Source: Terriglobia bacterium (lineage in GTDB: Bacteria > Acidobacteriota > Terriglobia > Acidiferrales > UBA7541). Taken from it: a DNA stretch of 64,000 bases. This document shows positions 1-64,000 of the stretch, piece by piece (within the stretch, counting starts at the first letter, position 1; each line of letters starts with the position of its first letter). Made by a program: the position numbers and the translations under genes. Below the pieces are notes generated by a model. That model saw only the letters and a program-made list of their open reading frames with translations, was not told where the DNA came from and searched no databases. The DNA is taken from NCBI GenBank assembly GCA_041485165.1, contig JBGPJC010000003.1, positions 17 through 64,016 on the forward strand. Direction: 5' to 3'.

Positions 1-163
1 GCTTCATGTCCGTCACCACCAGGTCCACTTTTTCCGCGCGCAGCAGGCGCAAGCCGGCTTCGGCATCGGGAGCGGAGAGCGTGGAAAAGCCCTCCTCGGC
101 CAGGCTCAGTTCGAGCAGCCGGAGCATTTTCGGCTCGTCTTCCACCAGCAGGATGGTCGGCAT
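1..163 (-). CDS. response regulator, receiver domain (N-terminal part only; gene runs off the window start)
   Basis: Minus-strand ATG at 163-161. My translation is MPTILLVEDEPKMLRLLELSLAEEGF...KVDLVVTDMK, showing the CheY-like acidic pocket (VEDE) and the DLVVTD phospho-acceptor motif. It lies 64 nt downstream of the histidine kinase on the same strand. Confidence 0.8.
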   Translation of the reverse strand, partial: MPTILLVEDEPKMLRLLELSLAEEGFSTLSAPDAEAGLRLLRAEKVDLVVTDMK

Positions 164-226
164 CGAGTTCTTACCGTTGGTCTCGCGCTTTTCTCTCTTC
201 ACGATAGATAAGAGGCGCGCGCGGCG

Positions 227-1486
227 CTACGGGTTTCCTTCCGCCGGGAAAAATACACGGAAACAGGCGCCGTGGCCAGGCTCGCAAGTCACGCGGATCG
301 AGCCGCGGTGATCGTCCACAATTTTCGAAACAATCGAAAGACCCAGACCAACTCCGGCGGCTTTGGTGGTCACAAACGGATTGAATATCTGCTCGCGTAG
401 CTCGGCCGCGATGCCCGGGCCGGAGTCGCGTATCTCGATGGAGATGCCCGGTCGGCCGTCGTCGCGCGCCGGGGCCAGGGTCACGCGCAGCGTGCCGCCT
501 TTGGCGGCCATAGACTCATAGGCGTTCTGCGCCAGGTTGATGAACACTTGTTCGCACAAGCCGGCGTCGAGCTTTACGGCAGGCAGCGCGGGGGCGAAAT
601 CGCGCTCGACGGTTACTTTGGTTTCAGGCTGGCTGTCGCGTACCGCCTTAAGCGCGCGCTCGAGTATCTCCGGGACTTTTTCTTCGCGCAGCTCGAGCCG
701 CGAAGGTCGCGCAAAGTCCAGAAAGCGGCTGACCAGCGCGTTTACCCGGTTGACTTCGGTAGAAATGTATCCGGCCAGCTCGCTGGCCAGGGGATCTGAG
801 GTTTTCACCTTTTGCGCCAGCATCTCCGCTGAGCCTTTGATCACCCCCAGCGGGTTGCGGATTTCGTGCGCCAGTCCCGCGGAGAGCTGGCCCAACGCCG
901 CCAGCCGCTCGGAGCGGCGGGCCTCCGCCTCGGCGTGCTCGAGGCGGCGGTTGGTCTCCGCCAGGGTTTCCGCCAGCCGCTGCTGCGCCAGCGTCTGCCT
1001 GCGGCTCTCGACTACGAAACGGTTCACCAGGATCGCGGCGATATAGAAAAAAAGAATACGGATGGCCAGCTCAGTGGCTCCGCTGGGCGTGAGTTGATAT
1101 TCCTCCATCGCCGGGAGCAGAAATGAGCAGTACGCCAGGGAGGCCAGCGTGGTCCAGAGCAGCGTGCCCCAGGGGCCGAAGTAAGTGGCCGCAGTGACCA
1201 CGGGAAGGTAGTAAATCGGGTAGTAGCTGCTATTGATGCCGAGTTGCCCGGTGTGATCAATCAGCAGCGTGGCCAGCAGGATCTTGATCCCCACACTGTA
1301 GGCGCGGCCGTGGACCGGCATCCAGGCAATGATGCGGCCTTCGAAGATCTGGGAGACCCCGATAGCCACCAGGATCATCTGCTTGTGCGGCTCGCGGACC
1401 GGCTCAAGGGCTGCCAGACCCCCGAGAAACACGAGCCATACCAGATCCATCCATTCAAAACGCGCGCGCGTTTGCTGTTCCATCAC
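227..1486 (-). CDS. membrane-bound sensor histidine kinase (HisKA + HATPase_c)
   Basis: 419-aa ORF. The N-terminal half is hydrophobic and multi-TM. H-box is LAHEIRNPLGVIKGSAEML. N, G1 and G2 boxes are present (NLAQNAYESM, IRDSGPGI, GVGLGLSIV). Confidence 0.9.
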   Translation of the reverse strand: MMEQQTRARFEWMDLVWLVFLGGLAALEPVREPHKQMILVAIGVSQIFEGRIIAWMPVHGRAYSVGIKILLATLLIDHTGQLGINSSYYPIYYLPVVTAATYFGPWGTLLWTTLASLAYCSFLLPAMEEYQLTPSGATELAIRILFFYIAAILVNRFVVESRRQTLAQQRLAETLAETNRRLEHAEAEARRSERLAALGQLSAGLAHEIRNPLGVIKGSAEMLAQKVKTSDPLASELAGYISTEVNRVNALVSRFLDFARPSRLELREEKVPEILERALKAVRDSQPETKVTVERDFAPALPAVKLDAGLCEQVFINLAQNAYESMAAKGGTLRVTLAPARDDGRPGISIEIRDSGPGIAAELREQIFNPFVTTKAAGVGLGLSIVSKIVDDHRGSIRVTCEPGHGACFRVFFPAEGNP

Positions 1487-1568
1487 GGTGGTATCTGCAA
1501 GCCCAATCTAGCACGGCCGCCGCCGTCCAGGTCATCTCCTCGTATTTCGGCATCCTGTGTTTGATAGA

Positions 1569-2576
1569 ATGCCTGACATCATGAAAATAAATCCTAACTC
1601 ACCGCAAGCCCGGACCGGCCGCTGGTGCGTCATCCTGTTTGCCGTCGCGCTCACGCCGCTGTGCGCGCCCAGGCCGGCGAGCGCCTGGGGTTGCAAAGGC
1701 CACCAGACCGTCGCCCTGATCGCCCAGATGCACCTCTCAGGTCACGCCCGGAAAGCGGTGCGGAAAATTCTGCAAGACAGCCCCATCGATCCAAAACTGA
1801 AGCGCTACTGCGACCCCAAGCATCTCGATCCGATGGCCGACGGCTCCACCTGGCCCGACGACATACGCAAGGAGCGGCCGGAGGCCACACCCTGGCACTA
1901 CATTGACATCCCACGCGGCGCAACACTGGAGAGCGCGAAGTCCGCATGCCCGGCCGGGGAAGGATGCCTCGCGCGGGCCATCCGCGAACAGATCGCGCTT
2001 CTACGCAGCGCTGATTCTTCGCCACAGAAGCGCGCCGAGGCGCTGCGCTTCCTGATTCACTTCGTCGGAGACATGCACCAGCCGCTGCACGACACCACCA
2101 ACAACGACCAGGGGGGAAATTGTGTTCCGGTGGCCTGGTTCGGAAAAACTCCTGCGATTACCGATCCCCTCAAAGAGAGCTATCGCCCCAACCTGCACGG
2201 CGTCTGGGACACCGACATTGTCGAGCGCGTGTCTACAGGTCAGAACTCCGCGCAACTCGCGCGCAGCCTGGACGCGGCATTCCATTCGAAAATGAAATCC
2301 TGGAAGAAAGCGGGAACGGATGTGGATGCCTGGGCTTGGGAAGGCTACCAACTGGCTGAGCATGTGGTTTACGGCAAGTTACCCCATGCGATTCCCATCG
2401 AAGTGCTTCAGCCTGTCCAACAGTGCAGCGATGCGGATCACATATCAGCGCGCATGCTGAAGCTTAATGAGCAGCTTGATGAACCCTACTTCGAAGCTGC
2501 CTCGCCGGTGGTCCGCGAACAACTGGCCAAAGCTGGGGTACGCCTGGCTATGCTGCTGAACGAAATCTGGCGGTAG
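1569..2576 (+). CDS. S1/P1-family nuclease, secreted
   Basis: Signal peptide ends ...PASAWG, so the mature N-terminal Trp ligand is present. WHYIDIP and HFVGDMHQPLH motifs are typical of S1/P1 nucleases. The ORF opens at GTG 1557 and the first ATG is at 1569, so the exact start is uncertain. Confidence 0.85.
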   Translation: MPDIMKINPNSPQARTGRWCVILFAVALTPLCAPRPASAWGCKGHQTVALIAQMHLSGHARKAVRKILQDSPIDPKLKRYCDPKHLDPMADGSTWPDDIRKERPEATPWHYIDIPRGATLESAKSACPAGEGCLARAIREQIALLRSADSSPQKRAEALRFLIHFVGDMHQPLHDTTNNDQGGNCVPVAWFGKTPAITDPLKESYRPNLHGVWDTDIVERVSTGQNSAQLARSLDAAFHSKMKSWKKAGTDVDAWAWEGYQLAEHVVYGKLPHAIPIEVLQPVQQCSDADHISARMLKLNEQLDEPYFEAASPVVREQLAKAGVRLAMLLNEIWR

Positions 2577-2637
2577 CGCCGCGGCGTAACCCCGTCACTC
2601 TGAGGACCCGAAGGGCCAGAAGAACCTCTCCCGTGGT

Positions 2638-3108
2638 TCAGATCTTGCAGTGGCTGAGGCCGCGCTTCTCCAGGTACTGCTGGTGGTAATCCTCGGCGCG
2701 GTAAAACGTCGTGGCGGGAGTAATCTCGGTGACCACGGGACGCCAGAACTTCCCGCTTTTCTGTAGCGCATCCATTGAAGCCCGGGCGGCAACCTCCTGT
2801 TCGGGTGTGTGGAAGAAGATCGCCGAGCGGTACTGCGAGCCCACGTCCGGGCCCTGCCGGTTCATGGTGGTGGGGTCGTGGTTTTCCCAGAAGACTTGCA
2901 GAAGTTGTTCGTAGGAGCAGCGCGCCGGGTCGTAATCCACTTCCACCACCTCGGCGTGCCCGGTGTCGCCCGTGCAGACATCCTTATAGGTGGGATCGTT
3001 GAAATTCCCACCCTCATAGCCAACTGCGGCGCCGGTGACGCCGGTCACTTGCCGGAACGCCGCCTCTACTCCCCAGAAGCACCCTGCTCCAAACGTGGCC
3101 TTGGCCAT
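2638..3108 (-). CDS. msrA: peptide-methionine (S)-S-oxide reductase
   Basis: [18 protein letters not shown]... contains the canonical GCFWG active-site motif. The GHAEVVEV and YHQQYL motifs are also present. The start was moved to the internal ATG at 3108, just upstream of the conserved domain. Confidence 0.93.
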
Positions 3109-3279
3109 CCTCGTGCGCTCCTCCGATGCGTTTGATGCGCCGACTCCGAAACCCGATTCTCTCATATCTCGCCGCCCCATCCGGGTGTGGAGATGGCTCG
3201 ACTGGCGGGAATTCGTCCGAACCAGCGCGCCGGGCTGGAATCCCGCGTCCCACCTTGCTAATCTGCTTCTTCTTCAGCA

Positions 3280-4926
3280 ATGGCCGTCAGGCAGAACGAT
3301 CCAGGGATCACATTGTCACCAGAGCAGCCCAAATCGGAATCGGTGAACCCCTGGGCCCCGCTGCGCCAGCCGCTGTTCCGTGCTTTGTGGACGGGGTCGG
3401 TAGTCTCCAACATCGGGACGTGGATGCAGAATGTTGGCGTCGCCTGGCTGATGACGTCGCTTGCGCCAACGCCGCTGATGGTGGCCCTGGTCCAGACCGC
3501 GGCAACTCTTCCCGTGTTTTTCGTCGCCTTGCCGGCCGGCGCGCTGGCCGACGTGGTAGATCGCCGGCGCCTGCTGCTGGTGACTCAAGGCTGGATGATG
3601 GCTGCCGCCGGAATCCTGGGCGTGCTGACGCTTGCCGGCCTCACCACGCCGCAGACTTTGCTCTGGCTCACCTTCATGTTGGGACTCGGCGACGCCATGA
3701 ACAATCCCGCCTGGGGCGCCATCGTCCCGGAGATCGTCCCGCGCTCCGACCTCTCCTCTGCACTTAGCCTCAATTCCGTAGGCTATAACCTCGCGCGCGC
3801 GGTGGGCCCGGCGCTGGGAGGACTCGTGGTGGCCGCGGCGGGCGCGGGGTCGGCGTTCTTGTTCAACGCGGCTTCCTTTCTCGCGGTGATGTTCGTGCTC
3901 TTCCGTTGGCGGCGCGCTCCCATGCAGACCACGCTCCCGGCGGAGCAGATCCTCGGCGCGGTGCGCTCGGGCCTGCGCTACGTGCGCAATGCCCCGCCGG
4001 TGAAGGCGGTCCTGGTGCGCTCGTTTGTATTCATTTTCTCGGCCAGCGCTCTCTGGGCGCTGTTGCCGCTGGTGGCGCTCCAGCAGTTGGGACAAGGCTC
4101 CATCGGCTACGGCGGGCTGCTTACTTGCCTGGGGCTGGGCGCGGTGCTCGGCGCTGCATTCCTGCCCGGGTTGCGTGCCAAGCTGGCCGTGGATGTGTTC
4201 ACCGCCGCGGCGACGGTGGTCTTCGGGCTGGCGATGTTTGCGCTCCCCTCTCTTCCTTACAAGCCGCTGCTTTACGCCGCTATGATGCTTGCCGGCGGCG
4301 CCTGGCTGACCGTTCTGGTCAGCATGAATGTGGCGGTGCAGAACTCGACGCCGGTCTGGGTTCGGGCGCGGGCGCTGGCCGTTTACATTCTTGTTTTCCA
4401 GGGCGGATTCGCCATCGGCAGCCTTTTCTGGGGGTGGGTGGCTAAATTCTCAGGAGTTCCCACTGCGCTGGAGGCCGCTGGGATCGTCCTCTGTGCGGGC
4501 ATCATCATCACCAATCGTTATCCGCTTTCTTCCGCCGAGGGTCTGGACCTGCGGCCGGCGGCGAGAATGGCGGAGCTGGAAGCGCTGGACCACCCCGCGC
4601 CCGAACAAGGGCCGGTCATGGTGACCATCGAATACCGTGTGGATCCTGAAAGCGGGGTGGAGTTCGCCGAAGCGATGCGCGCAGTCCGGCGCATCCGCGT
4701 GCGCGACGGCGCCATCCAGTGGGGATTGTTCCACGATTTGGCCGACTCCGGGCGTTTCCTGGAGACGTTTGTGGTGGAATCCTGGGCCGAGCACCTGCGC
4801 CAGCACGACCGGGTGACCGCGGATGACCGCGCCATTCTGATCAGCGCCCAATCCTTCCACGTCGGCGAGGCCCCTCCGCGGATCTCCCATTTGATTTACA
4901 GCTATCCGCGAGGCGGCGAGCTGTAA
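3280..4926 (+). CDS. MFS transporter (EntS/MFS_3-like) with a soluble C-terminal extension
   Basis: About 12 predicted TM segments in the first ~410 aa. The VDRxDRR-like motif (ADVVDRRRLLL) is typical of the MFS_3 'transmembrane secretion effector' family. The last ~130 aa are hydrophilic. Confidence 0.85.
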   Translation: MAVRQNDPGITLSPEQPKSESVNPWAPLRQPLFRALWTGSVVSNIGTWMQNVGVAWLMTSLAPTPLMVALVQTAATLPVFFVALPAGALADVVDRRRLLLVTQGWMMAAAGILGVLTLAGLTTPQTLLWLTFMLGLGDAMNNPAWGAIVPEIVPRSDLSSALSLNSVGYNLARAVGPALGGLVVAAAGAGSAFLFNAASFLAVMFVLFRWRRAPMQTTLPAEQILGAVRSGLRYVRNAPPVKAVLVRSFVFIFSASALWALLPLVALQQLGQGSIGYGGLLTCLGLGAVLGAAFLPGLRAKLAVDVFTAAATVVFGLAMFALPSLPYKPLLYAAMMLAGGAWLTVLVSMNVAVQNSTPVWVRARALAVYILVFQGGFAIGSLFWGWVAKFSGVPTALEAAGIVLCAGIIITNRYPLSSAEGLDLRPAARMAELEALDHPAPEQGPVMVTIEYRVDPESGVEFAEAMRAVRRIRVRDGAIQWGLFHDLADSGRFLETFVVESWAEHLRQHDRVTADDRAILISAQSFHVGEAPPRISHLIYSYPRGGEL

Positions 4927-4947
4927 ACGGGGGCCGCGGAAAGAGAA

Positions 4948-5148
4948 TCACGCGTACTGGATGCGGCACCCGGTGCGTTCCGCCAGAGCATAGAAACAGT
5001 TCGGGTGGTAGCTCACGTCCCCGTGCGTGGGACTGGGGATGCACTTGGTTTCCGGCGGAATGACCACGCCGCACCGCGGGCAGAATTGGTTGGTGCATTT
5101 TTGCTTGATCACATGGAAGGTCAGTACGTTTTTCACCGGCATTGGCAT
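4948..5148 (-). CDS. small Cys-rich hypothetical protein (possible zinc ribbon)
   Basis: 66-aa ORF with C-x4-C-x2-C (CTNQFCPRCG) plus later Cys and His residues. No other support is available. Confidence 0.35.
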   Translation of the reverse strand: MPMPVKNVLTFHVIKQKCTNQFCPRCGVVIPPETKCIPSPTHGDVSYHPNCFYALAERTGCRIQYA

Positions 5149-5270
5149 CTCCCTCAGAGAGCGTGCTGGACCCCTCCTAGTATAGGGAAGGGGAGGGCGC
5201 TGGCAAGAGCGAAACGCGGAGAAAGATTGCGAAAGTTTCTACTCCGTGAATTCGCTCCGCCGGACCCCGG

Positions 5271-7193
5271 CTAGCCGGGCAAGCCCAGCCGCTTTAGATA
5301 CTCTTTGAAGCGCGGGTCGGAACGGATGGGATCCAGCTTAGGGTCAACCTTCAATCGGGCCACGCCGATGTCGTGCTGTTGAAAGGCCTTTTCCAGCCAC
5401 AGGAATGCCTTGTCTTTCTCTCCCAGCGCGCAATAGGTCACCACCAGATGGTAGGGATTCACGTAGGAGTGCGCTACCTGCTCGTTGAGGTGGTTGACGA
5501 TCCAGCGGCGCACCTCCTGGATTCCTCCGCTGGCGTATGCGCGGCGGAAAGCCAGGGCACGCTCGCCCGGCGTGTCGCCGATGATCATGGTTTTTTCATA
5601 TTCTTTCACTGCTTCATCGTACATGCCCTTCTGGTTGTAAACCCACCAGAGGTAGACGTGAGCGGGGAAGAAGTGTGGATCCATCTCCAGCGTCTTGCGC
5701 AGGACGGGGATGGCCTCGTCATAGCGGCGGGCGTCGTAGAGAACGTAGCCGACCACGGCATTAATGATCAGCGAGAGCGGGTCGAGTTCCAGCGCACGCT
5801 GGATCTCCGCCAGCGCTTCCTCGTGCCGGCCCTGCGCGGAGAGATATTCCGCCCGCCACTGGTGCGTGGTGGCCAGCCCGGGATTAATCTCCAGAGCCCG
5901 CTCGAACTCCGCATCCGCCGTCTTCAAATCGCGGTCGTATTCCCAGGCGATCTCTGCCTGTAGGGCATGCGGGCTGGCCAGTTCCTTGTCGATCTCCAGA
6001 GCTTTCTTGGCTGCTTCCCGGGCCTTGGGATAGGCCTCGCTGGCCGGAATGACCAGCCAGGCGCCCAGGACCGCATAGGACTCACCCAACCCGGCGTAGG
6101 CCGGCGCGTAGTTGGGATCCTTCTCGATGGCGGAGCGGAATTCTTCCAGGCTCTTTCTCAGATCCTTCTCAGTGCGCTTGCCCCAATAATAACGGCCCTT
6201 CAAATAGTTTTCATACGCCGCTGGGTTCACCGCGGGCGCCACGCTCACGCTAGCTGGGCGGGCGGGGAGAAGCTGCAAAGGCAGGGAGCGGACCACGCTG
6301 GCGGCAACGTCGCGCTGGATGGCGATTACATCAGAAGCATCGCGATCATAGCTCTCCGCCCACAATGGGCTCTGGTCGCGGGTGCGGATGAGCCGCACGG
6401 AGATGCGCAGCCGGCCATTGGCCCGGCGAACGCTGCCCTCCAGCACGAAATCCACATTCAATTCGCGGCCGATCTGCTGGACAATTTTGTTGGTGTTCTT
6501 GTACTGCATGGTCGTGGTTCGTGCGATCACGCCGAGTTCCTGAGGATGCGACTGGGCCAATTCGGTGATCAGCTCGTCGGTCATGCCATCTGAAAAATAA
6601 TCCTCGCCTGGATCGGCATCGAGCTGGCCAAAGGGCAGAACCACCAGGTGCAACCGGTCGGGAGCGGGCTTCACCGCGTTGGAGAACACCGGGCGGAAGA
6701 AATATACCGCGGTGCTCAGCAGAACCAGGGCCATCAGCGCGAAGACTGCGGTGGGCATCCGGAATCCACGCAGCGCCACTCCCGTTGCCGGCGCGGGCGA
6801 CGTTTCCGCCGCCAACGGACGTTGCGGGAAAGTCTCCTGGAGAGCAAGCTCGGGTCCTACCGGTTTGACCGGAGCGATAAAGCAATAGCCGCGGCGGGGA
6901 ACTGTCTTGATGAAAAGAGGATTGTCCGCGGAATCGCCGAGCGTGCGACGAAGCTTGTTCAAAGCGGTGTTCAGGTTGGCGTCAAAATCAACAAAAGTGT
7001 CCGCCGGCCACACTCGCTGGCGCAACTGTTCCCGCGTGACCAGCTCGCCGGCCTGCTCCAGCAGAAGCGCCAGGACCTGAAACGGCTTCTCCTGTAACTT
7101 GATGTTTTCGCCGTTTCGCCTCAGCTCGCCGCGGCGCAAATCGGCTTCGAATGATCCGAAGCGCACGCGCTCGATAGAATTGGTTTGTTCCAT
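5271..7193 (-). CDS. CadC/OmpR-type winged-helix transcriptional regulator with TM segment and TPR repeats
   Basis: The N-terminus (FGSFEADLRRGELRRNGENIKLQEKPFQVLALLLE...VPRRGYCF) is a Trans_reg_C wHTH domain. One hydrophobic segment follows (AVFALMALVLLSTAVYFF). The C-terminal third carries repeated TPR-like helices. Confidence 0.85.
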   Translation of the reverse strand: MEQTNSIERVRFGSFEADLRRGELRRNGENIKLQEKPFQVLALLLEQAGELVTREQLRQRVWPADTFVDFDANLNTALNKLRRTLGDSADNPLFIKTVPRRGYCFIAPVKPVGPELALQETFPQRPLAAETSPAPATGVALRGFRMPTAVFALMALVLLSTAVYFFRPVFSNAVKPAPDRLHLVVLPFGQLDADPGEDYFSDGMTDELITELAQSHPQELGVIARTTTMQYKNTNKIVQQIGRELNVDFVLEGSVRRANGRLRISVRLIRTRDQSPLWAESYDRDASDVIAIQRDVAASVVRSLPLQLLPARPASVSVAPAVNPAAYENYLKGRYYWGKRTEKDLRKSLEEFRSAIEKDPNYAPAYAGLGESYAVLGAWLVIPASEAYPKAREAAKKALEIDKELASPHALQAEIAWEYDRDLKTADAEFERALEINPGLATTHQWRAEYLSAQGRHEEALAEIQRALELDPLSLIINAVVGYVLYDARRYDEAIPVLRKTLEMDPHFFPAHVYLWWVYNQKGMYDEAVKEYEKTMIIGDTPGERALAFRRAYASGGIQEVRRWIVNHLNEQVAHSYVNPYHLVVTYCALGEKDKAFLWLEKAFQQHDIGVARLKVDPKLDPIRSDPRFKEYLKRLGLPG

Positions 7194-7896
7194 GCCCCCG
7201 GGCCCCAGCTACTTTCCCAAGCAGCTCTTCGGACCGCAGATCGAAGGCGATTTCGCGCCGATTCTTGCGCCCTGCGTGCTGCGCTTAGACGCAAGAAATC
7301 GTGCGCTCCGCATCTCGACGAGCGTCCCCTCTGTCAACTTAGACGATACTTAGTTCATTTTTGTTTCTTGTGGTTGCGAATAAAATTCATTTTTGTTTCA
7401 GCAGTTCATGGGCCGTGAGAGTCAGGGATTGCTTCCGGTTGAACCCACAGCCCTTTGCCGATTGGAGGAATCAGAATCACTTCCACGCAGCATTCAGACT
7501 GCCTACCAAAATGCGTAGGAAACTACGAAAATCCGCCTCCTTCACACACCCCGCTGTCTTCCTTTCGTAATCTTCGAACCACTATCCCTCATGAACTGCG
7601 CGTCCTGTTGATTCATTGAGACTCGGATGCGCAAACAAGACAAGCAGTTGCCGGTTCAGGTTTGACTCAGAACGAATTGAGCACCAGATCAGAGCAATTG
7701 CCGACAGGACTGCATATCTTCCCGCTGGACCCGTGGAATCTAGGTCTTGGGTCTCGAGGCGCATGTCCCAGGCAGGACGGGTTGGTTTTGTTTCAAGGGA
7801 CCACGAAATCCGGAATGCATTAGGTCCAAAGAGCGAAACAGTTCCGATCAATGGCCCGGTTGCAAAGCGACTTCATAAATCGTTAAAGGAGCCATC

Positions 7897-10800
7897 ATGA
7901 ATCAAAAGCAAAAGGAAGTGATGTCCCGCATCCGGACAGTGTCCGAAATCGGGCGGGCCATGCTGCTCCTCTCTGCCGCGTTGCTTCTGGTCGTGGCAGG
8001 AACAGGGACAGCTCTGGCTCAGAGCCAATACGGCACGGTCAGCGGACGGGTACTGGATTCTACCGGCGCGACCGTTCCGGATGCCAAGCTCGTCTTGGCC
8101 AATCTGGCGACCAATGCAAAACAGGAGGGCAAGTCCGGGGCAGACGGCTTGTACCTGTTTGCAAACGTAATCGCCGGCGAGTACACGGTTACCGCTGAGA
8201 AAGCCGGATTCAAGAAAACCTCGGTGCGGATCATTGTGGATGTGGCGCAGCGGCTCACCGCGGACATTTCCCTGGAAGTGGGGCAGGTGACCGAGACGGT
8301 CACCGTCAGCGCCGTCTCCGTGGAAGTCAACACCGTTTCCGGTGATCTCTCCAGAGTAATCACACCGCGGGAAATGGAGAGTCTTCCCCTGCTCACCTTG
8401 AATCCTTACAACCTGATCGCACTCACGGCGGGCGCGGCGCAGACCAGCGCGGTGCTCGGTGATGCCCGCGGGGCAACTGGCGGCATCTCCGGAGAGGGCG
8501 GCGGTTTTGCCATCAACGGCGCGCGTACTTCCGCGGTCGCCTACCTCATGGACGGCGGAGAGAATACCGACACCTTCACGGCCAGCCCGGCGCAGACCGT
8601 GCCAGTGGACGCCGTCGAGGAATTCCGTGTGCAGACCAACAACATGACCTCGGAATTCGGCCGCAACGCCGCGGTCACCAACCTGATCACCAAGTCCGGC
8701 ACGAACGCATTCCACGGCAGCGCTTACGAGTATTATCGCGGCGCCGCGCTTTCCACCAACCCGTTCGACAACAACGCCAGGGGCCTGCCCAAGCCGAACT
8801 TTGTCCGCAACCAGTTCGGCGCTTCCAGCGGCGGACCGATCTTCAAGGACAAGACGTTCTTCTTCGGCTCGTTCGAAGCAATTCGCGTGCGCAGCTCGGC
8901 GACCAGCACGTTTATCGTTCCCAACGCGAACTTTTTGGCCGACGCGGCTCCCAGTGCCGTGTCTTTCCTCAACGCCTTCGGCGGCGCGCCCACGAGCGAT
9001 CCGAACAATTGCTTGACCGCTCAGACCATCGTGGAGACCGTCGAGGGCAATGGCGCCGGCACATACGCAGCCAATCCCTTGATCAATCCCAATACCAACG
9101 CGGTCATCCCGGCCGGCACCAGCCTGCTCTGCCGCGCCTCGGTGCTCGGCCCGGTGGATGCCGGCGGAGGCTTGGCGCAGAATACCTGGCTGGCCACCGG
9201 CCGCATTGACCACCGCTTCACGCAGAACACCGCGTTGTTTGGGCGTTATGCTTTCGCCCGCAGCGACAACCCCCCGGGCGCCAACAGCCTCAGCCCCTAT
9301 CAGGGTTTCAACACGGGCATCGCCACCCGCAGCCAGAATGGCAATCTCACCCTCTCGCATACCTTTAGTCCCAAGGTCTTCAGCGAGACTCGCGCCAGTT
9401 ACAACCGTTTCTCTCAGGACCAGCCGCTAGCGTCGGCTCCAATCACGGCGCCGTGCTTGACCTACTTGAACACATTGAATACGCCATCGGGAGAGCCCAT
9501 CGTTTTTCCCGGTTATCTCCCCACGGTCTGCGCCTTCGCCAGCCTGCCTTCCGGTGGTCCGCAGAACGTGTACCAGGCATATCAGGGTTTCACTTGGGCG
9601 CACGGCCGGCATACTTTCAAGTTCGGCGGCGGCTACACCCACATCCGCGACAACCACACTTTCGGCGCTCTCTCCAGCGCTTTCGAGCGGACCAATAGTT
9701 TTCAGGGACTGCTTAACGGCACCGTCGACCGCATCCAGGTGGCCATCAATCCCCGGGGGCACGTGCCCGGAGATGTTTACAGCACCGCCACCGACGGACC
9801 CTTCATCTCTCCCAGCTTCACGCGTCACTACCACTACAACGAAACGGCGTTCTACGGAGAGGATTCGGTCAAGCTCACCCGTCGTCTTACCGTCACCGCC
9901 GGCTTGCGCTGGGAATACTTTGGCGTGCTGCACAGCCCGGACGGCGAGCGTGGTCTGGACGCAAACCTTTTCCTGAACTCCCTCGGCAGCGTGGCGCCGC
10001 TGGTGGCAGGGAAGGACATCTTCCAGCAAGTGCGCGACGCGCGTTTCTCCCGCACCACCCAACTCTACCGGCCGGACTACAATAACTTTGGCCCCCGGCT
10101 TGGCTTCGCTTACGACGTGTTCGGCAACGGACGCACCGTGGTTCGCGGCGGATACGGTCTCTTCTACGACCGCAACTTCGGCAATGCCCTGTTCAACGTG
10201 ATCCAGAACCCGCCGAACTATTCGGTGATTACCCTGTCGGGTGCCGCGCTGACCACCATCAACCCCAACCAGTTTACCCAGTTGGGCAACGTCGGCGGTG
10301 CCGCACTCACCATCACCAGCTCGGCGCGCATGCTCGACAACAACTTGAGGACGGCCTACAGTGAACAGTGGAACCTCACCGTCGAACATGACCTGTTCGG
10401 CAAGGGCCTGGTCGCCTCGGTGTCCTACGTTGGCACCAACGGCTTCAGGCTCTACTCGCTGAACAACCTCAATCCCATCGGTGGTTGCGTCCGTGACCCT
10501 TCCATCAACGCCGTCTGCAACCCCGCTTCGGCTGCAGGCAGCTTCAGGGCCTCTCGCCTCAACCAGTCCGGGCTGACTGGTATGAACCGCCGCGGCAACG
10601 AAGGCTTCTCGCGCTACAACGGGTTGTCTTTCGAACTCCGCTCCCGCCAGATCGGCAACACCGGCCTGCTGCTTTCCGGCAACTACACCTGGGCGCACTC
10701 CCTGGATAACGAGAGTTCCTTCTTTGGCGACAGTGCCTTTGAAGGGGCTTTCGGCTTCGGGTTCCGCGATCCCTACAACCCCGCATTGGACAAATCCAGC

Positions 10801-11460
10801 TCGGCAAACGACATCCGTCATCGCGTGGCCATCTCCGGCACGTGGGCGGTCCCGTTCGCCAAGGGGTTCCACGGCGTCGCCGGGCAGATCCTCGATGGCT
10901 GGAATCTCAGTGCCATTTACATTGCTCAAACCGGCGGGGCCTTCTCCGTCTACGACGGCAGCGGCAATGCATTGTGCTCCGGCTTCGACGGCACAAACTT
11001 CTGCTACCCGGTCATCACCGGCGCAGTGCCCAAGATGACCGATGTGCCGAACGGCAACGCGCAGAACAGCTTCGCTCTGTACGACGTCAGCGGGACATTC
11101 CAGAACCAGGAACAGTTCTGCGCCGGCGCAGCCTCACCCCTGACGTGCTCCGCCAACCTCAACCAGTTGACGCCCAAGCTGCTCTCCCCGCGCAACCTCT
11201 TCCGGACTCCCGGTATCTGGAATCTTGATACCGCGATCCTGAAGGATTTCCGGCTGCCCTGGGAGGGCAAGAAGCTGCGGTTCCGTGCGGAACTGTTCAA
11301 CCCGTTCAACCACTCCAACCTGTATGCCACGTCCGGAAGCAACCAGTTCGCCGGCTCCGGTCCCGCGGGAACCTCTATCATCACCGCCTCCCGTGGTTTG
11401 ACCAACGATGGCCGCCAGGAGCGCCGCAACATCCAACTCGCTCTGCGGTTCACTTTCTAA
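7897..11460 (+). CDS. TonB-dependent receptor with N-terminal carboxypeptidase-regulatory-like domain
   Basis: 1,187 aa with signal peptide ...GTALAQ. The GTVSGRVLDSTGATVPDAKLVL...GEYTVTAEKAGFK stretch is a CarboxypepD_reg domain. Plug and barrel segments follow, and the protein ends in the aromatic residues ...LALRFTF. AAGGAG lies 6 nt upstream of the ATG. Confidence 0.9.
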   Translation: MNQKQKEVMSRIRTVSEIGRAMLLLSAALLLVVAGTGTALAQSQYGTVSGRVLDSTGATVPDAKLVLANLATNAKQEGKSGADGLYLFANVIAGEYTVTAEKAGFKKTSVRIIVDVAQRLTADISLEVGQVTETVTVSAVSVEVNTVSGDLSRVITPREMESLPLLTLNPYNLIALTAGAAQTSAVLGDARGATGGISGEGGGFAINGARTSAVAYLMDGGENTDTFTASPAQTVPVDAVEEFRVQTNNMTSEFGRNAAVTNLITKSGTNAFHGSAYEYYRGAALSTNPFDNNARGLPKPNFVRNQFGASSGGPIFKDKTFFFGSFEAIRVRSSATSTFIVPNANFLADAAPSAVSFLNAFGGAPTSDPNNCLTAQTIVETVEGNGAGTYAANPLINPNTNAVIPAGTSLLCRASVLGPVDAGGGLAQNTWLATGRIDHRFTQNTALFGRYAFARSDNPPGANSLSPYQGFNTGIATRSQNGNLTLSHTFSPKVFSETRASYNRFSQDQPLASAPITAPCLTYLNTLNTPSGEPIVFPGYLPTVCAFASLPSGGPQNVYQAYQGFTWAHGRHTFKFGGGYTHIRDNHTFGALSSAFERTNSFQGLLNGTVDRIQVAINPRGHVPGDVYSTATDGPFISPSFTRHYHYNETAFYGEDSVKLTRRLTVTAGLRWEYFGVLHSPDGERGLDANLFLNSLGSVAPLVAGKDIFQQVRDARFSRTTQLYRPDYNNFGPRLGFAYDVFGNGRTVVRGGYGLFYDRNFGNALFNVIQNPPNYSVITLSGAALTTINPNQFTQLGNVGGAALTITSSARMLDNNLRTAYSEQWNLTVEHDLFGKGLVASVSYVGTNGFRLYSLNNLNPIGGCVRDPSINAVCNPASAAGSFRASRLNQSGLTGMNRRGNEGFSRYNGLSFELRSRQIGNTGLLLSGNYTWAHSLDNESSFFGDSAFEGAFGFGFRDPYNPALDKSSSANDIRHRVAISGTWAVPFAKGFHGVAGQILDGWNLSAIYIAQTGGAFSVYDGSGNALCSGFDGTNFCYPVITGAVPKMTDVPNGNAQNSFALYDVSGTFQNQEQFCAGAASPLTCSANLNQLTPKLLSPRNLFRTPGIWNLDTAILKDFRLPWEGKKLRFRAELFNPFNHSNLYATSGSNQFAGSGPAGTSIITASRGLTNDGRQERRNIQLALRFTF

Positions 11461-11479
11461 CTGATCATCCACTTCATAC

Positions 11480-11521
11480 CCGGGGGACAGGCTGTTTGAG
11501 CCTGTCCCCCGGCCGTTTTTT
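11480..11521 (+). terminator. Rho-independent terminator of the TonB-dependent receptor gene
   Basis: A perfect 13-bp stem CCGGGGGACAGGC / GCCTGTCCCCCGG with a 7-nt loop is followed by CCGTTTTTT. It sits 20 nt after the stop codon. Confidence 0.75.
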
Positions 11522-11747
11522 ACCCTGATAACAACTTCGTCGTCCCTTGACGTGAGCAGCCTGTCGGCTCTTGAGTGGTCGCCTGGGCGACCTCGCCGCG
11601 GGCGACCTTTCACTTTGCGGCTTAGACTTTGCCTCGGCATTCAGTCGGCGCCCCGCCCGCACCCTTCGCTGGCGGCAGCGTGTCACTTGTGTTAATCTTG
11701 CTTCTGCGAGATATTCACACTGGATTTGAACCGTAAGAGGCTTTGCT

Positions 11748-11783
11748 GGGGCTGCAATGCCGCACTTGCAGCCCTTTTTGTTT
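11748..11783 (+). terminator. terminator-like hairpin plus T-tract inside the typA leader
   Basis: GGGCTGCAA-N9-TTGCAGCCC is followed by TTTTTGTTT and ends 17 nt before the typA ATG. It could terminate a short upstream transcript or act as an attenuator. Confidence 0.5.
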
Positions 11784-11800
11784 GAGTGAGTTACGAGGAA

Positions 11801-13636
11801 ATGACGACCCCGATTCGCAACATCGCCATCATCGCCCACGTGGACCATGGCAAGACCACGCTGGTTGACGCCATGCTCCGCCAGAGCGGCATCTTCCGCG
11901 CCAACCAGGTTTTGACCGAGCGGGTGATGGATTCCAACGATCTCGAACGCGAGCGCGGCATCACTATTTTGGCCAAGAATACCGCCGTCTTCTTCCACGA
12001 CACCAAGATCAACATCGTGGACACCCCAGGCCACAGCGATTTTGGCGGCGAAGTCGAGCGCGCCCTGCGCATGGTGGACGGCGTGCTCCTGCTGGTGGAC
12101 GCCAGCGAGGGGCCGCTGCCGCAGACGCGCTACGTTCTGCAGAAGGCCTTGCAGGCCAAGCTGCCGCCTATCGTCGTGCTCAACAAGATTGACCGCGCCG
12201 ACGCCCGCACGCCTGCCGTTCTCGACGAGATCTACGACCTTTTCATTGACCTCGATGCCGCCGAAGATCAGCTCGACTTCCCCGTGCTCTACACCAACGC
12301 GCGGACGGGTGTAGCCCACCGCGAGCTGGGCGACTCGTCAGACAGCCTGCTGCCGCTGTTCGAGGCCATCGTGGCATCTATCCCCGGGCCGAGCGGCGAC
12401 CCGGAAGGCGTCCTGCAGGCGCAGGTCACCAACATCGACTACAGCGAATACCTCGGGCGCATCGCCATCGGACGCGTATTCAGCGGCACGTTTCGCCGCG
12501 GCGCTGATGTGGGCATCGCCAAGCTTTCCGGAGCCATTGAGCCCACGCGGATCACCAAGCTGTTCACCTTCCGCGGCCTGGAGCGCGACGAGGCCGAGCA
12601 GGTCACCTGTGGCGACATCGTCGCCATCGCCGGAGTCGAAGGCATCCAGATCGGCGAAAGCATCACCAGCATCGATAACCCCGCGCCATGCGAGCCCCTG
12701 GACATCGACGAGCCCACCCTGGGCATGGTCTTCACCGTCAACACCTCGCCGCTGGCGGGCCGCGACGGCACCTATGTCACCTCACGCGACCTGCGCGACC
12801 GCCTCAGCCGCGAGCTGCTGACCAACGTCTCCATCCGCGTTACCGACGCTGACACTCCGGAGGCATTCCGCGTGCTCGGCCGCGGCGAACTCCAGCTCGC
12901 TATCCTGATCGAAACCATCCGCCGCGAAGGCTACGAACTGATGGTCGGCAAGCCGGAGATCGTGGTGCGCACGGAAGGCGGCCGGCGGCTCGAACCGTTG
13001 GAAATGCTGGTGGTGGATTGCCCGGAAGAGTTCATCGGCATCGTCATCGAAAGCCTGGGCAGCCGCCGGGGTGAGATGTTGAAGATGGTGAACCACGGCT
13101 CGGGCCGTGTGCGCATGGAATTCCGCATCCCCTCGCGCGGCATGATCGGTCTGCGCGGCCAGATGCTTACCGACACGCGCGGCACCGCACTGATCCATTC
13201 CCTCTTCGCCGGGTGGACCGACTATGCCGGGGAGATGGCCATGCGTCCTACCGGAGCGCTGGTGGCCGACCGCTCGGGCGACTCCACGGCCTTCGCGCTG
13301 TGGAACCTGCAGGAGCGCGGCGAGTTGTTCATCGGGCCGGGGAGGGAAGTGTACGAGGGCATGATCGTGGGAGAAAACTCCCGCGAGCAGGACATGGACG
13401 TCAACGTCACAAAAGAAAAGAAGCAAACCAACATGCGCTCGTCCTCCGCGGACGAAGCCATCCGGCTGATCCCCCACCGCGAGCTGAGCCTCGAGCAGGC
13501 CATCGAATTCATTGCCGACGACGAATTCGTCGAGGTCACCCCGAAGAATATCCGCCTGCGCAAGAAAGTACTCGACGCCAAGCGCCGCCCGCGCCGCTGG
13601 CAGGAAATCCGCGCCAGCCTCGCGCAGCAATCCTGA
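11801..13636 (+). CDS. typA: translational GTPase TypA/BipA
   Basis: [22 protein letters not shown] (G1), DTPGH (G3) and NKID (G4) motifs are present, and the length and C-terminal domain are BipA-like. The ATG at 11801 is preceded by GAGGAA. The ORF opens earlier at GTG 11786. Confidence 0.95.
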
Positions 13637-13669
13637 GGTTCCCCCGCAAAGCTGCGATCGCCGGCACTG

Positions 13670-14158
13670 CTATTTCTTTTTCTTTTGCAGGCGCTTGAGG
13701 AGCTGGATCTGCCCGGCGTGATAAATGTCGTGAAAGCTTACCCCGAGGATGGAATCGAAGGCCGCCCACTTCGAACCCGGCGGTGGAAGCATGAGCCGGT
13801 CCGCGGGGAACGCTTCTACGGCTGCGCGAAGGGCGCGGTGTTCCCCCTCCAGCAGCGCGACGGCGTCGCGCCACGCCTTTTCGCCGCTGTTGCCGGTCGC
13901 CGGAAACCAGTTACTGCCTTTCAGCGCAAACGACCTGCGCTTTTCTCCGCGCAGCAGCCTGCGCACCGCGTACTTCCAGTAGGTGGAGTGCAGCACCAGC
14001 TCCCAGATGTTGTGACGCCCGCGAGCAGGCCGCCAGGCGGCTTGACCGGCCGTGACCCGGCGAATGCTTCCGCGCAGATTGGTTCCGTGCCAGGTCTTGT
14101 GGTCGTAGCCTTGGTCCAGCGCCCGCAGGAGAGATTGGATCTCCGGATGATTCACCAT
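13670..14158 (-). CDS. DinB-family protein
   Basis: 162 aa with a DinB-like four-helix pattern and spaced His residues (WHGTNL..., HSTYWKY, HDIYHAGQI). Confidence 0.8.
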   Translation of the reverse strand: MVNHPEIQSLLRALDQGYDHKTWHGTNLRGSIRRVTAGQAAWRPARGRHNIWELVLHSTYWKYAVRRLLRGEKRRSFALKGSNWFPATGNSGEKAWRDAVALLEGEHRALRAAVEAFPADRLMLPPPGSKWAAFDSILGVSFHDIYHAGQIQLLKRLQKKKK

Positions 14159-14361
14159 TACGCACCCCGCTTTGCGGTCTTTATCTTTGCGCGAAAATCA
14201 TAGCAGTTCCCGGTCCGCCAGCCACCCCGGGCTGGTTCTTTTATCACCGAACACGCCTGTGCCGAGCGGAGGATTGTGCGGATGCAGATGCAACCCCCGC
14301 TTCACCTGGAAACTCTTATCCTGATAGACTGAAGCAGAGGGTGGAAGAAGGCGCGGGAAAA

Positions 14362-15330
14362 ATGCGAAGCGTTATTTTCAAGTGTTTTGACCAACTCAGA
14401 TCGCCGACCCTGCTAGCGGTGCTCATGCTGTTCTCGGGTACATTTCTTTCTCTCCCGCTTACTGCGCAGCAGGAAGGACCGATGTCCGTGCCTCCTCTTC
14501 CTCCCCCGCGGGCGGAAAAGCCGCGTAACCCGCCGGCGCCCACGCCTCCGCCGCCGCAGAAGGTTGCGACTACCCAGCAATCCTCCTCCGGCATCTCCAA
14601 CCAGCCTCCGGCGCTCCCTGTTGAGCAGATCATCCAGCGGTTTGCGGAGCGCGAAGCGGAGTTCAGGACGGAACGCGGTAACTATACCTACGAGCAAACT
14701 TTCGTTGTGCAGGAAATTGGAGACAGTGGCCGGCCGGAAGGCGAATACCGCATGACCAGCGACATCCTCTTCACCCCGGAGGGCAAGCGCTACGAAACGG
14801 TCACCCATGCGCCTGCCCCCACTCTCCACAAGATATTTCTGTCCGAGCAGGATCTCGACGATTTGAAGAATGTTCAGCCCTTCGTCCTCACCACCGAGGA
14901 GTTACCGAAGTACGACATCACCTATGTGGGTCGCGAACAAGTGGACGAAGTCAGCGCCTATGTATTCGATGTGGGGCCGAAAAAAATTGAGAAGAATCAG
15001 CGCTATTTCCAGGGGCGCATCTGGGTGGATGACAAAGACCTGGAGATCGTCAAGACCTATGGAAAAGCCGTGCCCGACATCCGCAAGGGCAACAACGAAA
15101 ATGTTTTTCCCCGCTTTGAGACCTTCCGCGAGAACATCGAAGGCCACTACTGGTTCCCAACCTACACCCGCTCCGACGATGTCCTGCACTTCCGCTTTGG
15201 CGATGTTCACATCCGCATGAGCGTTCATTACGCGGACTACAAGCGCTTCCAGTCGACCTACCGGATCCTGGGATCGAGCCCCATCAAGCCGGACAAGCCC
15301 GAGAAGCCGGACAAGCCCGACAAGCCGTAG
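14362..15330 (+). CDS. secreted hypothetical protein with Pro-rich linker and C-terminal PDKPEKPDKPDKP repeat
   Basis: A signal-like N-terminus (LLAVLMLFSGTFLSLPLTAQQ) is followed by a PPLPPPRAEKPRNPPAPTPPPP linker and a globular beta-rich domain. I cannot name a family with confidence. Confidence 0.6.
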   Translation: MRSVIFKCFDQLRSPTLLAVLMLFSGTFLSLPLTAQQEGPMSVPPLPPPRAEKPRNPPAPTPPPPQKVATTQQSSSGISNQPPALPVEQIIQRFAEREAEFRTERGNYTYEQTFVVQEIGDSGRPEGEYRMTSDILFTPEGKRYETVTHAPAPTLHKIFLSEQDLDDLKNVQPFVLTTEELPKYDITYVGREQVDEVSAYVFDVGPKKIEKNQRYFQGRIWVDDKDLEIVKTYGKAVPDIRKGNNENVFPRFETFRENIEGHYWFPTYTRSDDVLHFRFGDVHIRMSVHYADYKRFQSTYRILGSSPIKPDKPEKPDKPDKP

Positions 15331-15380
15331 TCTTTGCAGGCCGGCCACCGCTGTAATTGAGCTGCCACCGGGCAAACGAC

Positions 15381-16577
15381 TCAACCGCCGCTCGATACCA
15401 CAGGCACAGCCGAGAGCGCTTGTCCGGCACAGAAGCCCGACGCCCAGGCCCACTGGAAATTGAATCCACCAAGGTGCCCGGTGACGTCGACGACTTCTCC
15501 GATAAAGAACAGTCCGCATACCTTTCGGCTTTCCATGGTCTTGCCGGAGAGCTCATCGGTATCAATTCCGCCCACGGTGACCTCGGCTTTCTCGTAGCCT
15601 TCCGTACCCGCAGGAATGATCTTCAAGTGATGGATGTCCTGCTCCAGCAAATCCAATGAGCGATTGGTCCAATCCTCCGGCGGGTGCAGGTCGAGCCAGC
15701 GGTCCGCCAGACGGTGCGGGATGATGCTGCGGAGTGCGCTTCTGGCCGTGGTCAGGTCGCGGCGTCCGCGCGCATCGCGGAGTGGAGTTGTCCATTGCCG
15801 CTCGGGCGCCAGATCAATCAGCAGCGGTTCGGACTCTTTCCAGTAAGAAGAAATTTGCAGAATCGCCGGACCACTCAATCCACGATGCGTGATCAGCATG
15901 TTCTCCCGGAAGCGCTGCCGGCCGCAGGATGCGACAACCTCGGAGGAGATTCCCGCAAGGTCGCAGTAATGCCGGCCATCTTCCTCATCGAACTTGAGCG
16001 GCACCAGGCCCGGTCGGCACTCGCGAATCGCCAACCCGAACCGGACAGCCAGGTCATAGCCAAAGGAAGTCGCTCCCAGTTTTGGGATGGACAGACCACC
16101 GGTTGCCACGACGAGTGCCGGGGCAGAAAACTCAATTTTGTCTGCACGGATGTGGAAACCGATGCTATGCCGCACTTCCTGAACAGTGGTGTTGAGAAAA
16201 ATGCGCACTCCGGCGAGACTGCACTCCTTTTCCAGCAGGGTGACGATGTCTCGCGCGGAGCGGTCGCAGAAAAGCTGGCCGAGCGTCTTCTCGTGATACG
16301 GAATGTTGTGCTTGGCGATGAGTGCAAGGAAATCAGATGGCGTATAGCGGGCGAGTACGGACTTGCAGAAGTGTGGATTTGAAGAGAGGAAGTTTTCCGG
16401 CCGCGAATGCAGATTGGTAAAGTTGCAACGGCCACCGCCGGAGATCAAAATTTTCTTCCCGATACGATCCGCGTGCTCCAGTACGGCCACATGCATGCCG
16501 CGTTTCCCGGCCTCGATAGCACACATCAGGCCGGCCGCGCCGGCTCCGAGGACAACGGCGTCGAAGGTGTGGGTCAC
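15381..16577 (-). CDS. BaiN/HI0933-family NAD(P)/FAD-dependent flavoprotein
   Basis: DAVVLGAGAAGLMCAIEAGKRG...ILISGGGRCNFTN is the characteristic HI0933-like signature. The C-terminus contains GLFFIGEVVDVTGHLGGFNFQWAW. Confidence 0.9.
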   Translation of the reverse strand: MTHTFDAVVLGAGAAGLMCAIEAGKRGMHVAVLEHADRIGKKILISGGGRCNFTNLHSRPENFLSSNPHFCKSVLARYTPSDFLALIAKHNIPYHEKTLGQLFCDRSARDIVTLLEKECSLAGVRIFLNTTVQEVRHSIGFHIRADKIEFSAPALVVATGGLSIPKLGATSFGYDLAVRFGLAIRECRPGLVPLKFDEEDGRHYCDLAGISSEVVASCGRQRFRENMLITHRGLSGPAILQISSYWKESEPLLIDLAPERQWTTPLRDARGRRDLTTARSALRSIIPHRLADRWLDLHPPEDWTNRSLDLLEQDIHHLKIIPAGTEGYEKAEVTVGGIDTDELSGKTMESRKVCGLFFIGEVVDVTGHLGGFNFQWAWASGFCAGQALSAVPVVSSGG

Positions 16578-16873
16578 AGGAGAGTACGGAGAAAAACACC
16601 ATTGTGTCTTGGATGATGCTCCTGCGGCGGGAGAACAGTCGACGGCATCGAGCCACCTGATTCAATTGAGCCTGGCGAATGGTGCCCCAAAGTGGACATT
16701 GCGTCCACTGGAAAGCTGGCCACGTTCAAAGAGGTGGATCTCGCGCCCGCCCGCGAGAAGCATGGTCCGCGCCGCCTACAGAGGTCCCGCTCCCTCAGAC
16801 TCTTGCGGAAATTATCCCGCCGAGCGGGTAGGATAGGAGCGCGCAGCCGGAGACCCAATTTACGAGGTGAAGG

Positions 16874-17905
16874 ATGAATGGTATTGCTAAGGTCACACTG
16901 GCCGGTACCTTGCTCCTACTGCTTGCGGCAGGCGCTTCCGCAGCGCCCGCAGAGGATTACATGGTCCAGAAAAAAATCACCCTGGGCGGAGAAGGAGGGT
17001 GGGACTACCTGACCATGGACGCTGCCGGGCGGCGATTGTTCATCTCCCGCGGCACGCGCGTGATGGTGGTGGATGCGGATTCCGGCAAACTCCTGGCGGA
17101 AATCCCTGACACGCCGGGAGTGCATGGTATCGCCCTGGCGGAAGACCTTGGACGCGGGTTCACCAGCAATGGCCGCGAGAACACGGTCAGCGTTTTCGAC
17201 CTGAAGAGCCTCAAAGTACTGAGCAAAGTCAAGACCGGGGAGAACCCCGACGCCATTCTCTACGACGCCGCGAGCAAGCAGGTGTTCACGTTCAATGGAC
17301 GGAGCAAGGACGCAACGGTGATCGATGCTTCGAGCGGCGACGTCCTGGCCACGCTGCCGCTGGGAGGCAAACCCGAGTTCGCCGTGGCCGACGGCCGCGG
17401 GATGGTTTACGTCAACATCGAGGACACCAGCGAGTTGGTGGCCATCGATGCCAAGACACACAAGGTCACAGCTCGCTGGCCGCTGAAGCCCTGCGAGGAG
17501 CCCTCCGGCCTGGCTATGGACAGGCAGAAGCGGAGGCTGTTCTCCGGCTGCGGCAATAAGGTGATGGCCATTGTGGACGCCGACAGCGGAAAACTGCTCG
17601 CCACAGCACCTATCGGTGACGGCGTGGACGCCACCGCATTCGATCCCGAAACCGGCCTGGCTTTCAGCTCCAACGGCGACGGCACGTTGACCATCGTCCG
17701 CGAAGAGGCGCCGGGGAAATTTACCGTCTCGGCAAACGTGCCGACCATGCCGCGCGCGCGAACCATGGCGCTGGACACCAAGACACACAACATTTACCTG
17801 GTCACCGCGCAGTTCGGGCCGGCACCGGCTCCCACCAAAGAGCAGCCTCGCCCGCGGCCGCCGATGGTTCCGGGAACCTTTGTGCTCCTCGTGGTCGGAA
17901 AGTAG
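16874..17905 (+). CDS. YncE/YVTN-like beta-propeller repeat protein, secreted
   Basis: A signal peptide is followed by repeated ~40-aa units with the pattern D..s.kv...i.vG..P.giA. Confidence 0.8.
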   Translation: MNGIAKVTLAGTLLLLLAAGASAAPAEDYMVQKKITLGGEGGWDYLTMDAAGRRLFISRGTRVMVVDADSGKLLAEIPDTPGVHGIALAEDLGRGFTSNGRENTVSVFDLKSLKVLSKVKTGENPDAILYDAASKQVFTFNGRSKDATVIDASSGDVLATLPLGGKPEFAVADGRGMVYVNIEDTSELVAIDAKTHKVTARWPLKPCEEPSGLAMDRQKRRLFSGCGNKVMAIVDADSGKLLATAPIGDGVDATAFDPETGLAFSSNGDGTLTIVREEAPGKFTVSANVPTMPRARTMALDTKTHNIYLVTAQFGPAPAPTKEQPRPRPPMVPGTFVLLVVGK

Positions 17906-17955
17906 AGCCGCTGACCCGGCGAGGAATCCTGCGGCAGGATGCAGGATCACAAAAG

Positions 17956-18612
17956 ATGATGAGCTCCATACGCGCGCGGCGATTTCATTTAGAGGAAATC
18001 GCCAACAGCCTCACTCACGGCGCTGGTTTGCTGCTGAGCGTTGCCGGGTTGGTGCTGCTGGTCATCCTGGCGGCAAGAAAGGGGACGCCCTGGCACATCG
18101 TCAGTGTGAGTGTTTATGGCGGCACGCTGGTGCTGCTCTACGGCGCTTCCACTGCCTACCATGCCGTTCGCAGTCCGCGTTGGAAGCATGTCCTGCGGAT
18201 TATTGACCACTCCTCGATTTATCTGCTCATCGCCGGCACTTACACCCCGTTCATGCTGGTGAACCTGCGCGGACCCTGGGGTTGGACGCTTTTCGGGCTG
18301 GTCTGGGGGTTGTCGGTGGCCGGCATTCTCTTCAAGATCTGGTTTGTAGATCATTTCGCTTTTCTCTCCACGGCAGTGTACGTGGCCATGGGATGGATGG
18401 CGGTGATCGCCATCAAGCCGGTGTTCGCGGCGTTGCCCAGCGGCGGGCTGATTTTACTTCTGGCGGGAGGACTCTCCTATACCCTCGGGGTCATATTCTT
18501 CGCCTGGAACAAGCTGCCGTACAACCACACCATCTGGCACCTTTTCGTGCTCGGCGGCAGCGTCACTCATTTCTTCGCGGTGATGTACTACGTGTTGCCC
18601 GCCCGGGCCTGA
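17956..18612 (+). CDS. hemolysin III / PAQR-family membrane protein
   Basis: Seven TM segments. Motifs EEIANSLTHGAG, IDHSSIYLLIAGTYTP and HTIWHLFVLGGSVTHF are present. Confidence 0.9.
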   Translation: MMSSIRARRFHLEEIANSLTHGAGLLLSVAGLVLLVILAARKGTPWHIVSVSVYGGTLVLLYGASTAYHAVRSPRWKHVLRIIDHSSIYLLIAGTYTPFMLVNLRGPWGWTLFGLVWGLSVAGILFKIWFVDHFAFLSTAVYVAMGWMAVIAIKPVFAALPSGGLILLLAGGLSYTLGVIFFAWNKLPYNHTIWHLFVLGGSVTHFFAVMYYVLPARA

Positions 18613-18631
18613 AGTTTCGCAATTCCGCTTC

Positions 18632-19600
18632 TTACTGCGCGAGGAACAGGCTCTGCGCGAATGGCCATTCCTCGTCCACCCACTGCGCGTCGCAGCGGAA
18701 CCCTGCGCGCTCGCCGAGGACGGCGACCTCCGCGCAGCGGAAGCGATGGCTGCTTTCCGTCCAGATGGTTTCTCCGGCGCGGAATTCCACCCGCAGCCCG
18801 GCATCGCGGACGTATACCCTCTGCTTTTTCTTCGAGGAGAGATGCATTTCAATTCGGCGGCTGCGGCGGTGGTAAAGCGCGACGTGCCGGAACTGAGCGA
18901 TGTCGAAGTCGCCACCCAGCTCGCGGTTGATGCGCGCCAGCAGGTTGAGGTTGAAGGCGGCGGTGACCCCCAGCGAGTCGTCGTAAGCGGCCAGAAGCTG
19001 AGGCTCCGGTTTCTCCAGGTCGGTGCTCAGCAGCAGCGCATCGCCGGGGAGCATGATGGCGCGAAGGTCGCACAGGAATTCCACCATCCTTGGCCGGTCC
19101 AGGTTGCCGATGGTGCTGCCCAGGAACAGCACCAGCAGCGGCGCGCCCTTCGGGCGTCTCTGCGCAACTTCGCACAGCCCTTCCAGGAACGGGCTGGCCA
19201 GTCCGGCGAACTCCACCTCTTCCAGCTCGAAGAGCTCGCGGCGGCAACGCTCGAGCGCCGCCGAGGAAACGTCAATCGGGTAATAGGTGGTCTGTTGGCG
19301 GCGCGAGAGCGCCTCGAGCACCCAGCGCGTCTTCTTCCCGGTGCCGCTGCCCAGCTCGGCGACCACCAGGCGTCCGGGCAACCGCGCCACCATCTCTTCT
19401 GCGTAGCGGCGGAAGAGCCGCTCGTCGGCGCGCGTCAGTCCGTACTCCGGGAGCAGGGTGATGACTTCGAACAGCGCCGTGCCCAGATCGTCATAAAAAT
19501 ATTTCGAGGGCAGCTCTTTCTGGCCGGCTCGCGTCAAACCGGCGCGCACGTCGGCGGCGAATTCTGTGAGGGGCTCGATTGCCTTCGCAGGGTAGGCCAT
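18632..19600 (-). CDS. egtD: L-histidine N(alpha)-methyltransferase (EgtD-like)
   Basis: LPSKYFYDDLGTALFEVITLLPEYGLTR, ELGSGTGKKTR and LFLGSTIGNL are the Methyltransf_33/EgtD signatures. The gene is immediately downstream of egtB. Confidence 0.85.
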   Translation of the reverse strand: MAYPAKAIEPLTEFAADVRAGLTRAGQKELPSKYFYDDLGTALFEVITLLPEYGLTRADERLFRRYAEEMVARLPGRLVVAELGSGTGKKTRWVLEALSRRQQTTYYPIDVSSAALERCRRELFELEEVEFAGLASPFLEGLCEVAQRRPKGAPLLVLFLGSTIGNLDRPRMVEFLCDLRAIMLPGDALLLSTDLEKPEPQLLAAYDDSLGVTAAFNLNLLARINRELGGDFDIAQFRHVALYHRRSRRIEMHLSSKKKQRVYVRDAGLRVEFRAGETIWTESSHRFRCAEVAVLGERAGFRCDAQWVDEEWPFAQSLFLAQ

Positions 19601-19645
19601 CGCTGATCTCCGTGATGACGCAGAGTCTTTGCTCAGTCTTCTTGT

Positions 19646-20968
19646 TCAGCTCGTGACGCAGCGGAACCCCGCGTATGCGTATTGGTAGTGCGCCTGGAAC
19701 CAGTTGCGGAAGGAACGGCGCAGGAAGCAAGCGGCGGTGCGCGGGGATGCGCCCTTCATCACATAGTGCTTGCCGTCAAAAAAGTCCGCGGAGTAGCCCT
19801 TGTAGAACGGGAATGGCTCGAAGCCGGAGAATGGAGCGAACGGAGTGCAAGTCCACTCCCAGCCGTTGCCAAGCAATTCGTCCACGCCGAAGGCGCTCCG
19901 CCCGGCGGGATGCGCGCCCACCGGCGTTGGCGTCCAATGCTTGAAATCAAAGTTTCCCCGGCTGCTGTCGGGAGGCGTGTCGCCCCAGGGATAGAGCCGC
20001 TCGTGCCCTTCGAGCGTGCCAAACGCCGCGCGATGGAACTGCGCTTCGGTGGGAAGCGCCACGCCGCGCCAGCGCGCGTAAGCCGAGGCTTCGCCGTGGC
20101 TCACGTAAACCGGCCACGCCGGCGTCAGGGGCACTTCACCAAACATGGTGCGGTAATGCCACACGCCACTTTTCTCGGTCCAGAAGACGGGGCGGCTGAT
20201 GCCCGCGGCGTTCTTCCACTCCCAACCGGCGTCAGTCCACAGCGAGCGATGGTCGTAACCACCAGCGCGGAGGAATTCGAGGAACTGCGCGTTGCACACT
20301 TTGCCGGCGTCCATGGCGAAGGCGGGGACATCCACCGTGTGCGCGCGGAATTCGTTGTCCCAGCCGAAAGGCGTCTCTTCATTGGGGACCAAGCCCAGTG
20401 TCACCCGTCCCGCGGGGATTTCCACACGCCGCGGCGCTGGAGGAATAGAGTTTGTGTCCGCGTGCACGGGGCCGGAGATTTTTCTCTCCGCTGGCAACTG
20501 GTGCAGCATGTAGGCCAGAGTTTCGGCGTGCATCAACCGGTGTTCGACGGCAACCTGGATGATTTGCTCCACGGGGTAGATTGCAGGCTGCGAGTTGGGC
20601 TCTTCGAGGCACGCATCCACCTCCCGCCGCGCCCGCCCGGCGTATGCCTGGACTGCGGAAAGAGCGGGCCAATCTGCGGGCTTGTCCTGCGGCGTCTTCC
20701 CGTCCACCGGGTCAATGCCGAAAGAGAAAAGGCGGTTCAGGGCTGGGTCTACGGGGTCGCGTCCCAGAGTGTCGCGCACGATCAGGTTGGTGTCGAAGGC
20801 CTCGAGGTGTCCGACATAGAAGAGGATGCGGTGGCGCTCAGGAATCGGCCGGTCGTACAGCGCCTCGGGGCGGACCAGGCGGAACAGTTGGTCCGACACG
20901 GCACGGGCCTCGGAGAGCCGTGCGAGAAGCCTGTCCGATATCCGCTGCCGGCCGGCGGCGGGACACAT
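19646..20968 (-). CDS. egtB: sulfoxide synthase EgtB (DinB_2 + FGE-sulfatase domains)
   Basis: The N-terminal DinB-like region has HRILFYVGHLEAF. The C-terminal FGE-like domain carries GNGWEWT and RGASP-type motifs (GNGWEWTCTPF, MKGASPRT). The first ATG is at 20968, although the ORF opens at TTG 20995. Confidence 0.85.
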   Translation of the reverse strand: MCPAAGRQRISDRLLARLSEARAVSDQLFRLVRPEALYDRPIPERHRILFYVGHLEAFDTNLIVRDTLGRDPVDPALNRLFSFGIDPVDGKTPQDKPADWPALSAVQAYAGRARREVDACLEEPNSQPAIYPVEQIIQVAVEHRLMHAETLAYMLHQLPAERKISGPVHADTNSIPPAPRRVEIPAGRVTLGLVPNEETPFGWDNEFRAHTVDVPAFAMDAGKVCNAQFLEFLRAGGYDHRSLWTDAGWEWKNAAGISRPVFWTEKSGVWHYRTMFGEVPLTPAWPVYVSHGEASAYARWRGVALPTEAQFHRAAFGTLEGHERLYPWGDTPPDSSRGNFDFKHWTPTPVGAHPAGRSAFGVDELLGNGWEWTCTPFAPFSGFEPFPFYKGYSADFFDGKHYVMKGASPRTAACFLRRSFRNWFQAHYQYAYAGFRCVTS

Positions 20969-21191
20969 GGAGACACCTCCGCGTACCCGGAACAATCTGC
21001 CCTTGGGATTAGATGATGCAAAAGTCTGAAGGATTCGCCGGAGTTAAGTCAACCCCCAAGGCTCAATACCAGACGGGCCAAGCAAGAAAAACTTGCGGGA
21101 TCGTACTTACCGCGAGAATTGGCTATACTTGCTTCTCCTGCAAGAGCCCGTCCCCGCAGTGCGGCTCAGCTTGCCCGGATACGGAGACCTG

Positions 21192-21893
21192 ATGGACACC
21201 CACTACAATTCGGAACGACTGATAAGCCTTCTCCACCTGCGCTCGAGCCCGGTGGCTCTGGCCTTCCGCAGCAAAGCGCCTGCGGGGATTCCGCGTATCG
21301 CCGCCCCGGCGGTTTCGGGGTGCACGTACTGGAAGCTTGCCGCCGAGGGTGCGACCTTCTATACCGAGTCCGCCGACCACCTCGGCTGCCCCATCGGCGC
21401 GCACACCCACGGCATCGCCATGCCCGCGGAGAAAAAAGAAGAACTCGAGGGGCTGGTGCGCATCATGGTGGGACTGGAATACCTGCGCATGGAAGAGATC
21501 CCGCAGATCCCGCAACGCAAGCAACCGTTCGGTTTCGCCGTGTATGCCCCTCTGGGAGACGCGCTGTTTACTCCGGACACCGTGCTGGTGCGCGGCAACG
21601 CCAAGTCGGTGATGCTGCTGGCGGAAGCGGCTGCGGCTGCCGGCGTGCCGCACAATGCCGGCGTGATGGGGCGTCCCACCTGCGCGATGGTGCCGGTGTC
21701 GGCGGAAGCCAAGCAAGCCGGCGTCAGCGTCGGTTGCATCGGCAACCGCGTTTACACCGGTCTTGCCGATGGCGAGTTGTACTTCGCCATTCCCGGGGCG
21801 CAACTGGCCGCGGTGGTGGAAAAACTCGAAGTGATTGTGCAAGCCAATATCACGCTGGAAACCTTTCACCGTGGCCGCATGAACAGCCAGTAG
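21192..21893 (+). CDS. DUF169 domain protein
   Basis: PVALAF...CTYWKLAAEGATFYT...HLGCPIGAHTHG matches my recollection of the DUF169 pattern. The start is placed at the internal ATG 21192. Confidence 0.7.
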   Translation: MDTHYNSERLISLLHLRSSPVALAFRSKAPAGIPRIAAPAVSGCTYWKLAAEGATFYTESADHLGCPIGAHTHGIAMPAEKKEELEGLVRIMVGLEYLRMEEIPQIPQRKQPFGFAVYAPLGDALFTPDTVLVRGNAKSVMLLAEAAAAAGVPHNAGVMGRPTCAMVPVSAEAKQAGVSVGCIGNRVYTGLADGELYFAIPGAQLAAVVEKLEVIVQANITLETFHRGRMNSQ

Positions 21894-22062
21894 ACGCGCT
21901 GCGGGCGCAGCGCCGCCGCTCCTTCTGCCACTCTCCGGTGCCAGTTCGCTCTTCGTGGCGGAGCCTCGCGCCCCTCTGCTATGCTCCGCGCAGCAGCCAG
22001 GGCCTCTGCTTTCTTTCTAGCCTGCAAAACAACACACCGCGCCCGGTTGCGAGGAGGGTTCT

Positions 22063-23397
22063 ATGCTCCAACGGCGTGATTTTCTTGGTCTGCTCGGTTC
22101 GGCTGCGGTGTTGCCTGCCGCGCCGATGGCGGAGTGGGAGCGAGGCCCTTCCGCGCCGGAGGCAAATGCCGGCGGCTTGATCGAGCAGATCCTCTGTGCT
22201 CCGCAGCCCGCCATGCCCGATGACGCGCTCTTCGCGCGCGACGCGGAGGCGTACTGGGAGGGGATTCGCAAGCAATTTATTTTCCGGCCTGGATTTCTCT
22301 ATTTGAACAACGGCACGGTGGGTTCCTGCCCGCGCCCGGTCCTGCGCGCCTACATCGAAAGCATCCTGCGCGAAGATCAGCTCGAAAACGACGACACCGA
22401 GAGCTACCCGCTGTGGGGTTACGGCAATTGGGACGAGTACCGCCGGCCAGTGGCGGAATTCCTCGGCGCGCAGCTCACTGAGATTGCCCTGGTCCGCAAC
22501 GCCACTGAGGGAATCAACTACGTGGTGAACGGCCTGGATCTGAAGCCCGGCGACGAAGTGATTTACACCGATGAGGAGCACGGCAGCGGCAAAAGCCCCT
22601 GGCTGTTGAAGCAGAAACGCTACGGCGTGGTGGTGCGGGAAATCACCCTGCCCAAGCCCCCAAAGTCGAAGCAGCAGATCCTGGACCTGTTTGAGGCTGC
22701 GCGGACGCCGCGCACGCGCGTGGTCATGTCCAGCCATATCACCACCATGACCGGTTGCGTGATGCCGGCGCGGGAGATCTGCGCCTGGGCGCGCGCCAAC
22801 AACCTGATCTCCATGATTGACGGCGCGCACGTCATCGGCATGATCCCCATAAACTTGAAAGAGATGGGTTGCGATTTCTACATCACCAGCCCGCACAAAT
22901 GGCTGCTCTCTCCCAAGGGCCTGGGTGTGCTCTTCATCCGCGAAGGCGTGGCCGACCGCCTGTGGGGCACGATCGTCACCGGCGGCTGGGACGACATGCA
23001 GAACCACGCCGCGCGTTTGCAGCAATTCGGCAGCACAAGCGTCTGCCTGCTGGTTGGCCTCCGCGCGGCCATAGACTTCTGGAAGCTGGTGGGCCCGCTG
23101 CGCATCGAGCGGCGCATCCGCGACCTGCACGCCTATGCGAAAGCGCGCCTGGGCGCTCTGCCCGGTGCCGTGGTGCAATCCGCTCCCGGCGAGGAATTCA
23201 CCGCGGGATTGTGCGCCGTGGATTTCCCCGGCTTCGACCGCATGAAGTTCCAGCAGTGGGTCTACCGGGAGCACCGCATCCGCTGCCGCGGCACGTCTGC
23301 CAGCCGCTTCCGCATCAGCACGCATATCTACCACAACCGCGGCGACCTGGACCGCTTTGTGGAGGTTCTGGCGGAGTACCGCAAGCAAAATGCGTAG
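22063..23397 (+). CDS. class-V aminotransferase-fold PLP enzyme (cysteine desulfurase / isopenicillin-N-epimerase-like) with twin-arginine signal
   Basis: The N-terminus MLQRRDFLGLLGSAAVLPAAP is a Tat motif. SPHKWLLSPKG carries the PLP lysine, and the overall pattern is Aminotran_5. Confidence 0.85.
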   Translation: MLQRRDFLGLLGSAAVLPAAPMAEWERGPSAPEANAGGLIEQILCAPQPAMPDDALFARDAEAYWEGIRKQFIFRPGFLYLNNGTVGSCPRPVLRAYIESILREDQLENDDTESYPLWGYGNWDEYRRPVAEFLGAQLTEIALVRNATEGINYVVNGLDLKPGDEVIYTDEEHGSGKSPWLLKQKRYGVVVREITLPKPPKSKQQILDLFEAARTPRTRVVMSSHITTMTGCVMPAREICAWARANNLISMIDGAHVIGMIPINLKEMGCDFYITSPHKWLLSPKGLGVLFIREGVADRLWGTIVTGGWDDMQNHAARLQQFGSTSVCLLVGLRAAIDFWKLVGPLRIERRIRDLHAYAKARLGALPGAVVQSAPGEEFTAGLCAVDFPGFDRMKFQQWVYREHRIRCRGTSASRFRISTHIYHNRGDLDRFVEVLAEYRKQNA

Positions 23398-23417
23398 TCT
23401 TTCGGGAACCCGTTCAG

Positions 23418-23473
23418 AGTTGAAAGTTGAAGGTTGAAGATTCAGAGTTTCCCCCCTCCCCCTCCCCCCCCCC
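23418..23473. repeat. low-complexity junction: three (A/G)GTTGAA heptamers followed by a C-rich tract ending in a C10 run
   Basis: Read directly: AGTTGAA AGTTGAA GGTTGAA GATTCAG..., then CCCCCCTCCCCCTCCCCCCCCCC. Confidence 0.6.
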
Positions 23474-23481
23474 TGTTTTTT

Positions 23482-23660
23482 GTAAGAGTGAGAAACAAAG
23501 GAGTTGCGAGGAGGAGGTGGGGAACGTTATCAAAACACGTGGTTTTAAGTGCTGTAGAATGCACACTTGCGAGGAGCTTGCGTAAGAGTGGCCAACAAAG
23601 GAGTTACGAGTACCCGTCCAGCAGGATGGCGGGTAAGAGTGGAATCGAAAGGACTTAAAG
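23482..23660 (+). repeat. three degenerate ~29-bp direct repeats (GTAAGAGTGnnnAnnnAAAGGAnTTnnnAG)
   Basis: The copies lie at 23482-23510, 23582-23610 and 23633-23660. Spacing is irregular (71 and 22 bp). Confidence 0.6.
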
Positions 23661-23976
23661 CTGGATCGCCCCCGTATCACTCTGATTGCTCTGACGCGTG
23701 GCACTGACAGTAACCCCAAGGTATCTTATCACAGAGAATACCTAAAAGCAAGGGAAAAGGGGAGGAGCCGGATCAGGGTAGAAAGTGAGGAGGGGAGAAG
23801 AGCCTCTCGGGCAGTCACCCAACCTACCAGCCGGCCCCAGCGGTTGCGACTTGGGGTGCGTATTGATACAGTTGGTGGGGCCAACCCGACTGAGTCCACC
23901 TCTTCTACTGCCATTTAGCAATTATTAGCCGAGCTTATTACCTTAGAAATGAAAATCGAACAAAAAGCGAATAACC

Positions 23977-24013
23977 TTGTCATTCTGCACCGCGATGGTG
24001 TAAGGTGGTGCAG
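23977..24013 (+). promoter_or_regulatory. candidate sigma70-type promoter with overlapping inverted-repeat operator for the island operon
   Basis: TTGTCA (23977-82), an 18-nt spacer, then TAAGGT (24001-06). The inverted repeat CTGCACC (23985-91) / GGTGCAG (24007-13) brackets the -10 element. All of this is 17-50 nt upstream of the RHH gene ATG. Confidence 0.3.
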
Positions 24014-24029
24014 TGGACGGAAGGTGTCT

Positions 24030-24230
24030 ATGGCGTCGAATATGAAGAGATTTGGGAAAAAGAGCTCTGCGGGATCACCGCGGGCGTCGGTGACTTTCCC
24101 GCCGGACCTCTATCAAGCCCTTGAAGCGCTCGCGAAGAAGAACAAGGTCTCCGTTGCTTGGGTCGTTCGCGAAGCCGCCGAGAGGTATGTCGCTGACCAA
24201 TGGCCGCTGTTCGGGAAAAAATCGGCATGA
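24030..24230 (+). CDS. ribbon-helix-helix (CopG/Arc-type) DNA-binding protein
   Basis: SVTFPPDLYQALEALAKKNKVSVAWVVREAAERYV follows the RHH beta-strand/helix/helix pattern. GGAAGG lies upstream of ATG 24030. The stop overlaps the methyltransferase ATG (ATGA at 24227-30). Confidence 0.7.
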   Translation: MASNMKRFGKKSSAGSPRASVTFPPDLYQALEALAKKNKVSVAWVVREAAERYVADQWPLFGKKSA

Positions 24231-25162
24231 GAGGAACTTCTCCAGTACTGGCTGCGAAGTCTGAAAGAGCTCATTCGATACGCCCGCAAGCGGATTCCAA
24301 CCGGTCCCCTAACCGAGAGCCTCTACCGTTTCCGCTCAAGGATGCTGTTGTCTCCTGTCAAGATAACATTAGCTTCATGAAGTCCCTCCCCCCCGAGAGC
24401 ATGAAGCTGATCGTGACCTCTCCACCGTACAATCTCGGGAAAGAATACGAAACCAAGCGCTCAATGGATGCTTATCTCGACGCCCAGCGCCACACCATTA
24501 CCGAGGCTGTCCGGCTTCTTCACAACGAAGGTTCGATCTGCTGGCAAATCGGAAACTACGTCGAAGACGGAGAGGTGTTCCCACTCGATATCCTTCTGTA
24601 TCCCTTGTTCAAGGAGGCGCGACTCCAGCTAAGGAATCGCATTATTTGGACCTTTGGCCATGGTTTACATTGCCAGAAGCGGTTTTCTGGACGGTACGAA
24701 ACGATTCTGTGGTTCACCAAGAGCGAGCAATATACTTTCCATCTCGATGAAGTGCGTGTGCCGTCGAAATATCCGAATAAGAAGCATTTCAAAGGTCCTA
24801 ACAAAGGCAAGCTCTCGGGAAATCCTCTGGGCAAAAACCCGTCCGATGTCTGGGAGATTCCGAACGTAAAAGCGAACCACGTGGAGAAGACAGAGCATCC
24901 CTGCCAGTTTCCCGTCGGACTTGTGGAGCGCCTTGTTTTGTCTTTGACGGACGAAGGCGACGCCGTTCTCGATCCATACCTTGGTGTTGGCTCAAGCGCG
25001 ATAGCCGCGCTTAAGAATGGGCGTAAAGCTTATGGATGCGATGATGTCCAAGAATACATAGAGGAGACCTGGGAGCGAATAGGCCAGCTACGTTCTGGCA
25101 AGCTGAGGGTGCGCCCGATGAACAAGCCTGTTTATGAACCGCCGCCGAGGGAATGTGAATGA
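24227..25162 (+). CDS. beta-class (motif IV before motif I) exocyclic-amino DNA methyltransferase, N4-C or N6-A
   Basis: LIVTSPPYNLGKEY is motif IV (SPPY). HPCQFPVGLVERLV and VLDPYLGVGSSAIAA (motif I, FxGxG) lie C-terminal to it. Alternative ATG at 24200. Confidence 0.9.
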   Translation: MRGTSPVLAAKSERAHSIRPQADSNRSPNREPLPFPLKDAVVSCQDNISFMKSLPPESMKLIVTSPPYNLGKEYETKRSMDAYLDAQRHTITEAVRLLHNEGSICWQIGNYVEDGEVFPLDILLYPLFKEARLQLRNRIIWTFGHGLHCQKRFSGRYETILWFTKSEQYTFHLDEVRVPSKYPNKKHFKGPNKGKLSGNPLGKNPSDVWEIPNVKANHVEKTEHPCQFPVGLVERLVLSLTDEGDAVLDPYLGVGSSAIAALKNGRKAYGCDDVQEYIEETWERIGQLRSGKLRVRPMNKPVYEPPPRECE

Positions 25163-25623
25163 ACTTTGTCGAAGGGTATTCTCATCGCCACGGTATGGTT
25201 GAGTGGGAAAAGCGGGAACTCGACGAGTGGATCACGGATGTATTCAATGCCCCGGCAATAGCCCTTGAGGCTCACGCAACCAATGCCATTCGAGATCACG
25301 TTCGCCGTGAGCTTACAAACGAGGGCTGGTCCGATGTAGTCGCAATTGCCCCGAACTTCACGAATGTGACGGTCTTCAGCCAGAAGGATGAACTTGCGAT
25401 ACAGCTGCAAACCGGCAATGTTAGCCGGGTGTTTTATGATCTGATAAAACTTCAGTATTTGTTCAGCCGTAACAAGATCGAAGCTGCTGCTCTTGCTGTG
25501 CCGACCAAGGTGGGCGCGCAACTGCTCGGCAGTAATATCGCGAACTTCGAACGTCTATGCGGGGAACTGCAGCTTTACGACCGGATCGTGACGGTGCCAA
25601 TCTTGGTCATTGCCTTCGAATGA
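25159..25623 (+). CDS. BglII/BamHI-fold restriction endonuclease homologue (short, divergent)
   Basis: LAIQLQTGNVSRVFYDLIKLQYLF...AAALAVPTK...VTVPILVIAFE lines up with the BglII segments LVEVQFSNYPFLLNN...VAIIITK...DVPIRLVGL as I recall them. The ATG overlaps the methyltransferase stop (ATGA at 25159-62). Confidence 0.55.
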   Translation: MNFVEGYSHRHGMVEWEKRELDEWITDVFNAPAIALEAHATNAIRDHVRRELTNEGWSDVVAIAPNFTNVTVFSQKDELAIQLQTGNVSRVFYDLIKLQYLFSRNKIEAAALAVPTKVGAQLLGSNIANFERLCGELQLYDRIVTVPILVIAFE

Positions 25624-25630
25624 GGTTGAG

Positions 25631-26965
25631 ATGGTTTATAAGGTTAAGGTTTCTCCCAAGCACGAACGCGAAGCCCAGATAGCACTCGGATGCAAGAGCC
25701 CGATTGAGATGTCAGCCTTCTACGAGTACCAGAACGCACCGCAACTGCTCCCTGTGATTAGAGTCGCGATAGAGCTTTTGATCTACCGCATAGCGAATGG
25801 ACGCACCCGAACGGCGCAGCTCCGGCATGTCCGATCGCATCAGTTGGCCGTCGATTTCTTCAGCGCCGGCCAAGAGAATCAGGAGAGCCAGCAGGCTCAG
25901 CACGACATTCTCGATCGTTTTTCAAAACAAGGAAACGCATCGATCACTCCGATCGCGACCGTTCTTGGCGAAGGCAAGCAGACGGAGCCCATTCTCGTCA
26001 CTGCTTCTGGTGTGGTCGTCAACGGCAACCGCCGATTGTCGGCAATGCGCGAGCTCTACGCCAGTGGCAAAGCAACTTACAACAGTTTCAGCCACGTCAA
26101 CTGCAGGGTGCTTCCCGCCGCGGTGACCGACAAAGAAATCAAAGAAATCGAAATCCGTCTGCAGATGCAGCCAGAAACTAAGCTTCCATACACATGGGTC
26201 AACGAAGCGCTGACGATTAAGGATCTTATGGCCAATGGTTTCACTAAGGATGAAGTGATGCGCGACATGCGCAAGGAGACCTCTCAAGAAATCGATGCCG
26301 CTTTGCAGGCGCTTGTCCATGCAGAGATTTACATGAAGGACTGGCTGAAGCAGCCTGAGGAATATGATCTTGTCGAGGGCGCGAAGCAACATTTTGGCGA
26401 CATGGCGAGGCTGCTGAAGAACAAGAGCGGAGAAGAACTTGAATTGAGCCGTCGCCTCGGTTTCCTCGTCCAGGACAGCTCGAAAGAAATGGGGGATCGG
26501 GCCTATGCGTTTAATTTCAGTTTCGGCAAGAAATCCGCTGAAGTGGCCGAGGCCCTAGCTGTTCGCCTCGGCGTGGATCTGACGGCCGCAGCCACCGAAA
26601 ACAATCAATCCCCGCAGCGACTCGACATCGACATCGAAGACGAAACCGAGGGCGCAAGTTACCAACCCCTAATTGAATTATTGGATGACGCCAGCCGCCG
26701 GGAAGAAGTGTCCGAAGAACTCATCTCGGTATGCGAGAGCATTCGCTCCGCCGAACAAGATGAAAAGCGGGGGCAGGCGGCACTGAAAGCGGCGAAGGAT
26801 GCAAATACGCGGCTGCTTGAGGCCGATATCGCAACGGCCGACCCAGCGACGTATCCTGGAATCGTCGCCCAGCTCGACAGCGTCATCACGCGTGCGACGA
26901 AGCTTAAGGACGAGGTTGCGAACGCAATCTCGAAGTCGAAATCCGCGGTAACTCCGAAGAACTAA
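25631..26965 (+). CDS. ParB/Srx-superfamily N-terminal domain protein with acidic coiled-coil C-terminal half
   Basis: VIRVAIELLIYRIANGRTRT (the L..y..N.R box) and EPILVTASGVVVNGNRRLSAMREL (the ParB-like G-x-x-R-x-x-A box) are present. The ATG at 25631 is preceded by GAGGTTGAG and is 7 nt after the upstream stop. Confidence 0.65.
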   Translation: MVYKVKVSPKHEREAQIALGCKSPIEMSAFYEYQNAPQLLPVIRVAIELLIYRIANGRTRTAQLRHVRSHQLAVDFFSAGQENQESQQAQHDILDRFSKQGNASITPIATVLGEGKQTEPILVTASGVVVNGNRRLSAMRELYASGKATYNSFSHVNCRVLPAAVTDKEIKEIEIRLQMQPETKLPYTWVNEALTIKDLMANGFTKDEVMRDMRKETSQEIDAALQALVHAEIYMKDWLKQPEEYDLVEGAKQHFGDMARLLKNKSGEELELSRRLGFLVQDSSKEMGDRAYAFNFSFGKKSAEVAEALAVRLGVDLTAAATENNQSPQRLDIDIEDETEGASYQPLIELLDDASRREEVSEELISVCESIRSAEQDEKRGQAALKAAKDANTRLLEADIATADPATYPGIVAQLDSVITRATKLKDEVANAISKSKSAVTPKN

Positions 26966-26982
26966 GTCTATTGGCTCATGAA

Positions 26983-28890
26983 ATGACCGCGCCGCCCGTC
27001 GAGATCGAAATTACCTACAACGCGACCACGCTCCGCGGCGCTTTCCGACTTCAATCCACTGGTGACAATTCGATATGGGAGCGCCTGACCCAACGAGTTC
27101 TCGCTCTTGACAGCGATTACGAATTTGGTAGTGGTGTCCTCGATGCTCCGTGGACGACGGTCCTTTCCATCATCCGCGAGTTTGCTCCCTTGCAGCGAAA
27201 GCAGGGGTTTCATTTTCGTCCCGTGGGCCCCGCAAAGGAAAAGATTGATCAGTTCGTCCGTGAATACAAAGCGGTTAAGGATTCACGCGGGACGCTAACA
27301 GCCACGCTCAGTGACAAAGAAGTTGAGCAGCGGCTAAAGGCTGTGGCTTTTACAAAACGCGACCTCAAGACATTTCAGAACCGAGATCTTACGCACCTTC
27401 TTTCACTGGCCAACGGAGCCAATTTCTCGGTTCCCGGCGCCGGGAAAACTACTGTCACTTTCGCTTTGCACCTGATCACTCAGCGCCCAGGCCAGCATCT
27501 TCTAGTTCTGGCACCGAAAAATGCTTTCATCGCATGGCAAGATGTTGTTCGTGACTGCATTGATTCGAATTCAGAAAACAGCAATGCTGAGCCATTCACC
27601 GTGCTTACTGGCGGGGCAGATACAATCGCTGCACTCCTGGAATCCGGTGCAACCCGCTTCCTTATTACTTACGACCAGCTAATACGGATTCCCACCATAA
27701 TAGCCGCGTACCTTTCGCGGCGTCCCGTTCACCTTGTCCTTGACGAATCACATCGCATGAAGGCAGGTATGGCATCGCAGAGAGGATCCCTGCTCCTCAA
27801 TCTGTCATCGCTTGCCGTCCGTCGCGACATTCTCAGCGGAACGCCAATGCCACAATCCCCCAGCGATCTGCAATCACAACTCGATTTCCTGTGGCCGGGA
27901 GCGGGTTTAGGCTTGAAGATTGCTCAAGGGGCGGCCCCAAGGCAGGTCTTGGGCAACCTTTATGTGAGGACAACCAAGAGCGAGTTGGGCTTGCTCAAGC
28001 CACACCGGCAATTCATCCATGTCGAGATGAACCCTGGACAGCAAGCGCTCTATGCGGTCGTGCGCAACGAAGCCCTGAAGCAGTTGAGTTCGCTGAAATA
28101 TGAAAGCCGCGTTGACGTGTACGGCGCGCGGAGGTCGGTGATGACGTTACTGCAGCTGTCAGTGAACCCCGTCCTGGCCCTGCGTTCCATGGCCGAAACG
28201 CAAGAACTTTCCCTCATAGGTTCCGGAATTGTAGACAAGGTGATTGAGGAAGGGCCTTCCCAAAAAATGCGAGCCGTCGCTTCGCTTGCTCGACAGCTTT
28301 CTCGCGATGGTCACAAGAGCGTCATCTGGACGATATTCACCGGGACCATCCTCGAAATGGAGAAGATGCTGGCCGATCTGAACCCGGTTACGCTGTATGG
28401 CGCAATACCCATTGGTGAAGAAGAAGGCGCAGATACGCGAGAGAACCGTATTCGACGGTTCCATGAGGATCCAGCCTGCGCTGTTATGATCGCAAATCCC
28501 TCCGCGGCCGGCGAGGGAATCAGCCTCCATGCAATCTGTCACAACGCCATTTATCTTGATCGCAGCTACAACACGACCCACTACCTGCAGTCGATTGATC
28601 GAATCCACCGCCTCGGACTTAAACCGGGCATCGAAACGTACATTCATATCTTTCAGACGGTAGCTCCGCAAGCAATCGGAAGTATTGACCGCTCTGTCAA
28701 TCACCGCTTAGCTATCAAACTCAGAAATCTGCAGCAGCTTCTTGACGATCCCGATCTTCATGAAATAGCCCTGGATGAGGAAAATGCCGCCGATCCGACG
28801 AACTACGGTATCGAGCTGGATGACCTCATTGATTTGATCGAGGAGCTTGAGGGGAGAGATCTCAACTTTGACGATAGCGAAGAGGAATAA
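26983..28890 (+). CDS. SNF2-family helicase/translocase
   Basis: Motif I is SVPGAGKTT, motif II is LVLDESHRMK and motif III is ILSGTPMPQS. The C-terminal helicase lobe carries AAGEGISLH and QSIDRIHRLG (motif VI). Alternative TTG start at 26971. Confidence 0.9.
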   Translation: MTAPPVEIEITYNATTLRGAFRLQSTGDNSIWERLTQRVLALDSDYEFGSGVLDAPWTTVLSIIREFAPLQRKQGFHFRPVGPAKEKIDQFVREYKAVKDSRGTLTATLSDKEVEQRLKAVAFTKRDLKTFQNRDLTHLLSLANGANFSVPGAGKTTVTFALHLITQRPGQHLLVLAPKNAFIAWQDVVRDCIDSNSENSNAEPFTVLTGGADTIAALLESGATRFLITYDQLIRIPTIIAAYLSRRPVHLVLDESHRMKAGMASQRGSLLLNLSSLAVRRDILSGTPMPQSPSDLQSQLDFLWPGAGLGLKIAQGAAPRQVLGNLYVRTTKSELGLLKPHRQFIHVEMNPGQQALYAVVRNEALKQLSSLKYESRVDVYGARRSVMTLLQLSVNPVLALRSMAETQELSLIGSGIVDKVIEEGPSQKMRAVASLARQLSRDGHKSVIWTIFTGTILEMEKMLADLNPVTLYGAIPIGEEEGADTRENRIRRFHEDPACAVMIANPSAAGEGISLHAICHNAIYLDRSYNTTHYLQSIDRIHRLGLKPGIETYIHIFQTVAPQAIGSIDRSVNHRLAIKLRNLQQLLDDPDLHEIALDEENAADPTNYGIELDDLIDLIEELEGRDLNFDDSEEE

Positions 28891-28892
28891 CG

Positions 28893-29765
28893 GTGACACT
28901 CCACCGACAAGAATCCCTCTTCACCATGAGCGCTCTGAACGGTCTACTCGCGATTCGGCGTTACGCCATTGCTCATCCTAACGTTTTGCTGCCGGAAGTC
29001 GTAACGGCACTGAAGCACGTATCCGCGGACGAGGCCTATCACAATTACGAGGCGGCTGCCACATTGCACAGTCTCGTAGCGCGGGCTGAAAGGCCTGAGA
29101 CCGATATTCCCTTGTTCTTCCGGGAAGCCATTACGACACTCGTTAGGGAGATCAAACCTTGGTGGGTGCGCCTTTCGACTTCGGGACGTGATCGCGTGAA
29201 GGCCGCCCTCAGCATAAACGAAGTTCAATGCTTCGATGCCGCTGGTCTCTTTGCGCAACCGCCGACAGCCGAGATTCTCACATGGTGGGACGCATTGGCC
29301 CATGGAGTCCGTGCGAACGACAATGCGAAGCTATTAGCGCAGGGCCGTGAAGCGGAGCGGCTCACTATGGACTACGAGACGAGAAGATTATCCGACTTGG
29401 GCATTAGCAATCGTCCGCAGTGGATCTCTTTCGACGACAACGCGGCTGGGTACGACGTGCTGTCGTACGAAAGGGGACCTGTTGAACCCGTTGCTAAACT
29501 GATTGAAGTCAAATCGACCGGCCGTCGGCCACGCGAGATTTTCCTGACCCGGAACGAATGGGAAACCGCGCTGGAACGGTTCCCTAACTACTGTTTTCAT
29601 ATCTGGACACTCCCGGAGATGCAGCTGACCGAACTCACCCCGTCTGACCTTAGCCGGCATGTGCCCGAAAATAACGGAAACGGGGTCTGGCAAGTCGTCC
29701 GCATAACCTTAGAGGACGGGGCGCATGGCCCAATCGCCGGATCGTGCGGCGAGGATGGCGACTGA
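28893..29765 (+). CDS. DUF3883 (NOV C-terminal, PD-(D/E)xK-like) domain protein
   Basis: AGYDVLSYERG...KLIEVKSTGRRPREIFLTRNEWETALERFPNYCFHIW matches the DUF3883 pattern GyD..S....iEVK......f.ls.nE...A....y.ly.v. GTG 28893 is 2 nt after the SNF2 stop. Alternative ATG at 28926. Confidence 0.7.
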   Translation: MTLHRQESLFTMSALNGLLAIRRYAIAHPNVLLPEVVTALKHVSADEAYHNYEAAATLHSLVARAERPETDIPLFFREAITTLVREIKPWWVRLSTSGRDRVKAALSINEVQCFDAAGLFAQPPTAEILTWWDALAHGVRANDNAKLLAQGREAERLTMDYETRRLSDLGISNRPQWISFDDNAAGYDVLSYERGPVEPVAKLIEVKSTGRRPREIFLTRNEWETALERFPNYCFHIWTLPEMQLTELTPSDLSRHVPENNGNGVWQVVRITLEDGAHGPIAGSCGEDGD

Positions 29766-29838
29766 CGAAGGCTAGGTTTCCCGGGTGCTTTTTAAGCAGT
29801 CTTGTGACGATGTCAGCGTCGAGCGAATAACTGCTCAT
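29766..29838 (-). pseudogene. 5' remnant (~24 codons) of a PIN-domain VapC-like toxin gene
   Basis: MSSYSLDADIVTRLLKKHPGN resembles the VapC N-terminus (M..yLLDTNvvs.ll...p). The PIN-like similarity stops where the DUF3883 gene ends at 29765. The ATG overlaps the upstream small gene stop (ATGA at 29835-38). Confidence 0.45.
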
Positions 29839-30053
29839 CCCGTTTCACCGGGGTTGAAAGTGGCCCGGTGTAGCTCCAGGTCGGCCTCGAAATCTTTCCA
29901 CCAAGTCTCACCGCGGTCGTCTGGAGTGGCGAGCCAGGAATCCAGCCACTGAAGCAGTTTTGTGTTTCGTGGTCGCAGGCGCCGCGCAGCTCCACTGGAA
30001 TCGGTCACGAGCGACTTTGATTTCCCTCGGCGCAAAATGGATTGCTTGGGCAT
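29835..30053 (-). CDS. small protein in antitoxin position (putative VapB-like partner)
   Basis: 72 aa, translationally coupled (ATGA) to the PIN remnant. The call rests on position only. I do not recognise a family. Confidence 0.35.
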   Translation of the reverse strand: MPKQSILRRGKSKSLVTDSSGAARRLRPRNTKLLQWLDSWLATPDDRGETWWKDFEADLELHRATFNPGETG

Positions 30054-30345
30054 GAGTTTGGGTTTCCGATCCTTTTCTGTTGCGTATCCGGCAAAACCCT
30101 GCTTGCTTATCCTAGCCTAAAGAGCCGCTGAGGGGAAACATCTGGAGGATGGGCGGAGAGATGAAAGCAGATCCCTCGTCCGCCGGAGCTGACTCGGGAT
30201 GACAGTTCTTGGCGTGGGGGGGAACGGGGAGGGAAAAAGATAACGCGGAGGCACAGAGAACGCAGAGTGACGCAGAGTCTGGAAGAGATGGCCAGGATTT
30301 GGAGGTTGGACGGAGGAGGATGGGAGCTGGAAGTTGCGGGTTTGA

Positions 30346-30483
30346 GGTAGGGGCACGGCGAAGCCGTGCCCATTCGACGGACGACAGGCGATGATCGACG
30401 GACCCTTCGACTCGCTCCGTTCGCTCAGGATTAACATCCTGGCCGGATGCTGACGGTGGGCACGGCTGTGCCGTGCCCCTACC
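30346..30483. repeat. REP-like element: two GGGCACGGC-N3-GCCGTGCCC hairpins arranged as a larger inverted repeat
   Basis: Hairpin 1 is at 30351-30371 and hairpin 2 at 30458-30478. The outer arms are GGTAGGGGCACGGC / GCCGTGCCCCTACC. Confidence 0.6.
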
Positions 30484-30493
30484 AAATCTAGGA

Positions 30494-31744
30494 TTAGATG
30501 ACTCGTGGCTCAGGGATAGGAATGAGGACCTTTGTGCCGCGGTCGCGGAGAAGCTGGAGGTATTCCAGGATCTCGGTGGCGAAGTTCCAGGCCAGCAGGA
30601 AAACATAGTCGGGCGGCTGCTGCGATAGCCGCTCCGGCGAATAGACCGGGATGTGGCTGCCCGGAGTGTACAGGCCGATCTTCAGCGGGCTGCGGTCCAC
30701 GGTAAAGCTCACCAGCGAAGTGTCGATGCCGCAATAGCACAGCAGCGTATTGCCCTTGGCAGGCGCGCCGTAGCCGGCTACGGTCTTTCCCGCGTCTCGC
30801 CAGCTGCGCAGCAAGGTGAGCAGCCGCTCGCGGTTCTGGGCGACACGCGCGGCAAAGGAGCGGTAGGTATCCAGCGTGCCAAACCCCGCCCGCCTCTCCT
30901 GTTCCGCCATTTCCAGGACCTGTGCGCCGTGGCCCTGCGGGCTGGAAGCGCGTCCCCACATGCGCAGCGAGCCGCCGTGGATATCCACCTGGTCCACGCG
31001 CTCGAGCTCGAGGCCAGCGCGTTCGAATAGGCGCATCAGCGGGCGCACCGCGAAGTAGCAGAGATGCTCGTGGTAGATGGTGTCGTACTCGAACGCGGCG
31101 AGCATGGTGGCCAGATAGGGCGCCTCGATGACCACGCGCCCGCCGGGTTTGAGCAGCGCGCCGCAGGCGGAGAGGAATCCCACCGTGTCATCCACGTGTG
31201 CCAGGACGTTGTTGGCCAGAACTGCGGAAGCGGGGCCATGTGTTTGCAGCAGGCGCGCGGCCAGCGGCGCGTCGAAAAATTCGTTGACCGTCTCGATGCC
31301 CGCGGCGCGAGCAATCTCAGCGATGTTTTTCGCCGGCTCGACGCCGAGCGTGCGCACGCCCAGGTCGCGGAAACAGCCCAGCAGGCTGCCGTCGTTCGAG
31401 GCCACCTCGACCACCAGGTCATTCGCGCCGAGGCCGATCGCGCGATTCACCTCTCCGGCCAGCGCAGTGTTGTGACGCACAATGGTGGCGTTTGTTCCCG
31501 TGCGATACAGATAGTTGGAGAACAACACTTTCGGGCTGACCACGTCTACGAGCTGCACCAGCCAGCAATCCGAACAGAAGTAGACCTCCAGAGGAAAACG
31601 CGGCTCCGGTTCGCGGAGCTGCTCGGCGGTAAGGAAAGCATTGGCCAGCGGCACCTGCCCCAGCGAGAGGAACTTGTGCAGGTTGCGCCCGCCGCAAGCC
31701 CGGCAGGTGTCGCGCACGGTCAGGACGCCGGAGGGAAGACTCAT
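30494..31744 (-). CDS. NDP-sugar C-methyltransferase (TylCIII-like; Zn-ribbon + SAM-MT + C-methyltransferase C-terminal domain)
   Basis: CRACGGRNLHKFLSLGQVPLANAF...YFCSDCWLVQL is the putative zinc-binding domain of sugar C-methyltransferases, followed by a class I SAM fold (VVEVASNDG). ATG 31744 overlaps the upstream stop (ATGA). Confidence 0.8.
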   Translation of the reverse strand: MSLPSGVLTVRDTCRACGGRNLHKFLSLGQVPLANAFLTAEQLREPEPRFPLEVYFCSDCWLVQLVDVVSPKVLFSNYLYRTGTNATIVRHNTALAGEVNRAIGLGANDLVVEVASNDGSLLGCFRDLGVRTLGVEPAKNIAEIARAAGIETVNEFFDAPLAARLLQTHGPASAVLANNVLAHVDDTVGFLSACGALLKPGGRVVIEAPYLATMLAAFEYDTIYHEHLCYFAVRPLMRLFERAGLELERVDQVDIHGGSLRMWGRASSPQGHGAQVLEMAEQERRAGFGTLDTYRSFAARVAQNRERLLTLLRSWRDAGKTVAGYGAPAKGNTLLCYCGIDTSLVSFTVDRSPLKIGLYTPGSHIPVYSPERLSQQPPDYVFLLAWNFATEILEYLQLLRDRGTKVLIPIPEPRVI

Positions 31745-32547
31745 TGCGGCTGCCGGCCCTCTCTCGAGGGGTCCGGGGCCAGCCCGAGATCGGCGGAGGT
31801 GAGGGGCCGGACAGCGCGCTTCCATGCGCGGTGTTCGCTGCCGAAGCGGTAGCGGAAGATGTTTTTCAGGAATTGCAGGCAGGTCGAGTAACGCACGTTG
31901 GATTTTCCGCCGCCGCGTGCCAGGCCCTCGACGTCGCGTTCGCGGATCTGCAGGCCCAGGTGCTTGGCCTTGATCATCAGTTCGGGATCCAGAAACCAGT
32001 CGCGCGACTCGAGCCGCAACGAAGCAAGCGCCACCCGCGGAAAAACCTTTGGGCTGGCATTCAGGTCAATCGAGCCGAGCCAGCCAAACGCCGCCTGCAT
32101 GCCGAAATTGTACAGCACCGAGACCAGCTTGCGCCTCCAACTGTCTTTGCGGAACCTTCTGCGCACTTTGGCCAGCGTGGGGACTTCGGCGCGGCTCGCT
32201 TCCTGATAAGTGCGCACCGCTTCTTCGGCAGCCACCTGGCCGTCGGCGCAGAGGTACCCGGCCAACGGCGCGGTGCAGGCTTTCAGCCCCTCGAGGACGC
32301 CTTTGCCGTAACCCTGGTTGACGGCCACGCTCACCTTGACTACCGGCTGACCCTCGGCGATCAGGGCGTCAATGATTTCGCCGGTGCGGTCGCGCGAGCC
32401 ATTGTCCACCAGGACCAACTCGAGCGTGACACCGGAACGCTCAAATGCTTCGAGCAAATCCCGCGCGGTGGTCTTCAGGCAAACCTCTTCGTTGTAGCAG
32501 GGCATCACCATGGAAACAGCCGCGGGCTTGCGAGGCGCCGCCGGCAT
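31741..32547 (-). CDS. family 2 glycosyltransferase
   Basis: VSMVMPCYNEE...LVLVDNGSRDRTGEI follows the GT2 pattern. It is directly abutted to the upstream epimerase gene. Confidence 0.85.
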   Translation of the reverse strand: MPAAPRKPAAVSMVMPCYNEEVCLKTTARDLLEAFERSGVTLELVLVDNGSRDRTGEIIDALIAEGQPVVKVSVAVNQGYGKGVLEGLKACTAPLAGYLCADGQVAAEEAVRTYQEASRAEVPTLAKVRRRFRKDSWRRKLVSVLYNFGMQAAFGWLGSIDLNASPKVFPRVALASLRLESRDWFLDPELMIKAKHLGLQIRERDVEGLARGGGKSNVRYSTCLQFLKNIFRYRFGSEHRAWKRAVRPLTSADLGLAPDPSREGRQPQ

Positions 32548-33657
32548 TCATCGTCTCCCTGCGCGAGGCGCCCCGCTCGGAACGGGATGCGCTGCCGCGT
32601 CTCCGCGCGCACGAGACTCCAAGGTGAGGCGTATGCCTTCACGCACCGAGATGGCAGGCTTCCATCCAAGCAGACGCGCGAGCCGCGAAGTATCCGCGGG
32701 GCCCTGGGCGGTTTCGTCGCCGCGGTAGGGGAGCGCACCGAATTCGAGTTGTTCCGGCCTTATGCCCAATAGCTCAGCCGCGGTTTCCGTGAAATTGCGC
32801 ACCGACGTGAGGGTCCCGGTACAGAGATTCACCACCGCCGGCGCACTGCCGGCAATACAGCCCAGCCGCAACAACCCTTCAGCAATATCGCCAAGGTAGG
32901 TGAAGTCGCGGAGCTGTTCTCCTGGAGTGAGGCGCAGCTTCTCTCCGCTGCGCGCGGCATCGAGCAGAGAGGGCAGCAGGCGGTGGCTGCGCTCGCCCGG
33001 GCCGTAGACGGTGAACAGCCGCGCAGTAACCGCTCGCAGACCGCTGCCTTCGACTGCGCGGGAAATCGCCAAAGTGCCCGCGAGTTTGGTGCGTCCATAG
33101 AGGTTTACAGGTTTTGCAGGAGTGTCCTCTCCGACCGGGCCGGCTACTGCGCCGTACTCCGCGGCGCTGCCAACGTGGACGAGCCTCAGACCGGGCCAGT
33201 TGTTGGGCGGCTCCGTCGCAAGCCCGTCGGCAATTTCTTCAACGACGCCGTGGTTTATTCGTTCAGCAATAGAGGAATCTTTTTCGGCCGGGTCTACACC
33301 GTAACCGGCAAGATGAAAGACGATGTGCGGGCGGGCGCGGCGAAGCAGCGGCAATGCCGATCCCGGCTGGCTCAAGTCCGCAGGCAGGAGCTCGCATCGG
33401 CGGGAGAGGTCGCGCGCAGCCGCTGCCAGCAAGCCTGGGTCCCGCCCGGTCAGCAGGACCTTCGCTCCAGCGCTATCGAGCAAATGCGCCACCGCGCGGC
33501 CGATAAACCCCGATGCGCCCGTCACCAGCGCGCGGCGTCCGGCATAGACACGTAGAACGTCAGGAAGGGCTGGCACAGAAGAAGGATAGACGCAAGCGCT
33601 GGGACGGGCAAGGCTGCGCCGGACATTACCATGCTGATGTGGTGGAAGGGAGGTCAT
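32548..33657 (-). CDS. NAD-dependent epimerase/dehydratase (extended SDR)
   Basis: ALVTGASGFIGRAV is the Rossmann motif and YGRTKLAG is the YxxxK motif. The long N-terminal extension in the ORF track is discounted. The start is placed at ATG 33657 but is uncertain. Confidence 0.78.
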   Translation of the reverse strand: MTSLPPHQHGNVRRSLARPSACVYPSSVPALPDVLRVYAGRRALVTGASGFIGRAVAHLLDSAGAKVLLTGRDPGLLAAAARDLSRRCELLPADLSQPGSALPLLRRARPHIVFHLAGYGVDPAEKDSSIAERINHGVVEEIADGLATEPPNNWPGLRLVHVGSAAEYGAVAGPVGEDTPAKPVNLYGRTKLAGTLAISRAVEGSGLRAVTARLFTVYGPGERSHRLLPSLLDAARSGEKLRLTPGEQLRDFTYLGDIAEGLLRLGCIAGSAPAVVNLCTGTLTSVRNFTETAAELLGIRPEQLEFGALPYRGDETAQGPADTSRLARLLGWKPAISVREGIRLTLESRARGDAAAHPVPSGAPRAGRR

Positions 33658-33714
33658 GGCGCGGGTCGGTTGCGGCTGGCCGGGGTTGACGCTATCCTCA
33701 GGGAACACGTCAAG

Positions 33715-34635
33715 ATGGTGAAGACACTTTTCCTGACAGGAGCGACCGGATTTGTAGGCCGGCACTTGCTTCCCCGGTTGACCGCGGAAGAATTCGGGAA
33801 GGTGTATTGCCTCACGCGCGCCCGGTCTTCGCCACCTGTCCTGCCCGTCAACGCCATCGCCCTTGAGGGTGACTTGTTCGGCCTCGCACGGTACGCGAAA
33901 GAAATCGCCGAGTCGGATTGCGTCGTGCATCTCGCCGCGGCCACCGGCAAGAGCGCTCCACAGGAGTTCTTCCGCGTGAATGTAGAGGGCACGCGCGCGT
34001 TGCTCGAACAGGCCAAACCCGGCGGCGTGCGGCGCGTGCTTTTTGTCAGCTCAATTGCCGCCCGGTACGCGGACAATGCGCGTTACTACTATGCGCAGTC
34101 GAAAGCCCAAGCGGAAGAGCTGGTGCGCTCGGCAGGGCTCGCTTTCACCATCCTCCGCCCGACGATTGTCGTCGGCCGCGGCTCGGCGGTGCTCGCCGGG
34201 CTCGAAAAGCTTGCCGCGCTGCCCGTCGTGCCGGTGTTCGGCGATGGCCGCGCGCGCGTGCAGCCCATCGCCGTCGAAGACCTCGCCGAGTTTATTCTGG
34301 ATATCGTGCGTGGCGGCCGTTTCCAGGGCGAGACCCTCGAACTTGGCGGGCCGGACATCCTCTCGATGGAGGAGCTTCTGCGCAAGATCACCCGGTTTCG
34401 TTTCCACCGCGAAGCGCGCGTGATGCACATTCCCTTCGGACTGGTGGCGCTGCCGCTGGCGCTGCTCGAACCGCTGGCGCGAGGCTTGCTTCCAGTCACT
34501 GCGGGCCAACTTTCCAGCTTCCGCTCGGATGGCGCCATCGCGCCAAACTCGCTGTTTGAAGAACGCCGGGGGAAGCTGATGCCCGTGGATGAAATGTTGC
34601 GCCGTTGGGCGGATGGGGCGGCCGCGAACGCATGA
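33715..34635 (+). CDS. NAD-dependent epimerase/dehydratase-family SDR
   Basis: MVKTLFLTGATGFVGRHL and YAQSKAQAE (YxxxK) are present. It is divergent from the epimerase at 32548-33657. Confidence 0.8.
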   Translation: MVKTLFLTGATGFVGRHLLPRLTAEEFGKVYCLTRARSSPPVLPVNAIALEGDLFGLARYAKEIAESDCVVHLAAATGKSAPQEFFRVNVEGTRALLEQAKPGGVRRVLFVSSIAARYADNARYYYAQSKAQAEELVRSAGLAFTILRPTIVVGRGSAVLAGLEKLAALPVVPVFGDGRARVQPIAVEDLAEFILDIVRGGRFQGETLELGGPDILSMEELLRKITRFRFHREARVMHIPFGLVALPLALLEPLARGLLPVTAGQLSSFRSDGAIAPNSLFEERRGKLMPVDEMLRRWADGAAANA

Positions 34636-35081
34636 CGCCCGCAACGGCTGCAAGCCTCGAGCGCGAGTGCGACGTTTTTGTCCGCTACCTGGTGCGCGTC
34701 CGGCCGGACGCTTACATCCAGAAAAAATATGCGCAGGCACACAGCGTTTCCGCCGACTACACGGCAAATGCGGCTTTTGACCGTCTGCTGATCGCTCTGG
34801 CCTCTACCGCGCCCCTGGGCGCCAGCCTGGCGGATTCCTACGCTTCTCTCTTCGCGCGCTCTTCGGCACTGCGCAAAAAGCTAATTCTGCTGATGGCCAT
34901 CCTGGAGAGCTGTTCGCCGGCGCATGGCTTCCTCGACGCGCCCGACCGCGCCTCGGTGCCGGGGCTCTGCTTGCGCGGCGCATTCCGCGGAGCGTTTTTC
35001 GCACTGCGGTGTCTGGGCTCAGCTGTGGTCCTGCTCCCACTGCAGTTGGTTCTCGGCGGCAGCGGAGGGCGCAGGAAATAG
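34632..35081 (+). CDS. hypothetical protein with C-terminal hydrophobic segment
   Basis: The ATG overlaps the upstream stop (ATGA at 34632-35), and the gene ends 7 nt before the GMC oxidoreductase start. No family is recognised. Confidence 0.5.
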   Translation: MTPATAASLERECDVFVRYLVRVRPDAYIQKKYAQAHSVSADYTANAAFDRLLIALASTAPLGASLADSYASLFARSSALRKKLILLMAILESCSPAHGFLDAPDRASVPGLCLRGAFRGAFFALRCLGSAVVLLPLQLVLGGSGGRRK

Positions 35082-35088
35082 CTCAGCG

Positions 35089-36696
35089 ATGAAGTCCGTA
35101 CTTATCGTCGGCTCCGGGCCCAGCGGCGTCCATTTCGCGCTCTCCGTCCTGCGCAAGGGCTACGACGTCACCATGGTGGACGTCGGCTATCCCAAGCCCG
35201 CGGCGATCGAGCCGGCCATGAGCTTCCGCGCGCTCAAGGACCACCTCGACGACCCCGCCGATTATTTCCTCGGCGCGCGATTTCAGGGCGTCGTCCTCCC
35301 GCATCCCGGCCGCGAGTATTACGGCCTGCCGCCGAGCAAGGACTACGTTCTTCGCGTCCCTGCCGGTACCGAACACGCCGCGCACGGCTTTTCGCCCTTT
35401 TTCGGCTATGCAAGAGGTGGCGTCGCCGAGGTGTGGACCGGCGGCTGCTACCCCTTCAACGACGCCGAGCTGGCCGAGTTTCCCTTCGGTTACGGCGCGC
35501 TGGGTCCTTGCTACGGCGAGGTGGCGCGCCGCATCGGCATTTGCGGCGGCGAAGACGACCTGGCGCGCTTTTTTCCGCTGCATGAAAACTTACTCGAGCC
35601 GCTCGAGCTCGATTCCCACTCAGCGCTCTTGCTGGCGCGCTACGAAGAAAAGAAAAGCGCATTTCACGAGGAGCTGCGCTGCTACCTCGGACGCACGCGC
35701 GTTGCCGTGCTCAGCCGCGAGCAGGGTGGGCGGAACAAGTGCACCTATCTGGGGCGCTGCCTGTGGGGCTGTCCCACGGCCGCGTTCTATACGCCTTCGC
35801 TCACGCTCGCCGAATGTCTCGCCTTCCCGAATTTCCGCTATGTTTCCGGCCTGCGCGCCAGCCATTTCCGCCTGGATTCCCGCCGCCGGGCGACGCATCT
35901 GGTGGCCTTCCCGGCCGAAGGCGGGACGCCCGGCGAATTTCCGGTGGAAACGCTGGTGCTTGCCGCGGGCGCGCTGTCCTCGTCGCGGATCTATCTTGAA
36001 TCCCTCTACCGGCACACCGGCGAAGCGCCTGAACTGCATGGTCTGATGGACAACCGGCAGATCCTGGTGCCATTCGTCAACCTGCGGCTCATCGGCCAGG
36101 CGCACAAACCGGAAAGCTACCAGTATCACCAGGTGGGTATGGGCATCGAGGTGGGCGCCCCGCGCGAATACATCCACGCGCAGGTGACCACGCTGAAGAC
36201 CGGCATGCTGCATCCCATTATGCAGAGCCTGCCATGCGACCTGCGCACCGCGGCGTTTCTCGTGCGCAATCTGCATGCTGCGCTGGGGATCGTCAACGTC
36301 AACCTGCACGACACGCGCCGGCGCGGCAACCGGTTGACGCTCGCCGTCAGCGAGCCTGGCGCCCCGCGATTGGTGATGGACTACGCGCCTGCGGCGGGCG
36401 AGGAGGCGGTGATCGCGCGAGCCGTGCGCACTGTTCGCAGTGCTCTGGGAAAATTGGGATGCCTGGTGCCGCCGGGAATGAGCCATGTGCGGCCCATGGG
36501 GTCGAGCGTGCATTACGCCGGCACGCTGCCCATGTCCCGCACGCGCGGCGAGCACACCGTGTCGGAGACCTGCCGGAGCCACGAAGTGGAAAACCTTTTT
36601 CTAGTGGATGGAGCGACCTATCCCTTCCTCCCCGCCAAGAACATCACCTTTACCCTGATGGCCAACGCCGTGCGCGTGGCCGAAGCGGCGTTCTAG
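35089..36696 (+). CDS. GMC-family FAD-dependent oxidoreductase
   Basis: MKSVLIVGSGPSGVHFA is the GxGxxG motif. The C-terminus HYAGTLPM...NLFLVDGATYPFLPAKNITFTLMANA is GMC_oxred_C-like. The longer ORF-track N-terminus overlaps the previous gene and is discounted. Confidence 0.8.
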   Translation: MKSVLIVGSGPSGVHFALSVLRKGYDVTMVDVGYPKPAAIEPAMSFRALKDHLDDPADYFLGARFQGVVLPHPGREYYGLPPSKDYVLRVPAGTEHAAHGFSPFFGYARGGVAEVWTGGCYPFNDAELAEFPFGYGALGPCYGEVARRIGICGGEDDLARFFPLHENLLEPLELDSHSALLLARYEEKKSAFHEELRCYLGRTRVAVLSREQGGRNKCTYLGRCLWGCPTAAFYTPSLTLAECLAFPNFRYVSGLRASHFRLDSRRRATHLVAFPAEGGTPGEFPVETLVLAAGALSSSRIYLESLYRHTGEAPELHGLMDNRQILVPFVNLRLIGQAHKPESYQYHQVGMGIEVGAPREYIHAQVTTLKTGMLHPIMQSLPCDLRTAAFLVRNLHAALGIVNVNLHDTRRRGNRLTLAVSEPGAPRLVMDYAPAAGEEAVIARAVRTVRSALGKLGCLVPPGMSHVRPMGSSVHYAGTLPMSRTRGEHTVSETCRSHEVENLFLVDGATYPFLPAKNITFTLMANAVRVAEAAF

Positions 36697-36757
36697 CAGG
36701 GTTTGGCGATTGCGCGGCTGCAAGTCAAGCTGAGTTCACCGGCGATCGGGGAACTGC

Positions 36758-37543
36758 TCAGGAAGATGCTTGTTTTCGGTACTGCACGGCATCGCGGGCG
36801 AACTGGGAACTCCACAGGAGCCGGCGGAGGCGAAGGACGCCTTTGATGTCTTCCCAAGCGGTACTGAAGATTTTCACGCGGCTGTCGTCGTCTTCGTTCC
36901 AGATGACCGGCATGTCCAGGATGCGGTAACCCTCTTTTTCGGCGAGCACGAGCATCTCGGTGTCCAGGAACCAGGCCTGGTCTTTGACCTGCGGCACAAT
37001 GCGATCCACCACCTCGCGGGTCACCACCTTGAAACCGCACTGGGCATCGGAGAAGCTCGTCAACAACACCATCTTGATAAAGATATTGTAGAGCCGCGAA
37101 ATCACTTCGCGTTTGAGCGAGCGCCGCACTCGCGAGCCGCGCATCAGCCGCGAACCTACGACGATGTCATAACCTTGCTCGAGGATGGCGCGCACCGCGC
37201 GCGGCAGCGCATCTAGTTCTGTCGATAGATCTACATCCATGTAGGAGACGATGTCCGCGTCGCTCTGCTGCCAGGCGTGGCGCAGCGCACGCCCCCGTCC
37301 GCGCTGGTCGAGGTGCAGGAAAATCACATCGGAGTGCTCAGCAGCCAGCGTCCGGCCCACCGCATCGGTGCCGTCTTGCGAGCCATTGTCCACGATCACC
37401 ACGCGCCAGCGGTGAGGCAGCTTCTCCGCCAGAAAAGTGCGCAGCGTCTGCACGCTGCGCGCCAGCACATGAGCTTCGTTCAGGACGGGGATGACCACGT
37501 CGACGAGGAGTTCCCCGGGCTTGCGTTCCGAGAGCGGGTTCAT
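36758..37543 (-). CDS. family 2 glycosyltransferase (polyprenyl-phosphate glycosyltransferase-like)
   Basis: VDVVIPVLNEA...VVIVDNGSQDGTD...YMDVDLST carries the DxD motif. ATG 37543 overlaps the upstream stop (ATGA). Confidence 0.85.
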   Translation of the reverse strand: MNPLSERKPGELLVDVVIPVLNEAHVLARSVQTLRTFLAEKLPHRWRVVIVDNGSQDGTDAVGRTLAAEHSDVIFLHLDQRGRGRALRHAWQQSDADIVSYMDVDLSTELDALPRAVRAILEQGYDIVVGSRLMRGSRVRRSLKREVISRLYNIFIKMVLLTSFSDAQCGFKVVTREVVDRIVPQVKDQAWFLDTEMLVLAEKEGYRILDMPVIWNEDDDSRVKIFSTAWEDIKGVLRLRRLLWSSQFARDAVQYRKQASS

Positions 37544-39138
37544 CGCGGCGGCGCGCTCCCGCCTGGCTGGGTCTCGCTCAGCGGCCGCCAGGGGTTGGGA
37601 AGCCGCCAGATGCCCCAAATGACCAGGCCGGTGAACAGGAACAATCCCAGCGGGGAGGCGCCATCGGCCAGCGGTGGGTAATACTGGTTGGCGGTTTTGA
37701 CCAGGGTGGTAAGCCAGGGCAACTCAAAGCCGTGCAGCAGGACCTTGACCATGGAGTCCAGCGGACTCTCCCGCACCATGGAGAGGCACCAGGTCTCCGC
37801 CACCGCTGCCAGCGCGACAATCCATGCCAGGGCGCGCGGCGCCTGCGCCAGCACTTCCGCCACCAGCAGGAACAAGAAGGGCACCGCGGGCACCATGTAG
37901 CGCACGCCGTCCTGCCACTGGTGGCGCACGGTGTAATGGATGCACGAGCAGAAAATCCACAGTGCGGCGAAGAATACCCAGGTGAAGAGCGTCGCCCGGC
38001 CCGGCAAGCGCGCCGTGCCGCGCCGCACCAGAACAACGTGGTAGAGCGCTAAAGCCAAGATCGGCGCGAAGACCAGCAAGCCGTAGAGCGGGTCGAACAT
38101 CAGCCCCCACACCGCTTCCTTGAGCGGCCAGCCAAAGCCATGCGCGCTCTGATAGCCGGTGACCACCTGCTTGGGGAGATAGTACTGCGCCGGATACCAC
38201 GGGCTGCCGAAGCAGTACCACTGCCAGCCCAGCATGAACAGGCCGGGGCCGAGCGCGCCGGCGGCATACCAGAGGGATTCAACCAGCGCGCTCCAGAATT
38301 TCTTGTTCTCCATCTCCATGGCCAGGGTAAACAGGCCGAGGATCAGCAGCGTGATCACGCCAGTGTAATCCGTCACTACCGCCCAGCCCGCCAGCAGGCC
38401 GGCCACAAGAGTCCGGCCATGCTTCTGCTCTCGCAGTGTTTCTTTGGGCCACCACAGAAGCGCGAAGGCGAGCAGCCCGAGGATGGTGACCATCAGGTTC
38501 TGGCTCATGATCGCGGTCCTGAAAAACATCGGTGTTCCCAATCCGAACAGCAGCGCAAGTCCCAGCGCCACACGGGGAGCGTAATGCATTCGCCGGAGCA
38601 ATCGGAACATCACCACTCCACTGGCGGCCGTAAGCGGGGCCATGAAAAAGCCCGCGGTGAACAGCGCTGCCAGCGCCAGGCGTACATCGAGGCCGCGCTG
38701 GCGCACCTTCTTGTAGAACGCCTGGCGCATGCTGCGCTGCTCTTTGTATTCGGCTTGCACTTTTTCGTTTGCGGGGGCCGGGCGGACCGGTGCAACGCGC
38801 CTCACTATCGGGTAGGCCAGCGCGTAGGGTCCAGCCGCGAGGATGGAAACGCCGGGGTTGTTGCCCAGAAATGTGCCCCGCCCCGGAATAGTGATCAGGT
38901 CGGGGTGCAGGTCGGCGTATTCATCCAGGCGCACGGAATGCTTCTCCACAAGCGCCAGGGTCAGGTAGAGTTCGCGGACGACGAAAGGCGATACGTGCAG
39001 CAGGAAGATCACCCAGAGTGTCAGGAACAGCCGCACCTCCATGCCGGCGAGACTCATACGTCCCAGGAACGATGTTCCGGGAGGCTCGACCGTGGGGCCC
39101 GAAGCCGCGATCTGCTCAATTTCCGGTGCCGCGGGCAT
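37540..39138 (-). CDS. polytopic membrane protein (possible GT-C-fold glycosyltransferase or polymerase)
   Basis: About 530 aa with at least 10 hydrophobic segments. The start is placed at ATG 39138, which shares 1 nt with the upstream stop. The functional call is weak. Confidence 0.6.
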   Translation of the reverse strand: MPAAPEIEQIAASGPTVEPPGTSFLGRMSLAGMEVRLFLTLWVIFLLHVSPFVVRELYLTLALVEKHSVRLDEYADLHPDLITIPGRGTFLGNNPGVSILAAGPYALAYPIVRRVAPVRPAPANEKVQAEYKEQRSMRQAFYKKVRQRGLDVRLALAALFTAGFFMAPLTAASGVVMFRLLRRMHYAPRVALGLALLFGLGTPMFFRTAIMSQNLMVTILGLLAFALLWWPKETLREQKHGRTLVAGLLAGWAVVTDYTGVITLLILGLFTLAMEMENKKFWSALVESLWYAAGALGPGLFMLGWQWYCFGSPWYPAQYYLPKQVVTGYQSAHGFGWPLKEAVWGLMFDPLYGLLVFAPILALALYHVVLVRRGTARLPGRATLFTWVFFAALWIFCSCIHYTVRHQWQDGVRYMVPAVPFLFLLVAEVLAQAPRALAWIVALAAVAETWCLSMVRESPLDSMVKVLLHGFELPWLTTLVKTANQYYPPLADGASPLGLFLFTGLVIWGIWRLPNPWRPLSETQPGGSAPPR

Positions 39139-39887
39139 CAGACCACCCTCCGGTGTGCGCGCAGCCAGTTCAGCAACTGCAGGCCAAGGATCCACATTCC
39201 GAACACGCTCATCAGCAGACCAGCGGCAGCGAAGCCGGCCAGCGTGAGATTGGCGGCGCGATTGTCCATCTGCGGCCGGAGAAACCCAAAGGTATGTATA
39301 CCCACCAGCATGCCTCGCAGGCGGCCAAGACGCGTGGACCCTTGCAGCACCTCGCCGGTCTGCGCGCTGATGTAATAGACCGTGTGCTGGGCATCGTCTG
39401 CCTCCAGGCGATAGGCAGGGAGTGAAGGGTGCTTGTATTCGCTGGTGTGTTCGCGGAGCAGCACCGGCGTGCGCCACGCGGCGGTTTGCTGGAGCGCGTC
39501 CGCGGCGATCTGCCCGGCAAGCTCCGGGGTGATCACGACACGGGCGCCATCAACCGAATTGATCAAGAAAACACCGGCGCCATTTGTTCCGATCTCATAA
39601 GCCAGCCTGCCGGGCAGCGCGCGGAAAGAAACGCTGGTCACCGGCAAGGGGTGGCCGGCAGCGGCTTCGGCGGCGGCGATGGCTTGCGGCACGCTCACCG
39701 CGACCTGCCGGTAGGGGTGGGAGTCGCGCGCGGGCGCCTCGCCCTGCTGCGCCACGCTCGGGGGCTGGGTATCGCGCAGCAGCGGGAGAATCATCACTAT
39801 CCCGGTGAGGAACCAGAAAAATGTGAATAGGCCCACGCCCACGGCGAGCCATTTGTGGGTCTTGAAGACGAATCTCTGAAAAGTCAT
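39138..39887 (-). CDS. PepSY-associated TM-helix protein
   Basis: MTFQRFVFKTHKWLAVGVGLFTFFWFLTGIVM is the typical PepSY_TM N-terminus, and a second TM lies near the C-terminus. Confidence 0.72.
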   Translation of the reverse strand: MTFQRFVFKTHKWLAVGVGLFTFFWFLTGIVMILPLLRDTQPPSVAQQGEAPARDSHPYRQVAVSVPQAIAAAEAAAGHPLPVTSVSFRALPGRLAYEIGTNGAGVFLINSVDGARVVITPELAGQIAADALQQTAAWRTPVLLREHTSEYKHPSLPAYRLEADDAQHTVYYISAQTGEVLQGSTRLGRLRGMLVGIHTFGFLRPQMDNRAANLTLAGFAAAGLLMSVFGMWILGLQLLNWLRAHRRVV

Positions 39888-41347
39888 CAGTCCTCAACTA
39901 CGTGCGTTTCAAAAATCTTGCGAAACTCGGCCCACCGCGCATGGTCAAACGAGCCGTCCGGCCGCAGGCAGTCGGCGGCGGAATAGGCCATGTAAAGAGC
40001 GTGGTGGGTGTTGTCGTGAGCGAACAGCGCCTGGCGGCCAAACAGCAACAGGCCCTCCATGCGCCCGGCATACTCGTCCAGCAGGCGGAGGCGCTCTTCG
40101 AAGCCGCGGCGATAAACCGGATAGGCATGGCCAATCCGCCGCGTCTCGACGTGGTGCACACGAGCCCGCACGGGCAGGCCCGCGTTCGCCATCCAGCCGC
40201 ACAGTGCCCGCCCCATCTCTTCATCGCTCATCGCCCATTCAGGAGAGCCGGGGTCGGCGGGCAGTTCGGCGCAGAGCACGGTGAGTCCTTGTGGTTCCGC
40301 CGCGGCGCAGTAATTCTTGGGCTCGGAGAGCCGCGAAATGCGCACATCCTCCCCGGGGAAGTAGTGCGCGTCGAATTCGGTGAAGTGGTCCTGTTCGAGC
40401 ACCAGGTAAATCAGAATCATGCCACGGTAGGCGAGCTCCGATGCGGCGAGAAGCACGTTGGCGGGAGCAGCCGGGGAAATCCCTTTTACCAGCGCCCCCA
40501 GCGGGAGCGTGGACCAGATGTGGTCGGCAGGCAAAAGTTGTTCGCTGCCGCCGCGCTCGAAGCGCACCGCGCGCGCTCGTCCGCCCGCGCAGTCCAGCCC
40601 GGTGACGCGCGCGCCGTGAATGAATTCGGCGCCGGCGTTTCGCGCCTCCTGGGCGATACGTTCACTGATCTGGCCGTAGCCCCGGCGGGGATAAAAAAAA
40701 CGTCCGGCGCCGGGCTTCTTCAGTCCGGGGACGGCATTGGCCAGTTTGCGCAGGATTTTCCCGAACGAATTTCCGGAGACGCGGCGATTGGCCTGCGTGG
40801 CAGCCAGATCGCCGGGAGCCACGCCCCACAGCTTCCGCGCGTAAGGAAAATAAAATTCGCGGCAGATGGTGCGTCCCAGTCCGCGCTCCAGCACGGTGGC
40901 AAATGTCTCCGGCACGCCGTTGGGCGTTGGCGCGAACTTGCGCGCCATATCGCCGAGGACGCCGAAGGCAAAGCTCGGCGGCACGCGCAGCATCAGGTCC
41001 ACCGGCTTCAACGGGAAGTGGATCCAGCGCCCGCCCAGGCGGATGCGGCCATGGCGCGGCCGGTCGAGCAAATCACTTCCCAGTAGCTCGCGCAGGTCGC
41101 CCAGGATGGCCGGGTCGCATGCCGGGTGCAGGCGGTGGCTGCCGAAATCGACGCGCATGCCCTGCACTTCAAAGCTGCCGGCATTGCCGCCCACGCCATC
41201 GCGCTGCTCGAGCAGCGTGACGCGCGCCAGACCGCGCTTGGCCACCTGCCAGGCCGCGCCCACACCGGCCGGCCCCGCTCCCAGAATGACCACGTGCGGG
41301 CGCGCGGCAGTGGAGGTGTGGCCGGATTCTGTGAGTGGCGCGGTCAT
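39887..41347 (-). CDS. FAD-dependent oxidoreductase (amine-oxidase/protoporphyrinogen-oxidase-like fold)
   Basis: HVVILGAGPAGVGAAWQVAKRG...LLEQRDGVGGNAGS is the dinucleotide-binding motif. The protein is 486 aa. Confidence 0.85.
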   Translation of the reverse strand: MTAPLTESGHTSTAARPHVVILGAGPAGVGAAWQVAKRGLARVTLLEQRDGVGGNAGSFEVQGMRVDFGSHRLHPACDPAILGDLRELLGSDLLDRPRHGRIRLGGRWIHFPLKPVDLMLRVPPSFAFGVLGDMARKFAPTPNGVPETFATVLERGLGRTICREFYFPYARKLWGVAPGDLAATQANRRVSGNSFGKILRKLANAVPGLKKPGAGRFFYPRRGYGQISERIAQEARNAGAEFIHGARVTGLDCAGGRARAVRFERGGSEQLLPADHIWSTLPLGALVKGISPAAPANVLLAASELAYRGMILIYLVLEQDHFTEFDAHYFPGEDVRISRLSEPKNYCAAAEPQGLTVLCAELPADPGSPEWAMSDEEMGRALCGWMANAGLPVRARVHHVETRRIGHAYPVYRRGFEERLRLLDEYAGRMEGLLLFGRQALFAHDNTHHALYMAYSAADCLRPDGSFDHARWAEFRKIFETHVVED

Positions 41348-42390
41348 GAATGCTGCGCTCCAGCTTGCTCATTTTCCGCCATGGAGCGAGGCGCTACTGC
41401 GACTCGAGGGCTCGCCGGTGCGGCAGCCTCCTCCTCGGCTCGATGGCGCGCCAGCAGGCGCTGCGAGCCGAGCGTCAAGAGCCCGGCCACCAGGCCGCCG
41501 ACGATGATGATGGTCTGCCAGGCCAGGCCCACGGCGACAGTGAGCGCTGCGGGCGCGCCGAACGGTGCCAGCAGCGCCGCCAGAGCCGCCTCGCGCACTC
41601 CCAGACCTCCTTGCGTGAGCGGCGTGAGTGCGGCCAGTTTGGCCAGCGGCCAGGCCAGAAACCACAGCCGCAGCCGCAGGTGCAATCCGCACACCGCCGC
41701 CAGCACCGCGGTCAGCAGGACGAAGCTCGATTGCACCGTCACGCCGGCGCACAGCGCAAGGAAAACGTACTGTGGGCGCTGCCGCAGCGAGCGCCCCGCT
41801 TGCCTCAGCCGCGCCAACCGCCGGCGAAGTTTGAAGGGCGCCCGCCGCACGGGAAACAGCAGAATCAGACCCAGCACCGCCGCGCCGGCTGCCAGCGCGG
41901 TCAGCAACAGCGCGATGAAAACGCGCCGGCTGCGGGGTTCGAGTTGTCCCGGCAAGAGTAACGCACCGGCGCAGGACACCACGCCAAGCGCGGTGATGTC
42001 CAGCATGCGGTCGAGCAGGCTGCCAAGAAGGAAACCGGTGCGGCGGCGCGCCAGACGCAGCCCGATGCTGGCACGGATGACATCTCCGCCGACGATCGAG
42101 GGCAGGAAGAGCGTGCCGAAAAGCCCGCCGAAATAACACTGCGCGGCCTGCAGGTAACTGAGTTCCGCGCCCGCCAGGTTCACCATCATGCGGTATTTCA
42201 TCACCCCGATGACGTGAGCGGCCATATATCCGCCCAGGACGGCGAGCCACAACCCGGGAGGGATGTTGCGCATTGCCGCCCACACTCGCTCCCGCGGAAG
42301 CACGGCGAATAGAGCAGCGAGAATGATGGCGCTTCCGGCGATACGCAACGCCACCGAACGCCAGCCCCGCGTCTTGACCGCAGCGCTCAT
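41344..42390 (-). CDS. UPF0104 / LPG_synthase_TM flippase-like membrane protein
   Basis: Multi-TM protein with the YFGGLFGTLFLPSIVGGDVIRA motif typical of the lysyl-PG-synthase TM (flippase-like) family. ATGA overlaps occur at both ends. Confidence 0.78.
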   Translation of the reverse strand: MSAAVKTRGWRSVALRIAGSAIILAALFAVLPRERVWAAMRNIPPGLWLAVLGGYMAAHVIGVMKYRMMVNLAGAELSYLQAAQCYFGGLFGTLFLPSIVGGDVIRASIGLRLARRRTGFLLGSLLDRMLDITALGVVSCAGALLLPGQLEPRSRRVFIALLLTALAAGAAVLGLILLFPVRRAPFKLRRRLARLRQAGRSLRQRPQYVFLALCAGVTVQSSFVLLTAVLAAVCGLHLRLRLWFLAWPLAKLAALTPLTQGGLGVREAALAALLAPFGAPAALTVAVGLAWQTIIIVGGLVAGLLTLGSQRLLARHRAEEEAAAPASPRVAVAPRSMAENEQAGAQHS

Positions 42391-43319
42391 TTCGATTTCA
42401 GCGTCAATCCGATCTTTGAAATCTGGTCGGCCAGCATCCCCACCGCCCACAATATGATCCCGCCCAGGATGCCGAGCAGGGCGACCGCGGAAACAGTGGC
42501 GTGGGTCAGGTCGTAGACCAGCTTGGCCAGTCCAGGCAGGAAAAATACCGCGCCGAGCGGGAGAAAGACGCGCAGCGGGTTGAAATACACCACCGTGCGC
42601 AGGATCAACATCAGGAACTGGTAGGCGTGCCGCGGGCGGATCTTCGACGCGCCCACGCGCTTGAAGTAATCGATGGGGTGGTAGTAGACACGGTAGTTGT
42701 TGTAGAGCAGCGCCAGGGTGATCGTCGTCGTGAACGAAAACCCGGAAGGCAGCAGGTGGTCGAACATGAACACCAGCGATTTCCGCAGCACGCGCAAGCC
42801 GGAGTTCAGGTCAGGGATGGGTTGCTCGGTGAGGAACGCGGCGAGGCGCGCCAGAAACCACTTGGCCGGGCGGCGCATCAGCGGGATGTGCACATTCTCG
42901 CTGATGCGCGCTCCCACCACCATGTCGTACTCACCGGCTTTCTCCAGCATGGGCGGGATGGCGGCGTCGGGATAGGTGCCGTCGGCGTCGGTGATCACGA
43001 TCCATTCGTTCTGCGCCACGCTGATGCCCGCCTTCAGCGCTGCGCCATAACCCCGGTTGTAGGGGAATTGCACCAATCGCACGCCCTGGCTGCGCGCGAC
43101 CGCGGCGGTGCCGTCGGTCGAGCCGTCGTCCACCACAATGATTTCGTGCGGCCAGCCGTTCGATGCCATCACCTGGCGGAGGTTTTCGATCTGCGGGCCG
43201 ATGGCCTTCTCTTCGTTGAACGCCGGGATCACGATGGACACGGGGAACTTCCCCGCGCCAACCATGCTCTCCAGCGTGGCGCGCTCCATCACCGCCGGCG
43301 GTGCATCTGTCCTGGCCAT
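42387..43319 (-). CDS. family 2 glycosyltransferase, ArnC/DPM1-like with C-terminal TM helices
   Basis: VSIVIPAFNEEKAI...IIVVDDGSTDGT...ITDADGTYP, followed by two C-terminal TM segments. Confidence 0.9.
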   Translation of the reverse strand: MARTDAPPAVMERATLESMVGAGKFPVSIVIPAFNEEKAIGPQIENLRQVMASNGWPHEIIVVDDGSTDGTAAVARSQGVRLVQFPYNRGYGAALKAGISVAQNEWIVITDADGTYPDAAIPPMLEKAGEYDMVVGARISENVHIPLMRRPAKWFLARLAAFLTEQPIPDLNSGLRVLRKSLVFMFDHLLPSGFSFTTTITLALLYNNYRVYYHPIDYFKRVGASKIRPRHAYQFLMLILRTVVYFNPLRVFLPLGAVFFLPGLAKLVYDLTHATVSAVALLGILGGIILWAVGMLADQISKIGLTLKSK

Positions 43320-43335
43320 CTCGCCGTTGCGCTCC

Positions 43336-44928
43336 CTACTTCGCGGCCGGGGTCTCTGCCGACCGGCTCACGAAAATAATGCCATCGCCCAGTGTGCCGC
43401 GGAACTGCCGGACAATCGAGAACTCCGTGCCCAGGGCGTTCCAGACCTCGGGTTGCCGCGCCTGGACGTAAGTCCGCGACCAATAAATCATCCACGCAGC
43501 CTTTCCGGGCACCCGTGCGGCCTCAAGCTGTGCGCGCGTCTCCACCGCCGTCCAGTCTCTCCCGTAATACTCCCGGTAGGGAAAGATGGCCAGTCCCGTG
43601 AGCATCACCGGCTCGCCCGGCTGCCGCTGCGCGTCTACGAACTGCATGGCGCCCTGAAAATCCTGCTTGGGATAAATATACGCCGCGCGCAACGGCCAGA
43701 GCGAGGCGGCCAGCATCAACAGCCCCAGCGCCATGCCCCAGCGCGTTCCCGCTTCCGGGCTTTTTTCAAAGAGTCTGGCGGCAAGCGCGCCGCAAGCCAG
43801 TGCTCCCCGCGCCAGCAGCAGAAAACCGAAGCCAATGGAGAAAAAAAAGAATCGCGGCCACAGGTTTTGCTTCACCACCAGCAGCGAGATCAGCGTGAGC
43901 AGGCCCGGCAACACCAGCAGGGTCGCAGCCAGGCGGTTCTCTCTCCAGACACTCCATAAACCAGCCAGCAGGAGCAGCGCAGCCGCGGCGAGCGCCGCCA
44001 CTCCCGCCAACCGCCCGGCGCCAAGTCCGCGCGCAGTTTCCAGGAGCATCCAGCCCGGATTGTTCCACTCCGTGCGCATTGCCGGAACGCCACCTCCCAT
44101 GCTGCGGTTCAGCAACGGCGGCAGGATGGGCGCATAGAGTAGTAACGTGACGGCTCCCCCCAGGGCAAATCCGGCCAGCGGGTGCAGTACCTGCTGGCGA
44201 GAGACGCCTTGCCCGGCGCGAACTTGGCCCGCCAGGAGGCCGAGAAAAATGATCCCATGCGCCGCGGCGACGAGTCCCATGGTCAGATGCGTGTACATCC
44301 CCAGTCCCACGACCAGCCCGTAAAGCAGCCAGAGTCTCATGCCACTGGGCGCCTCGCTGGGCCGCCGCGAGACACCATCGAGGAACAATGTAGTCGCTAG
44401 AAGCGTCCAGAATGCCAGCCCGGTGTACCCCCGCGCGTTTTGCGAAAACCAGACGTGGTTGTAGGAGACCGTCAGCAGCGCGGCGGCCAGCATGGCTTCG
44501 CCTTGCGAAGCCATGCGCCGTGCCAGTGCGTATAACGCCGGCACACAGGCTGTTCCGAAGAGCACGGCAGGCAGGCGCAGCGACCAGATGTGGTCTCCAA
44601 ATGCGAGGATGGAGATCCGCGCCAGCAGAGAATAAAGCAGGTGCTGGTTCTTGCTCGTATAGCTGGTCAGGATCTTCAGGAACGGTTGGCGCACCGACTG
44701 CACCAGGGTGGTCATTTCGTCGTACCAAAGCTGCTGGTCGAGCCTAATGAGGCGCAGGATAAGGGCCAGCGCGGTCAGGCCAGCCAGCCACAACCATGGC
44801 CGGGATAGGCCCTGCTCGGAAGGAGGACTTTGCTCGCTTGCCATTCGAGGTGGCCTGTCCGTTGTCACGTTTTCGATGGTAGCCTGCATGGAGAACGGTT
44901 TTGCCGGTGAAGACACACGGATGCTCAT
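43336..44928 (-). CDS. GT-C-fold glycosyltransferase (ArnT/PMT_2, GT39/83-like)
   Basis: Polytopic membrane protein. The first periplasmic loop has LDQQLWYDEM (the Asp-Glu motif of PMT/ArnT-type enzymes). Confidence 0.78.
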   Translation of the reverse strand: MSIRVSSPAKPFSMQATIENVTTDRPPRMASEQSPPSEQGLSRPWLWLAGLTALALILRLIRLDQQLWYDEMTTLVQSVRQPFLKILTSYTSKNQHLLYSLLARISILAFGDHIWSLRLPAVLFGTACVPALYALARRMASQGEAMLAAALLTVSYNHVWFSQNARGYTGLAFWTLLATTLFLDGVSRRPSEAPSGMRLWLLYGLVVGLGMYTHLTMGLVAAAHGIIFLGLLAGQVRAGQGVSRQQVLHPLAGFALGGAVTLLLYAPILPPLLNRSMGGGVPAMRTEWNNPGWMLLETARGLGAGRLAGVAALAAAALLLLAGLWSVWRENRLAATLLVLPGLLTLISLLVVKQNLWPRFFFFSIGFGFLLLARGALACGALAARLFEKSPEAGTRWGMALGLLMLAASLWPLRAAYIYPKQDFQGAMQFVDAQRQPGEPVMLTGLAIFPYREYYGRDWTAVETRAQLEAARVPGKAAWMIYWSRTYVQARQPEVWNALGTEFSIVRQFRGTLGDGIIFVSRSAETPAAK

Positions 44929-45178
44929 CGGCCCGCGTCAATAGAGCACGATAAGGGCAACCATCCGGCGCTCCCCGCAAATGGCCCTAAAACATTGATA
45001 AAGGGAATTTTACAAGGACCATTAGGCTCAAGGAAAGGAGATTTATGCCGCAAGTAGATACGTAGAAACTGCAAAACTTTGCACTCGCTTCATGTTCCAG
45101 AAAACTCGCCATTCGGAGTCCGCGCGGCGGACTCAGAAGGACGAGGTAAACTGTTCTGCCCGAGCTGAGATCCTTCTG

Positions 45179-45469
45179 CTAAGAACCGAAAATCTGGCTG
45201 ATTTTCTTGGCCAGCTCGAGATCATTGCGGGTCACGCCGCCGGCATCGTGAGTCATCAGATCAATGGTGACCCGGTTCCACACATTGGACCAGTCGGGAT
45301 GATGGTTCATGGACTCGGCAACCAGGGCCACGCTGGACATGAAGCCCCAGGCGTGTACGAAATCCCGGCAGGTGAAGAGGCGGTGCAGCTTGCCCTCCTT
45401 GTAGCTCCAGCCAGCCAGGCTTGGAAGCTCGGCGGCGATTTCCTGTTCGGTGAGTTTCTGTCGGGCCAC
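45179..45469 (-). CDS. pterin-4-alpha-carbinolamine dehydratase (PCD/DCoH)
   Basis: LAGWSY...L.R.F.F.DF..AWGFMSSVALVAESMNHHPDW.NVWNRV.I.L.THD is the PCD signature. The start is set to GTG 45469, which lies 5 nt after AAGGAG. The longer ORF-track N-terminus is discounted. Confidence 0.85.
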   Translation of the reverse strand: MARQKLTEQEIAAELPSLAGWSYKEGKLHRLFTCRDFVHAWGFMSSVALVAESMNHHPDWSNVWNRVTIDLMTHDAGGVTRNDLELAKKISQIFGS

Positions 45470-45732
45470 GAGATCTCCTTCTTTGCTCCCGCACCCCGAT
45501 GGCACAGCGACGACGCAGTGTCTCGCGGCACAGCGAAAGGTGTGCCCCGGCGCGCGCGGGAGAGCTGAGCGCATTATGGCCATTCGCGCCGCTGCGGGCA
45601 AGTTTTGCGAGGCAGCGCGAATTCGGTTGAACGGAGTGCGCTCTATCCCTTATCGTATCTACTGGACGCGCTTGCGAGTCCCGCATCGGAGGTCTCTGAC
45701 ACCCGGCGGCTCGATGGGCAACGGAGAGGATT

Positions 45733-46746
45733 GTGAAGAAAAAGATCCGGGTGGTGCAGTACGGAGTCGGCCCCATCGGCGCGGCGATTGTCCGGCTGAT
45801 GCGAACCAAGCAGGCCATTGAAATTGTGGGCGCCATTGATAAGGACCCGGCCAAGGCCGGAGTCGACCTGGGACAACTTGTTGGTGCTCCCGATGCGCCC
45901 TGGGGTGTTGCCATCTCCGCCGCTGGCGCGGGAATCTTGGCTGACGGCGTGGACCTGGTGACGCATTGCACCTCGTCTTCGCTCAAGGATGTCGCCGGGC
46001 AGTTGCTGGAGTGCATCCAGGCAGGCTGCTGCGTGGTCTCGACCTGCGAGGAGCTCGCTTATCCGTTCCACAAATATCCGGAGATCAGCGCGCGGCTTGA
46101 CTCCGAAGCCAAAGAATGGGGAGTGGCGGTGGTGGGCACGGGCGTCAACCCCGGCTTCGTCATGGACAAGCTGGTGCTGACCCTGGCCGCCACGGCCCAG
46201 CGCGTGGACATGGCCCGCGCCATCCGCATCGTGGATGCCTCGCATCGCCGCCAATCTCTTCAGAAAAAGATAGGTGCGGGGATGAGCCCCGAGGAATTCC
46301 GCTCCCAGGTGGCTTCCGGTGCAATCAAGCACCACGGACTGCCGGAGTCCCTGTCCATGGTCGCCGATGGGCTGGGATTTGAGCTGGACGACATCATCGA
46401 AAAGATCGAGCCGGTGATTGCGGGCGAGCGAATCCAAACCGAGTTCCTGACCGTCGAGCCCGGTCAAGTATCCGGCGTGCACCAGATCGCACGCGGGATT
46501 TCCGGCGGCAAAGACAAGATTTACCTCGAGCTGAAGATGTACGTTGGCGCGGGGAGCTCGAGCGATACGGTCGAGCTGACTGGCGAACCCAACATTACCG
46601 TCACCGTCCCCGGCGGTACACACGGCGACGTGGCTACCGCAGCGCTGGTAGTCAATGCCATTCCCACGCTGCTCGATGCCAGCGCCGGACTGCGCACCTC
46701 GCGCGACCTGCCGCTGTGCTATTTCCCGCCGAACGCCCAACCGTAA
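45733..46746 (+). CDS. DapB-N-like NAD(P)-dependent dehydrogenase (2,4-diaminopentanoate/amine dehydrogenase family)
   Basis: KIRVVQYGVGPIGAAIVRLM is the Rossmann motif. Length and pattern resemble the Ord-like amine dehydrogenase family. GTG start. Confidence 0.7.
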   Translation: MKKKIRVVQYGVGPIGAAIVRLMRTKQAIEIVGAIDKDPAKAGVDLGQLVGAPDAPWGVAISAAGAGILADGVDLVTHCTSSSLKDVAGQLLECIQAGCCVVSTCEELAYPFHKYPEISARLDSEAKEWGVAVVGTGVNPGFVMDKLVLTLAATAQRVDMARAIRIVDASHRRQSLQKKIGAGMSPEEFRSQVASGAIKHHGLPESLSMVADGLGFELDDIIEKIEPVIAGERIQTEFLTVEPGQVSGVHQIARGISGGKDKIYLELKMYVGAGSSSDTVELTGEPNITVTVPGGTHGDVATAALVVNAIPTLLDASAGLRTSRDLPLCYFPPNAQP

Positions 46747-46826
46747 GAGTCTTCTAAAAAAGTAAGAGCAAGCGGCTGGCCCATCCTGGTCGCAAAGGGA
46801 CCAGTGTTCGTAGCGCCGGCGCTACG

Positions 46827-47693
46827 TCAATCCTTTTGCCAAAATTTCGCGACCGCGGAGTAATCGAGGTCTTCTTTGGCTGCGCCGCGGACCGCGCTGT
46901 AGATTTCGCGCGCCGCGGCTGTCGCCGGCAGCGCCACGCCGAGCTGGTTGGCCAAATCGAGCGCCAGGCCCAAATCCTTGTGCATCAGCCGCAGCGGAAA
47001 ACTCGGCGCGTACTTTCGCTCCAGGATCAGCGGTGCCTTCACATCCAGCACCGGCGCCCGCGCCATGCTGGCCTGCATTACTTCCACCAAACGCTGGCCT
47101 GGAATCCCAGCACCCTGCACCAAAGCAAGCGCTTCGGCCAGAGCGCCCACCTCCAACGCCAGAATCAAATTCATCCCCAGCTTGACCGCCTGGCCGGCGC
47201 CCGAGCCGCCCAACTGGAAAAACCGCTTGCCCATCGCATTCAGCACCGGTTGGACGCGCGCCAGCACTTCGCTCTTTCCCCCAACCATGAAGACCAGTTC
47301 CCCTTTTTCCGCGCCCCACGTGCCGCCAGTCACCGGCGCGTCCAGGCACTCGGCGCCGCGCTCGGCGCAGGCCGCAGAGATGCGCCGTGCCAGCGCCGGA
47401 GAAACCGTGCTGGAATCCACCAGCACGCTGCCGGCACGCAAACCGGCCAGCGCCCCGTCCGCGCCCCATAGCACGCTTTCGAGCGCCGGCGGGTCACTGA
47501 CGATAGTGAATAGGACATCGGCGCTCGCCGCCGCTTCCCGCGGCGTGCGGGCAACACGCGCCCCGCTGGCAACTAACTCCTCCGCGCGGCTCGCTGTCCG
47601 ATTCCACACCGTGAGCGGGAATCCCGCCTTCAAAATGTTTGCCGCCATGGCCCGGCCCATCAGACCCAGCCCGATAAATCCCACAGACGTCAT
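46827..47693 (-). CDS. beta-hydroxyacid dehydrogenase (3-hydroxyisobutyrate dehydrogenase family)
   Basis: VGFIGLGLMGRAMAANI...VWNRT and the NAD_binding_2/11 pattern are present. Confidence 0.9.
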   Translation of the reverse strand: MTSVGFIGLGLMGRAMAANILKAGFPLTVWNRTASRAEELVASGARVARTPREAAASADVLFTIVSDPPALESVLWGADGALAGLRAGSVLVDSSTVSPALARRISAACAERGAECLDAPVTGGTWGAEKGELVFMVGGKSEVLARVQPVLNAMGKRFFQLGGSGAGQAVKLGMNLILALEVGALAEALALVQGAGIPGQRLVEVMQASMARAPVLDVKAPLILERKYAPSFPLRLMHKDLGLALDLANQLGVALPATAAAREIYSAVRGAAKEDLDYSAVAKFWQKD

Positions 47694-47803
47694 CTCATGC
47701 CTCCCCTTTGCGCCTCTGTAGCGCTCCTGCGCGGCGCAGAAAAATTACAGAGGAACAATATAGCGTTCCGGAGTATGAGCGCAAAGGAAACTGCGAAAGG
47801 GAG

Positions 47804-48115
47804 CTAAGCTTTCTCGGGGTGATTGCGGAGTCGGAGAATATCGGAGGATTCCGGAGTCGCGGCTGAGACCGCTCCAAAGGGATCGACGGACGCCGGCTTC
47901 TGCTCTGCCGCCGCCTGTTCTTCGAGGCGCATCACGCACTGGTAGGGGATTTCCCAGCGAAACGTCTGCACCCGCCCGCGCAGCACGTATTGCTCTTCCA
48001 GGAAAATGGACCGGCCGGAATCGGCCACCAGCCGGGCGGTGGCTGGCAGGGTGATGTCGCCGGCGCGGTAATGCACACCCACACGCTTGCCGAGAAGGTT
48101 CGCGTAGCGCGCCAT
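47804..48115 (-). CDS. hypothetical protein
   Basis: 103-aa ORF in an otherwise gene-free gap with plausible codon usage. No family is recognised. Confidence 0.4.
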   Translation of the reverse strand: MARYANLLGKRVGVHYRAGDITLPATARLVADSGRSIFLEEQYVLRGRVQTFRWEIPYQCVMRLEEQAAAEQKPASVDPFGAVSAATPESSDILRLRNHPEKA

Positions 48116-48212
48116 AGTCGGACGCTAGTCTGGGGAAGGGCGGGAAAATGGTCAATAGTACGTTCGGATGGTACGGAGAGAAGTTGTTGAAAACCTTCTA
48201 ATCCCAATGATT

Positions 48213-48581
48213 CTAATGAGATCCGCTGCCGTGGACGCGGCCTCCCGCTGCTGCCGGCGCCGCCGCTGGTGACGCGTCCGGCTTGAGCCGCAGATCGGCC
48301 GTCCCCATCAGGACCAGAGCGGCAACGGCGCCAAACGCCAGAAATGCGTACACCACCGGCATCGCCCAGCCCAGGACCTCGCCGGGCGCGGCCGCATAGG
48401 GATAAGACAGTTGCCAGGCGAGCAAGCCCGCCAGAATCCCCGCCAGAGAAGCCAGCAAGCAGCTGCCGTCCCACACGGTCAGAGACTTCTTGCAGCCGGG
48501 ACACTCGAAGTCGTCGGAGAAGGCTGCCACGGTTGCGGGAGAAACCACGGTCAGGCAACTGGGGCAAGTGCGGATGGACAT
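48213..48581 (-). CDS. zinc-ribbon membrane protein, hypothetical
   Basis: CPSC...CPGC is followed by two hydrophobic segments and an Ala/Pro-rich tail. Confidence 0.45.
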   Translation of the reverse strand: MSIRTCPSCLTVVSPATVAAFSDDFECPGCKKSLTVWDGSCLLASLAGILAGLLAWQLSYPYAAAPGEVLGWAMPVVYAFLAFGAVAALVLMGTADLRLKPDASPAAAPAAAGGRVHGSGSH

Positions 48582-48641
48582 CCATTCACCTCGCGTGAAG
48601 GCACCCGAAGATAGCGCAAGCCGGAGCCGGTTGCCAAGCGC

Positions 48642-51182
48642 CTAGCGGGCAGCAGAGGCGGAGGGCAACAATGCGAACTCGACGCGTCGCAGGATGGGGT
48701 CAATGCGGTCCACGCGCACGCGGACGCGATCACCCAGACGCCACACCTTGCGGCCACCGCCGGCGGAGATGGCCCGGTCTCGCTCGCGGTAGTAGCAGCG
48801 CTCGCCCGCCAGTTCTTCGATTGCCGCCATGGGTACCAGGCCTTCGACGAACAGGTCCAGCAGCTCGACGTAGAATCCCCACTTTTGCGCGCTGATGACC
48901 AGCGCCTCGAACTCCTCGCCCAGATGCTGCTCCATGAATTGCGCGGTCTTCCATTCCACCAGTTCGCGCTCGGCGGCGTCGCCGCGCCGCTCGGCCTCGC
49001 TCGATTCCACGGCAATTTCGTCCAGCTCGGCCGGGCGATAAGGGCCGGGCCGCGGAGCGTGGTCGGCGCCGCGTGGATGTGCCGGGGCGTGACTGGGCGC
49101 CGGCGCAGCGGGATGCTCCAGCGCCCACTTCAACACGCGATGAACGATCAGGTCGGGATATCGCCGAATGGGCGAAGTGAAATGCGTGTAGTCGCTCGCT
49201 GCCAGCGCGAAGTGGCCCAGCGGCTCGGGGGTGTAACGCGCCTGCTTGAGAGACCGCAACATCAGGTAAGAGAGAATGCGCTCCTCGGGTTTCCCGGCGA
49301 TCTTGCGCGTCAAGTTCTGGTAGTGCTGCGGACGTATGTCGAACTCAGTTTTCCCTGGCACGGTCACAGTCATGGGCCGCCCCCGGCCGTAGCCGCCGCG
49401 CTTCGCTCCGCGCGGCGGTGCAGGCACGCGGCCGTGCCGCACGGGGATGTTCTCGATGGACAGGTCGGAGACGCCCAGCGAATAGCCGAAGGCCGCGGCG
49501 ATCTCTTCGAACTCCAGGACCTTCTTGGGGTCGGGCTTTTCATGCGCGCGGGTGAGCGAGCCGAGCCCGCGGCGCTCCAGGTACGCCGCGACCGCTTCGT
49601 TTGCCGCCAGCATGAACTCCTCGATGAGGCGGTGGGCAATGTTGCGCTCGCTACGCAGGATTCCGGTCATCCGGCCCAGCTCGTCGAACTCCAGCAGGGG
49701 CTCGGGCAGGTCGAAGTCAATTGCTCCGCGGCGCGTGCGCCGGGCGTTGAGCAGCAGCGCCAGCTCCTTCATGGCACGGAAGTCTTCCGCTAGGGCGGAG
49801 TAGCGCGCGGTCATTTTCGCGTCGCCTTCCAGCACTTTATTCACGTTGGTGTAGGTCATACGCTCGACCGAGCGGATCACCCCGGCCGCAAACTCGACCG
49901 CGGTCACCTCGCCCGCGCTGTTCAGCTCCATCAGGGCGCTCATCACCAGGCGGTCCACCTGCGGGTTGAGCGAGCAAATGCCGTTGGAAAGCTCGACCGG
50001 CAGCATGGGTATGGCGCGGTCGGGAAAATAGACCGAAGTGCCGCGCAGGTGGGCTTCGCGGTCGAGGGGCGTCGCGCGGCGGACGTATTGGGCCACATCG
50101 GCGATGTGCACCTGCAGATTCCAGCGTCCGCCAGGACGCCGTTCGACGTAAACGGCGTCGTCGAAATCCTTCGCCGTCTCTCCGTCAATGGTGACGATGG
50201 GGAGTTGCCGGAAATCGCGGCGGCCTTCCAGCTCCGCGGGACGCACCTGCTGCGGCGCCTGCTGCGCTTCGGCGAGGACTTCGGCAGGAAACTGGTGCGG
50301 CAGGTGGTGCTTGCGCAGGATGATTTCGACGTCCACGCCCAGATCGCCGGGACGTCCCAGGATTTCGATCACCCGCCCCGCTGCCAGCACGCCGCTGTGC
50401 GGGAAGCGCGTCAGCTCGACATTTACGATCGCACCGTCGAGTTCTTCGAGGCGCGTTTGCCGCCGCGAAGTTGCCGCACTGGATTCCTCGAGCCCGTGCT
50501 TGGCGCGAAGCTCTGGCGTCAGCTCGGCACCAGGCGGGATGATGATGTCCTGCTGGAGACGTGCCTCGTAGGGGCGCACCACGTTGCCGCGCGACCCGTA
50601 CTGGAAGATGCCGACGACGGTGGCATGCGCGCGGTCGAGCACGCGCACGATGCGCGCTTCCGCGCGGCCCTCCGTCTTTCGCCGCTCGATGCGCGCCAGA
50701 ACGCGGTCGCCATGCATGGCATCGCCCAGCGAGTCGCGCCCGATAAACAGGTCACCCACCACGCCGGGAACCGGCCGGTCAGGGACCACGAAACCATAGC
50801 CGTCGCGATGGACTACAATCCGCCCAGAAACCTGGTTGGGGTCGGAAGAGGCAGCGGAGCTCGCTCGCTGAGGCCGTTCTCCACCATCAGCTCTCTTTTC
50901 TCCCTTTTTATCGGACCGGTGTGCGGCGCTGGGGCTGGCGGGTTCATCGGAATGCTTTCGCTGGCCGGCCAGGCGGTAGCGTCCCGGGCGCGGCTCCTCA
51001 AGCGCCTTGTGGCGATCGAGCTGGGCGATCATCTTCTTCAGTTCGCGGCGGCCGGCGTGGTGCAACTTAAGCCCTGCGGCGATTTCTCGAAGGCTCGCAG
51101 CCTCGCTCTGCTTGGCAAGAAAAGCAAGGACATCCCCTTCGCTTACTTCAGCATGGCCGGCGTGATTGCGTTTGTTGGACAT
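48642..51182 (-). CDS. rnr: ribonuclease R
   Basis: An N-terminal HTH-like region, cold-shock domains, an RNB catalytic domain (DFDDAV, FTSPIRRYPDLIVHR) and a C-terminal S1 domain are present. The start is set to ATG 51182. Confidence 0.92.
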   Translation of the reverse strand: MSNKRNHAGHAEVSEGDVLAFLAKQSEAASLREIAAGLKLHHAGRRELKKMIAQLDRHKALEEPRPGRYRLAGQRKHSDEPASPSAAHRSDKKGEKRADGGERPQRASSAASSDPNQVSGRIVVHRDGYGFVVPDRPVPGVVGDLFIGRDSLGDAMHGDRVLARIERRKTEGRAEARIVRVLDRAHATVVGIFQYGSRGNVVRPYEARLQQDIIIPPGAELTPELRAKHGLEESSAATSRRQTRLEELDGAIVNVELTRFPHSGVLAAGRVIEILGRPGDLGVDVEIILRKHHLPHQFPAEVLAEAQQAPQQVRPAELEGRRDFRQLPIVTIDGETAKDFDDAVYVERRPGGRWNLQVHIADVAQYVRRATPLDREAHLRGTSVYFPDRAIPMLPVELSNGICSLNPQVDRLVMSALMELNSAGEVTAVEFAAGVIRSVERMTYTNVNKVLEGDAKMTARYSALAEDFRAMKELALLLNARRTRRGAIDFDLPEPLLEFDELGRMTGILRSERNIAHRLIEEFMLAANEAVAAYLERRGLGSLTRAHEKPDPKKVLEFEEIAAAFGYSLGVSDLSIENIPVRHGRVPAPPRGAKRGGYGRGRPMTVTVPGKTEFDIRPQHYQNLTRKIAGKPEERILSYLMLRSLKQARYTPEPLGHFALAASDYTHFTSPIRRYPDLIVHRVLKWALEHPAAPAPSHAPAHPRGADHAPRPGPYRPAELDEIAVESSEAERRGDAAERELVEWKTAQFMEQHLGEEFEALVISAQKWGFYVELLDLFVEGLVPMAAIEELAGERCYYRERDRAISAGGGRKVWRLGDRVRVRVDRIDPILRRVEFALLPSASAAR

Positions 51183-51525
51183 CTTGGTGGAAGGGATGGT
51201 GGACCGCCGGTGCCTGGAGGCAGATTCCACATCCCGCTGACATTCTATGCCATCTGCGGGTGCGTACCAGCGACAAGCCTACGGCGGAGGGAAAGGGTCT
51301 GGCGGAAGGGGCACTCCAGCGCGCAACTTTTTTCTCCGGCCTGCCGCACTCTAAGGTCATCGGGCCGCACGTCGTCATTGTGTTTGCCCGCTTCCACACT
51401 GTTTAAGGCGGGACACGCCCGTAAGCGCACGTTTCGCCGTTAACCCCTGAGAATTCAATCGTCTCGGACTGGCCCCCAGACTGCTTTTTGCTGCAACGGC
51501 GGCAGCGAGCGGTCAGGAGGCAACG

Positions 51526-52191
51526 ATGCGGCGGACAACAACCGATTCGGAATCCGGGCTTTCCGGCTTCCCGAGCACAGAGAAAGGTACAAGGCTGGCG
51601 GCGTTGCTCCTGTTGGTGGCAGCAGTGTTGTTTTTGGTGCTGGTGGCCAACGCAAGCGCCCAGCAAACCCCTGCGAAGAAAACAGCGCAAACCAGGCGCC
51701 CCGAGCGGCGCATCGTGGTGAGCATTCCGGACCGCAAATTGGCCCTGCTCGAAGACGGCCGCGTGGTGAAGATCTATTCAGTGGCGGTAGGCGCTGCCGA
51801 CACCCCTACACCTTCCGGCGAATTCCGCATCACCACCCGCTTGGAGAACCCCACGTGGTATTGGCCGCACATGGTCGTGCCGCCGGGCAAAGACAATCCG
51901 TTGGGCACGCGTTGGATGGGGCTGGGAAAGGCTGGCTTCGGTATCCACGGGACCAACGCACCTACTTCGATTGGGAAAGCTGCCTCCCACGGCTGCATCC
52001 GCATCGGGCGGCGCGACCTGGAAGAGCTCTTCGCCAAAATGCGCGTGGGCGACGTGGTCGAGTTCCACGGAGAGTCATCCGCCGAGCTGGCGCAGATCTT
52101 TGGCGGCGAATTGCAAGCTTCGGCAACGCGCGGTGACGCGCTGCAGGTCGCCGCGCTCACTTCGGTCTCCGCCGATCGCGCGCGGAACTGA
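51526..52191 (+). CDS. L,D-transpeptidase (YkuD domain)
   Basis: A signal/TM segment is followed by GIHGTNAPTSIGKAASHGCIRI (catalytic His and Cys). Confidence 0.85.
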   Translation: MRRTTTDSESGLSGFPSTEKGTRLAALLLLVAAVLFLVLVANASAQQTPAKKTAQTRRPERRIVVSIPDRKLALLEDGRVVKIYSVAVGAADTPTPSGEFRITTRLENPTWYWPHMVVPPGKDNPLGTRWMGLGKAGFGIHGTNAPTSIGKAASHGCIRIGRRDLEELFAKMRVGDVVEFHGESSAELAQIFGGELQASATRGDALQVAALTSVSADRARN

Positions 52192-52217
52192 ACGCGCCGG
52201 CCAAGAAGGAGAAGACC

Positions 52218-52418
52218 ATGGAAAACATTCTGGCAATCGCAGGACTGGCAAGCATCGCGGGGCTCTCGCTCCTCGCCGCGCTGTTCACCACCTGGCTCTT
52301 CCTCGAATCATTCTTCCTGGTCTGGGAGGGCTCCGGAGTTTGCCGCCCGGCCGCGCCGGCGCTGGTTCGGGAAACTTTTCACGCGAAAACTTCTCAGGCC
52401 GCAGGGCCTGAAATCTAA
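52218..52418 (+). CDS. small membrane protein, hypothetical
   Basis: 66 aa with two hydrophobic stretches. AAGGAG lies upstream, and the gene ends 15 nt before the SPFH gene. Confidence 0.4.
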   Translation: MENILAIAGLASIAGLSLLAALFTTWLFLESFFLVWEGSGVCRPAAPALVRETFHAKTSQAAGPEI

Positions 52419-52433
52419 CTACAGGGAGAGAAC

Positions 52434-53747
52434 ATGCTTGCGCTCAAGTACGTGTTGTTGTTAGGCGGCTTCGGCCTGTTCATCGTGGCCGTGGCCATCG
52501 TGATGTTCGACATCTACCAGGAGGCCGAGCGCCGGCGTTTGTTGGCGCGCGGCGAGCTGACCGATCGACCGGCGCGGGTGATTCGCTGGCAACCTGCGGG
52601 GAAGCTGGCGCTGCTGGCATTGCTGCCGCTGGTCGCCAGCCAGGGCATCATCGTGGTACCCAGCGGGATGGCCGCGGTGCGGGTCAGCGAGTTCTCCGGG
52701 CCGCGTCCCGGAGCACTGTTTGCGGGCGCGCACCTGGTCTTCCCGCTGGTGGACAGCGTGGCGCTCTACGACGTGCGGGAAAACATGTTCAACACCCTGG
52801 CGTCTGAAGAGCAGGGCAAGAAAACCGAAGTGCTGAAAGTGCAGTCCAAGGAAGGCTTGATCATCGGCCTGGCCGTCGCCGTGCGCTACCGGCTGGACTC
52901 TCGCCGCCTCGACTACATTCACGGAAACCTTCCTCAGCCTATCGAGGAGCAGATCATCGCGCCGGTGGTCTCCAGCGCCTTCCGCCAGTTTGTTCCCAGT
53001 TACCTGGTGAGGGAAGTTTTCGCCAGCAAGCGTGAAGAGCTTCGCAAGCGCGCCTCCGACTTGATCGTCGCGCGGCTGGCCAGCGACGGCATCGAGGTGA
53101 AGGAAGTCATCCTGCGGGACACGCTTCTGCCGCCGGAGTACGCCAAGGGCCTCGAAAGCCTGTTGCTCAAGGAACAGGAGAGTGAGCGCCTGACGTTTGA
53201 CATCGAGATCAAGCAGAAACAGGTGCGCACCGCGGAGCTCGAGGCCGAAGCGCTGAAGGTCCGCCAGATTAAAGCGGCGGAAGGCCAGGCGGCCACGCGC
53301 ATTCTCCAGGCCAAGGGCGAATCGGAGGCCATGCAGTACACCCTGCCGCTCAAGCAGAAGCAGATCGAGCAGTCGCGGCTGGAGGCCGAAGCGCGCAAGG
53401 AGACCACGATAAAAAATGCTCAAGCCTCCGCCGAAGCCAAGGTAATTGACAGCCGGGCGGAACTCGAGCGGCTCAAGCTGCTGGCCGAGGCTGAGGGCAA
53501 CCGCATCCGGGTCACCGCCTCCGCCGATGCCGAACGGATGAAAATGGAGGCGCTGGTCCTGAAGCAGAACCCGCTCCTCATCCAGAAAATCATCGCCGAG
53601 CGGCTCTCCGATAAACTCCAGATCATGATGGTGCCTTCGGATGGAAAATACTTCTTCGCGAACGATGTCCTACGGGGTATGGGCAGCGCCATGCGTCCGG
53701 AGGAAAGGGAAGACCCGCCCGCACCGCGCCAGAAAGACCGTCCCTAA
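52434..53747 (+). CDS. SPFH/band-7 (prohibitin-like) protein with long coiled coil
   Basis: An N-terminal TM segment, an SPFH core, and an extended E/K/A/Q-rich coiled coil. Confidence 0.88.
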   Translation: MLALKYVLLLGGFGLFIVAVAIVMFDIYQEAERRRLLARGELTDRPARVIRWQPAGKLALLALLPLVASQGIIVVPSGMAAVRVSEFSGPRPGALFAGAHLVFPLVDSVALYDVRENMFNTLASEEQGKKTEVLKVQSKEGLIIGLAVAVRYRLDSRRLDYIHGNLPQPIEEQIIAPVVSSAFRQFVPSYLVREVFASKREELRKRASDLIVARLASDGIEVKEVILRDTLLPPEYAKGLESLLLKEQESERLTFDIEIKQKQVRTAELEAEALKVRQIKAAEGQAATRILQAKGESEAMQYTLPLKQKQIEQSRLEAEARKETTIKNAQASAEAKVIDSRAELERLKLLAEAEGNRIRVTASADAERMKMEALVLKQNPLLIQKIIAERLSDKLQIMMVPSDGKYFFANDVLRGMGSAMRPEEREDPPAPRQKDRP

Positions 53748-54201
53748 GTTTCTGCCGGCAGACCGCCTCCGGGTGGCTCCGCTCCTCCGCCGCAGGCCCC
53801 ATGCGGGCCTCATGGAACCACCCGGAAGGCGGGAACACCGATGAGTGCTCTCCCGCCGGGGTAGTGGGCCAATCTCCGGATAACGCGTTATATGTCCAGT
53901 TGAAAGTGATTCGCCAAAACTTCCCACAAGGGCGTTTATCAGGACTTGACCATCAGGAGTAGGATTGGCTTATAAACGAGATCATCTGCGATCCTCAAGA
54001 ACCGTTGGCCTTACTGCCGTGTTGCGTCTTGGCGAACCACGCGAGTAAGATGCATCGTGCTGATTGCGGATGACGACTCTGGGATCTTTGACCGGGGCCG
54101 AGAATTCAAGCGAAGCCCAGCAGCTCTGACGTGACCCCCTTCAATGATTCCCGATGCCCGAATTATCTGCATATTCGGCGATCTCAACTTAGGAGACTAC
54201 G

Positions 54202-54897
54202 ATGGCTAAGAACATTGTTTTAGTCCACGGTGGCTTTGTGGATGGCGCTGGCTGGGAGGGCGTCTACAAGATCCTGAAGAGGGACGGCTACAATGTCAGC
54301 ATCGTCCAGAATCCTACGATATCGCTGGACGACGACGTAGCAGTTACCAAACGAATTCTTGCAGCGCAGGACGGACCTGCAATTCTCGTCGGCCACTCCT
54401 ATGGAGGGGCGGTGATCACTGAAGCCGGAAACGATTCAAAGGTTGCAGGGCTCGTGTACATCACCGCGTTCGCTCCGGACAAGGGCGAGTCCGTGGCCAC
54501 GCTTATTAAGGATCCGCCGCCCGGCGCCGCCGTACCGCCGATACTGCCGCCGCAAGACGGCTATTTGTTCCTCGACAAGGCGAAGTTTCCCGCCTCTTTC
54601 GCGACCGATGTAGACGCAGAAAAAGCCGCGTTCATGGCCGACTCCCAAGTCCCGTGGGGCGTGGCGGCTCTTAGTGGCACTATTAGCGAACCGGCGTGGA
54701 GGGCCAAACCTAGCTGGTACCTGATCGCCACCGACGACAGGATGATCCCACCTGACGCCCAGCGTGCGATGTCCAAGCGGGCGGGCGCCACGGTCGTTGA
54801 GGTCAAGGGCAGCCACGCCATCTATGTATCGCAGCCTGGGGCCGTCGCAAAGCTTATCGAGGAGGCCGCCAGAGGCGCGAAGGCGACAGCGAAGTAA
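54202..54897 (+). CDS. alpha/beta hydrolase
   Basis: IVLVHGGFVDGAGW...LVGHSYGG is the nucleophile elbow GHSxG. A late His in GSHAIYVSQP completes the pattern. Confidence 0.85.
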   Translation: MAKNIVLVHGGFVDGAGWEGVYKILKRDGYNVSIVQNPTISLDDDVAVTKRILAAQDGPAILVGHSYGGAVITEAGNDSKVAGLVYITAFAPDKGESVATLIKDPPPGAAVPPILPPQDGYLFLDKAKFPASFATDVDAEKAAFMADSQVPWGVAALSGTISEPAWRAKPSWYLIATDDRMIPPDAQRAMSKRAGATVVEVKGSHAIYVSQPGAVAKLIEEAARGAKATAK

Positions 54898-55050
54898 ATC
54901 CCCAGGGGGCTGGCCCGCCCTTCCTCAGTTTTTCTTGGGTGGGTTGCTCACATTTCTGATCACGTACAAACCTGGAGTCAGGAGCGTCTTATGCTCACGC
55001 CTTGTGCGCGAGGCGGTGTTTTGGCGCGCGTCCTTCGTAGTCGCGTGGTA

Positions 55051-55211
55051 GGCTAACTCCCGAGAAGTCGGCTTGTAGGAAGTGATCTCCGCGCTTGGCA
55101 TCGACTCTGGACGGATTACGGCGTAATCGGAAGTTATTCCGGGCCAGAAGTCCCGATCTGGGACGTCACCGTGGCTTCGATGACCCTATTTCACTTTGAC
55201 GTATAGTCGGC
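55051..55211 (+). repeat. intergenic repeat, type 1 (copy A1)
   Basis: It starts GGCTAACTCCCGAGAAGTCGGC and ends CACTTTGACGTATAGTCGGC. Both ends are shared with the copy at 60522-60659. Confidence 0.5.
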
Positions 55212-55457
55212 GAACCGAAAAGTGACCCACTACCTGCCGAAGCTGCGCGTTCACCCTGCGAGGCATTGCGATTAATGTGTAAGCAGAGGAGAAGTACAGG
55301 GTGACGCAAAGGCTGCGCAGAGCCCTGCGCACGATCCTCCGCCCCCCGGGTCCGCAATCCGGCTGGAGGTACTCAGGAGCCCTAAGGGACCGGGAAGAAT
55401 GGAAAGTACAAGACTGTTTCGCGGCCTGCTTTTCGGGGAATTCTGCCGAAGGGTACC

Positions 55458-55523
55458 GGGTCAATTTCGGAGCAGCGCGTTATACGGCCGAGGGGATTGC
55501 TTCCGGGTGCGCCGTCATCTGCC
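55458..55523 (+). repeat. intergenic repeat, type 2 (copy A2, GCGTTATAC core)
   Basis: GGGTCAATTTCGGAGCAGCGCGTTATACGGCCGAGG...CGCCGTCAT aligns with 59622-59687. The upstream half of that copy (GCCCCCCGGGTCCGC) also recurs at 55341-55355. Confidence 0.5.
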
Positions 55524-55731
55524 CGCAGTCAGTGGCAAGCACCTTCCAACTTCTCACGAAGGGAGTTCACTTCTCAGAGAGCGTCGAGCCGCGGTCGCAA
55601 CCAGAGCATTCAACCCACCAGGAGAGGGCTATGGGTATGGAGAGGATTGCGAGTTGCTTAATGCACCCCTCTGGTACTAGAATCGCCCGCACCAATTAGG
55701 CCCACAATCTGGTTCTCAATCAGGAGGGGAC

Positions 55732-56196
55732 ATGAAGGCAAGAACGATCGTGCTGACTCTGGCTCTGTGCTTTGTTGGAGTCGCAGTGTGCTTCGCTGCC
55801 GACGCACAGATGGGCACCTGGAAGGTGAACGAGACCAAGTCCAAGTTCAGCTCCGGGGCGCCGAAAAACACCACGGTTGTCTACGCGGCCGCGGGCGACA
55901 ACGTGAAAGTCACGGTGGATGGCATCGACGGCGACGGTAAACCGATACACCACGAGTGGACGGGCAAGTACGATGGCAAAGACTATCCGGTGACCGGCGA
56001 TCCGAACTCAGACGCGCGGTCGACCACGAAGGTCAACGACCGTACGTTGACGTGGGCCGCCAAGAAGAACGGCAAGGTCTTTCTTACCGGTCGCATTGTC
56101 TTGGCGGCTGACGGTAAAAGCCGTACGGTCACCGCGAGCGGAACCGATCCGAAGGGCAATAAGGTCAGCTGGACCGCGGTGTACGACAAGCAGTAG
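55732..56196 (+). CDS. secreted hypothetical protein (small beta-rich domain)
   Basis: A signal peptide ...CFAADAQ is followed by MGTWKVNETKSKF. AGGAGGGGA lies upstream of the ATG. Confidence 0.6.
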   Translation: MKARTIVLTLALCFVGVAVCFAADAQMGTWKVNETKSKFSSGAPKNTTVVYAAAGDNVKVTVDGIDGDGKPIHHEWTGKYDGKDYPVTGDPNSDARSTTKVNDRTLTWAAKKNGKVFLTGRIVLAADGKSRTVTASGTDPKGNKVSWTAVYDKQ

Positions 56197-56594
56197 TGGG
56201 AACTCCCTGTGCTGCGTTGACGTCAAGACGAAGTTCTGGACGAATCGTCGGCTATTCGGGAATTATCGCCGGACCTGATTGGGCCGGCGGTCACATGGGC
56301 GTATAGATGCTGCACGAATATTTGGCCCATCCCTCCTGAAGGATCTGTCTGGGAGTGAATCGGGGAAGGGAATTCGGGCGTGGCCGAGTGTTGGCGTCGC
56401 CAGTGGTCAGTTGTCATGCAGAGCCGCCGCAGGCGACCGCGTCGCGATCGCGCGCCGCGTGAATCTCAGCCTGGCGGCTATTCTTCACCAAGTAAGCCGT
56501 TTAGTGCTCCCCGTTGTCAAGACAGAATTTAATGATGTTTAAGAGTAAGTCTTTTTGCCGTTGACGTTTCGTCGCGCGATTTTTTAATTTCACT

Positions 56595-56654
56595 TTATGC
56601 CGCTTCATAAACTTCCAGCGGCGTTTTGTAATCCAGCGACTGATGTTGCCGCTT
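56595..56654 (-). mobile_element. C-terminal remnant of an rve-integrase-type (IS3/IS481-like) transposase gene
   Basis: My minus-strand translation is ...KRQHQSLDYKTPLEVYEAA*, which resembles the conserved transposase tail (R/K)PH.sLgy.TP.e. Similarity is lost immediately upstream, where the aldo/keto reductase gene ends. Confidence 0.5.
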
Positions 56655-56664
56655 CGTGGCGTGG

Positions 56665-57642
<978 letters not shown>

Positions 57643-57772
57643 GGCAATATGTCTCCTTTCTTTGAATGATTGCGGCCGCGGCTTCACCAGCTAGGCGGTC
57701 TCATCGACATCGGCGTGAACCGCCTATCCGCCCGAGCATGCATGGCACACCCCCATCGACTCGCGATTCGCG

Positions 57773-58723
57773 TTATCCCTTTAAGCGGGGTCGCGGATGC
57801 TGCATGAAGAACTCCCACATCACGCTGGTGGCGTTGATTTCACGCGTCGTGCGGCCAACCAACCATTCCGGCAAGGGCTTGCCGCCCGGCCAGGTATGGC
57901 CACCGCCCTCGACTGAATAGAGAATCACGTCCGCATTCTCAGCGCAGTTCGCATAGGCGAGACGGCGAACGCTCGCAGTGATTCGAGTGTCGCTGGGGTC
58001 TCCCTTACATTGGTTTCGTCGCTCGACACGGGCCGTCCAATCCTGAATATCCGGAAACAGTCCGGGGGAGATCGGCGATGACCCGCCGTTGTAGGGGGCA
58101 AGTGGGTCGGCCGTGCCATGAAACGCCACCGTCGCCACCGGCCTGGAATCCCCACACCGATCCACGGGCAAAAACGCTTGTGCAGCCGCCACGGCGCCGA
58201 CCGCCGCGATGCGGTCGGACAGTCTGCACGACAACGCGAACGCCATGCCCCCACCATTCGACAGTCCGTCCGCATAGATACGCGTTGGATCGATGTTGTA
58301 CTCAGCTTGCAGCTCGTCGATCAAATCGGAAATAAAGCTGACGTCCCGTCCCAGACTGCGTGGCCCCATGTGCCAGGCTTGTGGACCTGGGCGGAATCCA
58401 CCCCAAAAGGCGCCGCTTCCAGCCGGGTAAACGACAAGGAAGCCGTGCTCATCGGCCACCTCGTTCCAACGGCTTATGTGCATTTCAACCGCAGGCCATG
58501 TCCCCCTGCCGTGCATGCTGATGACCAATGGCGTTGGCTTCGACCGATCGTAGGTTTTTGGCACGTACAGCAGGTATCGGCGCGTCACACCCGACGAGAT
58601 AATGGTTCCATTGGTCTTATCCTCGATGGAAGTCCACGCCAAAACCATCACTAAGAGCGCCACCGGAAGGCCGATGACGATCGTCAGTACACCGAGGATG
58701 ATCTTTTTCCTTTTACTTTTCAT
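57773..58723 (-). CDS. PHB-depolymerase-family esterase (LpqC-like), membrane-anchored or secreted
   Basis: An N-terminal TM segment is followed by RRYLLYVPKTYD...PLVISMHG...IYADGLSNGGGMAFAL (GxSxG). Confidence 0.8.
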   Translation of the reverse strand: MKSKRKKIILGVLTIVIGLPVALLVMVLAWTSIEDKTNGTIISSGVTRRYLLYVPKTYDRSKPTPLVISMHGRGTWPAVEMHISRWNEVADEHGFLVVYPAGSGAFWGGFRPGPQAWHMGPRSLGRDVSFISDLIDELQAEYNIDPTRIYADGLSNGGGMAFALSCRLSDRIAAVGAVAAAQAFLPVDRCGDSRPVATVAFHGTADPLAPYNGGSSPISPGLFPDIQDWTARVERRNQCKGDPSDTRITASVRRLAYANCAENADVILYSVEGGGHTWPGGKPLPEWLVGRTTREINATSVMWEFFMQHPRPRLKG

Positions 58724-58960
58724 GTCTGGACTGGAATTTCCGATTTCAGTTTTGCGGTTGTACACTGGGCGCCTTCTTTATCAAGGCCAGGTCGCAATGG
58801 CGGCGCTTGAGGGTCCCCTTCCGCTTCGCGTGGCGTAGTCATTGTAGCTCGATTCCTCATGGTTTCAAGCCGCCCCCTGCCCAGGGAAATATTATCTTGA
58901 ACATATTTTCGCGCGGTGCTCTGATGCGTTGACGTTGGAAGGCAAGAATTCGGGAGGACG

Positions 58961-59527
58961 ATGATGAGCGATAGAATTAATTTGGCAGCGCTGACCAATG
59001 GCCCCACGCGTCGGCAAGCGATCGTCGGAGTGGCCATGGCATGCGGTGGTTTGGCCCTGGGCTCAACTGCGGCTTGGGCGGGAGCCGAGGAGGAGATTTC
59101 TCATACGGCGGAATCCATTCACCAAGAAACTGTTTTCAAAGCGAGCCGGAAGCGGGTTTACGAAGCACTCACCGACACCAAACAGTTCGACAAGGTCATC
59201 GAGCTCAGTGGAGTCATGAAGTCCATGCCCCCGGGAGGCAAGCCCACGGAGATCAGTAGGGAAGTGGGAGGCGCGTTCGCACTCTTCGGCGGGTATGTCA
59301 CGGGACGACACATCGAACTCGTGCCGAACGAACGCATCGTCCAAGCCTGGCGAGCGGGCAGCTGGGATCGCGGCGTCTACTCGATTGCGAAGTTCGAGCT
59401 CGTGGAGCAGGGCTCCGGCACCAAGATCGTCTTTGACCATACCGGCTTTCCCAAGGGCGCGGGGGAACACCTGGCGGCGGGATGGAAAGCCCACTATTGG
59501 GAGCCGCTCGGGAAATTCCTGTCTTAG
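58961..59527 (+). CDS. SRPBCC/AHSA1-family protein with Tat-type signal
   Basis: RRQAIVGVAMACGGLALGSTAAWA is the Tat-type signal, followed by an Aha1-like domain (RVYEALTD...GGAFALFGGYVTGRHIELVPNERIVQAWR). Confidence 0.78.
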   Translation: MMSDRINLAALTNGPTRRQAIVGVAMACGGLALGSTAAWAGAEEEISHTAESIHQETVFKASRKRVYEALTDTKQFDKVIELSGVMKSMPPGGKPTEISREVGGAFALFGGYVTGRHIELVPNERIVQAWRAGSWDRGVYSIAKFELVEQGSGTKIVFDHTGFPKGAGEHLAAGWKAHYWEPLGKFLS

Positions 59528-59593
59528 GCGCCACGCGCGAGGATCGTTTTGTAACGCCCCGCGCGTCCGGCATGGAGGGGAGCGCGAGGAATT

Positions 59594-59687
59594 GCGCCCC
59601 CCGGGTCCGCCATAGGGAACTGGGTCAGTTTCGGAGTGATGCGTTATACAGACAAGTGCATTATTTCCGAGTACGCCGTCACTCGGG
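59594..59687 (+). repeat. intergenic repeat, type 2 (copy B)
   Basis: GCGCCCCCCGGGTCCGCC...GGGTCAGTTTCGGAGTGATGCGTTATACAGAC...CGCCGTCAC. See the copy at 55458-55523. Confidence 0.5.
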
Positions 59688-59863
59688 CCTCGCTAGAGGT
59701 AATCGAGCATATAATCCAATGTTTTGATAGGCCCGGAACCAACTGGACTTCTGAAGAGCCGTCGATTACGCTTCCGGTATGACTTCAGATCAAGGCTGTC
59801 GGCATAAGATCGCTGCGCCATTTGGCGGTAAATCGGCAAAGCTGACGCCGGTTCCTAGCTCGT

Positions 59864-60427
59864 ATGAATGAAATTCTTCGTTTTCAATCATCCTCCAAGT
59901 TCAGCAAGTGGTTGGCTGTGAATCATCGCCAATCAGATGGGATTTGGCTGCGCATTTTCAAAAAGGACTCGGGAGAGCCCACCGTCACCTATGCACAGGC
60001 GCTGGATGAGGCGCTCTGCTTTGGATGGATCGACGCCCAAAAGCAGCGCTATGATGACTCTTCGTGGCTGCAAAGGTTCACCCAAAGACGCCCCAAGAGT
60101 GGCTGGTCCAAGATCAACACGCAACACGCGGAAAGGCTAATGCAGCTGGGCCGGATGAAGCCGGCAGGTCAGGCCCAAATAGATGCCGCGAAGAAGGATG
60201 GCCGTTGGACAGCGGCATACAATTCCCCAAGCAACGCAACCTTTCCTGAGGATTTTCTGGTGACATTGCGCAGAAACAAAAAAGCGAAAGCGTTCTTCGA
60301 GTCACTCAACAAGGCAAACCGCTATGCTATTGCCTACCGGCTGCAAACGGCGAAGAAGCCGGAAACGAAGCAGAGGCGGATGGAAATGATTCTAGCGATG
60401 CTAGCCAGAGGCGAGGCGTTTCATTAG
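59864..60427 (+). CDS. YdeI/OmpD-associated family protein
   Basis: FQSSSKFSKWLAVNH....GIWLRIFKK......TYAQALDEALCFGWID...R.D...W.QRFT.RR..S.WS..N is the typical family pattern. Confidence 0.85.
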   Translation: MNEILRFQSSSKFSKWLAVNHRQSDGIWLRIFKKDSGEPTVTYAQALDEALCFGWIDAQKQRYDDSSWLQRFTQRRPKSGWSKINTQHAERLMQLGRMKPAGQAQIDAAKKDGRWTAAYNSPSNATFPEDFLVTLRRNKKAKAFFESLNKANRYAIAYRLQTAKKPETKQRRMEMILAMLARGEAFH

Positions 60428-60521
60428 TTGCGTTTGAGATCCCGCGCACGGAACCGTCTCATCCATCCGAACAAGCCAATCAGTGACTCCATTCGTTCAT
60501 CTACCCACCCTGTTAGGGGCG

Positions 60522-60659
60522 GGCTAACTCCTGATAAGTCGCCAATCCGGAAGTTGGGTTGGCACCGTCGCCAAGTTCCGAGTGCGCCGCCATCCAGGCA
60601 CAATTCCGAGATGCGCCGCTAATCGGCGGCGAAGGAGGTCACTTCTACGTGTAGCCGAC
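60522..60659 (+). repeat. intergenic repeat, type 1 (copy C)
   Basis: It starts GGCTAACTCCTGATAAGTCGCC and ends CACTTCTACGTGTAGCCGAC. An internal hairpin is CGGAAGTTGG/CCAAGTTCCG. Confidence 0.5.
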
Positions 60660-60781
60660 TTTACGTCCATCTGGACGAGGGGGCCTCCAGGGAAGCGCAA
60701 TATCGGTTGCTCTCTTGAAGGGGCCTTTTTGTTGCTGGTGTTGAGCTATGGGCTCATACTTCGGTGTTGGTGGAGGCGTTC

Positions 60782-61321
60782 ATGACAAGCGGACAGGCTG
60801 GAATTGGGCGAGGTGCAGATCGTGGTGCGCATTGGCCGACAACAGTCGCCTCGCTGGCCGTGGGCGCTGCAGTCCTTGCGCTGTGGTTCTGGTTGTTGCC
60901 GTCCTGGCTGGGCTTTCACGTTGACACTGCGGGTGCGGCGCGATGGCGCTGGATTGCGGCCGTGCCCTCGGTGCTGGGTTTCGCGGTGGCACTACGGTGC
61001 GTGTGGGACTTCGGACGGACGGGACACGGAACGCCGGCGCCGGTTGCTCCGCCGAAGAGGCTGGTTGTGGTGGGGTTCTATCGCTACGTCCGCAACCCCA
61101 TGTACTTGGGGTTCTTCGCGGGCTGGGCGGGGCTGTGGGTGGTCTTTGGGCGGGCGAACCTGGCGGCACTCACGGTGGCGATCGTGGCCGTGGTGGGCAC
61201 AGCTTTGTTTGTGCTGCTGTACGAAGAGCCAACGCTGCGAAGGATGTTCGGCGCGGAGTATGAAGAATACTGCAGGAATGTTCCGCGGTGGATCCCGCGA
61301 AGGCGCGCCTGGGGCCAATGA
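60782..61321 (+). CDS. isoprenylcysteine carboxyl methyltransferase (ICMT/PEMT-like) family membrane protein
   Basis: LVVVGFYRYVRNPMYLGFFAGWAGLWVVFG...LLYEEPTLRRMFGAEYEEY is the ICMT-family motif. Confidence 0.8.
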   Translation: MTSGQAGIGRGADRGAHWPTTVASLAVGAAVLALWFWLLPSWLGFHVDTAGAARWRWIAAVPSVLGFAVALRCVWDFGRTGHGTPAPVAPPKRLVVVGFYRYVRNPMYLGFFAGWAGLWVVFGRANLAALTVAIVAVVGTALFVLLYEEPTLRRMFGAEYEEYCRNVPRWIPRRRAWGQ

Positions 61322-61388
61322 GACGGTCTTGAGCGAACACAGCTATCAAAAGTCGACTTCATGTCAAATGCGCGTCGCTCACTTGGCC

Positions 61389-61462
61389 GTATAACGGGCA
61401 AACCGGAGAAGTCGGATCACCCTCGCATGCGACCAGGTAGATGTCCGGTTTGCCAACTATAC
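61389..61462. repeat. 74-bp imperfect palindrome related to the type 2 repeat core (copy D)
   Basis: The arms are GTATAACGGGCAAACCGG (61389-61406) and CCGGTTTGCCAACTATAC (61445-61462), complementary at 14 of 18 positions. The reverse complement of the left arm, extended into its flank (61385-61399), reads CGTTATACGGCCAAG, which matches CGTTATACGGCCGAG in copy A2 at all but one position. Confidence 0.55.
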
Positions 61463-61541
61463 GTCCACTGCAAATTCCCACCACTGGGCTTGACTGCAAA
61501 CCTACCTTTTGCCCTCTCAAGTTAGATATAATTCAGCGGAT

Positions 61542-61964
61542 ATGAAGCGCCCGCTGCTGTTAATACTGGTGTTCGTGACCATTGCCGTGTCTGTGCTTGG
61601 CATTCGCTACGCGCTGAAGAAAAATGCGAAAAGAAACCGCGAAGCTAGCTATCAGGTCGCTCTGGCTTCATATCGTCAACCTCTCAGACCAGGAATGACT
61701 CGGAAGGAAGTCGAGGATTATCTTCGAGCGAAGAACATCCCGTTCAGTCAGATGTGTTGTGTAGAAGATTTTTCCAAGCATTCGTGGGACGACCTGACAA
61801 AAATTGGCGCAGAGGACACCCCGTGGTTCTGCGGTGAGTACAATGTCTATGTGGCCTTCCAATTTACTGACCACAAAGAACAACACGAGAGGTGGTGGCG
61901 GGGCAATAATTTGGACACGTTGAAGTCCATCACCATATACAATAAGCTCGAGAACTGCCTCTAG
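61542..61964 (+). CDS. hypothetical protein with N-terminal TM/signal anchor (A/T-rich gene)
   Basis: MKRPLLLILVFVTIAVSVLG is followed by a hydrophilic domain. The composition is visibly more A/T-rich than the neighbours. Confidence 0.5.
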   Translation: MKRPLLLILVFVTIAVSVLGIRYALKKNAKRNREASYQVALASYRQPLRPGMTRKEVEDYLRAKNIPFSQMCCVEDFSKHSWDDLTKIGAEDTPWFCGEYNVYVAFQFTDHKEQHERWWRGNNLDTLKSITIYNKLENCL

Positions 61965-62095
61965 GGCTCGACATAATTGTCGAAGAAAGTCGCCGTTCAC
62001 CGCTTAACTTGGCGGACGTATAACGGACAATTCGTACATGCGGCAAGCCGGATTGCGCCGTTCATCGGCGCGCAGGGGATCCGTCGAGAGGGAAT

Positions 62096-63766
62096 TCAGG
62101 CGCGTTTGTGTCGCAGAAAGCCGCGAAACAGCAAGAAAACAGCCAGGGCGAGAAGGGTGTAAGTAGAAACCTGCCACAAGTGGTAGGGCGTAAAGGGATC
62201 GAATAAAGGGCCAAGGGTGGTGGATAGAAGGAACAGTCCTTCAAAGTGCATGGTATGCCAGGCGGCAGATGCCGAGCCGACGCTGTGGGCTGAGCGGAGG
62301 ATGCTAGCAAAGGGTTGAAAAGCCCATAGCAGAGCGATGCAGGCTGCGAGCAATGCTACCGGAGCCCAGTCCACGGCGAGACAAATTGCTCCGCGCAATC
62401 GTAGCCGGCGGTTGCTCTGTTTTTCGCGCCGTAGTTCCAGTGCGAGAAGGCTAAAAGCTGTTGCGAGCGACAAGAGCACGGCGAAAACTGCGGAGAACTG
62501 AACGAAAATGGCTCTGCGTTCCAGCTTGCGAACTTGCGGTGGTTTGATGCCGCGGAAAGAATGAATGAGAGTATCCCTGCGGGAGTCAATTTGCTGCAGG
62601 CGTTGGGTGGCTACCATACTCTCACTCGTCTTGCCGGCGCTCAGATAAACATTTCGGAGTTCGCTTGCGGCTTGCCAGGAGAGTTTGAGACCCATCAACC
62701 TCTCAGAGTCGGTTTCACTTTGTTCGGTGAGGCGGCGTCCGAAGGAATCCAATTGTTGGAGCAGATTCTCCGCATCCTTCGGATGACCGGCTACGGAGGC
62801 TTCCTGGGCATTCTGCACCAGGACGTTCGCATAAGTCTTGATGGAGAGCCAGTCCGGAAGCGAGTGGGACCAGAGGCTGAAGAAAGCAACGGAAGGGGAA
62901 AGAGACTGCTCGCGATTCCACACTTCGCGGGTGAGTTCGCAGTGGCGGGTGAAGTAGCTGTCGTAGCGAGGAGCGCGGAAAGCGCGGTCCATATGGGCGA
63001 TCCAGGTGGAGTCGGAAGCGAGAGCCGCCTCGATCTCCTGGTCTGACGGGGTACGGCGCAAAATGAGCGCCCGGAAACGAGGCTCGGAGATGACACGAGC
63101 GGCAAGAAGTTCGGGGACGGCGTTGTCATGGTCGGATTCGAGCAGACGGGCAAGACCTTCTTTGGGCGGAGGGGCGAATTCGGGACGTCCCACCCGGCTG
63201 GCGTAGATCCAGGCGAGAGTGGGGTCGAGAGCAACGGCGCGGTCCGCGAAAGTCGTGGCGCGGTCTGAATGAGGAAGGACAAAAGAAACGAAGGCGAGGG
63301 TGCGGGCGTCTTTCTCCTTCTCGGCGCGAGCGCCAAGATTTTCGACAGCAAGGAGATCTCCGGGGGAAGCTGAAAACCCATGCCAGCTGGCACGCACGGT
63401 GGAGATGGCTTCACGGCTTTGCGGAAGAAAAAGCAACAGGGTCGTACCGACCAGGACCGCGGCGGTGAAGAGACGCGAACGCTTGGGAAGAAGGGGAGCG
63501 GTGGTTCCCGGAGGAAGGGAAGTTGGGGAAAGGCGCGAGCCTGCCGGGAGCTTCAGCCAAGCCAGGAAGTGAGAAGCAGAGGCGCGCGCGAAGAGCATGA
63601 GTCCTCCTACTGCCCAGTGAAGGGCCTCGAACGGCTGTTCAATTTCATCGAGTTCAGCAGCGAGGGCTTGGCCCCAGTGACGCGATTTCTCGGGCCAAAG
63701 ACGAAGTGCGAGCTGGAGGGCGAAATGGGCGAGCCGGAAGGTCAACGATGGCTGGGGCGCGGTCAT
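62096..63766 (-). CDS. membrane protein coupled to a PadR regulator (function unknown)
   Basis: The ATG at 63766 lies 2 nt after the PadR stop. TM segments occur at the N-terminus and in the last ~170 aa, with a large central soluble region. The ORF-track N-terminal extension to 63922 overlaps PadR in another frame and is discounted. Confidence 0.6.
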   Translation of the reverse strand: MTAPQPSLTFRLAHFALQLALRLWPEKSRHWGQALAAELDEIEQPFEALHWAVGGLMLFARASASHFLAWLKLPAGSRLSPTSLPPGTTAPLLPKRSRLFTAAVLVGTTLLLFLPQSREAISTVRASWHGFSASPGDLLAVENLGARAEKEKDARTLAFVSFVLPHSDRATTFADRAVALDPTLAWIYASRVGRPEFAPPPKEGLARLLESDHDNAVPELLAARVISEPRFRALILRRTPSDQEIEAALASDSTWIAHMDRAFRAPRYDSYFTRHCELTREVWNREQSLSPSVAFFSLWSHSLPDWLSIKTYANVLVQNAQEASVAGHPKDAENLLQQLDSFGRRLTEQSETDSERLMGLKLSWQAASELRNVYLSAGKTSESMVATQRLQQIDSRRDTLIHSFRGIKPPQVRKLERRAIFVQFSAVFAVLLSLATAFSLLALELRREKQSNRRLRLRGAICLAVDWAPVALLAACIALLWAFQPFASILRSAHSVGSASAAWHTMHFEGLFLLSTTLGPLFDPFTPYHLWQVSTYTLLALAVFLLFRGFLRHKRA

Positions 63767-63768
63767 AG

Positions 63769-64000
63769 TCAGGCCTGGCTCGCTGCGGGCTTCCAGAATT
63801 CGCTCTGCTGCGCGGAGCGGAGTTCTTCCCGGGCCCATTCGCGGCCATTGCCGGAAAGACGATAGAGATGACGCGGGGGACGGCCGGAAGGCATGCCGTC
63901 TTCCCAACGAGTTTCGAGCCATCCGAGCTTGTCGAGGCGCATAAGGATCGGGTAAAGCGTTCCGGAGGGAATACTGGTTTGGCGAGAGATGGCATAGCCG
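63769..64000 (-). CDS. PadR-family transcriptional regulator (C-terminal part; start lies beyond the window end)
   Basis: My minus-strand translation from the window edge is GYAISRQTSIPSGTLYPILMRLDKLGWLETRWEDG...RPPRHLYRLSGNGREWAREEL. This is the PadR winged-helix signature (G.lYp.L.rLe..G.l...we). It is absent from the ORF track because it has no in-window start. Confidence 0.8.
   Translation of the reverse strand, partial: GYAISRQTSIPSGTLYPILMRLDKLGWLETRWEDGMPSGRPPRHLYRLSGNGREWAREELRSAQQSEFWKPAASQA

Follow-up and report, generated by a model that had tools for sequence, protein, structure and literature searches.

Does a six-gene cluster in a low-GC island of a Terriglobia genome encode one composite system or two neighboring ones, and what would such a system do? 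The window analyzed here, a 64,000-nucleotide stretch of DNA from a Terriglobia bacterium, carried six closely packed open reading frames on the plus strand at positions 24030-29765. As the original prediction had described, the genes follow each other nearly without spacers, and all the listed junctions were present. The ribbon-helix-helix (RHH) and methyltransferase genes share an ATGA overlap at 24227-24230, and a second ATGA overlap at 25159-25162 links the methyltransferase gene to that of a BamHI-like protein. A 7-nt gap precedes the ATG codon of the ParB-like gene at 25631, the SNF2 gene starts after 5 nt at a TTG (26971) or alternatively after 17 nt at an ATG (26983), and 2 nt separate it from the GTG codon of the DUF3883 gene at 28893. 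Pfam searches agreed with the earlier domain calls, namely RHH, methylase, BglII-type fold, ParB-like (weakly), SNF2, and DUF3883.

The compositional break claimed for this region was evident from the GC profile of the window, which fell at about 23500 and returned at about 30500. The low-GC island, comprising the cassette and its non-coding flanks (approximately 23400-30490), averaged 0.542 in GC content, compared with 0.623 elsewhere in the window. The operon itself (0.541 against 0.623 in the remaining window) lay below the lowest value of 183 equal-sized windows outside the island (minimum 0.574, mean 0.623, SD 0.02). GC3 was 0.58-0.66 in the cassette genes and 0.79-0.83 in the genes on either side. 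Searches for a tRNA, an integrase, or direct repeats flanking the island found none. In this window, the cassette sits between housekeeping genes, and transfer genes are absent nearby.

Conservation of the cluster was investigated by a scan of 185,579 species-level genomes anchored on the ParB-like gene. Relatives occurred patchily, in 169 genomes, and the best 80 of the 169 were compared. They belonged to at least eight phyla, including Acidobacteriota, Alpha- and Gammaproteobacteria, Bacillota, Bacteroidota, Verrucomicrobiota, Nitrospinota, Nitrospirota, and Binatia. The methylase, BamHI-like, ParB-like, SNF2, and DUF3883 genes were all present and co-directional in 70 loci among the best 80, with median junctions of -1, 12, -6, and -1 nt, so that order and near-zero spacing were fixed across phyla. 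The methylase/BamHI-like pair and the ParB/SNF2/DUF3883 trio therefore co-occur in unrelated genomes (approximately 70 loci), supporting the view that the cluster is one composite unit and not two neighbors. The RHH gene did not share this conservation. Its homologues were found only upstream of the Acidobacteria-like cassettes (L004-L007, and 12 of 80 metagenome loci), while the other lineages carried other small regulators or none at that place; the conserved unit therefore consists of five genes, not the six proposed. Such variation of small upstream regulators is also seen with mobile restriction-modification (R-M) systems.

A metagenome sample supplied 80 loci anchored on the BamHI-like gene, and each neighbor was scored only where the locus had room for it. 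All 69 such loci had the methylase and all 63 the ParB-like gene; SNF2 was seen in 52/53 and DUF3883 in 44/47, where the misses were truncated copies. With this anchoring, no locus showed the BamHI-like gene and the methylase by themselves as a methylase/nuclease pair. No self-sufficient two-gene methylase and endonuclease unit was seen in these 80 loci, and the 80 genome loci gave the same pattern. Mantel correlation of pairwise distances in 53 loci was 0.85 within the ParB-SNF2-DUF3883 trio. The BamHI-like protein correlated with the trio at 0.73-0.76, but with the methylase at only 0.38. Decayed copies of the cassette were also found (L004, L007, L042, L092, and L093).

The first gene (24030-24230, plus strand) encodes a 66-aa RHH protein (Pfam RHH_1/RHH_5, E 1e-6), a lineage-specific candidate controller of the operon and possibly a local regulator of the five-gene system. 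Its start at 24030 is backed by a 66-aa homologue (L006), whereas the JGI call is 23949. The following gene (24227-25162, plus strand) encodes a beta-class N4/N6 DNA methyltransferase with motif IV TSPPYN (Pfam N6_N4_Mtase, E 1e-48; PADLOC MTase_II, E 8e-78), whose closest solved structure was M.RsrI (E 5.6e-34). TSPPYN and the SAM motif VlDPY.GvGS were kept across 66 homologues, and its product is probably N4-methylcytosine, as predicted from the sequence. The methylase is the most conserved protein of the set, with 70-75% identity across phyla, which indicates recent horizontal transfer. Start candidates were 24200, 24227, and 24377, the last being the JGI choice, and the N-terminal 40 residues or so are unconserved in the family. 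A palindrome-avoidance test for the target site gave no signal.

The 154-aa product of the third gene (25159-25623, plus strand) has the alpha/beta fold of BamHI-type restriction endonucleases according to its AF2 model (pLDDT 93, pTM 0.87). The top 16 Foldseek matches in the PDB were only BstYI, BamHI, OkrAI, and BglII (E 2.7e-11 to 1e-5, TMq 0.68-0.80). The profile matched BstYI at 1.6e-7 and Pfam Endonuc-BglII at E 1e-5, slightly below the Pfam cut-off. NCBI annotates the protein as a 'BglII/BstYI family type II restriction endonuclease', and the original prediction likewise called it a BglII-like nuclease. The active site does not agree with this label. In the profile alignment, E111 and E113 of BamHI correspond to Q82 and Q84, and D86 and E71 of OkrAI, which we take to be D94 and E77 in the BamHI numbering, correspond to T71 and V60. 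The carboxylates of the PD...(E/D)x(E/Q/K) site (BamHI D94 and E111, plus E77 and E113) were not found in the cassette protein. Among 237 unique sequences, position 82 (BamHI E111) was Q in 211, H in 25, and T in 1, and acidic in none, and position 71 (taken as BamHI D94) was mostly T188/S23/K15, with E in just 2. As these metal-binding carboxylates are missing, the protein is probably not a nuclease.

Other residues of the BamHI-like family are strictly kept in the 237 unique sequences: Q84, G86, N87, R90, Y93, D94, and K97 (own numbering) are invariant, as is the TGNxS DNA-reading loop that holds N116 and S118 in BamHI. The protein thus probably serves as a reader of unmarked sites, judging from the retained loop. 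D78, D94, and E136 vary little or not at all, E108 occurs in approximately 85% of sequences, and position 60 is acidic in about half; these conserved acidic residues may form a non-canonical active site. The missing catalytic residues, together with the lineage-limited RHH gene, contradict the proposal that the first three genes constitute a regulator-controlled type II R-M module.

The 444-aa protein encoded at 25631-26965 (plus strand) was weakly matched by Pfam ddrB-ParB (E 0.0045, residues 120-153). Its AF2 model (pLDDT 86.7, pTM 0.76) predicted an N-terminal ParB/Srx-type NTP-binding domain followed by a helical middle domain superposable on the HTH region of ParB; an acidic disordered linker then leads to a coiled coil at the C-terminus. 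The top 31 Foldseek matches were all ParB, Spo0J, Noc, KorB, or pNOB8 ParB (E 2e-3 to 0.2; probability 0.72-1.0 and at least 0.87 except for one), and the target TM-score against Spo0J (1vz0) was 0.55-0.60 over approximately 200 columns. The model and the sequence agreed on a ParB N-terminal fold with an arginine-rich nucleotide-binding box: the NGNRR box is invariant in 55 sequences, within the invariant residues Y52, R53, N56, R58, T59, N131, G132, N133, R134, R135, E174, L177, and Q178. Profile searches against solved structures and against canonical ParB found nothing, and the assignment to ParB rests on a fold match of modest E-value (2e-3) and this short motif. The family comprises 475 clusters at 50% identity (E<=1e-30). 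No ParA-like gene was found in the island or in the conserved cassette of related loci. The protein is a putative NTP-gated DNA clamp or nickase, its nucleotide being presumed, and its middle domain might itself read DNA.

The fifth gene (26971-28890, plus strand; Pfam SNF2-rel_dom, E 5e-10, and Helicase_C) encodes a 639-aa SNF2-family ATPase/translocase in which all the helicase motifs are intact (GANFSVPGAGKTTV, LDExHRMK, GTPMPQ, and QSIDRIHRLGL), with Walker A, DExH, and motif VI conserved among homologues. The closest solved structures were eukaryotic remodelers, and PADLOC gave just partial matches to ZorD, DpdE, and DrmD. The last gene (28893-29765, plus strand) encodes a 290-aa DUF3883 (NOV_C) protein (Pfam NOV_C, E 1e-12), a PD-(D/E)xK nuclease and the predicted effector, in which the motifs GYD...iEVKs...EW are kept in 74 homologues. 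It matched PDC-S36, PD-T4-1, and the TmtA C-terminus in PADLOC. DUF3883 is a proven nuclease domain: it is the catalytic one of YenY4I (PMC6765204). HmaA, a SNF2-DUF3883 protein annotated as a DUF3883 protein, bears a C-terminal PD-(D/E)XK nickase domain whose activity is required against phage T4 (PMC11232893; PMC12839542). From their intact motifs, the SNF2 ATPase and the DUF3883 protein are predicted to be competent effector parts.

The gene order had been supposed to fall outside named systems, and indeed no PADLOC or NCBIfam model named this set when run on the six proteins, and no paper naming it was found in the literature. The type IIP R-M systems of BamHI, OkrAI, BglII, and BstYI resemble the front of the cassette in the small beta-class SPPY methylase directly upstream of a BamHI-fold protein, in the translational overlap of both genes, and, in some cassette lineages, in a small upstream regulator. 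The recognition loop TGNxS of BamHI and OkrAI is also kept. In contrast, the type IIP enzymes are 194-223 aa in length and have the D94 and E111 carboxylates lost from the 154-aa protein, their regulator is a helix-turn-helix C protein and not an unconserved RHH protein, and the BamHI-like gene of the metagenome sample was never seen without the ParB-like, SNF2, and DUF3883 genes, bar truncated copies. Type III R-M (Mod and Res) shares the logic of a marking methylase and an SF2 ATPase with a PD-(D/E)xK nuclease acting on unmarked DNA; in the cassette, the ATPase and the nuclease come as individual proteins from different families (SNF2 and DUF3883), and site reading appears to be delegated to the BamHI-fold protein, with a ParB-like protein added.

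The Hma system, or type-1 BREX-related system, consists of the SNF2-DUF3883 fusion HmaA, the DUF1156 methylase HmaB, and the DUF499 ATPase HmaC. It shares with the cassette a SNF2 ATPase, a DUF3883 PD-(D/E)xK nuclease, and a DNA methylase, but the two fused parts are adjacent genes here, 2 nt apart with intact motifs, the methylase is of the small N6_N4 beta class, and ParB-like and BamHI-fold proteins stand in place of a DUF499/BrxC-like ATPase. The six proteins and the island ORFs contained neither DUF499 nor DUF1156, and no PADLOC Hma model, HmaA included, was among the matches to the six proteins. Class 1 DISARM (DrmD SNF2, DrmMI methylase, DrmA, DrmB, and DrmC) is likewise a multi-gene restriction-like operon with a methylase and a SNF2-family ATPase. 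DISARM targets unmethylated DNA. The similarity was limited to a partial C-terminal helicase match to DrmD (26.8 bits in NCBIfam, where the cut-off is 610; E 1e-6 in PADLOC) and one weak partial helicase match of the SNF2 protein to DrmA in PADLOC (E 1.2e-4, 18.2 bits), and neither the core component DrmB (DUF1998) nor DrmC was found in the cassette.

The Dpd 7-deazaguanine island combines the ParB-superfamily protein DpdB and the SNF2-like helicase DpdE in a modification-based defense, a pair with counterparts in the cassette. The DpdE match was 18.2 bits against a cut-off of 500 in NCBIfam and partial in PADLOC, neither the transglycosylase DpdA nor preQ0-pathway genes were found among the six proteins, and the modification enzyme of the cassette is a SAM-dependent methylase. 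For the ParB/Spo0J, Noc, and KorB clamps, the N-terminal and HTH regions superposed on residues 1 to about 300 of the ParB-like model, with NGNRR at the place of their arginine-rich box GERRxRA. The C-terminal helical region could dimerize, although its long coiled coil differs. Unlike these clamps, the protein resembles the family at a level below profile detection, has no ParA partner, and is encoded in a methylase-translocase-nuclease operon; its nucleotide binding and sliding are predictions.

The trio is modular. A distant ParB-SNF2-DUF3883 trio, 30-35% identical to the present one, is paired with a different 280-aa front gene and, in 4/5 loci, is followed by a C5 methylase; Mesorhizobium, Microbispora, and Nocardia also have Vsr, whereas Azospirillum has the methylase only. 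In Bacillota cassettes, another SPPY methylase is substituted. Three loci (L036, L040, and L041) have the methylase, ParB-like, SNF2, and DUF3883 genes and lack the BamHI-like gene, so a separate reader is not universally needed. The occurrence with a different front gene makes the trio a reusable effector on alternative methylation modules. This modularity points to methylation sensing, and the methylase close to the second-subtype trio in 4/5 loci suggests that the trio depends on a methylation mark.

Based on these results, we consider, with a probability of about 0.58, that the five genes from the methyltransferase to DUF3883 constitute one mobile restriction-like defense system with a nuclease-dead reader, the role in defense being one that we infer. 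The order of events, also inferred, would be as follows. The methyltransferase, probably specific for N4-cytosine, would mark the host copies of a short site. The BamHI-fold protein, with its reading loop kept and its acids lost, would bind unmethylated sites without cutting. The DNA would be passed to the ParB-like protein, acting as an NTP-gated clamp or nickase, and the SNF2 motor and the DUF3883 nuclease would finally move along the foreign DNA, nicking or cleaving it. In a more specific and considerably more tentative version, which would make the cassette a new class of bacterial immunity, the restriction enzyme without catalysis would be a methylation-sensitive loader of a ParB-type sliding clamp that recruits SNF2 and DUF3883, and the trio would be a general effector plugging into either of two front ends, the N4/N6 methylase plus the dead BamHI-fold protein or the 280-aa front protein plus a C5 methylase (usually with Vsr).

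It is unlikely that the cassette chiefly serves a mobile element, as an establishment, anti-restriction, exclusion, or addiction module protecting or stabilizing the DNA of conjugative elements, although several copies in such elements mean that it may do so. Copies lie between coupling-protein and relaxase genes in ICE-like regions (Brevundimonas vesicularis and a TARA scaffold), beside an ArdC-N/MPTase polyvalent-type gene, and on a conjugative 1.7-Mb replicon of Paracoccus denitrificans. On this reading, it would work like the methylase-SNF2 dyad and ParB domains in the polyvalent proteins of plasmids and phages; domains of all three kinds (methylase, SNF2, and ParB) recur in such proteins of invasive elements (PMC5512222). 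The cassette proteins are, however, small and separate, without MPTase or ArdC fusion, and many copies, including that in this window, lie among housekeeping genes with no transfer genes nearby. No copy occurred in 50,697 phage records, and hardly any in 72,556 plasmid records. Restriction is a better fit than protection for a dedicated PD-(D/E)xK nuclease combined with a methylase that marks self, and addiction and defense can coexist in R-M-like systems.

Slightly less probable still is a merely linked pair of systems, a type IIP R-M pair with an active nuclease and an RHH controller beside a separate ParB-SNF2-DUF3883 defense. The trio is indeed separable, as seen with the 280-aa front gene and in the four-gene form, and the 154-aa protein has both the fold of true type II enzymes and their NCBI label. 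The sampled loci argue against such a pair, since the bare methylase/nuclease pair was never found and the ParB-like gene followed wherever there was room, D94 and E111 counterparts were almost never and never acidic, respectively, the divergence of the BamHI-like protein tracked the trio (rho 0.73-0.76) and not the methylase, order and spacing were fixed across phyla, and a methylase also lies near the trio of the second subtype in 4/5 loci. A housekeeping or regulatory role in DNA transactions (methylation-directed repair, chromosome organization, or epigenetic control) in place of conflict is very improbable. ParB-fold proteins and SNF2 ATPases do have non-defense roles, and the repair endonuclease Vsr accompanies the second subtype, but Vsr is the usual companion of C5 methylases. 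The patchy spread, the methylase identity indicating recent transfer, the deviating composition of the island, and the decayed copies do not fit such a role, nor do the toxin-antitoxin and defense genes (TIR, HipA, AbiEii, HigBA, HEPN/MNT, and GmrSD) that adjoin other copies.

The cassette is a conserved and horizontally mobile unit of five genes. At present, the 154-aa protein is labeled a restriction endonuclease and the ParB-like protein is left hypothetical, and carriers are therefore miscounted as having ordinary type II R-M. Cultured carriers, among them Brevundimonas vesicularis NCTC11166, Paracoccus denitrificans DSM 413, Rhodobacter capsulatus SP18, Paenibacillus lautus NBRC 15380, and Bacillus infantis, make the restriction-like reading directly testable. 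If it is true, an unnamed and widely transferred defense system would join the group related to restriction-modification, and two principles would be new: the fold of a type II restriction enzyme reused to sense unmethylated sites without cutting, and a ParB-like NTP switch working within an immune effector. The loader version, if true, would put the principle of the ParB clamp to use in self/non-self discrimination for the first time.

The ORF scan found six ORFs on the plus strand at 24030-29765, as in the original prediction, encoding an RHH protein, a methylase, a 154-aa protein with the BamHI/BglII fold (BamHI-like), a ParB-like protein, an SNF2 protein and a DUF3883 protein. The junctions also agreed, with ATGA overlaps at 24227-24230 and 25159-25162, a 7-nt spacer ahead of the ATG at 25631, either 5 nt to TTG 26971 or 17 nt to ATG 26983 at the start of the SNF2 gene, and 2 nt ahead of the GTG at 28893. 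The predicted domains were backed by Pfam for the six proteins: RHH_1/RHH_5 (E 1e-6), N6_N4_Mtase (E 1e-48), Endonuc-BglII just under the cut-off (E 1e-5), a weak ddrB-ParB (E 0.0045), SNF2-rel_dom with Helicase_C (E 5e-10) and, for the DUF3883 protein, NOV_C (E 1e-12).

The operon region is compositionally foreign. The GC plot showed a real break, with a GC content of 0.541 in the operon versus 0.623 in the rest of the window, and the lowest value among 183 equal-sized windows elsewhere was 0.574. The GC3 values were 0.58-0.66 for the operon genes versus 0.79-0.83 for the flanking genes, and the low-GC stretch extended from about 23400 to about 30490. No tRNA was present in the window, no integrase was found in its ORF set, and direct repeats flanking the island were not detected. 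The promoter scan returned 0 promoter-like sites, terminator-like sites were no commoner than chance, and the Rfam scan of the island gave only sub-threshold, spurious matches. Soil-type metagenome contigs from JGI also carried this sequence, next to the same genes.

Several further features were observed in and around the island. A 25-nt direct repeat (GTAAGAGTG...AAAGGAGTT) occurs three times in non-coding sequence at 23482-23657, upstream of the operon and inside the low-GC island, with start-to-start spacings of 100 and 51 nt. The right edge of the island (30346-30483) contains a 27-nt inverted repeat with 93% complementarity and 84 nt between its arms; the sole Rfam match over this repeat was a eukaryotic family far under the threshold, and was rejected as spurious. 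Just 3' of the DUF3883 gene, two short overlapping ORFs of 62 and 72 aa are located on the minus strand at 29650-30053. By eye they gave the impression of a vapBC-like remnant (PIN toxin and antitoxin), which was discarded as Pfam gave no support.

Close relatives of the ParB-like protein numbered more than 400, almost all of them unnamed, and the order methylase, BamHI-like, ParB-like, SNF2 and DUF3883 (NOV_C) was the same in the three loci checked first, those of Brevundimonas vesicularis, Defluviimonas aquaemixtae and one ENA contig. When one genome per species was scanned, relatives were detected in 169 of 185,579 species, the best 80 of which were distributed over Acidobacteriota, Alpha- and Gammaproteobacteria, Bacillota, Bacteroidota, Verrucomicrobiota, Nitrospinota, Nitrospirota and Binatia. 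With the six window proteins as tblastn queries, practically all complete loci showed the five genes in this order, at identities to the window proteins of 70-75% for the methylase, approximately 55% for SNF2, approximately 50-55% for the BamHI-like protein, 33-46% for the ParB-like protein and 34-40% for the DUF3883 protein. The median junctions across 70 complete loci were -1, 12, -6 and -1 nt. A second sampling, from metagenomes, was anchored on the BamHI-like gene to avoid anchoring bias. Where the contig left room, the methylase gene lay upstream of the BamHI-like gene in 69/69 loci and the ParB-like gene downstream of it in 63/63, while SNF2 and DUF3883 were present in 52/53 and 44/47 metagenome loci, the missing cases being truncated copies. 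The outcome set beforehand as refuting the original prediction, namely that the putative R-M trio and the ParB/SNF2/DUF3883 trio never occur together elsewhere, was clearly answered by these counts in favour of co-occurrence.

The claim of one composite unit of six genes thus held for the five genes from methylase to DUF3883, but not for the RHH gene, which was found only with Acidobacteria-like cassettes; other lineages had a different RHH gene, an XRE-type HTH gene or nothing recognisable upstream. Different lineages appear to have filled the regulator slot independently of each other. The small gene that immediately precedes the methylase looked RHH-like by eye in two related loci (L010:8310-8663 and L011:8425-8631; coordinates of related loci are locus-internal), and the gene at this place had an XRE/HigA-type helix-turn-helix look in three others (L019:8263-8580, L021 and L022). 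Mantel tests on the pairwise-distance matrices of 53 loci with all five proteins in full length gave correlations of 0.85 within the ParB-like/SNF2/DUF3883 trio; the BamHI-like protein correlated with the individual trio members at 0.73-0.76, and the methylase with any of the other genes at 0.23-0.38. The observed value was reached in 0 of 300 permutations, except for the methylase/DUF3883 pair, for which it was reached in 2. These values show that the BamHI-like gene shares its descent with the trio and do not thereby prove physical interaction; the weak signal of the methylase may come partly from its low divergence.

The BamHI-like proteins form a tight clade of 153-154 aa. The AF2 model of the window protein (pLDDT 93) had BstYI, BamHI, OkrAI and BglII exclusively as its 16 best PDB matches (E 2.7e-11 to 1e-5, TMq 0.68-0.80). 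The profile alignment placed Q82 at the position of BamHI E111, BstYI E128 and OkrAI E99, Q84 at that of BamHI E113 and BstYI Q130, T71 at that of OkrAI D86, and V60 at that of OkrAI E71, where OkrAI D86 and E71 are presumed to correspond to BamHI D94 and E77, respectively. Among 237 unique family members, position 82 was Q in 211, H in 25 and T in 1, and acidic in none; position 71 was T, S, K, N or A, with E in only 2, and position 60 was variable. Q84, G86, N87, R90, Y93, D94 and K97 were invariant and S89 was kept in 232/237, the TGNxS segment being the counterpart of the BamHI loop with N116 and S118, residues that touch the recognition sequence in BamHI-DNA structures. Single substitutions at E77, D94, E111 or E113 of BamHI abolish cleavage and leave specific binding intact. 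The protein originally predicted as a BglII-like nuclease is therefore probably no nuclease, as the counterparts of the catalytic residues are missing almost throughout the family, and the most economical reading is that it is probably a site-specific DNA binder unable to cut. Alternatively, the conserved D78, D94, E108 or E136 of the family may provide a non-canonical active site.

The remaining four proteins of the conserved unit all look active. The methylase kept TSPPYN (motif IV) and the SAM-binding VlDPY.GvGS. Among solved structures, its closest relative is M.RsrI, an N6-adenine enzyme with DPPY at the motif IV position; as a rule of thumb, SPPY indicates N4-cytosine methylation, as in M.BamHI, and the methylase is thus predicted to be N4-cytosine specific. 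Walker A, DExH, motif III and motif VI were all kept in SNF2, and GYD...iEVKs...EW in the DUF3883 protein, which had no match among solved structures. DUF3883 is the PD-(D/E)XK catalytic domain of YenY4I (PMC6765204), and the C-terminal nickase domain of HmaA, annotated as a DUF3883-domain protein, is needed for anti-T4 defence (PMC11232893). The ParB-like family comprised 475 clusters (50% identity, E<=1e-30), nearly all of approximately 420-460 aa. The confident AF2 model (pLDDT 86.7) had ParB-family proteins as all of its top 31 structural matches, including Spo0J, Noc, Caulobacter and Myxococcus ParB, KorB and pNOB8 ParB. Spo0J was matched over about 200 columns (TM-score on the target 0.55-0.60), which take in the HTH region as well as the N-terminal nucleotide-binding domain. 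The place of the ParB arginine box was occupied by an NGNRR box, which was invariant, and the model continued with a disordered acidic linker and a C-terminal pair of long helices. The profile search against solved structures and a canonical ParB gave no meaningful match.

The design of the cassette is modular. A four-gene form (L036, L040:9003-14054 and L041) had a more divergent SPPY methylase (52-55% identity) followed directly by ParB-like, SNF2 and DUF3883, without the BamHI-like gene, which argues that some lineages can do without the reader; there the middle domain of the ParB-like protein could itself read DNA. The cassette of L040 is followed at 14087-15214 by a GmrSD_N (DUF262) gene in convergent orientation. 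The Bacillota form kept the BamHI-like gene and had a different, longer N6_N4 methylase (474-492 aa, TSPPYW), transcribed divergently from the minus strand (L014:7844-9322, L027:7788-9236 and L058:6646-8070). A second subtype, reached through weak matches among plasmid records (L166:6051-12007, L167:6048-11002, L168:599-5493, L175:9001-13958 and L176:9001-13974), occurred in Alphaproteobacteria, including on small plasmids, and Actinobacteria. It consisted of a cysteine-rich front protein of 280-320 aa with the motif IQKGCPDGAHSS, followed by ParB-like (30-35% identical to that of the window), SNF2 (34-35% over more than 500 residues, E ~1e-80) and DUF3883. The front protein had no match in Pfam, NCBIfam or PDB, and its clusters, more than 440 in number, were distributed over Alphaproteobacteria and Actinobacteria. 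A C5 DNA methylase was encoded just downstream in 4/5 of these loci, accompanied by Vsr in Mesorhizobium, Microbispora and Nocardia but not in Azospirillum. The variants suggest a general plan in which the ParB-like/SNF2/DUF3883 trio is combined with a small front protein and with a methylase that can be of any class.

The cassette is flanked by housekeeping genes in the window and in the related locus L174. Some copies lay in ICE-like cargo between coupling-protein and relaxase genes, and some adjoined TIR, HipA, AbiEii, HigBA, HEPN/MNT or GmrSD-type genes. Among 72,556 plasmid records, the full cassette was carried only by a Paracoccus replicon of 1.7 Mb; none of 50,697 phage records carried it, and E. 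coli genomes gave no match. The methylase, SNF2 or DUF3883 gene was split or truncated in the decayed copies L004 (8619-13739), L007, L042, L092 and L093, and an IS481 element sits between SNF2 and DUF3883 in L166, both consistent with gain-and-loss dynamics. Palindrome avoidance was examined as a possible pointer to the target site. When 46 non-independent cassettes were compared with their flanks, most palindromes were depleted, with an O/E of 0.91 for GGATCC and the lowest value, 0.26, for CTCGAG.

PADLOC assigned only generic MTase_II to the methylase and a weak REase_II to the BamHI-like protein, matched SNF2 to partial helicase lobes of ZorD, DpdE and DrmD and the DUF3883 protein to the DUF3883 ends of PDC-S36, PD-T4-1 and TmtA, and gave no match for the ParB-like protein. 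No NCBIfam model (June 2026) was above the cut-off for any of the six proteins. With no name for the set in PADLOC 2023 or NCBIfam 2026, the view that the gene order belongs to no recognised system was upheld; the searchable full-text literature contained no description of the gene set, and work outside that coverage could exist. The first three genes had been read as a type II R-M module, which did not stand: enzymes of the type II BamHI/BglII group are autonomous and have catalytic residues, whereas the cassette fails in both respects and is not a member. It also lacks both the DUF499 ATPase and the DUF1156 methylase of Hma and BREX-related systems, the DrmA and DrmB of DISARM and the DpdA of Dpd, and is therefore none of these. 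The cassette is classified as a putative member of the multi-gene R-M-related defence systems. Polyvalent proteins encoded by invasive elements also repeatedly contain methylase, SNF2 and ParB domains (PMC5512222), and a role in serving a mobile element therefore stays as a rival to defence.

For the defence role, the cassette would work most like type III or Hma-style restriction, with the addition of a ParB-like component and an outsourced reader. From the observed parts list and motif integrity, we infer an order of events in which the methylase would mark host sites, the catalytically dead BamHI-fold protein would bind unmarked sites, the ParB-like NTP switch would be loaded or activated there, and SNF2 and DUF3883 would then translocate and nick or cleave. 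This order follows the analogy with type III R-M and Hma, in which an SF2 motor and a PD-(D/E)xK nuclease act on unmarked DNA, with the loading of ParB at parS, and with the inactive restriction-enzyme folds often reused as sensors by BREX-related systems (PMC12839542). The proposed mechanism, with a ParB-type clamp in immune surveillance, has a fair chance of being new in principle.

Follow-up and report, generated by a model that had tools for sequence, protein, structure and literature searches.

The window, i.e. the whole stretch of DNA analysed, is 64,000 nucleotides long and comes from a Terriglobia bacterium. The genes and features of interest lie next to each other in it; the evidence used for each assignment is given in brackets.

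23949-24230, + strand: ribbon-helix-helix (CopG-like) protein, candidate controller, overlapping the start of the methylase gene (Pfam RHH_5 and RHH_1, E about 1e-6).
24200-25162, + strand: beta-class N4/N6 DNA methyltransferase with SPPY motif, putative protective modification enzyme (Pfam N6_N4_Mtase, 1.3e-48; PADLOC MTase_II, 8.5e-78).
25159-25623, + strand: 154-aa protein of BglII/BstYI/BamHI fold without catalytic carboxylates, proposed site reader (ORF, profile and structure searches).
25372-25410, + strand: codons 72-84 of the 154-aa protein, beta2-turn-beta3 hairpin, which carries D...E-x-Q in the active relatives (HMMER alignments, DSSP, family composition).
25414-25449, + strand: codons 86-97, G-N-V-S-R-V-F-Y-D-L-I-K, a loop together with the N-terminal end of the first crossover helix, corresponding to the N116/S118/R122 recognition segment of BamHI (conservation, alignment).
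25531-25569, + strand: codons 125-137, S-N-I-A-N-F-E-R-L-C-G-E-L, a loop together with the N-terminal end of the second crossover helix, corresponding to BamHI D154-R155 (conservation, alignment).
25631-26965, + strand: 444-aa ParB/Noc/KorB-like protein with a GNRR box and, after it, a C-terminal half that is long and helical (Foldseek, conservation, weak Pfam match).
26971-28890, + strand: SNF2-family ATPase/translocase, the start codon being the first one listed and uncertain (Pfam SNF2-rel_dom, 5e-10; Helicase_C, 1e-5).
28893-29765, + strand: DUF3883/NOV_C PD-(D/E)xK nuclease, proposed cutting subunit (Pfam NOV_C, 1.1e-12).

Genome contigs were scanned with an alignment of closer orthologues of the 154-aa protein. 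In all 83 loci fetched the gene order was methylase, 154-aa protein, ParB-like protein, SNF2 ATPase and DUF3883/NOV_C nuclease; the methylase itself was present in 80 of the 83, the exceptions being situated at or near contig ends, where the gene possibly lies beyond the sequenced stretch. The loci span more than 10 phyla, and Acidobacteriota, Alpha- and Gammaproteobacteria, Bacteroidota, Verrucomicrobiota, Planctomycetota, Spirochaetota, Nitrospirota, Actinomycetota, Bacillota and Latescibacterota were found among them. The 154-aa gene never occurred as a simple two-gene R-M pair in these loci, the ParB-like, SNF2 and NOV_C genes always followed it, and in members with 27% and 39% identity the neighbouring genes were of the same kinds. 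The 154-aa gene is in obligate synteny with its four partners, and the ParB-like protein, which was missing from the original prediction, is a fixed fifth component of the cassette. Since the ribbon-helix-helix gene was seen just in the two Acidobacteriota loci most closely related to the one in the window and was lacking in 81 of the 83, it is an accessory and not a core gene.

The GC content of the island is 0.51-0.55 compared with 0.62-0.66 in the flanks, a context of horizontal transfer, and in one locus the cassette has an integrase gene on one side and McrBC genes on the other, a context of defence. In the public records examined, the labels of the 154-aa protein were 'hypothetical protein', 'restriction endonuclease', 'Restriction endonuclease BamHI' and 'BglII/BstYI family type II restriction endonuclease'. 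No published description of the five-gene cassette was found in full-text literature searches, absence from which is not proof.

The best conserved gene of the cassette is the methylase, with 64-76% identity across phyla; its SPPY motif suggests N4-cytosine methylation, the modification made by M.BamHI and M.BglII. The ParB-like protein gave a weak match to Pfam ddrB-ParB (E 0.0045, below cutoff), and G132-N133-R134-R135 was invariant in its 42 orthologues. With its AlphaFold model (pLDDT 88.8) Foldseek found Spo0J (1vz0, E 5.5e-4, TMt 0.57) as well as Noc, KorB and CTP-bound ParB, the matches covering the N-domain and the HTH region of ParB/Noc/KorB. At the level of the predicted model, the ParB N-domain fold with an Arg-rich GxxR box was confirmed for the third cassette gene. 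In the SNF2 protein the Walker A motif GAGK159TT, D258-E-S-H and QSIDRIHRLG were at least 97% conserved in 72 orthologues; in PADLOC its matches were only distant, ZorD/DpdE/DrmD-like ones. In the NOV_C protein G-Y-D188 and E205-V-K207 were at least 97% conserved in 75 orthologues, and DUF3883 has been placed in the PD-(D/E)xK superfamily (PMC3424549). Judged by these sequences, the motifs of the partner proteins are intact, including the D...ExK of NOV_C.

The ATG of the 154-aa ORF overlaps the stop codon of the methylase as ATGA at 25159-25162. The same Met is the start in 81 orthologues, thus the short length of the protein is not caused by a mis-called start. The solved relatives are longer (BstYI 203 aa, BamHI 213, BglII 223 and OkrAI 194). 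The family consists of about 295 clusters at 50% identity, and approximately 108 of the 150 cluster representatives listed are 150-159 aa long, which means that the shortness is a family trait. A mis-called start or a truncated gene was ruled out by the ATGA overlap, the common M1 and the family length of about 150-155 aa, while a pseudogene was ruled out by the dN/dS value of 0.03 obtained with the closest orthologue. The 154-aa protein is under strong purifying selection.

The AlphaFold model of the 154-aa protein (pLDDT 93.1, pTM 0.87) was compared with the PDB by Foldseek, and the top 16 matches were all BstYI, BamHI, BglII or OkrAI (E 1.3e-10 to 4.5e-6, TMq 0.70-0.81), the first match outside this group having an E value of 0.28. 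The Pfam model Endonuc-BglII (PF09195) scored 25.7 bits (E 1.1e-5), 0.3 bits short of its gathering cutoff of 26, and PF02923 scored 14 bits with a cutoff of 22.8; precomputed Pfam labels on homologues include both models. In the other direction, the family profile matched the PDB sequences of BstYI (E 7e-10), BamHI (9e-5) and OkrAI (7e-4), and weakly that of BglII (E 0.44). The likeness of the 154-aa protein to the BglII group is far above chance. Both general features named in the original prediction stood: the protein it called unusually short has a genuine length of 154 aa versus 194-223 aa in the solved relatives, and the BglII/BamHI fold it assumed is shared by the model according to Foldseek. 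Viral relatives of the fold were not found in BFVD at E 1e-3 or better. Kinship with MAD4 of the MADS system was rejected, since the NCBIfam E value of 0.097 is noise and MAD4 is found in an OLD-type ATPase-nuclease module.

The catalytic positions were mapped using HMMER profile alignments and the DSSP strands of the model, and the family composition was taken from 137 diverged representatives (at most 50% identical mutually), the five commonest residues being considered at each position. The identities of the catalytic residues of BamHI and OkrAI are those described before (PMC3025578). The hairpin of the 154-aa protein contains V72 and F73, D77 and E78 in the turn, and Q82, L83 and Q84. In the alignments LAIQLQTGN corresponds to AIEVQFGK of BstYI, GMEFETGN of BamHI and ALEWETGN of OkrAI. 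Q82 occupies the position of the catalytic Glu (BstYI E128, BamHI E111, OkrAI E99) and Q84 that of the third, Q/E residue (BstYI Q130, BamHI E113, OkrAI E101). V72/F73 stand at the position of the catalytic Asp (BstYI D119), and V60 (W57+3), which is variable across the family, at that of BamHI E77 and OkrAI E71. Among the 137 representatives position 82 was C in 92, Q in 25, T in 4, H in 3 and A in 3, with no acid among the commonest residues; position 73 was T in 76, N in 20, S in 19 and F in 8, position 72 was I or V, and Q84 was kept in 137/137. A recent mutation or a sequencing error at Q82 (CAG for GAG) was rejected, since the position is Q or H in 81/81 close orthologues and C/Q dominate family-wide.

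The Gln-x-Gln predicted at the BglII catalytic strand was recovered as Q82-L83-Q84, aligned with the E-x-(Q/E) of BstYI, BamHI and OkrAI. The acidic residues of the KDE segment, D77 and E78, are indeed 5 and 4 residues upstream of Q82 as had been noted; however, DSSP places them in the turn that joins strands 74-76 and 79-83, and they are not conserved, position 78 being V in a 93%-identical orthologue and D25, R25, G17, K16 and E14 in the 137 representatives, thus they were discarded as a shifted catalytic pair. The suspected loss of the catalytic acid applies to the Glu, and the loss of the Asp, absent from the original prediction, has to be added to it. No complete D...E-x-(E/Q/K) site could be placed in the 154-aa protein by profile alignment and DSSP, and no substitute acidic cluster appears near the position of the scissile phosphate, as judged from sequence and secondary-structure mapping. 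According to the alignments, the canonical catalytic residues are lost across the whole 154-aa family. The replacement of both metal-binding acid positions throughout the family agrees with the earlier suggestion of an attenuated or inactive nuclease; on sequence grounds the catalytic inactivity of the protein is well supported, and it probably does not cleave DNA.

The protein would nevertheless be a nuclease if it used a non-canonical or composite site, with D94 or E136 as migrated acids, or residues provided in trans by a partner. D94 and K97 are invariant, E136 is found in 133/137 members, and the invariant Q84 is present also in the active BglII and BstYI. In Cfr10I and NgoMIV the catalytic Glu comes from a helix, and the location of D94 on the helix after Q84, 10 residues on, recalls the spacing of a Cfr10I-type relocation. 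However, residues 60-76 contain no conserved acid which could serve as the almost universal first Asp of the PD motif, and the occurrence of C, Q, T, H or A at position 82 means that no single chemistry is conserved there. The same Y-D-L is found on that helix in the active BstYI, which has its own D119/E128, and this suggests a non-catalytic role of D94. Since, in addition, a separate intact PD-(D/E)xK nuclease always accompanies the 154-aa protein in the cassette, we consider a surviving nuclease activity very unlikely. The loss of the catalytic residues would also suit a functionless, decaying relic of a Type II nuclease. This reading, to which we give practically no chance, is effectively refuted by the dN/dS of 0.03, by twelve positions that are invariant or nearly so across the 137 clusters, by the about 295 clusters at 50% identity with approximately 108 of the 150 listed members at 150-159 aa, and by the constant location of the gene within the cassette at 83 loci.

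The 154-aa protein could be aligned without gaps with residues 105-168 of BamHI. In this alignment N87 corresponds to BamHI N116 and S125-N126 to BamHI D154-R155; the position of BamHI R122 is replaced, and a near-invariant Arg, R90, is found one helical turn earlier. G86, N87, D94 and K97 were invariant and R90 was at least 90% conserved (134/137) among 115-137 diverged members, N126 was present in 132/137 and R132 in 134/137, while at position 125 both S and D occur (S41/D32 among the close orthologues). In BamHI and OkrAI the counterparts of N87 and of S125-N126 make base contacts, BamHI D154-R155 being the readers of the outer base pairs (PMC3025578). As read from the alignment, the positions equivalent to the recognition residues of BamHI and OkrAI are retained, and the 154-aa protein would be expected to bind DNA. 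By analogy, D94 and E136 may be placed on the helix-bundle or the recognition face. The mode of binding may differ, since the C-terminal minor-groove arm of BamHI/OkrAI is absent.

The conserved residues have to be explained also if the 154-aa protein is a structural adaptor without specific DNA binding, which links the motor with either the methylase or the ParB-like protein, the target being chosen elsewhere, e.g. by the HTH of the ParB-like protein. The latter, matching the N-domain and HTH region of ParB/Noc/KorB, could read DNA itself, and the comparison of lengths indicates that the 154-aa protein is devoid of the arms and extra subdomains by which its relatives enclose DNA. However, N87, R90 and N126, which stand at the N-terminal ends of the two crossover helices, are near-invariant; contacts with bases or with the backbone explain this best, and an adaptor would have no need of such residues. 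We regard the adaptor role as distinctly improbable.

The same positions bear on a regulatory role, i.e. the 154-aa protein as a regulator or safety catch, binding an operator in place of a C protein or holding NOV_C/SNF2 inactive until triggered. The lack of the RHH controller gene in 81 of the 83 loci would suit such a role, and dead nuclease domains, such as the inactive REase domains, are often sensors or regulators in defence systems (PMC12839542, PMC10853773). However, the positions kept across more than 10 phyla are those of the base readers of BamHI/OkrAI, and hosts as far apart as these do not have conserved promoters. Among the partners the methylase is conserved best, which fits a site common to the methylase and a reader, and the ATGA translational coupling to the methylase resembles the classical methylase-nuclease pairs. 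A regulator is thus unlikely in our view.

In the host genome the observed/expected ratios of palindromes were 0.73 for AGATCT, 0.69 for CGATCG and 0.88 for GGATCC, and no NGATCN site was singled out. The strongest palindrome avoidance of this genome concerned CAGCTG (O/E 0.16), which is unrelated.

The reading we prefer, and consider fairly probable as a whole, is that the 154-aa protein has no catalytic activity and reads the DNA site, probably as a dimer, within a restriction-like system that depends on ATP and in which the cutting would be done by NOV_C. The protein would descend from a Type IIP restriction endonuclease of the BglII/BstYI/BamHI type, trimmed to a minimal alpha/beta core, with both metal-binding carboxylates lost and the two crossover helices retained. 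In BamHI and OkrAI these helices form the four-helix bundle of the dimer and carry the residues reading the major groove at their N-termini (residue roles in PMC3025578). As a homodimer, the 154-aa protein would bind an unmethylated palindromic site, possibly with a GATC-type core, without cutting it, and this site would be the one protected by the adjacent SPPY methylase. It would act as the specificity subunit of the fixed five-gene cassette: its binding to the site would allow the ParB-like protein, an NTP-gated one of the clamp type, and the SNF2 translocase to act, and the DNA would be cleaved by the DUF3883/NOV_C PD-(D/E)xK nuclease. From the features of the cassette we infer the reader role, its methylation sensitivity and dimerisation, the order of events, and NOV_C as the cutter. 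The original prediction had proposed a recognition subunit with cleavage delegated to the DUF3883 protein, and the idea of the recognition subunit fits the data, since the base-contact positions are kept, the dN/dS is 0.03, the linkage to the methylase, SNF2 and NOV_C genes is constant, and the NOV_C motif is at least 97% conserved.

If this is true, a classical Type II enzyme has lost its catalysis and yet stays, under strong selection, as the DNA reader of a larger ATP-dependent machine, which would offer a concrete path from simple R-M pairs to multi-subunit defence systems, and, with the ParB-like protein as a fixed partner, restriction would become a further role of ParB-type clamps. The public labels present the 154-aa protein as an ordinary cutter and overlook a five-gene system found in more than 10 phyla. 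The protein might also become a tool, as a compact natural DNA-binding module of 150 residues, non-cutting, palindrome-reading and probably methylation-sensitive. More tentatively, and with somewhat less than even confidence, we suggest that the cassette represents an undescribed, widely transferred class of R-M-like defence. In this class a Type IIP nuclease would have turned into a non-cutting, methylation-sensitive reader, around which a ParB-like NTP-gated clamp and an SNF2 motor would assemble, and clamp and motor would bring the DUF3883 nuclease to foreign DNA. Such a system would be a hybrid that recognises DNA as Type II enzymes do, loads in the manner of ParB/parS and couples cleavage to translocation as in Type I.

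With BstYI/BglII (PF09195) and BamHI/OkrAI (PF02923) the 154-aa protein shares the alpha/beta core fold (TMq 0.70-0.81), the Q/E-T/F-G-N/K loop after the catalytic strand, the P-x-K strand, the N-F-E helix start, by alignment the positions equivalent to N116 and D154-R155, and an adjoining, translationally coupled beta-class methylase. Unlike these enzymes, it has no C-terminal minor-groove arm and lacks about 50 residues of elaborations of the N-terminal half, its Asp is replaced by V/F (T/N/S in the family) and its Glu by Q (C/Q in the family), and its gene is always in front of the ParB-like, SNF2 and NOV_C genes.

The proposed logic is that of Type I (HsdRMS), Type III and Type ISP systems, in which a methylase protects, a specificity element reads the unmethylated sites, an SF2 ATPase moves and a PD-(D/E)xK nuclease cuts. 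However, in the cassette a dead Type II nuclease fold would take the place of HsdS/TRD as the specificity element, and the motor is of SNF2 type instead of HsdR/Res. The DUF3883 nuclease is a protein of its own, a ParB-like protein is a further constant member, and the methylase has the appearance of a Type II enzyme that works by itself. The HsdS, HsdR, Res and Mod families had no match in the cassette, ResIII reaching just E 0.0057, below cutoff.

In DISARM (DrmD), Zorya (ZorD), Dpd (DpdE) and ARMADA (ArmA), which occur in defence islands, an SNF2-family ATPase is likewise found together with a methylase, a nuclease or both. The cassette's own SNF2 protein has distant matches to the SNF2 models of these systems (E 1e-14 to 1e-4), and with the NCBIfam and PADLOC models its scores were far under the cutoffs (DrmD 26.8 bits vs 610, ZorD 13.2 vs 1500). 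The partners DrmA/DrmB (DUF1998), ZorA/ZorB, Dpd and ArmC/ArmD were not found in the cassette, the gene set of ARMADA II is different, and a BglII-fold reader has not been reported in DISARM, Zorya, Dpd or ARMADA. Membership in ARMADA II, DISARM, Zorya, Dpd or BREX was rejected, since the signature partners are missing and the scores are under the cutoffs.

A nuclease fold kept for binding after the loss of activity is familiar from the dead nuclease domain of RecC. BrxHII/RapA and the Orc/Cdc6-linked systems have inactive REase domains in which, too, a PD-(D/E)xK fold without catalysis is kept for binding nucleic acids or nucleotides (PMC12839542, PMC10853773). These domains, however, are fused in larger proteins and their recognition surfaces are eroded, whereas the 154-aa protein is free-standing and, by the alignments, keeps the sequence-reading positions of one Type IIP lineage.

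The gene of the 154-residue BglII-like protein, proposed to be a non-cutting reader of a DNA site and called the reader below, is a member of a tightly packed series of plus-strand genes, and its ATG overlaps the methylase stop codon (ATGA, 25159-25162).

23949-24230, plus strand: RHH protein gene
24200-25162, plus strand: N6_N4 methylase gene
25159-25623, plus strand: reader ORF, 154 residues encoded
25631-26965, plus strand: ParB-like gene, about 445 aa
26971-28890, plus strand: SNF2 ATPase gene
28893-29765, plus strand: NOV_C/DUF3883 gene

The GC content of the cassette block is 0.51-0.55 against 0.62-0.66 in both flanks, so that it looks like a horizontally acquired island; its bounds, set by the low-GC block, are 23400-30100 of the window. 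The reader gene occurs in one copy in the host genome. For the ParB-like gene, ORF calling offered an alternative start (TTG 25610, overlapping the reader stop codon), but ATG 25631 seems likelier, since the orthologues begin near M-x-Y-x-V. By tblastn the RHH (CopG-like) gene was detected nowhere outside the window except in the two nearest Acidobacteriota relatives (L006 and L007, 2 of 83 loci), which marks it as an addition specific to this lineage; it may encode a controller protein.

The original prediction placed the protein in the BglII/BamHI fold and called it unusually short, and both points were borne out. The single sequence gave a borderline match to Pfam Endonuc-BglII (E 1.1e-5, 25.7 bits, cutoff 26), E 0.042 for Pfam BamHI and, with phmmer against PDB sequences, 0.017 for BstYI and 0.11 for BamHI. 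A profile of 115 diverged members matched BstYI (7e-10), BamHI (9e-5) and OkrAI (7e-4), while BglII itself aligned weakly by sequence to the family profile (E 0.44). AlphaFold2, given 41 sequences, produced a model with pLDDT 93.1 and pTM 0.87. When this was compared with the PDB using Foldseek, the best 16 matches were all BstYI, BamHI, BglII or OkrAI (TMq 0.70-0.81, E 1.3e-10 to 4.5e-6), and the match after these had an E value of 0.28. By fold and descent the reader belongs with these four Type IIP enzymes. Its 154 residues compare with 194-223 in the solved relatives; 114 close homologues have 153-154 aa, and in the family of approximately 295 clusters at 50% identity about 108 of 150 listed representatives have 150-159 aa. 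A mis-called start was ruled out, since 81 orthologues share M1. OkrAI, with 194 aa, has been termed "minimal BamHI" (PMC3025578), and the reader family, at about 154 aa, is smaller still. In the model the chain ends immediately past the last strand (148-153), so the C-terminal minor-groove arm of BamHI and OkrAI is missing; compared with BstYI the N-terminal half is shorter by about 50 residues (BstYI 1-118 corresponds to query 1-70).

The active-site residues are E77, D94, E111 and E113 in BamHI and E71, D86, E99 and E101 in OkrAI (PMC3025578). Chain indexing recovered the published N116, R122, D154 and R155 of BamHI and N104, R110, D142 and R143 of OkrAI, which validated the alignment register. 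In BstYI we take D119, E128 and Q130 to be the catalytic residues.

Reader positions aligned with active-site residues of the solved enzymes (HMMER alignments)
Q82: BamHI E111, OkrAI E99, BstYI E128
Q84: BamHI E113, OkrAI E101, BstYI Q130
V60 (W57+3): BamHI E77, OkrAI E71, BstYI no entry
V72 or F73: BamHI no entry, OkrAI no entry, BstYI D119

The canonical catalytic residues are lost from the reader. The predicted Q-x-Q was confirmed, with Q82 at the catalytic Glu position and Q84 at the third position. OkrAI D86 adjoins query positions 70-71 in these alignments, and no acidic residue occurs between residues 60 and 76 of the window protein. The modelled hairpin consists of strands 71-76 and 79-83 with a turn at 77-78, so residue 73 is predicted to pair with 82, as D119 does with E128 in BstYI. 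Since no acid stands at the mapped Asp and Glu positions, both metal-holding carboxylates of the BglII/BamHI lineage are gone. Family composition was scored as the five commonest residues per position in 137 representatives with pairwise identities of 50% or less: position 82 was C92, Q25, T4, H3, A3; position 73 T76, N20, S19, F8; positions 70-72 hydrophobic or T/S; position 60 E/K/N/R/P; Q84 was present in all 137. In 81 close orthologues position 82 was Q76, H5 and position 73 F52, T20, S6. As judged from these alignments, the carboxylate loss is ancestral to the whole ~150-aa family and not a lesion of one genome. The nearby "KDE" cannot be a displaced catalytic pair, since it forms the hairpin turn and position 78 is variable (among close orthologues the window protein alone has E, most have D, and the 93%-identical one has V; the wider family shows D/R/G/K/E). 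We are confident that the reader is not a canonical metal-dependent nuclease.

Positions aligned with DNA-reading residues of BamHI and OkrAI are largely conserved. G56, W57, Q84, G86, N87, R90, D94, K97, N126, R132, E136 and P147 were invariant or at least 96% conserved in the 137 representatives; in a separate 115-sequence alignment Q84, G86, N87, D94 and K97 were strictly invariant and the other seven at least 90% conserved. The ungapped alignment to BamHI 105-168 equates N87 with N116, S89 with S118, S125 with D154 and N126 with R155. The major-groove contacts of BamHI (N116, R122, D154, R155) and their OkrAI equivalents lie at the N-termini of two crossover helices, which also build the parallel four-helix bundle of the dimer (PMC3025578). 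The equivalent helices of the model are 88-103, where R90, D94 and K97 share one face, and 130-139, which carries R132 and E136. Orthologues that are otherwise alike have either S or D at position 125, as would be expected of the predicted outer-base-pair reader. That the protein is an adaptor without specific DNA binding is improbable. A nuclease with a non-canonical or composite active site is equally doubtful: D94 is an invariant acid, but the active enzyme BstYI has the same Y-D-L there, which argues for a structural or recognition-supporting role and not for a relocated catalytic acid. Purifying selection on the reader gene is strong (dN/dS 0.03 and dS about 1.3 in the comparison with its closest orthologue), and the idea of a functionless relic is effectively refuted.

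Altogether 83 loci were collected, 78 from one-genome-per-species contigs and five from exact-protein look-ups. In tblastn with the window's proteins as queries, essentially all have the one-strand order methylase, BglII-like, ParB-like, SNF2, NOV_C, with the genes present in 80, 83, 81, 79 and 76 loci, respectively; absences are mostly at contig ends, apart from two apparently decayed cassettes. The hosts are Acidobacteriota, Alpha- and Gammaproteobacteria, Bacteroidota, Verrucomicrobiota, Planctomycetota, Spirochaetota, Nitrospirota, Melainabacteria, Actinomycetota, Bacillota and Latescibacterota. The nearest relatives are from Acidobacteriota (93% and 81% identical), and members at 27% and 39% identity have the same neighbouring genes. 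In the most distant one examined (27%; L085, 12638-13576) the methylase follows NOV_C instead of preceding the reader, and an HTH_3/XRE-type gene lies upstream of the reader; gene content is conserved, the order can permute. In one locus (L001, GCA_016849975, 4396-5586 and 12600-15710) the cassette has a defence-island setting: upstream of it lies a phage-type integrase gene, and McrBC genes (AAA_5 and McrBC) lie downstream. Three Firmicutes loci (L078 and L083, Bacillota, Paenibacillus lautus; L073, Tepidibacillus) have another N6_N4 enzyme (24-25% identical) as their linked methylase, encoded on the opposite strand, and their readers carry T85L and S125T, with N126S in L083; these changes may reflect a specificity switch. 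Decay of R-M systems usually leaves the methylase alone surviving. In L082 (9170-9436), apparently decayed, the methylase is kept (70% identity), the reader is a fragment only, and none of ParB-like, SNF2 and NOV_C lies within 9 kb; in L077 (9200-9463), also apparently decayed, the methylase, reader and SNF2 matches are fragmentary.

The partner proteins keep their motifs. The methylase has SPPY, a motif characteristic of N4-cytosine methylases, M.BamHI and M.BglII among them, and the SNF2 protein GAGK159TT, D258-E-S-H and QSIDRIHRLG. In the ParB-like model (pLDDT 88.8) the first ~210 residues match Spo0J/ParB, Noc and KorB (Foldseek, best E 5.5e-4, TMt 0.57) and a G-N-R-R box is invariant in the orthologues, so the third gene encodes a ParB-superfamily protein with a long helical C-terminal half. 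The NOV_C motif G-Y-D188 ... E205-V-K207 is at least 97% conserved in orthologues, DUF3883 being a member of the PD-(D/E)xK superfamily (PMC3424549). We infer that the methylase would mark host sites, while a reader dimer would bind the same palindrome when unmethylated, unable to cut it; binding would recruit or license the ParB-like protein and the SNF2 motor, and the NOV_C nuclease would make the breaks. We consider this full picture of a reader with delegated cleavage moderately probable. That the reader is instead a regulator or safety catch is unlikely.

Palindrome statistics of the host genome were uninformative on the recognition site. In the whole genome CAGCTG (PvuII-type site) has an O/E of 0.16 (266 observed, about 1669 expected) and GTCGAC 0.43, which may be a trace of other restriction systems long resident in the host lineage.

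A full-text literature search found no published description of the cassette, which is not proof of its being undescribed, and identity with DISARM, Zorya, Dpd, ARMADA II, BREX and MADS was rejected in each case. The reader lacks the catalytic site that defines Type II restriction endonucleases, and to file or annotate it as such an enzyme would therefore be wrong. With the mechanism proposed, the cassette would work like the ATP-dependent R-M systems (Type I, III and ISP), but with different parts.

Follow-up and report, generated by a model that had tools for sequence, protein, structure and literature searches.

Three adjacent, co-directional open reading frames (25631-26965, 444 aa; 26971-28890, 639 aa; 28893-29765, 290 aa) of a Terriglobia bacterium raise the question of what kind of system they encode and whether it is complete with three genes. 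They lie in the window, the whole stretch of 64,000 nucleotides that was analysed. A sequence-only reading had proposed a defence-like module in which a ParB/Srx-like sensor or loader, an SNF2 motor and a DUF3883 nuclease would act on DNA that the adjacent methyltransferase leaves unprotected; the coordinates that it gave (25631-29765) and the motif strings that it quoted were all present. The three genes make up the rear part of an operon of five genes that is linked to a methylase and has spread horizontally, and of which gene set, order, coupling, conservation, folds, intact and degenerate motifs, methylase linkage and variable context were established computationally. The island and its genes are as follows.

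23400..30500, no strand: low-GC island carrying the cassette (GC profile)
23949..24230, + strand: RHH (CopG-like) small DNA-binding protein, probable operon regulator and lineage-specific accessory (Pfam RHH_1 E 1.2e-6, RHH_5 E 1.1e-6)
24227..25162, + strand: beta-class N4/N6 DNA methyltransferase, predicted self-protection (Pfam N6_N4_Mtase E 1.3e-48)
25159..25623, + strand: 154-aa BamHI/BglII/BstYI-like protein, predicted site and methylation reader (Pfam Endonuc-BglII E 1.1e-5)
25631..26965, + strand: ParB/Srx-fold protein, predicted NTP-dependent adaptor/clamp (AF2 model and Foldseek)
26971..28890, + strand: SNF2-family ATPase/translocase with an acidic tail (Pfam SNF2-rel_dom E 5e-10, Helicase_C E 1e-5)
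28893..29765, + strand: stand-alone NOV_C/DUF3883 PD-(D/E)xK nuclease, predicted effector (Pfam NOV_C E 1.1e-12)

The operon order is thus methylase, REase-like, ParB-like, SNF2 and NOV_C, and the stop and start codons of all five genes overlap or are 3-8 nt apart. The REase-like start overlaps the methylase stop, and the gap between the REase-like and ParB-like genes is 8 nt. GC content is 0.50-0.57 within the island versus 0.60-0.68 in its flanks, where the table of genes and Pfam domains for the identical contig lists metabolic genes (Aminotran_5 upstream, sugar methyltransferase and glycosyltransferase genes downstream). Neither a tRNA, an integrase nor a clear target-site repeat was found at this island.

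Conservation of the order was followed from both ends. In genome loci seeded on the ParB-like gene, for which co-occurrence counts take the 74 with a complete span, the full five-gene order is found in 71, across at least nine phyla, with the methylase in 74/74, SNF2 in 74/74 and NOV_C in 73/74. These loci span Acidobacteriota, Alpha- and Gammaproteobacteria, Bacillota, Bacteroidota, Verrucomicrobiota, Spirochaetota, Nitrospirota/Nitrospinota and Binatia. The linkage of the trio to a methylase, as previously proposed, therefore holds in every complete locus, whereas its limitation to three genes does not, the REase-like gene being an obligate fourth partner (71/74). The methylase is accordingly a member of the operon and not part of a neighbouring restriction-modification system that the trio exploits. 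The reader gene is missing from three genome loci (L038, L043 and L044), so the rear genes may not need it, or may use a substitute that escaped recognition. When the REase-like gene alone was searched against metagenomes, including those of the human gut, the contigs contained the ParB-like gene (69/69), SNF2 (48/49), NOV_C (44/45) and a PF01555 methylase (64/65), and the five-gene order was kept in essentially all that were long enough. Two cases depart from this: in one an integrase has cut the copy, and in the other a C5 methylase takes the place of the usual one.

The assignment of the 444-aa protein, in which both LIYRIANGRTRT and VVNGNRRLSAMREL were found, depends on structure. It shows no significant match to Pfam ParB (the sole match, ddrB-ParB at E 0.0045, is under the cutoff), no detectable sequence-level similarity to canonical ParB, and no match in PADLOC or NCBIfam searches. 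Its AlphaFold model (pLDDT 83), however, has as its top 21 Foldseek matches in the PDB exclusively ParB, Spo0J, KorB and Noc structures (probability 0.89-1.0), which bears out the earlier ParB/Srx-like assignment. An N-domain carrying the NGNRR box is followed by a middle part that is helical and HTH-like; in the model, the acidic linker at 322-340 is disordered, and beyond it two long helices (354-397 and 405-437) make up a C-terminal hairpin. VVNGNRRL is retained in 76/82 homologues, and G132, N133, R134, R135, R140, E174 and Q178 are invariant. A role as an NTP-dependent adaptor or clamp would fit this model.

The other two rear proteins also proved to be as described, an SNF2 protein with complete motifs and a DUF3883 protein with a nuclease arrangement. 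PGAGKTT and LDESHRMK are both present in the SNF2 protein, and its Walker A, DExH and motif VI are retained in at least 70 of 74 homologues, with 58-60% identity across phyla. Its N-terminal ~125 aa form an unassigned alpha/beta domain that is confidently folded in the model and for which the search gave no matching PDB fold. The NOV_C protein (48 bits against a Pfam cutoff of 22; possible alternative start, ATG at 28926) has a ~150-aa N-terminal region without domain assignment before the nuclease domain, in which D188, E205, V206 and K207 are each at least 95% conserved. In YenY4I, an active enzyme, the catalytic domain is a DUF3883 domain (PMC6765204).

At the front of the operon, the methylase matches PADLOC MTase_II (E 8.5e-78) from a point upstream of the JGI-called start at 24377, which is one of two alternative starts, the other being 24200. 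M.RsrI is its nearest solved structure (E 3e-33). The mark is probably N4-methylcytosine, because motif IV is SPPY (77/77 family members). The stop of the RHH gene overlaps the methylase ATG (ATGA at 24227-24230). Among 80 genome-scan loci, this small gene occurs only in the two closest, both from Acidobacteriota (L006 and L007), as well as in L001-L003, which are three copies of the window itself.

The gene at 25159-25623, between the methylase and ParB-like genes, was absent from the sequence-only reading. Its family profile matches BstYI (E 3.3e-8), BamHI (0.002) and OkrAI (0.009) in the PDB. Q82 and Q84 align with E111 and E113 of BamHI and with E128 and Q130 of BstYI, and N87 aligns with BamHI N116. 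Among 137 aligned representatives, position 82 is C in 92, Q in 25 and D or E in none, while position 84 is Q in all 137; positions 71-74 are almost never acidic (D/E at position 71 in 6/137). N87, R90, D94, K97, N126, R132 and E136 vary little or not at all. Since the E111 equivalent is never acidic and the E113 equivalent is always glutamine, the protein is read as a presumably inactive enzyme that would recognise a site and its methylation state. Its small size proves nothing in this respect, since Type II enzymes of the size of PvuII are active. It is homologous to sequence-specific, methylation-sensitive enzymes and lacks their catalytic carboxylates; as a candidate for the sensor it is preferable to the ParB-like protein, for which a sensor or loader role had been suggested. 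The target is probably an NGATCN-type site, given the homology to BamHI/BstYI-type enzymes; no avoidance of GATC-type sites was seen within the window.

A second arrangement, variant B, independently repeats the theme of a degenerate REase before the same back end. Here the gene in front of the ParB-like, SNF2 and NOV_C genes encodes a degenerate paralogue from another family of Type II REases, unrelated to the first (PADLOC PDLC03501, E 3e-19); AIELKG of the bona fide member is A.IQKG in 119 reader-like copies. The ParB-like and SNF2 proteins are homologous between the two variants, and a NOV_C protein is next in both, which confirms the trio as a conserved module. A C5 methylase lies within ~1-5 kb in 4/7 variant-B loci examined.

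On balance, the five genes, with the lineage-specific RHH regulator, probably constitute one NTP-dependent, restriction-modification-like defence system. The methylase would mark host copies of a short palindromic site, and the reader, having lost the D/E/E(Q) metal-binding residues, would bind the unmethylated site on incoming DNA without cleaving it. The ParB-fold protein would bind NTP as a dimer, contact DNA through its middle part and end in a coiled-coil tail; recruited or locked at the reader-bound site, it would form a platform, from which the SNF2 ATPase would translocate DNA for the NOV_C PD-(D/E)xK protein to cut. We infer both this order of events and the defence phenotype. The original defence interpretation is thus partly supported: it stands in its domains, conservation, methylase link and variable context, and is incomplete or unsupported in its three-gene extent, its ParB-like sensor and its separate methylase.

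It is unlikely, but deserves weighing, that the locus comprises two adjacent systems, namely a Type IIP pair of the methylase and a small BamHI-family endonuclease that cuts by means of a non-canonical active site, and a separate ParB-like/SNF2/NOV_C module that only travels along or processes the ends left by the endonuclease. A small regulator upstream of a methylase and an REase-like gene is the classical Type II layout, D94, K97 and E136 of the reader are invariant and unaccounted for, and rear genes occur without a BamHI-like reader in variant B and three variant-A loci. Active sites of PD-(D/E)xK enzymes can also migrate, as documented in this superfamily (PMC3424549). On the other hand, the ParB-like gene is directly downstream in 69/69 REase-seeded contigs and no stand-alone methylase/REase-like pair was seen; translational coupling spans the supposed boundary with its 8-nt gap; the acidic residues of BamHI, BglII and BstYI are missing family-wide; and the unrelated REase family loses its ExK glutamate exactly when it stands before the same rear genes.

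The single-system reading also agrees with the genomic setting, which was correctly expected to be variable and not that of a partition or housekeeping locus. The flanks are unconserved (122 Pfam families across 138 flanking ORFs, each in at most four) and rich in mobile-element and defence genes; recurrent families are integrase, T4SS coupling protein, relaxase, ArdA, AbiEii-like, HipA, GmrSD, KwaB, MADS, NsnA and AriA. Several loci lie within regions that resemble ICEs or plasmids, close to relaxase, T4SS coupling protein, resolvase and ArdA genes, variant B is carried by conjugative or mobilizable plasmids, and in conflicts between plasmids ParB/Srx proteins serve as NTP-regulated DNases (PMC5512222). 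Hence the cassette might benefit a mobile element instead of the cell, by addiction (post-segregational killing via methylation loss) or by exclusion of competing elements, as with Osa-like ParB nucleases. This is rather improbable: many loci, including the window, have no mobile-element genes beside the cassette, a single full-length copy turned up among 72,556 plasmid records, the phage records searched gave no copy, and the mechanism overlaps the defence reading. A housekeeping or regulatory role, in which a ParB protein and a remodeller would serve, for example, the partition of chromosomes or plasmids, epigenetic control of genes or the repair of DNA, is very improbable. In its favour, PGAP names the variant-B protein 'ParB/RepB/Spo0J family partition protein', and a KorB structure (PDB 8qa9) is among the fold matches, ParB proteins of the KorB type being transcriptional regulators. 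Against it, the flank sample shows no recurrent ParA partner (the 25 families listed as commonest include none of ParA type), occurrence is patchy (176 matches among 185,579 species genomes), neighbourhoods vary, decayed copies exist, and an intact conserved nuclease and a methylase are obligatory partners.

No counterpart of the five-gene system was found in PADLOC, NCBIfam or the literature; it is a probable restriction/defence system of a kind that is widespread and apparently undescribed. In Hma, the protein HmaA joins an SNF2 helicase and a DUF3883 nuclease in one fusion and is accompanied by a DUF1156 methylase and a DUF499 ATPase. Hma thus shares the motor, the nuclease and a methylase with the cassette, and HmaA alone defends against T4 (PMC11232893), so that this pairing of motor and nuclease can restrict. 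In the cassette, however, motor and nuclease are separate polypeptides, the SNF2 protein of the window has no PADLOC HmaA match, the methylase is PF01555, the DUF499 ATPase is lacking, and there are two further components, a reader derived from an REase and a protein of ParB fold. Menshen NsnA has sensor domains, predicted to include inactive REase domains, fused to ParB-DUF262 and a DNA-binding domain (PMC12065111), a predicted pairing of an inactive REase-fold sensor with a ParB-superfamily NTPase like that of the cassette, whose parts are separate genes without a PADLOC NsnA match; the cassette lacks the NsnB ABC ATPase and NsnC, is methylase-linked and has SNF2 and NOV_C as effector.

The reader is homologous in sequence to the Type IIP enzymes BamHI, BglII, BstYI and OkrAI (profile E 3e-8 to BstYI), retains their (E/Q)xQ-TGN strand-turn and the N116 equivalent, and directly follows a beta-class methylase, the layout of classical Type II operons. 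Unlike them, it is ~50-70 residues shorter, has its acidic catalytic residues replaced family-wide, and was never found in a lone pair with the methylase, the ParB-like, SNF2 and NOV_C genes always being next. The proposed logic, in which a methylase would mark self, a reader find unmodified sites, an SF2 motor translocate and a PD-(D/E)xK nuclease cut, is that of Type I, ISP and III systems; the cassette differs in a reader of Type II endonuclease origin instead of HsdS/TRD or Mod, an SNF2-type motor, a nuclease in trans, and a ParB-fold component without counterpart there. DISARM, ARMADA, Dpd and Zorya-I also employ an SNF2-type ATPase (DrmD, ArmA, DpdE and ZorD) in modification-linked or nuclease-based defence, and Dpd has a ParB-like ATPase, DpdB, whereas the SNF2 protein of the window resembles those ATPases in the C-lobe only (PADLOC E 1e-6 to 5e-14; NCBIfam far under cutoffs). 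DrmA/B (DUF1998), DrmC, DpdA (TGT), ZorA/B and ArmC/D are not found at the cassette, and the earlier statement that TGT, Dnd/Ssp, PglZ and DUF1998 are absent holds within 10 kb in the table of the identical contig. Finally, the ParB-like protein shares the fold of its N-domain and HTH region with the CTP clamps of KorB-KorA and ParB-parS, whereas sequence similarity is undetectable, ParA is absent and the clamp role is predicted. KorA is a small site-specific dimer that is encoded beside the ParB-family protein KorB and locks its clamp; by analogy, the reader gene beside the ParB-like gene recalls this arrangement.

The low-GC island at about 23400-30500 (GC 0.50-0.57, versus 0.60-0.68 on either side) is occupied by six co-directional ORFs:

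23949-24230, RHH/CopG protein, 93 aa (Pfam, E about 1e-6)
24227-25162, N6_N4_Mtase methylase, 311 aa (Pfam E 1.3e-48)
25159-25623, Endonuc-BglII-like protein, the BamHI-like "reader", 154 aa (Endonuc-BglII E 1.1e-5; BamHI E 0.042)
25631-26965, ParB-like protein, 444 aa (sub-threshold ddrB-ParB match only)
26971-28890, SNF2 protein, SNF2-rel_dom + Helicase_C, 639 aa (Pfam)
28893-29765, NOV_C/DUF3883 protein, 290 aa (Pfam E 1.1e-12)

ATGA overlaps are found at the RHH/methylase and methylase/reader junctions and gaps of 3-8 nt at the remaining ones, indicating a single tightly coupled operon. Consensus scans of window positions 23300-30600 are uninformative: no sigma-70-like promoter is found against 4.1 expected, and terminator-like sites do not exceed the number expected from shuffled sequence. 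At its non-coding left edge the island has a C-rich run (ccccctccccctcccccccccc) at about 23452-23475, followed by a direct repeat of 25-29 nt (GTAAGAGTG..AAAGGAGTT) in three copies at 23482, 23582 and 23633; these elements (23452-23657) could be regulator binding sites or the remnant of an insertion event. The non-coding right edge, of about 730 nt, contains at 30346-30483 a 27-nt inverted-repeat pair with 93% complementarity, each arm of which is palindromic (GGGCACGGC..GCCGTGCCC). Neither an integrase nor a convincing flanking direct repeat marks a mobile-element border in the window, and no tRNA or Rfam family is found anywhere in its 64 kb. Just upstream of the island, on the reverse strand (18632-20968), a Methyltransf_33 gene adjoins an FGE-sulfatase/DinB_2 gene, as labelled by Pfam on an identical contig, and the two look like the EgtD/EgtB pair of ergothioneine synthesis. 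Metagenome contigs from JGI and Logan, the longest of 107 kb, carry sequence identical to the window.

The extent of the unit is defined by its occurrence elsewhere. A ParB-like alignment, searched against GTDB genomes (one for each species), gives 176 relatives, and the six-frame ORFs of the best 80 loci were searched with the window proteins, counts being taken over the 74 loci of complete span. The PF01555 methylase and SNF2 genes are present in 74/74, the former directly upstream on the same strand in 69/74, the NOV_C gene in 73/74 and the BamHI-like gene in 71/74; all five stand in the same order in 71 of the 74. The closest genome relatives are Terriglobales and 'Candidatus Angelobacter', which makes an acidobacterial host probable. 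Carriers belong to Acidobacteriota, Alpha- and Gammaproteobacteria, Bacillota, Bacteroidota, Verrucomicrobiota, Spirochaetota, Nitrospirota/Nitrospinota and Binatia. The search was also reversed: an alignment of the commonest reader subtype gives 288 relatives among metagenome contigs, from which 80 loci, human-gut ones included, were searched with profiles built from the genome loci, only contigs with room for the gene being counted. Downstream of the reader lie ParB-like (69/69), SNF2 (48/49) and NOV_C (44/45) genes, with the complete back end (ParB-like, SNF2 and NOV_C) in 44/45, and upstream the PF01555 methylase in 64/65. The two exceptions are a copy cut by an integrase and a locus with a C5 methylase (L099). 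These counts identify the BamHI-like family as a signature part of the cassette, not a free-standing restriction enzyme, and a two-gene methylase/endonuclease arrangement occurs in none of the 69 contigs. Consistently small proteins are also found by phmmer with the 154-aa reader against 1.84 billion representatives (295 family representatives, nearly all of about 150 aa).

In one decaying metagenome copy (L087:3122-4572) a phage-integrase gene cuts the cassette downstream of the ParB-like start, and in another decaying copy (L004:8619-13739) the methylase, SNF2 and NOV_C genes are fragmented. Three genome loci (L038, L043 and L044) have the methylase, ParB-like and SNF2 genes with no detectable BamHI-like reader; NOV_C is present in L038 and L043 and absent from the short contig of L044, and a GmrSD_N gene lies directly downstream in L043. 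The sequence-only reading had proposed a module of three genes, the ParB-like, SNF2 and DUF3883 ones. These three are real, and every string quoted for them is present in the flagged proteins, but the unit is one of five methylase-linked genes that includes a reader derived from a restriction endonuclease (REase). Translational coupling of the methylase, and its presence in every locus, lead us to reject a trio that exploits an unrelated neighbouring methylase. Computation thus shows that the five genes are co-inherited and translationally coupled.

The reader falls just below the Pfam cutoff for Endonuc-BglII (25.7 bits versus 26), and a profile built from 19 members of the family finds BstYI (E 3.3e-8), BamHI (0.002) and OkrAI (0.009) in the PDB. 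BamHI and OkrAI cut at GGATCC, BstYI at RGATCY and BglII at AGATCT. The catalytic residues of these enzymes, which we take to be D94/E111/E113 in BamHI, D84/E93/Q95 in BglII and D119/E128/Q130 in BstYI, are consistent with the printed alignments, where BamHI M-E111-F-E113-T-G-N116 and BstYI I-E128-V-Q130-F-G align to (C/Q)82-x-Q84-T-G-N87 of the reader. Among 137 representatives, position 82 (equivalent to E111/E128) is Cys in 92, Gln in 25 and otherwise non-acidic, never Asp or Glu, and position 84 (equivalent to E113/Q130) is Gln in 137/137. The beta-2 positions 71-74, on the strand of BstYI D119 and the OkrAI Asp, are T/S, I/V, T/N/S/F and S/A/G. As judged from the alignment, the REase-like catalytic motif of the reader is therefore degenerate, while N87, R90, D94, K97, N126, R132 and E136 show little or no variation (at least 132/137), which fits a conserved DNA-binding, dimerising scaffold. 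We infer that the protein reads an unmethylated palindromic site without cutting it; this is the weakest step of the argument, since it comes from alignment and active sites can migrate within this fold (PMC3424549). Such migration would suit an active small REase encoded beside a separate back end, an explanation that we judge unlikely in view of the 137 degenerate motifs and the constant linkage to the back end. An integrated five-gene restriction-modification (R-M)-like system with a non-cutting reader is the reading that we favour, with moderate confidence.

The assignment of the 444-aa protein to the ParB/Srx fold, made from the sequence alone, is borne out by structure prediction. The AlphaFold model, built with 20 homologues, has a pLDDT of 83 and a pTM of 0.73, and its top 21 Foldseek matches in the PDB are all ParB, Spo0J, KorB, Noc or pNOB8 ParB (probability 0.89-1.0), over alignments of about 160-315 columns covering the N-domain and the HTH region. 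G132-N133-R134-R135, R140, E174 and Q178 are invariant, and the string VVNGNRRL is retained in 76 of 82 homologues, so that a ParB fold with a conserved arginine box of the GxxR type is shown computationally at the level of a predicted model. In the C-terminal part the model has a disordered acidic linker (322-340) and then long helices (354-397 and 405-437). At the sequence level, the sole Pfam match is ddrB-ParB (E 0.0045, 17.6 bits versus a cutoff of 27.6), and no match is obtained with NCBIfam, with PDB sequences by profile or with one canonical ParB by hhalign. PGAP names the homologue in a related cassette, variant B, a ParB/RepB/Spo0J family protein.

The SNF2 protein (Pfam SNF2-rel_dom E 5e-10, Helicase_C E 1e-5) is the most conserved of the back end, with 58-60% identity across phyla, and, of the motifs I-VI ascribed to it from the sequence, Walker A (PGAGKTT, 70/74), DExH (LDE(S/A)HRMK, 66/74) and motif VI (QSIDRIHRLG, 71/74) are conserved among 74 homologues. 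In an AF2 model of residues 1-161, pLDDT is 85-94 over residues 10-100, and the N-terminal ~125 residues form a confidently folded alpha/beta domain. The sequence-only reading could not assign this domain, and it stays unassigned; a Foldseek search of the PDB with the model gives nothing significant, the best match being a hypothetical protein with E 0.045. The DUF3883 assignment of the last gene product also holds, with a NOV_C score of 48.3 bits versus a cutoff of 22.1. Conservation of D188, E205, V206 and K207 is 95% or more, and in one alignment (A6) the four are invariant. A profile search of PDB sequences with the N-terminal region of this protein gives nothing useful. YenY4I, an active enzyme, has DUF3883 as its catalytic domain (PMC6765204), and HmaA, a fusion of this domain to an SNF2 helicase, gives protection against T4 (PMC11232893). 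The catalytic motifs of the methylase, SNF2 and NOV_C proteins are shown computationally to be intact.

The closest solved structure to the methylase is M.RsrI (E 3e-33), and its motif IV is SPPY in 77/77 family members. In PF01555, Ser at the first position of motif IV usually goes with N4-cytosine methylation and Asp or Asn with N6-adenine methylation. The motif thus points to a predicted beta-class N4-cytosine enzyme, as in the case of M.BamHI-type enzymes. Neither the window nor the island shows depletion of GATC-type hexamers, so that no recognition site can be proposed from them. The methylase module is exchangeable: at metagenome locus L099:274-1896 (MTLD01002208.1), a 540-aa C5 methylase (PF00145) replaces PF01555 before the same reader and back end, with the same stop/start overlap. 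In three Bacillota loci, from Paenibacillus lautus (L014), a MAG (L029) and Bacillus infantis (L062), a longer PF01555 protein of about 490 aa is encoded upstream on the opposite strand, with the reader and back end unchanged. The RHH gene is found, among the 80 genome-scan loci, only in the two closest relatives (L006 and L007).

A second form of the cassette is found on plasmids. A tblastn search of plasmid records with the ParB-like protein gives one full-length copy and five partial matches, and the annotated partial matches belong to a four-gene cassette (variant B). Its first three products, of about 285, 437 and 630 aa, are annotated in this order as 'hypothetical protein', 'ParB/RepB/Spo0J family partition protein' and 'DEAD/DEAH box helicase', and the fourth as 'DUF3883 domain-containing protein'. 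Compared with the window proteins, its ParB-like protein has 30% identity (E 2e-24) with a LINGNRR box and its SNF2 protein 32% (E 4e-76), and the NOV_C proteins have only the Pfam domain in common. The 285-aa front gene, whose family comprises 411 clusters, matches the PADLOC REase_II model PDLC03501 (E 2.8e-19). On Rhizobium ruizarguesonis pRL11 (L168:1-4781), a bona fide REase of the PDLC03501 family (E 2e-137) is encoded 4 kb upstream of the front gene, adjoining a C5 methylase, a Vsr gene and an OLD/AriA/mad3-like ATPase, and has 29% identity to the front-gene product (E 9e-23). The bona fide enzyme has D...A-I-E-L-K-G, whereas in 119 reader-like copies this stretch reads A-x-I-Q-K-G, Ile replacing the catalytic Glu. 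On three long contigs (L171-L173), including ones from Streptomyces and Roseibium, the four genes lie about 1-2 kb from a C5 methylase accompanied by candidate nucleases of differing folds (GIY-YIG, DUF4928) or by Vsr. Variant B is thus four genes with a nearby methylase, and its reader may track the specificity of the methylase rather than that of a partner nuclease. Comparison of the two variants indicates that two unrelated REase families have each given a degenerate paralogue placed before the same back end, near a methylase.

The surroundings of the cassette are varied. The nearest large ORFs flanking 44 genome loci (138 ORFs) fall into 122 Pfam families, none of which occurs in more than four ORFs. 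Recurrent families include those of mobile elements (integrases, T4SS coupling proteins, relaxases and transposases), together with ArdA, Bro-N, AbiEii-like ATPases, HipA, GmrSD, KwaB, MADS, NsnA and AriA. Some loci are within ICE-like regions, and others adjoin GmrSD or Schlafen-like ATPases; no full-length copy is found in 50,697 phage records. A primarily element-selfish role of the cassette would suit the mobile neighbours and is, in our estimate, rather improbable. No ParA adjoins the window cassette, and the 25 commonest Pfam families of the flanks include none of ParA type. The varied flanks, ICE-like settings and decayed copies argue for an accessory or defence module that moves horizontally rather than a partition locus, in agreement with the variable setting on which the sequence-only reading depended, and a housekeeping role is very improbable, with neighbourhoods unconserved and no pattern of a partition locus.

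For the favoured five-gene system, the following course of events is what we infer rather than compute. Host sites would be protected by the methylase, and on incoming DNA a reader dimer would bind to unmethylated sites, where a ParB-fold dimer might be loaded or locked in an NTP-dependent manner, by analogy only with parS/ParB and KorA/KorB. SNF2 would then translocate the DNA and NOV_C would cut it. The sequence-only reading had similarly cast the three proteins as sensor or loader, motor and effector against DNA unprotected by the adjacent methylase. Alternatively, the ParB-like protein may act as an NTP-gated nickase, an activity that other ParB/Srx members of conflict systems are reported to have (PMC5512222). 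More tentatively, and with slightly less than even confidence, the cassette may represent an unrecognised NTP-dependent R-M class, in which a dead Type II REase paralogue reads the site and its methylation and so allows a ParB-family switch or clamp, driven by NTP, to deploy the SNF2 translocase and a DUF3883 nuclease acting in trans. Such a back end would have recruited dead readers from two or more unrelated REase families, together with at least three kinds of methylase, the operon PF01555, the longer opposite-strand PF01555 and the C5 enzyme.

The cassette is widespread and unannotated. If the proposed class is real, it would be a widespread addition to the R-M world, with 176 matches in the GTDB species set, 288 in a single metagenome scan, two variants that each exceed 400 protein clusters, and carriers among soil, marine and human-gut bacteria. 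It would also provide a new route to specificity, a Type II endonuclease being reused as a non-cutting reader and cutting being left to a motor-driven nuclease, and the reader of about 150 aa would be a natural compact module for methylation-sensitive DNA binding. ParB-fold NTP switches would be placed between site recognition and DNA translocation, an intermediate role that, to our knowledge, has not yet been demonstrated for them. As for annotation, the operons are now labelled as a Type II R-M pair followed by 'hypothetical protein', 'DEAD/DEAH box helicase' and 'DUF3883 protein', and are invisible to PADLOC 2.0 and NCBIfam naming.

No description of the cassette is found in PADLOC 2.0, NCBIfam release 20 or the open full-text literature (a scope outside which lie subscription journals and REBASE), including that on Hma, ARMADA II, BREX-related systems, the Dnd reappraisal, polyvalent proteins, HEPN, domain-centric discovery and Menshen. 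Scanning the six proteins with PADLOC and NCBIfam models gives no match at system level. The only matches are to the generic MTase_II and REase_II models, partial ones of the SNF2 C-lobe to ZorD, DpdE and DrmD (far below the NCBIfam cutoffs), and those of the NOV_C protein to the PDC-S36, PD-T4-1 and TmtA models. DrmA and DrmB (DUF1998), DpdA (TGT), ZorA/ZorB and PglZ are not found within 10 kb of the cassette, and the absence of TGT/DpdA, PglZ and DUF1998 noted from the sequence thus holds over this distance. Hma consists of HmaA (fused SNF2-DUF3883), the DUF1156 methylase HmaB and the DUF499 ATPase HmaC, whereas in the cassette SNF2 and NOV_C are separate genes, the methylase is of PF01555, DUF499 is absent and the window SNF2 protein has no PADLOC match to HmaA. 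Menshen consists of NsnA (ParB-DUF262 and ParBDB), the OLD-type ABC ATPase NsnB and NsnC, whereas the ParB-like protein of the cassette has no PADLOC match to NsnA and no ABC ATPase gene is present. Since their defining components are absent, the cassette belongs to none of Type I, ISP and III R-M, Hma and Menshen. Nevertheless, it resembles Type I, ISP and III R-M in having a reader, a motor, a nuclease and a methylase, Hma in having SNF2, DUF3883 and a methylase, and NsnA of Menshen in combining an inactive REase sensor with a ParB-like NTPase (PMC12065111).
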